From the NCBI GenBank assembly GCA_032718475.1, contig JAUCBJ010005534.1, positions 1 through 34,698 on the forward strand: DNA of 34,698 bases, written 5' to 3'. Origin of the DNA: Nemertoderma westbladi (lineage: Eukaryota; Animalia; Xenacoelomorpha). This document shows positions 1-34,698 of the stretch, piece after piece (the stretch's first letter is position 1; every line of letters begins with the position of its first letter). The position numbers were made by a program, and so were the translations under genes. The notes beneath the pieces were generated by a model, which did no database searches, had not been told where the DNA came from, and worked only from the letters and a program-made list of their open reading frames with translations.

Positions 1-387
1 TACGCTTTATACTTTAATCATAAGCAGTATCGTTGCGTTTAGTATAAGTCTTAGTTCTGTTTAAATAGATAAAGCGCCACGTCCTAAAGGAACTGTTAAT
101 ATTTCCCGAAAGCCAATAATATCTGTCAGAGATTAATTATTAACGATCTATCGAATAATACATTAGGTATACACTGCAACCTTACACTGTAATAATACAA
201 TTCAAGCATCCGAATTCAGTCTCCCGGGTGTAGATCCATCGGGTGAATGATCGCGCATGGGCTGACTTCGGCTAGTGTTTTGCGTATTAGCATAAATTAT
301 TGTCGTATGCTAAAGTGGTTTTAATTAACTAAAAGACATATAAATTTTGGCAGGTTAAACTGCTAAAGGTCTTCAAAAGCGCGAACA
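1..387 (+). mobile_element. 3' part of an LTR (copy 1), truncated by the window edge
   Basis: Colinear with 2695..3053 and the reverse complement of 5208..5570. Shares AAAGCGCCACGTCCTAAAGGAACTGTTAATATT and ends AAAGCGCGAACA. Confidence 0.85.
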
Positions 388-1688
388 GTCAGTTCAAAGA
401 TCGCGCGCTGACCAAGCTCAGTCTTAGAGACTCAGCTGCGGAGAAACTGAGTAGCGCTGGATTTGCCGTGTTTCAAGACGTTTGTATACAGAACTCACAT
501 TCATCTGTTATACAAAGACCCCGAATACCTACAGGTTATTCTGTCGTGGAAATACAGACAGTGGGTCCACTTACGGAAACCGACGCACCAACTTCGTCTA
601 TGCAGCTGGAGGATGAACCAGTATGCTTGGAATCCGAAGCGATTCAACCTACGGCTTCTCGGAGCAGTGACAATGATTATGTCATAGAGTGGTATCAAGG
701 TCCACAGCGTCTCACAGCGTACGATTATCGACACGCCAACTACGTTTCCCGAAAACGTTGTCGATTATGCGCATCGAGAGACCACTTCACTCCTCTCGAC
801 TCGAGCGTACCTTGTTCCTATTTCCTCGAACAACCGATGATGGAAATATATTGTGCTTATTGCCGGCTTAATAACTCTCATATATTTGCCGTCTGCCCAC
901 AGTTTATGACTCAATGTCACTACTGCCAACTTAAAGGACACGAAAGTTACAATTGTCCCTTTAATCGCGATTTAGAGAGCGTAGACGAGATGATCACCCT
1001 GCGATACATCCGAGCTTGGGAAGCGAACGCAGATTTACATTGCGAATCCAGACATCGCTATTGCCCTGGACGAGCTTACGAGGGAGTTTACGCGTTCCAT
1101 CCTTATCTATTCGCGTCGATTGAACAGAAAACACGCGTACCAAGTTACGAGTTAATGAAGCGTGTTGGTGAGTGTATTTCCACCAAGTTTGTCAGGAAAT
1201 ACCTGAGAAACGTTAATCCTAATGATATAACCACATATCACCTGATCAATTATATCCGTCAGGACCCTGAGTATGGCGACATTTTCGTGAACTCGCATCC
1301 TGAACTCCAGGAAGTATCTCGGCGCCCATATGAATACCGAACCCGAGAACGCGAGCTGGAGAGAACCATTAAACCGAGAAAGTTCCTCACCACTCACGGT
1401 CCACCCACCGCTAGTGTCCAGACGACCCGTCAAGGACCCGTAGGAGCTGCTGTCCTGAGACGCGCTCTAAAGGCCGTTAGACCTCACTCCACTGAGGTTG
1501 ATATTAATCAACCAGGTACCTCGACCGGCGGGTATACCGATCGTAACCCTGCACCTTCTGATGCAATTATATTGCACCCTTCGCCTAGGAGCTACAGCCC
1601 ACCTCGTAAAGTGGCTCGCCCCAAAGAGAAAAGGACTCTTGCTAGCCTCCAGAAACTGCGTAAACGCCGTCCGCGCAAGAAAGACTAA
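388..1688 (+). CDS. LTR-retrotransposon ORF with three CCHC zinc knuckles and a basic C-terminal tail (start uncertain: GTG 468, first ATG 600, frame open back to the LTR junction)
   Basis: 406-aa uninterrupted ORF with CRLCASRDH-x9-C, CAYCRLNNSHIFAVC and CHYCQLKGHESYNC. Ends RKVARPKEKRTLASLQKLRKRRPRKKD and stops ~70 bp before a PPT and LTR. Confidence 0.7.
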
Positions 1689-1758
1689 CTGTTTAGAGTA
1701 TTTTTATATTTTAGAAACTGTGATTTTGTATATTTTATAGACTTAAATCCCATTTTCT

Positions 1759-1766
1759 GGGAGCGG
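1759..1766 (+). other. Polypurine tract (plus-strand primer) of the LTR element
   Basis: GGGAGCGG directly abuts the TGT start of the LTR at 1767. Confidence 0.55.
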
Positions 1767-3053
1767 TGTAAAAGCTTTTGTGGGATAACTGATTCGTTTG
1801 CCTTGTTGGCCAGTTCCCCCCCAGTCGCTAAGAATACTCTCAAAGTGATCTACAGCTAAAAATAGTGCAAGTTACCAGCTTATTGGCTGATTTGCTGTAC
1901 GCAGGCATCTGGGCTCTGTTTAATCGGCCAACAAGCCTAGGGAGGTTGCGTCATAGCCTTGTTTTGTATCTCCCAATAGAATTTGAGTTATCCTTGATGT
2001 TGACCTATCACAGAGTACTGAACTGAAAATTTCCTATCTCACTGCTCTTTCTCTGTGTTGAACGGGAGCTTCGTGGAATAAGGGAGTTGGTATCCTCGTA
2101 TAGAGCAGTAGTCACGAGTTTTTCAAAGCCACGAAAGAACGGCTTTGTAGTGTTTTATGCTTTCTGCTTTTTAGCTCAACACTAGGAGGTTTAATTATAA
2201 GGACATATATCCTTTAACTGACTGATGATCAAACAAAACTGACCTGGCTGCAATTACGCATTTAACTCGCATTTGACGCACCTGACTGATGATCAAACAA
2301 AACTGACCTGGCGGCTGACCAAACGCACCTGATGACTGATTGATTGTCTTAACTCAAAACAACTGGCCCGATTGATCTGTCAATACTGTACTGCTATTTG
2401 TTATCGGTTATTCATTATATTTGTTGATGAATTATTATATTGGAATAACGAGAAATAACCCCAACACCCAATATTCTTGATATACCGAAGGTAAGAGAGA
2501 AAGGTTACCAATAACGATTGTGACTTATGTTAAAGTGGTTTGGAGTGAATCTAATGTTATTTGATAGACCCTACATGAGTCAGTCCGTGTTCCTTTTATA
2601 TGTGATTAAAATCAGTGAAGATTGGCAGATTAGTGTGCAGTATTGTGCAGCATTGCGTATGAGCGAGTCTGTTAAAGAAGCAATTCCTAAAGAATGCGCC
2701 ATATATGTTAATTATAATTAAGCCATATCGTTGTGAGTAGTTTAAGTCATAACTCTGTTTATATAGATAAAGCGCCACGTCCTAAAGGAACTGTTAATAT
2801 TCCCGAAGGTGAATAATATTGTCAGAGATAATATAATACTGTCAGTCGAATAATACATTAGGCTTACATAGCAACAAAATTAAACCGTCGAACCCAATCT
2901 CCCGGGAATATCCAGCGGGTGAATGGTCGCGCACGGATTGGTTTCGACTAGTGTAGTGAATCAAATACTTGTCATAGGCTAAAAAGCGATTTAATATCTA
3001 GAAGACATCTTAATTTGGCGGGTTAAACTGCCAAAGGTCTGAAAGCGCGAACA
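1767..3053 (+). mobile_element. Complete 1287-bp 3' LTR (copy 2), possibly BEL/Pao or Gypsy type
   Basis: TGTAAAAGCTTTTG...AAAGCGCGAACA. Both termini are shared with copy 3. Preceded by a PPT, and LINE sequence begins immediately after CA. Confidence 0.85.
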
Positions 3054-4010
3054 TCTTCTTTATAGCGAACATATTTCTTATATCTATAGTCGAGCAAAGA
3101 AAATTTGCTGCCAAATACGACGATCCTTCAAACATAGGAGTGCTAAATTTCAATTCGAGTTGTTTACTGTGTACGCAAGGTCTGTTCTAGAACATAATAG
3201 CCCAATCTGGAGCCCTACTCTCAATGGTGATATTATCAAATTAGAACGAGTCCAGCGTGACTTTACACGCTATTTACCTGGTTTACAAGGTTTGAGCTAC
3301 GCTGCGAGACTGGAGTTGCTGAAGACCCGATCACTTGAAGAACGGCGTATTTACCTCGATTTGGTCGAAATGTTCAAAATATTAAGTGGTCGTAGCCCGT
3401 TTAGCAACCATAATCTGTTTCAGCTCAACAACAATGGTAGAACCAGGGGCCATTCCATGAAACTGTTAACTCCTCATTCAAATAGCCGTCTGCATCAGGT
3501 ACACTTCACTATAAGAAATATTCCGGTGTGGAATTCGCTTCCATCAGCAGTTGTGACAGCACCCTCTTTGTGTTGCTTCCGTTCCCGCCTCAATGATGTC
3601 AGTTTGCTGATTCACTGTAAAGGGTCCTGGAAAGATTCAATGAATACAACCCACTTTGACTGTCTTGGGAATCCGTTATGGTTATCATGATAACGATAAT
3701 CATATTATAATATTATTATGATCTTTAAATATATATTTTAAAACCTATACAGTATGTATAAATAGTATTTTATCTTATTTTATATGTAGAGTCCTTTAAT
3801 AAACCTTTTTACTTACAGTGGTGCCTTGAATGGGCACGGCTGAGTGTTAATATAATATCATGTCTTCTATGTTTTACTTATCTTGATTGTGCATTTTAAT
3901 GATATTTAAATTTTAATCTTGTTTTGCCATTATATAACAATTTCAATTTCAGGCCTATTTCGACAACTTCGGTTGGTCACAGTAAGTATGGGATAATAAT
4001 AACAATAAGA
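3054..4010 (+). mobile_element. 3' end of a CR1-clade LINE (ORF2 C-terminus 3055..3690 plus 3' UTR), interrupted by the LTR element
   Basis: Motifs RSVLEHNSPIWSP, LERVQRDFTR, LSYAARLELL, SLEERR, RTRGHSMKL and VWNSLP are typical of the CR1 post-RT domain. AAT-repeat tail near 3993..4008. Confidence 0.9.
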
Positions 4011-4399
4011 ATCCATAAAAACCTTCTGAAATTTTTTGAAAAACGTGGACAGAGCTGCTATAAATGTGCAAATCAATCTGATTGTCCATTGTCTATGTTT
4101 TCTGTGTCCAGTCCAACTTTTTCAAACACCCGCAGTACGGTACCGGTACTATTTCAGTATTTACTTATCAGGAAGGCCCAGGACAACTGAAGTCAGTTAT
4201 ATTGAAGTCACATTCTGGCGATAAGGCAGCACAAACTAAATTCCTCCGAATAACGGGAAGGGGATAAAATGGAAAATAAATAAATATTATAGTATACCAG
4301 TATGGCATACATTTGTTATTTTTATTCGTTAATATTTTCACTCGCTAAAACATATTTATTGCGCGTGAAAAATACCTTAATTGCGCATGAAAAATCCAT

Positions 4400-4755
4400 T
4401 ATTTACACGTTAAAAATGTATTTATTTACGTGTTAAAAATATATTTATTATGCGTTAAAAATACATTTATTACACGTTAAAAATGTATATATTACGCGTT
4501 AAAAATGTATTTATTACGCATTAAAAACAATTATTGCGCGTTAAAAATAAATTTATTACGCTTTAAAAATGTATTTATTACGTGTTAAAAATACATTTAT
4601 TACGCGTTAAAAACAATTATTACGCGTTAAAAATAAATTTATTACTCGTTAAAAATGTATTTATTACGCGTTAAAAACAATTATTACGCGTTAATAATGT
4701 ATTTATTACGCGTTAAAAACATTTATTACGCGTTAAAAACATTTATTACGCGTAA
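4400..4755. repeat. ~20-22 bp subterminal tandem repeat (TTTATTACGCGTTAAAAAYR) inside the left TIR
   Basis: Directly visible array. A shorter inverted array lies at ~7963..8105. Confidence 0.9.
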
Positions 4756-5079
4756 GGCATTGGTCAATCCCGACTAATTTATGCTCGTTAGCCATTGGTT
4801 AAAATTGGGAGGGAAATCAGTCTTTGTAATCTGGCAAGACAGCGTTCTACACACAACTAACAGTGTAGCAGTACTGCAGTAGGCTACTGGTGTACTGGAA
4901 TCTGAAACAGTTCTGCTGACTGCTAGGCTCTTCTGGTGGGGTACCGTACGTACACCGCGTACTCTGTACAGTAATGTGTTTGTACAGTAATGTAGGTTCT
5001 GAGGTTGGCCTCTCTTACTGGAATATCATGGAATTCTTCATAGAAATCGAACCCATAGTGGAAAAAACTAAAGATTTTC

Positions 5080-6454
5080 CGTGGGTCGGCCTATGTCAGT
5101 ATGTTACGAATTGAAAAATCAACTCTGGTGTTTCTAAGAAATTCAGGTTTTACCTGGAAACAGATTGCTACTGTGTTGGGTGTAAGTCAGTCCACCTGTA
5201 AGTCAAATGTTCGCGCTTTTAGACCTTTAGCAGTTTAACCTGCCAATTTTAGTTGTCCTCTTGTTTATAAATCGACTTTAGCCTATATCGATTATTTAGT
5301 GTACTGAAGTTACATTAGCCGAAGCCAGTCTGTGCGCGATCATTCACCCACAGTTAAGGGAGACTGGATTCGGGTGCTTTGAAAGTTATTGCAATGTAGA
5401 CCTACGGTATTATTCGATTGATCGTTACTATATAATCTCTGACAATATTATTCACTTTCGGGGAAATATTAACAGTTCCTTTAGGACGTGGCGCTTTAAG
5501 TATAAAAACAGAGTTATGACTTATACTAATCACAACGAGATGGCCACAGAGTTTCGTAAATAGCGCATTCTTTAGGAGATGCTTTATTATCTGTCACACG
5601 ACTTCACAGTACTTCACACTACTTCGCACTGATCTGCCGACCGTCACTGAATTTGATCATTAGGGATTATGAAATAGCATTTAATTCACACAAAAACCAC
5701 TATAATGTAAGTCGCAATTGCTACCGGTAACCTGTTCCTCTTACCTTCAGTAATCAAGAAGATTGGGGGTTTTATGATTATTTATCGGTATTCTCCAAAT
5801 ATAACAACATATCCATCAATATAACAACAATTAATAACAGACCGTAAACAGAAGTAAAATAATGCGGTGAACAGTCAGTATGTGTTACATAATGCAGTTA
5901 TGAAATGTGTATCCAAGTAAGGTAGTTGAATTGAATTGAGTATGATCAGGATAATAGATTTACGTTCCAATAATCAAAGCCATCTAATGTTTAGGCCAAA
6001 GTCTGAAACTTCCAAAAACAGAAGTACAGAAGATTCCAAGCCGATTCTGAGGCTCAGAAAGGTAAACAAAGACCGTAATGCATTGCGCGGGTTTCCATAG
6101 GCCCCTGTCCAACATAAAGTGAAAATCGCTCTGATTGGCTGAATAGGCAGAACATAGAGGTTCCACGTCTACAGGAAATCAGCTGACAGATTTCGTCATC
6201 TGAGCTCCAATCTTTTAGAGTATTATGCGCATTGCGGCAAAAATGACTTGTTATGTCCACAAAAGCACCTACACTGCGCATTGCGGGAAAAATGACATGT
6301 TATGTCCGCAAAAGCTTTTACAATAATGGTCCGTGTAAGACACTTTGAGTTACAGGGTCCGATGTCTGATGTTTCCGAGGATGACCTTAAACTACTAATA
6401 TCGCAGCTCCACTCTGAGTTCCCAAATGCGGGGTGTCGCATGATTAACGCTTTA
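5080..6454 (+). pseudogene. N-terminal HTH fragment of an IS3EU-type transposase, split by the solo LTR
   Basis: GRP...FLRNSGFTWKQIATVLGVSQST before 5208 continues as IMVRVRHFELQGPMSDVSEDDLKLLISQLHSEFPNAGCRMINAL after 6322. Confidence 0.75.
5208..6322 (-). mobile_element. Solo LTR (copy 3), 1115 bp
   Basis: Reverse complement begins TGTAAAAGCTTTTG and ends AAAAGCGCGAACA. Its 3' ~620 bp aligns with copy 2. No clean TSD. Confidence 0.85.
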
Positions 6455-7259
6455 GTAGCCCTGAAATATGTCGTTGCAAAAGTCTCTCACCGCCACTGAA
6501 GAAATACTAACTTATTTGCTTTATTTACTTATAAAACTAATTGCAAATATAAAACATCTAGTTAATAATGAAATTAACAAAACACAAAGTGACAATCATA
6601 ATTTTAGTTCAAAATTTAAAATATGTTTTATTAAAAAATTTCCGAAATTGCGTTCAATATAAATCAGTTATTTAATAATAACACAATTAATAATATTTAC
6701 TAATATTTACTATTAAAAGTAAATTTTGTATAATAAATTATTAAAATAGGAAATTTTCGGAAAAATGTCCAGGAAATTTCTGGAAATTTATTCGGGAAAT
6801 TTCCTTTCATTTCCTGACTCACATCCCTAGTAAGGCCATTTCTGGTAGGTACGGGGCACTACTAAAAAAATTAACAAATTTAATATTTAAACAAGGCAAT
6901 ATGAAAAACAATTTAACAGTTAAGTCTCTTAAGTCCAGTATATTGCATTCAGCATCGTCCAAAGCTAAGTCCAGACTCATAGTACGATTTAACGAACTGT
7001 GCAGTCATTTCTTCTTCCGAATTAATGTGCATACAGTAGGAAGAATTACTTGAAATGCACAAGTTGAGTAGGTGAGTCGACACTTACAGTTTTCAGAACA
7101 CTCCTTAATAATAACACTCAGTTTAACGTTAATAGTTGGCCTCTGAGATCCAAACATCCACATTAATATATCCTTCTTATTAAGAACAAAGACTTTGTGT
7201 TCTACAGTATATGTCTGGTATCTAATAACAAGAATACGTTACCCACCCAGTAAATGATA

Positions 7260-7779
7260 TCATCTTGTTTATCGTATCCATTCATCGTATCCGTTATCGC
7301 TCCATCCGATTCATGAATATTGCACTATCCCAGACTGTTGAGTCTTTTCTTAAAGTCTTTGGTTCAGTATCATTGAAATCTCGAATGATAATGAGTGGTT
7401 TACTAAAGCTGACGGTTTCTGGCCTCCCCCGTGGTGGACGTTGCCTCGTAGGCATTGAATGCCTAATCCTACCAGCAACACCTTGACGACCGGAAGCACC
7501 TGCTATACCAATTGATCTACCACTCATACCGGACAATGTCTGGAGAGGTCTACTGGCTGGATATGGCGAAAACGCCCTCTGAAGTTCAGTTAATAAACCT
7601 TATGGGCCTCCTGGGGAATCCGCCCTGTTGATAGTCCCACTGTTTCGGTTACCATTAACATTACTAATGGTTGTAGGCCTAGGCCTTTGTCTCGCCGCAC
7701 CAGGAACCCAATATCTATCCTGGGATCTCAAAGTAGACCCACATTCACACACATGTTCACATTCAGGTTCACCTTCCAT
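7260..7779 (-). pseudogene. Decayed second ORF of the IS3EU-like element, convergent with the transposase
   Basis: Minus-strand ATG just inside the right TIR: MEGEPECEHVCECGSTLRSQDRY. After disruption it reads ELQRAFSPY...SFSKPLIIIRDFNDTEPKTLRKD. Confidence 0.45.
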
Positions 7780-8970
7780 AATTCTGTAATGCAGTCAGCA
7801 GAATTGTTTCAGATTCCAGTACACCAGTAGCCTACTGCAGTTAGTACTGCTACACTGTTAGTTGTGTGTAGAACGCTGTCTTGCCAGATTACAAAGACTG
7901 ATTTCCCTCCCAATTTTGACCAATGGCTAACGAGCATAAATTAGTGGGGATTGACCAATGCCTTACGCGTAATAAATGTTTTTAACGCGTAATAAATACA
8001 TTTTTAACGCGTAATAATTGTTTTTAATGCGTAATAAATTTATTTTTAACGCGTAATAATTGTTTTTAATGCGTAAATAAATACATTTTTAACGTGTAAA
8101 TAATGGATTTTTCATGCGCAATTAAGGTATTTTTCACGCGCAATAAATATGTTTTAGCGAGTGAAAATATTAACGAATAAAAATAACAAATGTATGCCAT
8201 ATACCAGGACCAGGCTGCCAGGACGGGTGCTTAGATCGTGGCTTTTCCAGTTAACATTATTCCATTTTGTATAAAACAAGTGATGTGGTTGGAGAAACCT
8301 GCTAGGGGCTGCTACTAAGCAGCAACCAATCACGTTAATCCTGTTTAACACAGAGTCAATGAGAATGGAATATTGCTAACATGAAAAAGTTCAGGTTGAC
8401 ATTATTCCAAAGTAATCAGGTATTACAGCAATTACGCTGCTACCTGCTAGTGTTAGTCAGTTACAGTAGTAATCGAGTAAGCCATATAATATTATATGGT
8501 CTGATGGTACAATACCAGGCATAATACTGTATATGCACAGATGCAAGAAACAAAACGTATGTACTGTAGTTTAAGTGGATTAGTTTAATTACAATGATGT
8601 AAACTGTAAATGAAATATTTATAGTTAAGTCCGGTTTAGTAATAAACATACTGTACTTACTTATACAATATCTCATTGAAGTACTTGCCACGTAGTAATA
8701 TTCAATGTGGGCAAAATGCAAGGTCTCACATATCAGTTCATCACCCCGAAACTCGTGTTGCGTTTTATTCACACAACTTTTATGATTACCAACCACTTCC
8801 TGCAAACGGGGTGTAAATGATACGCCGTAACGACCCTGCAAACATTTTACGTTAATTACGCTAATCTAACGTTAGACTTTAGTCTGTTTTAGGTTAGAAA
8901 AATAAAGTTATAAAAATAACTTAGAACAAACGTTTTCTAACGTCTTATAATCGTTTAAAAACTACATATC

Positions 8971-9365
8971 TAAAATCAACTAAACCCAAACGTTAAACCG
9001 ACGTTCAATTTTAACATCAATTTTTAACGTTATTTTGAAACGTCTGAGATTGGTTAAATTTAATCATGAACAAAAATGACTAAACACAAACGTTAAACAG
9101 ACGTTGAATTTTAACATCAATTTTTAACGTTATTTTGAAACGTCTGACATTGGTTAAATTTAATCATGTACAAAAATCACTAAACCCAAACGTTAAACAA
9201 ACGTTGAATTTTAACATAGATTTTTAACGTTATTTTGAAACGTCTGACATTGGTTAAATTTAATCATGAACATAAATCACTAAACCCAATATTAAACAAA
9301 CGTTGAAATTTAACATCGATTTTTAATGTTAATTTAAAACGTCTGACATTGGTTAAATAGAATCA
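8971..9365. repeat. 100-bp tandem repeat, ~4 copies
   Basis: TAAACMCAAACGTTAAAC-like motif recurs at 8981, 9081, 9181 and 9281. Confidence 0.9.
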
Positions 9366-9469
9366 TTCTTGTATTAGAAAATTGTAATTTAATTTAGTCA
9401 CGTTAATATTTATTGCACCAGGTCCCCCGGAATATAGTGTTGTAATTCAGTGTCATGCAACTATCACTC

Positions 9470-10322
9470 AAGTTGTACCTTGTGGTCTTACTTTTGTACC
9501 TGGGGGGGAGGGGGTGTGGTCTTACTTTTTTCCCTGGGGGGGGGGGGGGGGGTCTTACTTTTGTACTAGGGGGTCTTACTTTTGTTTCAGGGGAGTCTTA
9601 CTTTTGTGCCAGGGGGGTCTTACTTTTGTACTTGGCGGGGTCTTACTTTTTGTACCTGGAGGGGTCATACTTGGACTTACTTTTGTATCTGGGGGTCTTA
9701 CACTACTTTTGTACCTAAGGGGGGGAGGTCTTACTTTTGTACCTGGACGTCTTACTTTTGTTCCAGGGGAGTCTTACCTTTGTACCTGGGCCACGTGGGT
9801 CTTACGTTTGTACCTGGTGGCCTTACGTTTGTACCAGGGGGTCTTAGTTTTGTACCAGGGGGTCTTACTTTTGTACCTTGGGGGGGGTCTTACGTTTGTA
9901 CCTGGGGGCCTTACGTTTGTACCAGGGGGTCTTACTTTTGTACCAGGGGGATTTACTTTTGTACCTTGGGGGGGGGGGGGGGGTTTTACGTTTGTACCTG
10001 GGGGGTCTTACTTTTGTACCTGGGGTGGGTCTTACTTTTGTACCAGGGGGATTTACTTTTGTACCAGGGCGGGGAAGGGGGGGTCTTACTTTTGTAGGGT
10101 CTTTGGTCTTAAGGTGTTGGGTCTTGGGTCTTAGGTCTTTATTTTGTACTCCCATAATATAACTACTGTAACTGCAGGTCTGGGGGTCTTACTTTTGTAG
10201 GGTCTTTGGTCTTAAGGTGTTGGGTCTTGGGTCTTAGATCTTTATTTTGTACTCCCATAATATAACTACTGTAACTGCAGGTCTTTATTTTGTACTCCCA
10301 TAATATAACTACTGTAACTGCA
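9470..10322. repeat. G-rich minisatellite (Gn-TCTTACTTTTGTACCW, ~21-23 bp) followed by ~100-bp and ~42-bp duplications
   Basis: Directly visible. It explains the overlapping low-complexity ORFs in the track. Confidence 0.95.
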
Positions 10323-12444
10323 ATATTAATTAGTTTACATGTTCTTCAATATATTATTGTGATGTGGATGTGCATTATTATTGAATTTATAACGATGCAA
10401 TATTGAATATTTCTTTCAATTTTGGTATTATTTTTTTATACTGTAGTTTTGTTTATTTCTCATATTTTTGTTTATTGAAGTTTATTTAGTCAATACTGTA
10501 TATAGTACAGTACGTTATGCCGATTTATATTACCGATATACCGTAAATTTAGCTTTGAATTATTTTTTATTCCGGGCAAAATTTGTTAAATAAGTTCATT
10601 TTCGACTGCCAATTATTTATATAAAAACGGCACTACGTTTATTCAGTGTGAGTGGCTAAATAAAATAAACACCATTCGTTACCATGGTTAAATTATTGGT
10701 GAGGTTTGATATACAGTGTAGTTAAGTTAATATAAACAATAAATTGGTTTCATTCTACCCCCAGCGTCTGCAAAAAACGCAAGTCTAACGTTAAATGACG
10801 TCAGACTCTAAATAGTTATTAATTTCCTATAATTTAATTTTAAATTATAAATTAAATTGTTTGATAACTAATAAATTTAAATAATTTAATCAAATGATTT
10901 ATCTAACGTAGAGGCCAAATAGGTATGTGATAGTATTTTATATAAATCTAAACAAATTTCTTAGCAATTGATCAAAAGTCGTCATAATTCTTCTCAGAAA
11001 TAATCCGCTATTTATTTTGCCTAAATGCATTGAAGGTTCCACTCCTAAGGTATAGTAGGTGTAGGGGCGTAGGCGTAGGCTGTGTAGGTTAGTGTTAGGT
11101 CCCCCCCAGTCCCATGCAGGTCCACCAAGTAACTACCGCTGTGGTCCATGAAGTAAATCTCAATCATACATGATCTTTTTTATGCTTTTGAATAAAAAAT
11201 AACGTATTAGTGACGTATTTTTTAAACGTATTATTGACGTATTTTTTTAACGTATTTATTTAACGTAGTAACCCCGGCCAATAATACGTTAATTTAACGT
11301 AATGGTACGTTCATAAATAACGTTCATAAAATACGGCTGTTAACGTTATTTTCAGACATGAGTTAATTAGTATGATTTGAGTACAATTTATGTATATTTT
11401 TAACGTAGCAACCCCGGCCAATAATACGTTAATTTAACGTAAGGGCACGTTAAAAAATAACGTTGGAATGGTAGAATATTAACGTAAATTAACGTTAAAT
11501 TAACGTCAAAATGTTTGCAGGGGATGGACAGCCAACGCCGACAACCATTATTAAAGCTAATTAATGTTATTTATTAATTGAGGGAAAGGAGCAGGTTACA
11601 GTGGAAGGTTAGTCTAACCAAAACAATAAACGAGAGTTACGAACTCAGGTTACATTTTCATATTTGCTGTTGTCGGCAGTGGTTGCCGGTTGTCGGCGTA
11701 GTGTTTACACCCGTGCAAACGCTACATACAGTACTATCCATTCAATTGGTCCAAGGTCTGTCTGTAGCATCCCCGAAACGCGAGTAGCAAAAAGAACAAT
11801 GCTGGCAGGCTGGACAACGTGGAAATGGTTTAGTTTCGCTGTTGGTTCTCCTTTTATCAATTTTTTGTTTGTGTCTCGATAACACAGAGGTTGTTATACT
11901 TATTATCGCATAAATTACATTCCACTACTCTTTTAATCGTCTCATTACTTTTCCCATGCTGCCATGTAACTACTGTACCATGAGAAAGAATAAGGCCCCT
12001 TTAAGGCCTGAAGGCTTAAAGTATTGAATTAACAAACCTGATATCTATCTTAATACGGTAATTAGCTTTGCTGTACCTACTGTTCTTCTGCCTGACGCCT
12101 GAATGCTTTCGGTATAACTTGTATAATGAAACAGACAAAGGCCAGTCTCAAGGGTAGGTGTAGGGCCTAATAGAATAGTGAATACAGATACTGAGATATG
12201 GAATAATGTTAACCTGAACTTTTTCATGTTAGCAATATTCCATTCTCATTGACTCAGTGTTAAACAGGATTAACGCGATTGGTTGCTGGTGCTGCTTAGT
12301 AGCAGCTTTCTCCAACCACATCACATGTTTTATACAAAGTGTGGAATAATGTTAACTGGAAAAGCCACGATCTAAGCACCAGTGCTGCGAGGCCGAAATA
12401 TGACAGCTTTTATGATATCGTATCGTATCACGTCACACTGTTGA

Positions 12445-12680
12445 CTGAGATATTTCTATACAGGGGGGTCACACATTGAGTCCGCGCCCGGAGAGACTCA
12501 TAAAAACTGAGATATTTCTCTTTAGGCTGAGATATTTCTCTACCGGGAGTCACACGTTGAGTGCGAGCCCGGAGAGACTCATAAAACTGAGATATTTCTC
12601 TTTAGACTGAGATATTTCTCTACAGGCTGACAGGGAGTCACACGTTGAAGGCGAGCCCGGAGAGACTCTTTAAACTGGAG
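12445..12680. repeat. ~80-88 bp tandem repeat, 3 copies
   Basis: CTGAGATATTTCT...GTCACAC.TTGA...GCCCGGAGAGACTC recurs near 12490, 12570 and 12660. Confidence 0.85.
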
Positions 12681-13337
12681 ATATACAGTACTGCAGTCTA
12701 GACAGTCAGGGCAGCAGGGAGATCATCAAATTTGAGAATACCTCAAATTTCAAATTATAGACCCAATTTTGGAATTACCTCAAATTTAATACAAGGTTAG
12801 GTTAATTCTCTAAATTTGAGTTTTACCCCAAATTTGAATTTCATAGCAGCATAGTCAGACTGTCAGATACAGACAGAAGTCATACCGGTAGTTGGCCTAG
12901 TTCAGTAGTTGTTAGCTTGTTACTGTATTGCAAAGGTAAAAAAATAAACTGATATATGCCTAGTGTCTGAGTGTTGTGAAATATAATATTTAAAACATAT
13001 TCAGTAGGGCCTATTAGTTTAAAAAGGCTTATACTTAAAAACGCTACTGGTAGGGGTGCAGTGGGGTGGTATGTGGTATGATCAGATGGTAGACATATAA
13101 AACGAAGTACAGAGCTTAAAGAACTTATATTTTTATATTGTTACTTTTTTGCTTGAATATGCCCTAAAATCGGAGAAAAAGTAGTAGGCTTACTTTTTTT
13201 CCCTACTGGTAGGGAAAAAAGTTGTCCCCATAATATATGAATATTGTAACTTTTTGTTTGGCACAGCTTTTGCAAAGTCGGCAACACAGCAACCTGCAAT
13301 AATATTGAATAATATTGCCACATAATACTGTAATAAT

Positions 13338-14245
13338 TAGGGTTCGATCGGTGCCAAAATTTTGCCGGTGCCGGTGCCGGTGCCGGTGTCACATTGTAAA
13401 TGCCGGTGCAGGTGCCGGTGCCGGTGTTTTTAAATGTTGGGCAAATTTGGCGTAATTCTATTTGAAAACGAAATAATATAAATTTTTGTGTAATCTATGT
13501 CTATTACATTAGGCCACACGCACACCTAACAGCCTAACCCTGTCACCTAATGAAATGCAGAAATGAGGCAGTGATGCAGTAAAGTACCACAGTCACAGAT
13601 TGACAGAAGGTACAGTAGCTCAGTAGCTGGCCGACTATGTACTGAGCAATTTCTGAATTAATATTGTAATAGCTTAACCCAGCTGCCCAGCACACGGGTA
13701 CAGCAGCAGAGCAACAAGTACGTACAATTCTACAACTGTACAATACTGTAAAATTATGATGTCACGCATTTATATAAAATGGTTTAGCTTTACAATAAAA
13801 TGAATATAAAAGTTTAAATAAAACGATTGCATTAAAATTATATGTGTACAGTTACAGTAGGCCTACAGTATTTATATACGGGTATTACATAAAATACAGA
13901 AATAAGTAAGGCGCCAAGTACACTGTTTACACTAAGTAAGGTGTTATGATTCTGGGCTACCCTACCACTAGCTGACTAGTCAAGTAACTAGACTGCTAGA
14001 CCAGTCAGCCAGTAGCAGAGTAGACAGACAGTCAAACAGCTATAGCCTTGTAGCTGACTGATAGCTTAGCCAGGCTGTCTGCAGTACCGGTACTGCAGTC
14101 AGGCAGTAGGCTTCAATTTTAACAGCAGCCAATCATTTTAAAAAACACCGGCACCGGCAATGTTTTTGCCGGTGCAGGTGCCGGTGCCGGTGGTGCCAAA
14201 CACCGGCAATACCGGTGCCGGTGCCGGTGCACCGATCGAACCCTA
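13338..14245. mobile_element. hAT (Ac-like) MITE
   Basis: TIR TAGGGTTCGATCGGTGC, perfect 8-bp TSD GTAATAAT, GCCGGT subterminal repeats. Confidence 0.92.
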
Positions 14246-14322
14246 GTAATAATGTACCATAGAGCCATAATTTTGTATTGATTTTACTTTTTATCCCGGT
14301 ATAAAAAGTAAAATAAAACATT

Positions 14323-14586
14323 GGCACTTGTGTCAAATAGGGGACCCTCCTAGCTCCTAATCTGCTAATCCTGAAATCACCTAAACTAAAGTCACTTTCA
14401 CTAGTGCCCGGTTACAGGGTGCAGGGTTAGCAAAGGAGCAGGTTACAGAGGTGAGTTGAAAGTAACCAAAAAACAATAAACAAGAGTTAGGAATATTGAT
14501 ATCACCTGCACTAAATTTCAGGATTAGCTGGTGATTTCAGGATTAGCAGATTTGGAGGGTCACCTATTTGATATGACACAAGTGGC
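14323..14586. mobile_element. Small foldback element/MITE
   Basis: CACTTGTGTC..AAATAGG.GACCCTCC..AATCTGCTAATCCTGAAATCACC is inverted at 14530..14586. No TSD. Confidence 0.6.
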
Positions 14587-14799
14587 AAAATATTTTTGGT
14601 GGAATTTCTAAAATTTCATTGAATGTGTTGATCAAAATTTTTGATCGAAATTTGAGCAAAATCCATCCCTACACACTATTGCAATGCAACTTTAGTGCCT
14701 GCAAGGTGTACTCCAGAGATGAGATAAAAGCCTCGAGAATAGGTTAGTGAAAAAGGTTATACTTTTTGCCCAAGTTATAAATGATTCTGGTTCCTCATA

Positions 14800-15650
14800 A
14801 GGTCAATTTAAAAGGATGTATGTATGTATAGTATAAACAAACAGTCACTTAGATTTCTAAAACATTTCAGATGTCTTGATAAGAAAGCAGAGTCTAAAGA
14901 CTGTTTAAAATAATAGCGATTAATGATGATGATGTTTCTACTGTGTTCCAGGTCCAGCATGTTCCATATGTTAATGACCCTGATAAAGAAGAGGTGTTGT
15001 ATGGAACATGCAGACATGGCAGCATGGGCAGATGGGCGGGGCATGGCCTTTGCTTCATAATTTTATATATATGGCCAGGTCATGATTGCATTGGATGTCT
15101 GGCTGGGATATTAAAATAGTCTGCGAGGATGTTGCACATTGTTGTAATGGAGCCGGAGGATCAGGTTTAGATCTTTACATATAATAAGTTTAAAGCACAT
15201 TATCAAATTGAACTTTAATTGATGTATACTGCAGTAGGTAGTGGTTTCAACTTTAGAGTCTCCAGTCGTATAGAATAACTAACAAAAGAATCAAGTCCAC
15301 ATCACATATATTATATAAACCACGTCAATCTTTGCGGCAACATTTGTCTAGAAAGGCAGAAAGGGGCTCCAAACTGTGGAAGAATGATGGTACAGTGGTA
15401 CAGTATTCCAATTGACAGATAGAGCTAGGGCAGGCGGATATTACATAAGTCTTCAGGCTGTCAGGAGAGGAATGGCTTCATTTGATATACAAAGTTTTAA
15501 AGAGGACATCAACAACCAGAAAACATATTTTTTTTGGAAGGTGTGTGATATGAATGATGAACAGAACAGATGAATGCCAGAATATGCAAACTTCCAAATT
15601 CTGGAATTGATTCAACATCTACAAGATTTGGTAGGCCTTCCTGAGTCTGT
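14800..15650 (-). pseudogene. Decayed CR1-type LINE ORF2 3' fragment
   Basis: Minus-strand remnants SSTVWSP, RLETLKL and HLFFIRVINIWNML, with frameshifts. Confidence 0.7.
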
Positions 15651-17361
15651 GACTGTGCAGCTGTGTGAGCTTGAATCTAGCAACAGTGAGGATTTGGTCT
15701 ACTGCTCTTCTTACCAACAGTAAGGCGGTAAGGATAGCGAATTTCTCTAGTCTTCTGCATTTTTCTCACCAATCACTAACGGACTAAAGTTATTGACTGT
15801 AAGTTGCTGTGTTGTAAGGTTAAGCCTACCCTGCATACATGTCATGTCACAGGTTACAGTGGTCACCCATTCTCACCAAGCTCTATAAGCACTAAGCAGC
15901 AAAGCCTACTGCTGGCAGGCTGGTGATCTGGTGATGTTGTAAAGACTGGCGAAATTTGAGGTTTTGTCTCAAATTTGAGGTTTAACCTCAAATTTCAATT
16001 TTCGCCCCCAATAAAAGCATGTTTGCATCGGTGAAATATTTTATTGCATCGATAAAAGTTCTTATTTTACATTATATTTTAACATATTAAAAGTAGAAGT
16101 TGCTCCAACAGTTTCCCTAAGTCGCAGCAACACTCGATATTATGAGCCTAAAAATACCTCAAATTTGAACAAAAAACCCCAATTTTCGACAGTCTATTAC
16201 CAGAATTCGAAATTTGGGGTAACCCCAAAATTGATGATCTCCCTGACTGCTAGACAGATAGAGGAGTCTACAGGGGAGTCACTCATTTAATTTTCCGGTT
16301 TATGAATGAAAGGTTTGTGCCAGTCCTGTCTGCCTGTCAACCTGTAGTATAGTCAGATAGTAGTAAAGTAGTCCTTGGTAATTACAGAATTATGTACTGA
16401 TGTAAGTCTGTAAGTGCATTTCTGCAGTTCCTCTGTTACCGGTACGCGGTACTGAATCAGGTGAAATACTGAAACAGTTCCTATTCTGCAATTCAGTTAG
16501 GAGTAGGACTTACAGACTTAGGAACACTCAGACACTGCTGCACTGGCAACTCAGGAACTGGCCTGTCCTTCTCATGTCTGCATGTCAATCCTCGTTCCAG
16601 AATGGCTGTTTTTATTGTGTTTATGGACTGATGGCTGGATGGCGGATGGATGTAACTCGAAAAATTAACCCTTAATGCCCTGATGCCTTAGGCCTATTCA
16701 TCCTACATCATTCATCTTCACATACACTCCAGTCTGGAATTTCCCTATAGGGAAACCTTTATTTCCCTATAGGGATATTTTTGCATAATCGGTATGGCGC
16801 ATTCACTGAGCAGCTGACGCTGAGGACATAGCGCATTAAGCTGTTAAGTGCTGAAGTCTGAAGTGAGATATACTACACTAGGTTGTAGGTCATTCACCTC
16901 AACCCTCAGACCCTATCTTCAATATAACTACCGCACTGCCCCAAGGCAGCCAACTACTACCTTGGGGGTTTTACAGACAGGCGAAAATTAACTTTGCCTG
17001 TTTCCCTATAGCTGTATAGCAGTATAGGGAAACATATACAAACTGACAAACAAACTGAGAAACATTGCACATTTCATAACAGTTTAGATGGTTTGATGAT
17101 AACTGATATACAGACTGACGGATATAACTGAAAACTGCACTGTGCTGCTGTGAGCTGAAATTCCAACGGCTTTGTCTGTTTGTTGTTGTGCTTTCTATCA
17201 TTCTATGCCTCTACTGCTCTTACTACATACATACAGTAAGCAGTACATATATCATATAGCTATATAGATACCACTGTCTGACTGTGCAGTGCATGCATCT
17301 TCTTGTGGTATGTAACGTTCATAGTTCATACTGTCAGACTGTAGAATAATATAGCTGTATA

Positions 17362-20300
17362 CAGTCGGGGAGAAGTTCAAATTTCAACTGAGTTGAAATT
17401 TAAAACTTTTTTTTAAAATTCAACTTTTAAGTTGTAAATTCAACTCTAAAATGGCAGGAGGTACAGAAGGCCCCCAAGACGTGACAGAAGGGGTGTTTTT
17501 AATGTTTTTATGGATGTAACTCGAAAAATTAACCCTCATTACAGCATTACCGACAGTCTGGTTCCCGGCTTAATTTGACATTTTGTCAAATTTGACATGT
17601 GGCATGTCAAATTTGTCACTAATGTCAAAATTGCCATTTCGTTGTTTAAATTCTATCTATAGACATAGTTAAAAGACAGATGTCATGGCTAATACGGGGG
17701 GTTTGACTAAATACGCCACCGACAACCACCGACACCTTTCGCATACCACCGACAACCACCGACAACAAAAGACACAAAACCGACACAAACCGACAGGTAA
17801 AATCACAAACCGACAACTTCGGCAATGTTAGTAAACTATTTCAGCAGTTCAGTACATGATTATACAATTTTTATTTCCAGTCCAAATATGACTACTAATA
17901 CTACAAATATGTATAACTACGGGTGCAGGGGGGGGGGGGGGGGGGGGGGGGGGTCGGTGCCTACATACATACTGTAGTTCCCTAAGTCAGTAAGTTAGCT
18001 ACTGCAGTAGTTTTATGTTGTCATTTTATTTATCTCACCTAGCCTACAGTACATTACCTCTAGATATTATATAAAGCATGTTGGTAAAGGGAACAGGTTT
18101 ACATAAGCTTTCAAAGCGCCTTTGAACGATAGGCCTACTAACTAAATAACACCATGTTCGATTATTTGCCGAATTGTGAGTGGCCAAATTACAGTATGTA
18201 CTCTAATTGAGAATGCTTTGCACGCGTATCGCATGCGTCACATCAAGAATGGACCACGAATAATTTTAAGCGTGGCGGCTATCAGCTATGCATGATGTGC
18301 CACGAACGAATGAACCACGAATTATTTTTTGCGATACTGCTTTATACGAATGCTTCCAAGCATTCGTATCACATGTGCCACAAAAGATGAGCCACGAATC
18401 GAGTCGAATATATTGACAACTGACAAGTGAAATCTCACATGCGATACGAATACTATACGCATTCGTTACCTAAATTATTCGGACTGACGAACCACAGACG
18501 AAGGCTTCACAAATCTTAAAATAACATTCCAGATTCCACGCACCTTTCAGCCTTTTACGAATGTTGTATGTGGCACTAATGCGTTACGCATGGGGATTTT
18601 TTACTGGGTATAATTTGTTATAAATATTAGGACTGGAAATAAAAATTGTATAATCATGTACTGAAATAGTTTACTAACATTGCCGAAGTTGTCAGTATAC
18701 TGTCGGTTTGTGATTTTACCTGTCGGTTTGTGTCTTTTGTTGTCGGTGGTTGTCGGTGGTATGCGAAAGGTGTCGGTGGTTGTCGGTGGCGTATTTAGTC
18801 AAACCCAATACGGGTAGTTGGTTTGGTAGTTGATAGTACTTACCTTACTGACTTAATAGTTAAACAAATAGTTAATAGTAGGCCCTACTTTCTTTAGTTG
18901 TATTCAGTAAAAATATAATCAGGCAATGTACGTGTACGAGCAATCCAGCAATCCCTCTGTGAGCAAGTCGAGTTCGATGGAAATGCTACATATGCCTGCC
19001 TATCCCATGTGTAGCGACCGGGTAAAAACAGAAGCAATTGTAAAATTAACTGCGGAGCAACTGCGAGAAAAATTGACAGATATTTTGTCTAATTCAGTAA
19101 TTGGCAGTCTGATTTCGTAGAATACTCAGAACTCCTTAAATTGTCCAAGAAAAAACATGAACTAGTCGATTTGTACTTCCAAATCCAACAAGATATGAGC
19201 AATAGGTACCATAGAAGAGGAGCCTGAAACTGATGAATAGTCTGTTCTGAATTGTATTGATATTGAGTTCCGAAATTGCTTTAGATATAATATAACAATG
19301 ATTTGTGATCTTTAAATAATTTACAGATTCTTGTTTATTGTTAGGCCTAAAGATTGAGATTAAAGATTGCGGGTTAGTTATTAAATGTCATTTCCATGAT
19401 TTCTATGCAGCCAGCTTTCAATCTTAACCTATGTTTGGCTCTGTCTCGCCGCAATATAATATTTATATAATTGATTAATTGACCCCTCACTCACCCCCCC
19501 CCCTGCCCCCCCCCCCCCCTTCCATTCGAAATAATAATGCCATATATAATTAAACTACGGTAAGCTACGAATGGTGAACTGGACTGTTATTTATCAAGTT
19601 AAATTAGGTTACTATTATTGTTATATTTTGTTATTGTTAGTTACAGTTATTAAACTGTTATTTAGTGGGGGGGGGGGGGGGGGGGGGCTGGACGCAATAA
19701 AATTGCATCCCTCTCCAGGCAGCCAGGGGAAATTGGACAGAATTAACAGTTGATTACTCTCAAAAATTAAACTGTAACCTGTTCTATTGTGTTTAGTATA
19801 TTGTTTTGGTTAAAATAATGTGCCTTTGTAACCTGCTCCTTTCAGCCTTTCCAGAAGGAATCCGTAATTAAATATCCCATTTTTCATTTCATCAGTCATC
19901 AGTTGTCCAGTTTAAAATATAAAGGTATAATAATTAAAATTGATGTGGATCAATTAAACAGATTTAATAATAAACCTTCAACATCAAATCGTCTTATATA
20001 TTTATACTAGTGGTATAATATTAAATGTCAAATTTGGAATGTCATGTCAAATTTGAATCTTGCAGAATTTAAAACGTAATTATTTAAAAAAATTCTTGGT
20101 GAATTTCAATTACCCCTGGTGAAAATGTTCAAATTTTTAAAAACATTTTAAGTGATTACATTTGCAAATTAGCTGAAATACTACGGGAATTTATTAGATG
20201 TATTTAATTAACGCTGAATGTCATAATTATTATACAATGGAATACCAGTAATGGATTCCATATTTCAGTATTTCCAAAGCTACTCAAAAAGTTGAATTTT

Positions 20301-20416
20301 AAAAAAAAGTTGAATTTTAAACTCTACTCCAAAAGTTGAATTTTAATAAAAAGTTGAATTTTAAAAAATAAAGTTGAAATTTCAACTCAGTTGAAAATAG
20401 AACTTCTCCCCGACTG
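17362..20416. mobile_element. TIR DNA element with 5-bp TSD
   Basis: CAGTCGGGGAGAAGTTC / GAACTTCTCCCCGACTG ends, GTATA on both flanks, AAGTTGAATTTTAA subterminal repeats. Confidence 0.85.
17699..18806. mobile_element. MULE-like non-autonomous element with ~190-bp TIRs
   Basis: GGGTTTGACTAAATACGCCACCGACA... is inverted at the right end. Perfect 8-bp TSD AATACGGG. Confidence 0.88.
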
Positions 20417-20559
20417 GTATAGGCCTATATGTATTTGTATTGGTGTATTATTGTATTTGTCAGTTTGTCTGTTTGTATTATATATTATAGTTAGGCCTAT
20501 ATTATATTTATAATTTATATATATAAAAACTCTTTCTTCATTCCCAGCCTACAAGCAAG

Positions 20560-22330
20560 CTAGAAACAAATGTATTTCAGTAATTAAACAGAAGGTTGCC
20601 TACGAATGTAAAAACCTACCTGCCTACCTGCCTACTACCCTAGTAACCCCAAAATCATTTGGAAATTTATACGGGCAAAGGCAAGACCAGCAATACAGTG
20701 CCTCAGGAAGGATGGTAGTTCGTTTGCTCACAGCTGATATCGAAAAGGCTGCACTTTTAAATGAATATTTCCATATAAACTTCATTTACAAAAGAAGACC
20801 TTTTACATATTCTTTCTATTCTCAATAAATTAATTCAAGCATATCTACCATCAACTTCACATATGAATTAGTTCTTCTTCAGTCAATCAACGAAATGAGA
20901 GGGTCTGGTGCTACTGGTCCTGATCAAGTTTATCCACAAGTTATACAAGCACTATCTGATACAATTGCTGAATCCCTGGCTTCATTATTAAACTGCATAC
21001 TCTGATACTTGGACTTTCGGAAAGCCTTTGATTCAGTGCCACACCGGCACACCAGAGACTGATTGTCAAATTGCAGGCCCTTGGAATACTGGAATATGGA
21101 ATAACAGGCACGGCAAGTTATTAAATTGGTTTCGGGCATTTCTCTCTCTTGTAGATACCAACTAGGGCTCGATCGGAGTTGGGATTTGGCCGGAGCCGGA
21201 GCAGGAGCCGGAGTTGGACAATTTGGCCGGAGCCGGAGCAGGAGCCGGAGTTTTTCGAAAATTTTAAAAATTTAATTATTTATTAAAAAATAAATAAAGT
21301 ATGGTTATCGTTCACCAATCGCTCATAATCAATCATTAATTTCTAATTAATTTCATAATTTATAGATTTACGAATTTTCAATTTAAAATTTAAGTAATTA
21401 ATTTATCACGGACAGACGGCCTGACGCTGACGGCTAAAAATAACCTACAGTACCTAACTCTGTAACTCACTAACTGTCTAATTGTGGTAGGAGGTGTGTT
21501 GTGTACTGCTGTACTGTCACTGTACAGCTGTAGGTAGCCTACCGTACGTGTACCAGTACTGCAGTACAGTATGCTGGCATGACAGCAGTAAATGGCTGCA
21601 GTGGTACAGTGTACAATCATAGCATTTACAATTTTTTACAGTAGGGCCTATCTGTAACAGTCTGCTAGTCAGCCAGCTGGCCAGTACCAGTACTGCAGTA
21701 CAGTCAACGGTCAGTCAGTCATTGACTTTAAGTAAATACTGCAGTATTGTGCTTGATATTGAAGCTGTACTACAGTATTTATAGTGTAAATAATTGTTCC
21801 GATTAGAATATGCACGAAATATAATACTTTATTAAAAAATTAACTCCGGCAATATTTTTACCGGAGCCGGAGCAGGAGCCGGAGGTGCCAAAATGGCCGG
21901 AGCCGGAGCCGGAGGCCGGAGCTCCGATCGAGCCCTAATACCAACGCGTGGTCATCAGCATCAGTGGAAAAACATTACCGTGGCTACCTGTTGACAGTCA
22001 GACAGTGGTGTTCCTCAGAGAAGTGTTGCTGGAGTTTTCTTGTTCCTTGGATACGTGGATGATGTTCCAACTCTACTCACTCAGCTCATTCATCTTTTCG
22101 CCGATGACCTCAAAGACAGCATTATATTCGACCCCAGTAACATCACCTCTATCAGTCTATTGCCCCACTACATGATTGATTGATTGACGTGATTTGGATA
22201 TCCTGGACCGCTGGAGCAAATTGTGCCAACTTCTTTTTAACCACGACAAATGTAAGGCAGTAAGGTAATGCTCGACCACTCACTAAAGTCCACAGATTTA
22301 TATAAAGACTTGGGAGTCCTGTAGAGAGCA
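20560..22330 (+). pseudogene. Decayed CR1/L2-type LINE reverse transcriptase fragment, interrupted by a hAT MITE
   Basis: Remnants DIEKAALLNEYF, ATGPDQVYPQV, YLDFRKAFDSVPH, SGVPQ and FADDLK, separated by stops and frameshifts. Confidence 0.85.
21163..21937. mobile_element. hAT (Ac-like) MITE
   Basis: TIR TAGGGCTCGATCGGAG, perfect 8-bp TSD ATACCAAC, GCCGGA subterminal repeats. Confidence 0.92.
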
Positions 22331-22939
22331 TGACATTGGTGATTGGTTAATTCAACACATTATATACTCGTTGAGACTATTATCATGTAATCTTTAGTCA
22401 ATGTCTTCCATTTCGAAGTGTGTGCAAGTAGACAAGGGAATTGCCATAAAGGGTGAAGGAATATTGTAAGGCAGTAAGGGGAAGGTGATGTTTTTGATGG
22501 AAATAGACAACCTCTGATTAAAAGTAAATGACTGCAGTGTAGGTAGTGTACCAATATTCAATATATTTTGAATCATAGCACTTAATAGCTTAATATTATT
22601 CATTATTATTAAAACAGTGTTACAGGAAATGTATAGTCTAAAATAAATAAAAATAATGTAAAATTAATTTAAAACCAAGATATTGCATAATTTCTTTATA
22701 GGGAAAGCTGTAATTTCCCTATAGGGAAACACAAATTTCCCTATAGGGAAATATATATCCCCTATTATAATATAATAATAATATATATATTATATATAAT
22801 ATATTTTATAATATATTCCCTATTGGGCTAATTTCCCAGACTCACAGATTTCACAGCACTCATTCATCAGCCGACGCCGACTGGCCGATGGAATAAAAAC
22901 TGAAAAACTTTCACCGTTCAGCCGGTGGGATTACTTTTT

Positions 22940-23082
22940 TTAAAACACTGCACAAACAGACAAACAACGCTACCCGGTCAAGGCAGCAGGGGCAGAGGGG
23001 AACGAACCGGGGCGGGGCCTCCTAATTGGAAGCCCAGGCTGCCAGGAATGTCGCCACTAGACAGCTAGAACATGCGGCTGCT
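22940..23082 (-). mobile_element. Degraded head of the tRNA-derived SINE family seen at 33800..34027
   Basis: GGGAACGAACC...CCTAATTGGGAAGCCCAG...AATGTCGCCACTAGA matches 33965..34015 with short insertions. Confidence 0.65.
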
Positions 23083-23569
23083 TGAAAATTACAACGAGTT
23101 GTGGGAATTTCCGGTTTGACTGTTTGAGGGGCACTGAAACGCTAAAAAACGCATGTGTCTAAAACCCGTGTCTGGTGGGAAAACACATTCATTTCTACAT
23201 TGTTTATATATGAAAAGACTCTAATATTTTTCTCAAATTTCCCGGTTTCCTCGGGAAAATACCAGGAAAAAATACGGGAAATATTTTCACAATCTTTAGC
23301 CTATTCAAATTTTTTTTTCGAATATTCATTACCTTTACCAGTAGGCCTACTGCATCGTACCTCTATGCGCTATGTATGAAAAGACTCTGATATTTTTCTC
23401 AAATTTTCCAGTCTCCTCGGGGAAATAACAGGAAAAAAGACGGGAAAAATTTTCCCAAAAATTGTAAAGATTTTAGATAAACATGGTGTTATCAATCCAT
23501 ATTGCTGTATTTTTATTATACAAATACAAAGCACTTCCGCACAATTACAAAGCAGGCAAATTAATTTCA

Positions 23570-23853
23570 CCATTTGTTTGAGGTAAAGGAGCAGGTTACA
23601 TAGGCAGGCTTTTCTAACCAAAACAATAAACGGCCACTTTACCTATTGTGGGAAAGGATCAGGTTGCAGAGGCGGGCTTTTCTAACCAAAACAATAAACG
23701 ATCACTTCAGCAAACACCAAAACAATAAAGATCTGCAATTTGTAACAATAAAGAGCCACTTTACCAATTGAGGGAAAGGAGCAAGTTAAAATGTTACAGA
23801 GGCGGGCTTTTCTAACCATAACAATAAAGGATCACTTTACTAATTGAGGGAAA
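23570..23853. repeat. ~70-bp tandem repeat, also dispersed elsewhere in the window
   Basis: GGAAAGGAGCAGGTTACA...CTAACCAAAACAATAAAC x3-4. Single copies at ~11578, ~14431 and inverted at ~19770..19845. Confidence 0.85.
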
Positions 23854-24284
23854 CCATACTGCCATATGGTCAGACAAAATTGTAAAAAGCGTTTCATAAA
23901 AATAAGCGGTATATTATACATAAATAATGTCTGAATGTGTTTTAAGGGACGATCAGACGGTCCCCAAAGTAACAATACCCGCAGTAGTTGGGGGTATAGT
24001 TATTACAGTACTGACCTGCCGGTACTGCAGTGCAGCCAACATGAGTCTGTGGTCTGAGACTACCACTACATCTAATAGAAGCTGTTGTCAGGTTGTGTTT
24101 ATAATACCTGAATACACCTGTACACCAATCTGCCAATACTGGTGAACTGGTAAAATAAATAACAGTTGACAGTAATAGGCCTACTGCAGTTGTTAAAAAT
24201 TCAGTGCCCCTGAAACCGGAGAGTCCGAGTTGCGGTAAATTGCGGTTAGTTACGATAAATTGCGGTTTTAAATAGGACCGCCCC

Positions 24285-24486
24285 AAGTTCTGAAGTTGTA
24301 TTTTAAGAAAAAGTTGAATTTTAAACCCTCCTAGTCCTTGGTCCTAGGCCTAGCCTACAATAATTATAATCTTTATCATACCTAGTCCCATAAGCTAAGC
24401 AGATAAGTTAAATTTTAAAAAATTTTAATTTTAAAAAATAAAGTTGAAATTTCAACTCAGTCGAAAATATAACTTCTACCCGACTG
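24285..24486. mobile_element. Orphan right end of the CAGTCGG TIR family
   Basis: Matches 20290..20416 and ends AACTTCTACCCGACTG. Confidence 0.8.
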
Positions 24487-24519
24487 TTCTACAGATCCAC
24501 ACATCTGTATTTACTGCCG

Positions 24520-25400
24520 GACATGTCCCAGTAGCTACTGTTCGTATTCGTAACATTATTTTACCATGGGTTAAAGAAGCGATACATTTGGGAAACATTT
24601 TTGATTTTGAGGGCAAATTCTATAAAGATATTTTAAGTAAAAGAGGTAAATTTATAGGTAAATTGAATTGTATTAGACGTGAATTTAGCTTTGCTCATCC
24701 ACACAGTATCTGTAAAATTCAGCGCATTTTTGCTACAAGTTTCTACGGTAGTAATCTATGGGATATTTGGAGTGATAGTTGTCATAAGCTGATTACTAGT
24801 TGGAATATTAACTTTCGTTTAACCTGGAAATTACCTTACAATACACACAGATTTTTTGTTGAGGGGCTTTCAGATTTTCCGTATCCTATGACGATGTTAT
24901 GCAGCCGCTTTGTTAATTTTGCCACATCAATTTCTAATTGCGCAAAACCTAGTATTCGTTTTCTTGCAAATCTTACATTATACGACTGTAGGTCGATTAG
25001 TGGTACGAATCTTAAGCGGATCGCTAATAAATGTAATGTAGCTATTCATTGTGTGACAGCGAAAATGTGCAATAATATTTCTTGGTTTGTAAATGATTCT
25101 AATTTACCATATATTAACCTTTGTCGTGAATTGGTCAATTGTAAACATGGGGAGGACGATTTATTCGTACCAGGTTTCTCCACAGAGGAACTTAATAATA
25201 TTTTAAATTATATATGTGCTTCGTAACCTTTAGAAATAATCCCGAAATTATAATTTAAATAGGATTTTTCAATTTTTCATATGTGATACGACGATTGTAA
25301 ATGTATATCGATTTGATCTAATTTGTAATTATTGTAAACACTTTGTAACTATTTACTAGTTGAACTAGGCGATCGTTAAATTGATATTTAGTTGTACTAC
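24520..25400 (+). mobile_element. 5'-truncated non-LTR retrotransposon: ORF2 C-terminus (stop 25226) plus 3' UTR, clade uncertain
   Basis: LPWVKEAIHLGN, KRGKFIGKLN, TSFYGSNLWD and WKLPYNTH are post-RT motifs of invertebrate LINEs. Confidence 0.8.
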
Positions 25401-25618
25401 GTAATTAGCATTATATATATATTCAATATTGTACTACAGTAGTTAGTTAGGCTCATATTCATATTCTTGTGCTTTTCCACTATGTATGCTGTACTATTAG
25501 TTGATGTAATGCAATTTAATATGTACGAAATAAATAAATAAATAAATAAAATAAATAAATTGCAGATTGGTTGGTTTTTCACTCTATAGACTATCTATTG
25601 TATTGTAACTTCAAGTGA

Positions 25619-28159
<2,541 letters not shown>

Positions 28160-29008
28160 GTCGAGCAATACTACCAACGGGCGCTGGTAATATACTGCAA
28201 GACACTGGGTTCCGACGACCCAAACGTAGCAAAGACCAAGAACAACCTGGCGTCGGCGTACATGAAGCAGGGCAAGTTGGCCGAGGCGGAGGACTTGTAC
28301 CGGGAGGTTCTGCACCGCAGTATCGACGCGCAGACCCGACACGAGGCCGGGGAGGAGGAGGGCAGACAGGGGAGCGTGTCGAGTCCCTACGAGGAGTACG
28401 GGATGTGGCACAAAGCCGCCAAGGTGGACAGCCCCACGGTCACATCGACGCTGCGCAATCTCAGCGCCCTCTATCGGCGGCAAGGGAGAACGGCGGCGGC
28501 GGGGTCGTTGGAAGCCATCGCGAACGGGACGCACAGCTGGGACGCGGGTCGGTTGGGACGGATTAAGGACGTGTTGGACAGGTCGGAGTCGACCACGCCG
28601 GTGCGGAACGGGGGGCCGCCGCCGCGGGTGGTGGTCTACCACGGGGGGGAGGAGGAGGACTGCAGCATCGGGGGGACGGCGGACTGGCGCTCGGTAGGGG
28701 ACGGGGCCCTCCAGCGGAGCGGTTCCTTCTCGCGGATCCGCCAGTCCATCCGCCGCTCGATAAAGTTCGTGAAGGCGATCCGAGGCGGGGCTCCCGTGCT
28801 GGAGAGCTCCGGGGAGGGGCCAGCCGCCGCCCCCGTCCCCTCCAACTTTATGAAGCGGGCCAGTTCGCTGTCCTCCGTCCTCTCCCCCGGAGTGGCGGCG
28901 CACGGTGGCGGCGCGCCACACAGACGGATGTCTGCCGGTCTCGCCGTAAACACCATCGGCCATTCCATCAGCAGTAACGATATCGGAAGGAGTCAAACTG
29001 CGAACTAA
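28160..29008 (+). CDS. Klc: Kinesin light chain, coding exon 2 (TPR4-6 and C-terminal tail)
   Basis: VEQYYQRAL..DDPNVAKTKNNLASAYMKQGK, YEEYGMWHKAAKVDSPTV, LQRSGSFSRIRQSIRRS, MKRASSLS. Stop TAA at 29006..29008. Confidence 0.97.
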   Translation, partial: VEQYYQRALVIYCKTLGSDDPNVAKTKNNLASAYMKQGKLAEAEDLYREVLHRSIDAQTRHEAGEEEGRQGSVSSPYEEYGMWHKAAKVDSPTVTSTLRNLSALYRRQGRTAAAGSLEAIANGTHSWDAGRLGRIKDVLDRSESTTPVRNGGPPPRVVVYHGGEEEDCSIGGTADWRSVGDGALQRSGSFSRIRQSIRRSIKFVKAIRGGAPVLESSGEGPAAAPVPSNFMKRASSLSSVLSPGVAAHGGGAPHRRMSAGLAVNTIGHSISSNDIGRSQTAN

Positions 29009-30034
29009 ATTCGGTTATATACCGGTACTACGTCGGAGTAATTATTGGGTGAGTGCGTTAATTATTAGTTCGGTATTTATAGTGCCACAGTGTCCGAGTG
29101 GATGCAGCGGCTGAACTTAACTCAATCAGCGGTACAATGGGAACCTTGGGGTGTAAATATGGGATTGGTTAGTTATGGCGTGTTTATCACCCTTGGGAGT
29201 TAGTGTGACGCCTCCTTGCCTTACAGGTAACAGCCAAGAGAGTGGGTGCGTCCTTCGGTTTACTGTGTTTGATGCTGAGTTGTCCATTACAAACAATATT
29301 AATATCCGTTATTATAACTACACTAACTATTTATTACTAATGAACATTTATATTCCCCATAACAGGAAACCATTCCGAAGAAATGTTGCTATGGAAACAT
29401 TCACCACGATTTTAACCTCACTCGCTTTCTATTAGACCACCACTATGCCAGACCACCGCAGTATTTTAGTTCGTTCACAACCATTCAATAGGTTCCGCAC
29501 TCTGTGTGTGTGTGGGGGGGGGGGGGGGGGGGGGGGTGTCTTCTCAACCAATATAGGTAAGTAACTGAGAGAGGGTACACTATGGTTGTTATTAGTAAAG
29601 GGTAATTTAATATAATTTTATTCGTGGCGAATTTTGCACATATTGTTGGGTGAAAATCATGCAATAGGCCTGTCTGCGCCAGTCATGGTTATATGCATTT
29701 ATCCAACAGTTTGCAATTAATATTATTTTGTAAATATAATTTTTATTTTCATTATAAAACTTATAACCTTAATAATTAATACTTGATTTTCGTAGGCCAG
29801 TCATTCGTTAATTGTTTTTTAAATTGATTTCTTAATATTGTAAATTTGTGCTTTTTTGGTCGAATTTAAATGTAATTTAATGTATAATTTAGGGAGAATG
29901 TTATTTTTTTGTAATATCAACTGAATAATTACCATCTGAGTATATTTTTACTACACAATATGCTTATAACGCTAAACCATATTGTTTTTGCATTGGTTTC
30001 CTTTGTTATTATTGCTGGTAAGAAAGGCAAGTGT

Positions 30035-30076
30035 AATAAATGTCTGTCTGTACACAATAAATGTCTGTCTGTACAC
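30035..30076 (+). promoter_or_regulatory. Candidate polyadenylation signal (AATAAA within a 21-bp tandem duplication)
   Basis: AATAAATGTCTGTCTGTACAC x2 at the end of a U-rich stretch ~1 kb after the Klc stop. Confidence 0.35.
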
Positions 30077-31162
30077 ACTAGTTCTTAATTAATATCAACC
30101 CAGGTGCAGTTTATTGAAGTAAGTGCTATTACGTTAACTTCTTATTATTCGTGACTTCCCCTTAAATGCCTCCCTAAGTAGGTTACAAGAGATTTACGTT
30201 GCCTAGGCTACATGTCCGACGCCGTGGCAACCCTGTATTTGACTTGTTTTTGGTTTTTCTTGTTGTTGTTCTGGTTATAACTCGGTATAGCGCGGGAGCT
30301 AAGATGCGAGAGGACTTGGTTCGATAGCGGATCTGGTATTTTTATTTAAACTAAAATTCCGATTTAAAGTTTCGCCGTTTCGTTTACAGCCCAATTAGCT
30401 TGCAACGCAGGCTTTTCTACCCTTTTTAAATTCATTTCATTTACGTTATTTGTTATTTATTTTTTCCTTATTTATCTGCTTATAAAGCCAGATTATTTCA
30501 CTAACGTTTACCTGAACCGCAGACAATTTCCACGCCATTCTTACTAGTAAAACATTTCGTTAAAATATCATTATTATTTGACAATTATTGTAGAACTAAT
30601 ATAAATTATTTAACATAATAATATCAATATTATGTTTACAGAGCGCAACTTAATAATACTTATTGACTATCTGCGTTGATTAATATTCTTTAAAATAAAT
30701 TTTATATTATTTGTTTATTAAAAATCGTTCAGCTACAGAACTATTCCAACATCTACGTCCAATCGATAAAGTAATTTCAATGCGAATGTTTTTAATATTT
30801 AATGGAAATGTAATGTATGTTTATGTAAATACTATTAAGTATATTTTAGCGTCCGCTGTATGATTAGCATTCTCTTAAAATAATTTATTTCTCAATAGGA
30901 TTTTAAATTATCTATGATTTACTAATTATTAAAGTTATTTCGTTAATAAACTCAATAATATAGATAAATATTGTTCATTATTAGTTACCCCTGAACCCCA
31001 GAAATATATATTATAATATAGTTATTATTATAGTTATTATATTATAGTTTAAGTTAGTTCATATTCAATAATGATTTGAAATTTATACATTTCTAAAGTC
31101 TATTTATTTCATATTATTCCAAAATTCAAACATACTTAAATTAATAACGCTGTATTTGCAGC

Positions 31163-32471
31163 ATACCAGTACCACTACGTGACACCGCTACCAGTATACC
31201 ACTGCGTGACACCGCTACAAGTACCACTGCGTGAGACCGCTACCTGTATCAAACTGTGACACCGCTACAAGTATGCCACTGCGTGACACCGCTACCTGTA
31301 CCACAGTGTGACACCGCTACCTGGACAACTGCGTGACACCGCTACCAGTACCACTGCGTGACACCGCTACCAGTACCACTGCGTGACACCGCTACCAGTA
31401 CCACTGCGTGACACCGCTACCTGGACAACTGCGTGACACCGCTACCAGTACCACTTCGTGACACCGCTACAAGTACCACTGCGTGAGACCGCTACCTGTA
31501 CCACAGTGTGACACCGCTACCTGGACAACTGCGTGACACCGCTACCAGTACCACTGCGTGACACCGCTACAAGTACCACTTCGTGATACCGCTACCAGTA
31601 CCACTGCGTGACACCGCTACCTGTACCACAGTGTGATACCGCTACCTGGACAACTGCGTGACACCGCTACCAGTACCACTGCGTGACACCGCTAGCAGAA
31701 TGCCACTAGTAATGCAGTACCGCTGCGTGACACCACTACCAGTTCCACTGCGTGACACCGCTACCAGTACTACTGCGTGACACCACTACCAGTACCACTC
31801 GTGACACCGCTACCAGTACTACAGCATGACACCACTACCAGTACCTCTGCGTGACACCACTACCAGTACCATTGCGTGACACCGCTACCAGTGCCACTGT
31901 GTGACACCACTACCAGTACCACTGCGTGACACCGCTAGCTGAATCACAGTGTGACACCGCTACCGGTACCACTGCGTGACACCACTACCAGTACCACTGC
32001 GTGACACCGCTACCAGTACCGCTGCGTGATACCACTACCAGTTCCACTGCGTGACACCGCTACCAGTACTACTGCGTGATACCACTACCAGTACCACTTC
32101 GTGACACCACTACCAGTACCACTGCGTGACACCGTTACCAGTACCACTGCGTGACACCACTACCAGTACCACTGCGTTACACCGCTACCAGTACCGCTGC
32201 GTGACACCACTACCAGTTCCTCTGCGTGACACCGCTACCAGTACTACTGCGTGACACCACTACCAGTACCACTCGTGACATCGCTACCAGTACTACAGCA
32301 TGACACCACTACCAGTACCTCTGCGTGACACCACTACCAGTACCACTGCGTGACACCGCTACCAGTGCCACTGTGTGACACCACTACCAGTACCACTGCG
32401 TGACACCGCTAGCTGAATCACAGTGTGACACCGCTACCGGTACCACTGCGTGACACCACTACAAGTACCAC
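31163..32471. repeat. 25-bp satellite (CCAGTACCACTGCGTGACACCGCTA), ~52 copies
   Basis: Directly visible head-to-tail array without spacers. Confidence 0.97.
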
Positions 32472-33799
32472 GTACTGCAATCTGAACCTGATTAATTTTA
32501 TTAAAATTATGTCCAAACTTTTCCTACTTCTATGTTCTGCCAATTTATATTTGAAAAATTGAGAAATAACTCCATAAATATCACACCTTCTTCCTTATTT
32601 ATGACATCAAAAGTTTAATTTGCTTTTATTTTATCAGCACTCAACTGTTTCGTAATGTTACAATGTTGAAATTAAACTAAAGGATTGGATGGAACGACAT
32701 GCCGACTTAAGGGGATTTGTGTTCTGCGTCTGTGTTCTAGCTAAATACGTTGAAAAATAGCCTAAAGCTCGAAATCGATAGGTTGAATCCAATCCTTGTA
32801 TCTTTATTTTATTTCACTCACTATACTATACCACATTCGTGACGTGTTACAGTCGTGTTACAGTAACAGTTACTCAATGCAACTAAAATACACAAGTTTT
32901 ACATTTTTATTATTTTCTGTAATAAAATACAGCGCCAAAAGTTAATTCACTGGTAAAAAAAAAATGGTTGCGTAACAACCCTGAGAGACTATAATATGAC
33001 TAAGTCGATAAAAACGTAATTTGTATCGACTATATCAATAGCCTTTGCGGATCTTGCATTCAAAACCATAGGAAAACATTCTCTAATTGGCACATTCTCT
33101 CCTACTCTTACAGGTCAGCCAGCACCATATTTTTTAATGCACATTTTTAAATATAGGATTTTTTTCTAGTTTCTAGTCCCATTTTCTAGTTTAACCATTG
33201 TTTCCAATTTTGTCGATTTAATTTGTTACACAAATCGTATTATTGTACAACAGTTTTGATTTAATTTTTCTTCACAGTACCATCTCACCGATAAATATTT
33301 TAGCCACTATTCAATTGATTTATAATTTGTAAATGAATATTGTTGGGCTATTTTTGTGCAATCTTTGTGAATCTATCAGTGGTTTATTGTTATTTGTTGG
33401 TTAATTTGCTGTCAGTATTTTGATAAATAATTTTATTATTCACGGGGTTAACTTAACTTATAATTTTAAAACTTATTGTACAAATCGAATCTGGTGTTTG
33501 TTTTAATAATTTAGATATTTATAATACTTACGTCATAATAATTTATATTAAAAATGGAGTTGACCACCAACAACTGCCACAGTGACATGTAATAATAATA
33601 CTATATTTTGTTCCATGCAATTGGCTGGGAGACAAGGGACATCAATGTAAATAACCCATTTCGGCAAAAATTAAATTTGTATAAAATTGAAATTTTTATT
33701 CGATACCCTTTCATTGTCGATTTCCCGAAATATTGTGTAACAATTATAGATAAATTAAATATACAATGTATTACAATTATTATTGTGTAAATAAATATA

Positions 33800-34027
33800 A
33801 CTTATGCCTGTTCACAACCATGGGTGATCTTCCACAGTAAACCCTTACACTCTGATTCCCAAGTTGCCTTGGTTCCCATTTATCGACCACTGAAGGAGGA
33901 AAGCCGGGGTTGGGCTAGGCTGCAGCATTTAAAGCACTGTGCCCAAACAGTACTGCCCCATGTAGGGATCGAACCAGGGCTCCCTAATCGGAAGCCCAGT
34001 AATGTCACCACTAGACCAAGCTGCTGC
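33800..34027 (-). mobile_element. tRNA-derived SINE with a Nin/Deu-like central domain
   Basis: Minus-strand A box TGGTCTAGTGG (34008..34018) and B box GGTTCGATCCC (33965..33975), then GCCCAACCCCGGCTTTCCTCCTTCAGTGGTCGATAAATGGGAACC. Confidence 0.8.
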
Positions 34028-34194
34028 TTATATACTGTTACACATAATACTGTTATAAAAGAGAGCAATTATTGAATTATTATATAAATAGTAGATGTAA
34101 ATAAAAATAGTAGTAGAATTATAAGTATTTAAACTGATTATTTTAGACAAATGCAACAAATTAACTGAATCATTTCAATGTTGTTGTACAAACA

Positions 34195-34240
34195 TTTAAA
34201 GAGTTTCACAAGGGGGTGTTGTCAGGAAACTTCACGTTAA

Positions 34241-34272
<32 letters not shown>

Positions 34273-34698
34273 GGGGTATACCCCCCCTCATGTAAAATTT
34301 TCAAATTATTGTTTCTTTATTTCACCTTGAGCAGAATTTAATGAGGATTACAAATCTGTAAACGCTTAGTGAGACCTCTTTCAGTTCTCGAGTTATCACT
34401 GTTTTTCCGTATCACGATCTGTCCGTCAAATTGTAAGAAAGACAGAAGACCGACAGACAGACAGATACACTAGATTCCACCAAAATTTAAAACTGAAATC
34501 AACGACCCCGAAAACCCCAGTAATGAACATTTTAGCTCGTTGGTGTGCATCCTTCGTGCCAGAAATAATCAACCACAGTCAGCCAATTTTGGCGGGACGG
34601 TTTAAACTTTGAAGGGCATTTTCTCGGAATGACATTTTTAATTTTCAAATTGCTACTCCTCCGTCATATCTCAACCAATTTTCTTCGTTTATGGCTCA
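34195..34698. mobile_element. Possible Helentron/DINE-like non-autonomous repeat
   Basis: GGGGTATACCCC palindrome, TTCTCGAGTTATC, (CAGA)n microsatellite, CGACCCCGAAAACCCC. Resemblance only. Confidence 0.35.

What the first reader, a model, noticed from the sequence alone, without database searches (positions are those of the whole stretch)
60..387. Conserved structured RNA in the LTR with compensatory base changes across three divergent copies
Seen: the three LTR copies differ widely in sequence yet keep the same helices. Main stem: TCAGTCT/GGGCTGA (216..222/259..265), CCAATCT/GGATTGG (2894..2900/2935..2941) and CCAGTCT/AGACTGG (copy 3, minus strand, 5325..5367). These show two full pair swaps (T-A/C-G, G-C/A-T) and two GU/AU switches. 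The outer stem CCGAA/TTCGG becomes TCGAA/TTCGA. Inside is a CCC..GGG hairpin with a variable loop, then near-invariant TGAATGRTCGCGCA, whose TCGCGC is complementary to GCGCGA at the LTR end (possible pseudoknot). A second hairpin TTGGCRG-GTTAAA-CTGCYAA keeps an invariant loop. CCTA/TAGG closes another multi-helix domain after the invariant AAAGCGCCACGTCCTAAAGGAACTG. GU-tolerant changes point to RNA on the + sense. Inference: a several-hundred-nt cis-acting RNA (export or packaging element, IRES, or ribozyme) that I cannot assign to a known family.
Basis: partly seen in the sequence, partly recalled or inferred. Interest (0 to 1): 0.8.

Follow-up and report, generated by a model that had tools for sequence, protein, structure and literature searches.

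The report
Folded RNA in retroelement terminal repeat
Three divergent copies of a 650-base repeat that bounds an abundant animal mobile element keep one 12-pair stem through matched base swaps, so the element's RNA likely folds there, probably as a signal for its own packaging and copying, and the element lacks the usual priming signals.

Summary
Partly confirmed. The main stem (210-222/259-271) is real: 12 pairs kept in all three copies, with 3 full swaps and 2 G-U switches; 0 of 400 column shuffles of the whole alignment gave such a helix. The second hairpin (347-366) has moderate support (5 of 300 shuffles). The pseudoknot and the CCTA/TAGG helix are invariant, so untested, and as common as chance. 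The repeat is about 650 bases (TGTT...AACA), highly repeated in four public runs, and flanks a zinc-knuckle ORF without a polymerase. It has no tRNA primer site, no polypurine tract and no Tf1-type self-primer, so "LTR" is likely but not shown. No Rfam family, ribozyme core or outside relative was found. Best reading: an R/U5-type RNA signal of a non-autonomous retroelement, a known kind of thing with an uncatalogued fold. Evidence is thin: three sequences, no RNA data, weak single-sequence folding. The open question is how this element primes reverse transcription.

The parts
1..387 (+). Copy 1 of the terminal repeat, 3' part only (cut by the window start); ends GCGCGAACA
   Evidence: contigs of run X5 leave the window sequence at 387 (table 7)
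71..104 (+). Most conserved block (33 of 35 columns invariant), after an AT-rich TATA-like stretch at 60-73; role unknown, promoter/start region by inference
210..271 (+). Main stem: 210-214/267-271 and 216-222/259-265, 12 pairs, 3 full swaps, 2 G-U switches
223..258 (+). Inside of the stem: CCC/GGG hairpin with variable loop (223-243) and near-invariant TGAATGRTCGCGCA (14 of 16 columns); rival small hairpin 243-246/251-254; pairing not established
334..372 (+). Second domain: AGAC/GTCT (334-337/369-372) closing hairpin 347-366 with invariant loop GTTAAA
379..384 (+). GCGCGA, complementary to 251-256; possible long-range pair, invariant and not above chance
388..599 (+). Leader after the repeat: no tRNA primer site; opens with a 5-bp hairpin (388-392/408-412) whose loop and 3' arm hold GCGCGC; stop-free in the ORF frame
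600..1688 (+). Intact ORF, 362 aa from the first ATG (open from 333): two CCHC-type zinc knuckles, a predicted helical part, basic tail; not shown to be Gag
2051..2295 (+). 3' non-coding block, homologous to 6119-5868 (minus) upstream of copy 3; conserved part ends near 2216, then a variable spacer of short repeats to 2398
   Evidence: score 115 against 76.8 +/- 8.9; 0 of 200 shuffles; joints
2399..3053 (+). Copy 2, complete repeat, TGTTA...GAACA; main stem 2888-2900/2935-2947
5208..5839 (-). Copy 3, complete repeat, TGTTA...GAACA; main stem 5373-5361/5331-5319; right end of another, truncated element

Best explanation
The 3' half of this terminal repeat is likely a folded cis-acting RNA signal, of the R/U5 kind, that the transcript of a non-autonomous retroelement would use to be packaged and reverse-transcribed by a helper element's enzymes. 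Shown: a 650-base TGTT...AACA repeat with a sharp end, highly repeated, flanking a polymerase-less zinc-knuckle ORF; one covarying 12-bp stem and one supported hairpin in its last 180 bases; no tRNA primer site or polypurine tract. Inferred: transcription starts inside the repeat upstream of the stems; the three copies are types of separately amplified subfamilies, so their differences passed the filter of transposition; the stem displays the invariant TGAATGRTCGCGCA loop to a protein (the zinc-knuckle product or a helper reverse transcriptase) or to a second RNA; the fold beside the repeat end sets up priming without a tRNA. No step of the function was tested.
For: Covariation above chance. 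Structure sits in the last 180 bases, next to where a primer site would be; retroelement leaders carry such signals (Ty1 pseudoknot, palindromes and CYC5/CYC3 pairing, PMC3592414, passages; stem-loops explain residual conservation in long R regions, PMC3601003, passages). Variation concentrates in loops and linkers: 10 of 39 columns invariant at 171-209 and 6 of 20 at 223-242, against 14 of 16 at 243-258 and 31 of 39 at 334-372. Copies are subfamily types, not decayed relics: copy 1 matches deep contigs at 1 difference in 244 (X4) and 1 in 301 (X5), copy 2 at 6 in 247 and 9 in 330, and stem arms of the copy-3 and copy-2 type recur as loose ends in X1-X4 (read by eye). One X4 contig has 5 of 5 listed changes A>G on the plus strand at 232-250, a hint of an edited plus-sense RNA.
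Against: Only three sequences. The population test failed: one search did not list differences near the ends of the stretch, where the arms lie. Single-sequence folding is weak and does not favour the stem in copy 2. No primer site, polypurine tract or self-primer of >=10 nt. The two repeats around the ORF differ by about 20-25%, unlike one LTR insertion. The ORF has no capsid match (model pLDDT 39), and its zinc knuckles come before the helical part. No helper element was identified. Nothing here separates packaging/priming from other RNA functions.
Confidence: 0.45

Rival explanations
1. The fold is a translation-initiation element: it would load ribosomes and start the zinc-knuckle ORF at a non-AUG codon at or just after the repeat end, with 252-256/379-383 acting like the codon-mimic pseudoknot of dicistrovirus IGR IRESs.
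For: The ORF frame is stop-free for 89 codons upstream of the first ATG, back into the second hairpin; chance about 0.007 (0.02 from 388) by base composition. Five of the six pairs end on an in-frame codon boundary (381-383; read from the sequence). A joint in X4 shows a relative matching up to 570 and again from 660, so the ATG region is less conserved than the stretch before it.
Against: The pair is invariant and at chance level. Its 5' strand is in an internal loop 120 bases away, not in an anticodon-like hairpin loop; IGR IRESs have three pseudoknots (PMC4132737, passages). With all six pairs the next codon is out of frame. No IRES family hit in Rfam. An open frame can also come from splicing or a lost ATG.
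Confidence: 0.17
2. The fold serves RNA 3'-end formation, stability or nuclear export at the downstream repeat rather than packaging or priming.
For: No AATAAA/ATTAAA is shared by the copies on the plus strand (none in copy 1; different places in copies 2 and 3), so an unusual 3'-end signal is needed. Structured export elements are known in some LTR elements (recalled, no call).
Against: No transcript ends could be seen (contigs only). No match to a known export element in Rfam.
Confidence: 0.13
3. The stems act or arose at DNA level: a hairpin in single-stranded DNA recognised by a recombinase or transposase, or quasi-palindrome correction that copies one arm onto the other without any function; the repeat would then not be an LTR.
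For: No primer site, polypurine tract or polymerase; dissimilar repeats around the ORF; the mismatch at 215/266 also co-varies; one X5 contig joins the repeat end to the reverse complement of 2206-2217, which could be an inverted arrangement.
Against: Arm-to-arm correction makes perfect palindromes, yet G-T pairs and the central mismatch persist; all 5 one-sided changes are G-T on one strand; none of the three swaps is at a CpG (read from the sequences); the A>G cluster hints at RNA.
Confidence: 0.13
4. The fold is a self-cleaving or self-processing ribozyme of an undescribed class that cuts repeat-to-repeat transcripts, as hammerheads do in retrozymes.
For: Invariant single-stranded stretches inside covarying stems, a possible long-range pair, and one copy at each end of the element, as in retrozymes (PMC4918200, search listing and start of abstract only).
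Against: No hammerhead core CUGANGA on either strand of any copy; no ribozyme family at E <= 10 in Rfam; the element codes for a protein and is 3 kb.
Confidence: 0.07

Closest known systems
Ty1 5' RNA domain (pseudoknot, PAL palindromes, CYC5/CYC3), PMC3592414 (12 of 16 passages seen)
   Same: Structured RNA at the 5' end of an LTR element's transcript, with a possible pseudoknot, GC palindromes and a possible pairing between 5' and 3' regions
   Different: Ty1 has a tRNA-Met primer site and Gag-Pol, and its structure runs into GAG; no sequence or fold match was shown
Tf1/sushi, Tcn1 and TAR self-priming LTR elements (PMC6317226, 7 of 7 passages)
   Same: No tRNA primer site after the upstream repeat
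   Different: They have >=10 nt in the LTR complementary to the bases right after it; here the best is 6 nt
Fungal GalEa 'Conserved Hairpin Site' (PMC5445492, 9 of 9 passages) and bivalve TRIMs (PMC6934838, 6 of 6 passages)
   Same: No primer site; a hairpin starts directly after the repeat (5 bp here)
   Different: GalEa has a 9-bp pair with a fixed palindromic sequence, absent here; TRIMs are under 1 kb, with 100-250 bp repeats
Dicistrovirus IGR IRES (PMC4132737, 12 of 41 passages)
   Same: Structured RNA directly upstream of a frame that is open without an ATG
   Different: Three pseudoknots and an anticodon-like loop are not seen; no Rfam match
Plant LTR retrozymes (PMC4918200, listing and start of abstract only)
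   Same: Non-autonomous element with a conserved RNA fold in both terminal repeats
   Different: No hammerhead core; carries a protein ORF
DIRS-order tyrosine-recombinase retroelements (PMC6681497, 12 of 15 passages)
   Same: Would explain missing primer site and purine tract; use internal complementary regions
   Different: No recombinase or RT here; neither the inverted-repeat nor the A1-B1-A2-B2 layout is seen in the window

Membership tests
LTR retrotransposon (non-autonomous) | Direct terminal repeats with TG...CA ends | tested here: met
   Copies 2 and 3 run TGTTA...GAACA; copy 1 ends GAACA; its left end is outside the window
LTR retrotransposon (non-autonomous) | The two LTRs of a young insertion are near-identical | tested here: not met
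   Copies 1 and 2 are 74% (blastn) to 81% (aligned columns) alike while copy 1 and the ORF are within about 1% of deep contigs; a chimeric locus would explain it but was not shown
LTR retrotransposon (non-autonomous) | tRNA primer-binding site right after the 5' LTR | tested here: not met
   No TGG within 20 nt after 387; the host's tRNAs were not available, so half-tRNA priming is untested
LTR retrotransposon (non-autonomous) | Polypurine tract before the 3' LTR | tested here: not met
   5 of 15 and 4 of 15 purines, longest run 2, before copies 2 and 3
LTR retrotransposon (non-autonomous) | Target-site duplication | not testable with these tools
   No complete element lies in the window and no genome is held
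LTR retrotransposon (non-autonomous) | Gag with capsid then nucleocapsid | tested here: inconclusive
   Two CCHC-type motifs; no Pfam, PDB or database match for a capsid; atlas hits under 0.9 to zinc-knuckle proteins; model unusable
Tf1-type self-priming element | >=10 nt in the LTR complementary to a stretch starting 0-5 nt after it | tested here: not met
   Best 6 nt in all three copies; copy 1's own first 270 bases are outside the window, copies 2 and 3 stood in
GalEa Conserved Hairpin Site | 9-bp inverted pair with CTGATCAGT/CTAATTAGT directly after the LTR | tested here: not met
   5-bp hairpin of other sequence at 388-412
Retrozyme | Hammerhead ribozyme in the repeat | tested here: not met
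   No CUGANGA in any copy, either strand; no Rfam hit
IGR (type 6) IRES | Three pseudoknots, the last an anticodon-like loop next to the first codon | tested here: not met
   One unproven long-range pair from an internal loop; no Rfam hit
IGR (type 6) IRES | Factor-free initiation at a non-AUG codon | not testable with these tools
   Only the open frame upstream of ATG 600
DIRS order | Inverted repeats with an internal complementary region, or split direct repeats | tested here: inconclusive
   Window shows direct repeats only; one X5 contig joins the repeat end to the complement of 2206-2217
TRIM | Under 1 kb, repeats of 100-250 bp | tested here: not met
   At least 3 kb, 650-bp repeats; definition from PMC6934838

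The most novel reading that the evidence does not exclude
An undescribed class of animal retroelement with no tRNA primer site and no purine tract, whose terminal repeat is a compact RNA machine: it would prime reverse transcription with the element's own RNA, a block near the 3' end of the internal region pairing with the first dozen bases after the repeat with its 3' end exactly at the repeat border, and/or start its zinc-knuckle protein without an AUG.
Probability: 0.13. Interest if true: 0.8.

Novelty: new variant of a known kind. Interest (0 to 1): 0.4.

Why it matters
Folded RNA in the terminal repeats of retroelements is expected, so the ordinary reading adds one uncatalogued fold in one poorly known animal lineage. 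It matters more because the element is abundant and young yet shows none of the three priming signals tested (tRNA site, purine tract, Tf1-type self-primer). How primer-site-less elements such as fungal GalEa and bivalve TRIMs start reverse transcription is stated as open in PMC5445492 and PMC6934838. A family with many subfamilies in one genome would let covariation pin down the RNA fold and the suspected 5'-3' pairing directly.

Tried and rejected
No whole genome is held, so no genome-wide alignment. Rfam at E <= 10 on 1-6200 and on each copy: 4, 1, 2 and 1 matches, all far under gathering score and different for each copy. ARAGORN: 0 genes. Exact motif scans: 0 in viral contigs, 0 in metagenomes, 0 in GTDB genomes; a gapped motif gave 20 metagenome loci, 0 of 20 with blastn similarity to the repeat, all 49-69% GC. 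ORF: no relatives at near or longer lengths (shorter not searched), none in viral contigs, 2 weak hits among cluster representatives, unnamed; single-sequence model pLDDT 39, so no fold search. Sequencing runs: no RNA holder listed; X5's 'RNA' and X4's 'DNA' are guesses. One search was meant to test covariation among all copies but did not list differences near the ends of the stretch: the G>A at 275, 96% in X1, is missing, and only 5 of 11 differences of X4 record 26 are shown; so the arms are untested, and only the centre shows no variant at 3% in X1, X2, X3. Pairing of copy 1's leader (388-399) with 2212-2222 (11 bp, one bulge) is no better than shuffled targets (29, 23 and 46 of 60). A suspected degenerate repeat copy in the 3' internal region: not supported (49-99 of 100 shuffles for four pairs, 12 and 4 of 100 for two). 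A helix 166-171/306-311 with one swap rivals CCTA/TAGG but is matched by 86 of 300 shuffles. 5' half of the repeat: no signal. Resemblances to group I, HDV-like, pistol, telomerase and tRNA-Phe motifs were considered from memory and dropped: no Rfam support. Earlier-findings look-ups by sequence, words and near place returned nothing. Seven literature searches listed no paper on this element or fold; with the host unnamed and Repbase/Dfam not searchable, this does not show it is unpublished. No supplements were read.

Full report
Setting. The window is AT-rich animal DNA full of repeats. Its kinesin light chain is about 60% identical to fish, insect and lancelet proteins alike, so the host is a divergent animal that I could not place. 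No genome is held. The finding lies in the first of three copies of a repeat: copy 1 (1-387, cut by the window start), copy 2 (2399-3053) and copy 3 (5839-5208, minus strand). Copies 2 and 3 begin TGTTA and all end GAACA; they are 72-76% alike by blastn and 78-82% over aligned columns. Between copies 1 and 2 lie a 212-base leader, an intact ORF (600-1688, open from 333) and 700 non-coding bases. Copy 3 is preceded by a homologue of that non-coding region (0 of 200 shuffles), so it is the right end of a second, truncated element.

The observation. The letters and coordinates are as stated. Inner and outer stem form 12 pairs kept in all three copies: 7 invariant, 2 with a G-U switch, 3 with changes on both sides (that tool's own control, 18 of 500, is not a probability). 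To allow for picking the best helix after the fact, I listed every helix of >=6 bp in the three-copy alignment and repeated this on 400 shuffles that keep the conservation profile. This stem was the top hit; 0 of 400 shuffles gave >=12 bp with >=3 swaps, and 2 of 400 gave >=6 bp with >=3 swaps. Consensus folding gives it probability 0.97-0.98, though a shorter alignment folded otherwise. The hairpin at 347-366 has only G-U switches but is matched by 5 of 300 shuffles and folds better than shuffles in each copy, on the plus strand only. The proposed pseudoknot and the CCTA/TAGG helix are invariant and at chance level (148 of 300 shuffles; about 81 such 4-bp helices per shuffle), and each has rival pairings.

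The family. Six of 11 listed public runs hold the stretch. In four runs laid on 1-6000, summed depth over the repeat in X1 is 6x10^5 to 1.3x10^6 and over the internal region mostly 1-2.5x10^5, against 100-220 in the flank at 3201-3800; the tool warns that this is no copy number, but the family is clearly highly repeated. Copy 1 and the ORF are within about 1% of deep contigs, copy 2 within about 2.5% (table 8, which shows 32 of 31,396 pieces). So the three copies stand for separately amplified subfamilies, and their differences are more likely filtered by selection than post-insertion decay (inference). It also means copies 1 and 2 are not the twin LTRs of one insertion; recombination between subfamilies, perhaps in the very abundant shared block at 1600-1800, is the simplest account (inference). 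The attempt to test covariation in the runs failed because differences near the ends of the stretch were not listed. That call did show no variant at 3% in the centre in X1-X3, and one X4 contig whose 5 listed changes (of 11) are all A>G on the plus strand at 232-250, against an A>G share of 53 of 418 in that run. This is the pattern of A-to-I editing (established knowledge) and hints at a plus-sense RNA stage, but it is one contig in a run of guessed kind.

Is it an LTR element? The TG...CA ends with a TGTT/AACA inverted pair fit integrase attachment sites (compare Table 3 passages of PMC3601003). But there is no TGG after copy 1, no purine tract before copies 2 or 3, and no self-primer above 6 nt by the criterion of PMC6317226. 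The ORF has two CCHC-type knuckles followed by a predicted helical part; it has no convincing Pfam, PDB or database match, and its best relative is an unnamed protein with a similar knuckle-plus-helix module (26% over 171 aa). Between the ORF and copy 2 the longest stop-free frame is 89 codons, too short for a polymerase. So it is a non-autonomous element that looks like an LTR retrotransposon but fails several of its defining tests.

A lead on priming. In run X5, contigs leave the repeat at its exact end (3 contigs at 387, 1 at 3054, table 7, 24 of 1,098 rows shown). In the single contig, the first 12 bases after the repeat are the exact reverse complement of window 2206-2217, the place where the conserved internal block ends and other copies join on to the repeat (joints at 2216). 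My rough chance estimate is about 1 in 1,000 (by hand, from base composition and 2 kb on both strands; no call). The three other contigs continue with a related sequence. Copy 1's own leader can pair with 2212-2222 in the same geometry, the 3' end of the internal strand meeting the first base after the repeat, which is how a primer sits; but that duplex is no stronger than chance. The X5 junction may equally be an inverted arrangement. Ty1 uses a 5'-3' pairing beside its primer site (PMC3592414), so cyclisation is the conservative reading and self-priming the bold one.

Mechanism. Most likely the last 180 bases of the repeat fold in the transcript into a stem that displays an invariant loop and a second hairpin, and serve packaging and the start of reverse transcription by a helper element (0.45). 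Rivals are a non-AUG translation element (0.17; the frame is open for 89 codons before the first ATG, chance 0.007-0.02), a 3'-end or export signal (0.13), a DNA-level hairpin (0.13) and a new ribozyme (0.07).

Comparison and novelty. No Rfam family matches and no relative was found outside this organism's runs. It works like the structured leaders of Ty1 and retroviruses and shares the missing primer site with Tf1-type, GalEa and bivalve TRIM elements, but meets the defining tests of none. Papers were seen as passages (PMC6934838, PMC6317226, PMC3601003, PMC5445492, PMC3592414, PMC6681497, PMC4132737) or as a listing with the start of the abstract (PMC4918200); none was read whole and no supplement was read. 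Verdict: a real but narrower structure than claimed, a new variant of a known kind, interest 0.4; the self-priming or non-AUG reading has about 13% and would deserve 0.8.

Noticed in passing
window 4301-4923 and 7791-8201: A foldback element with long, 98-99% complementary arms containing a 20-22-base minisatellite encloses copy 3 and about 2.9 kb of mixed sequence.
   Followed up: no
window 1600-1800: The end of the ORF and the AT-rich stretch after it are 5-10 times deeper in the runs than the rest of the internal region; relatives diverge after 1780, so this block seems shared by many subfamilies.
   Followed up: partly
window 2218-2398: Spacer of short repeated units before copy 2 is rare in the runs and differs in length among copies (joints from 2216-2220).
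   Followed up: partly
window 3043-3690 and 24435-25226: Open frames that look like the C-terminal parts of LINE reverse-transcriptase ORFs (recalled; no Pfam hit); copy 2 ends inside the first.
   Followed up: no
window 6296-6499: Short frame resembling a piece of an integrase-type DNA transposon ORF (recalled), near where the element of copy 3 breaks off.
   Followed up: no
window 25619-26740 and 28160-29008: Kinesin light chain gene in two long GC-rich open frames, about 60% identical to all listed animal homologues.
   Followed up: partly
window 71-77 / 376-382 and 91-99 / 358-366: Two short motifs of the invariant 5' block recur near the repeat end (AAAGCGC; AACTGYTAA), so the two ends of the structured region could swap partners.
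   Followed up: no
window 9473-10115 and 31157 to beyond 32324: A 21-22-base and a 25-base minisatellite array.
   Followed up: no
P0002 (residues about 300-350 and 495-595): Unnamed 633-aa protein with two copies of a zinc-knuckle module that weakly matches the ORF; the module seems to have no family name.
   Followed up: partly
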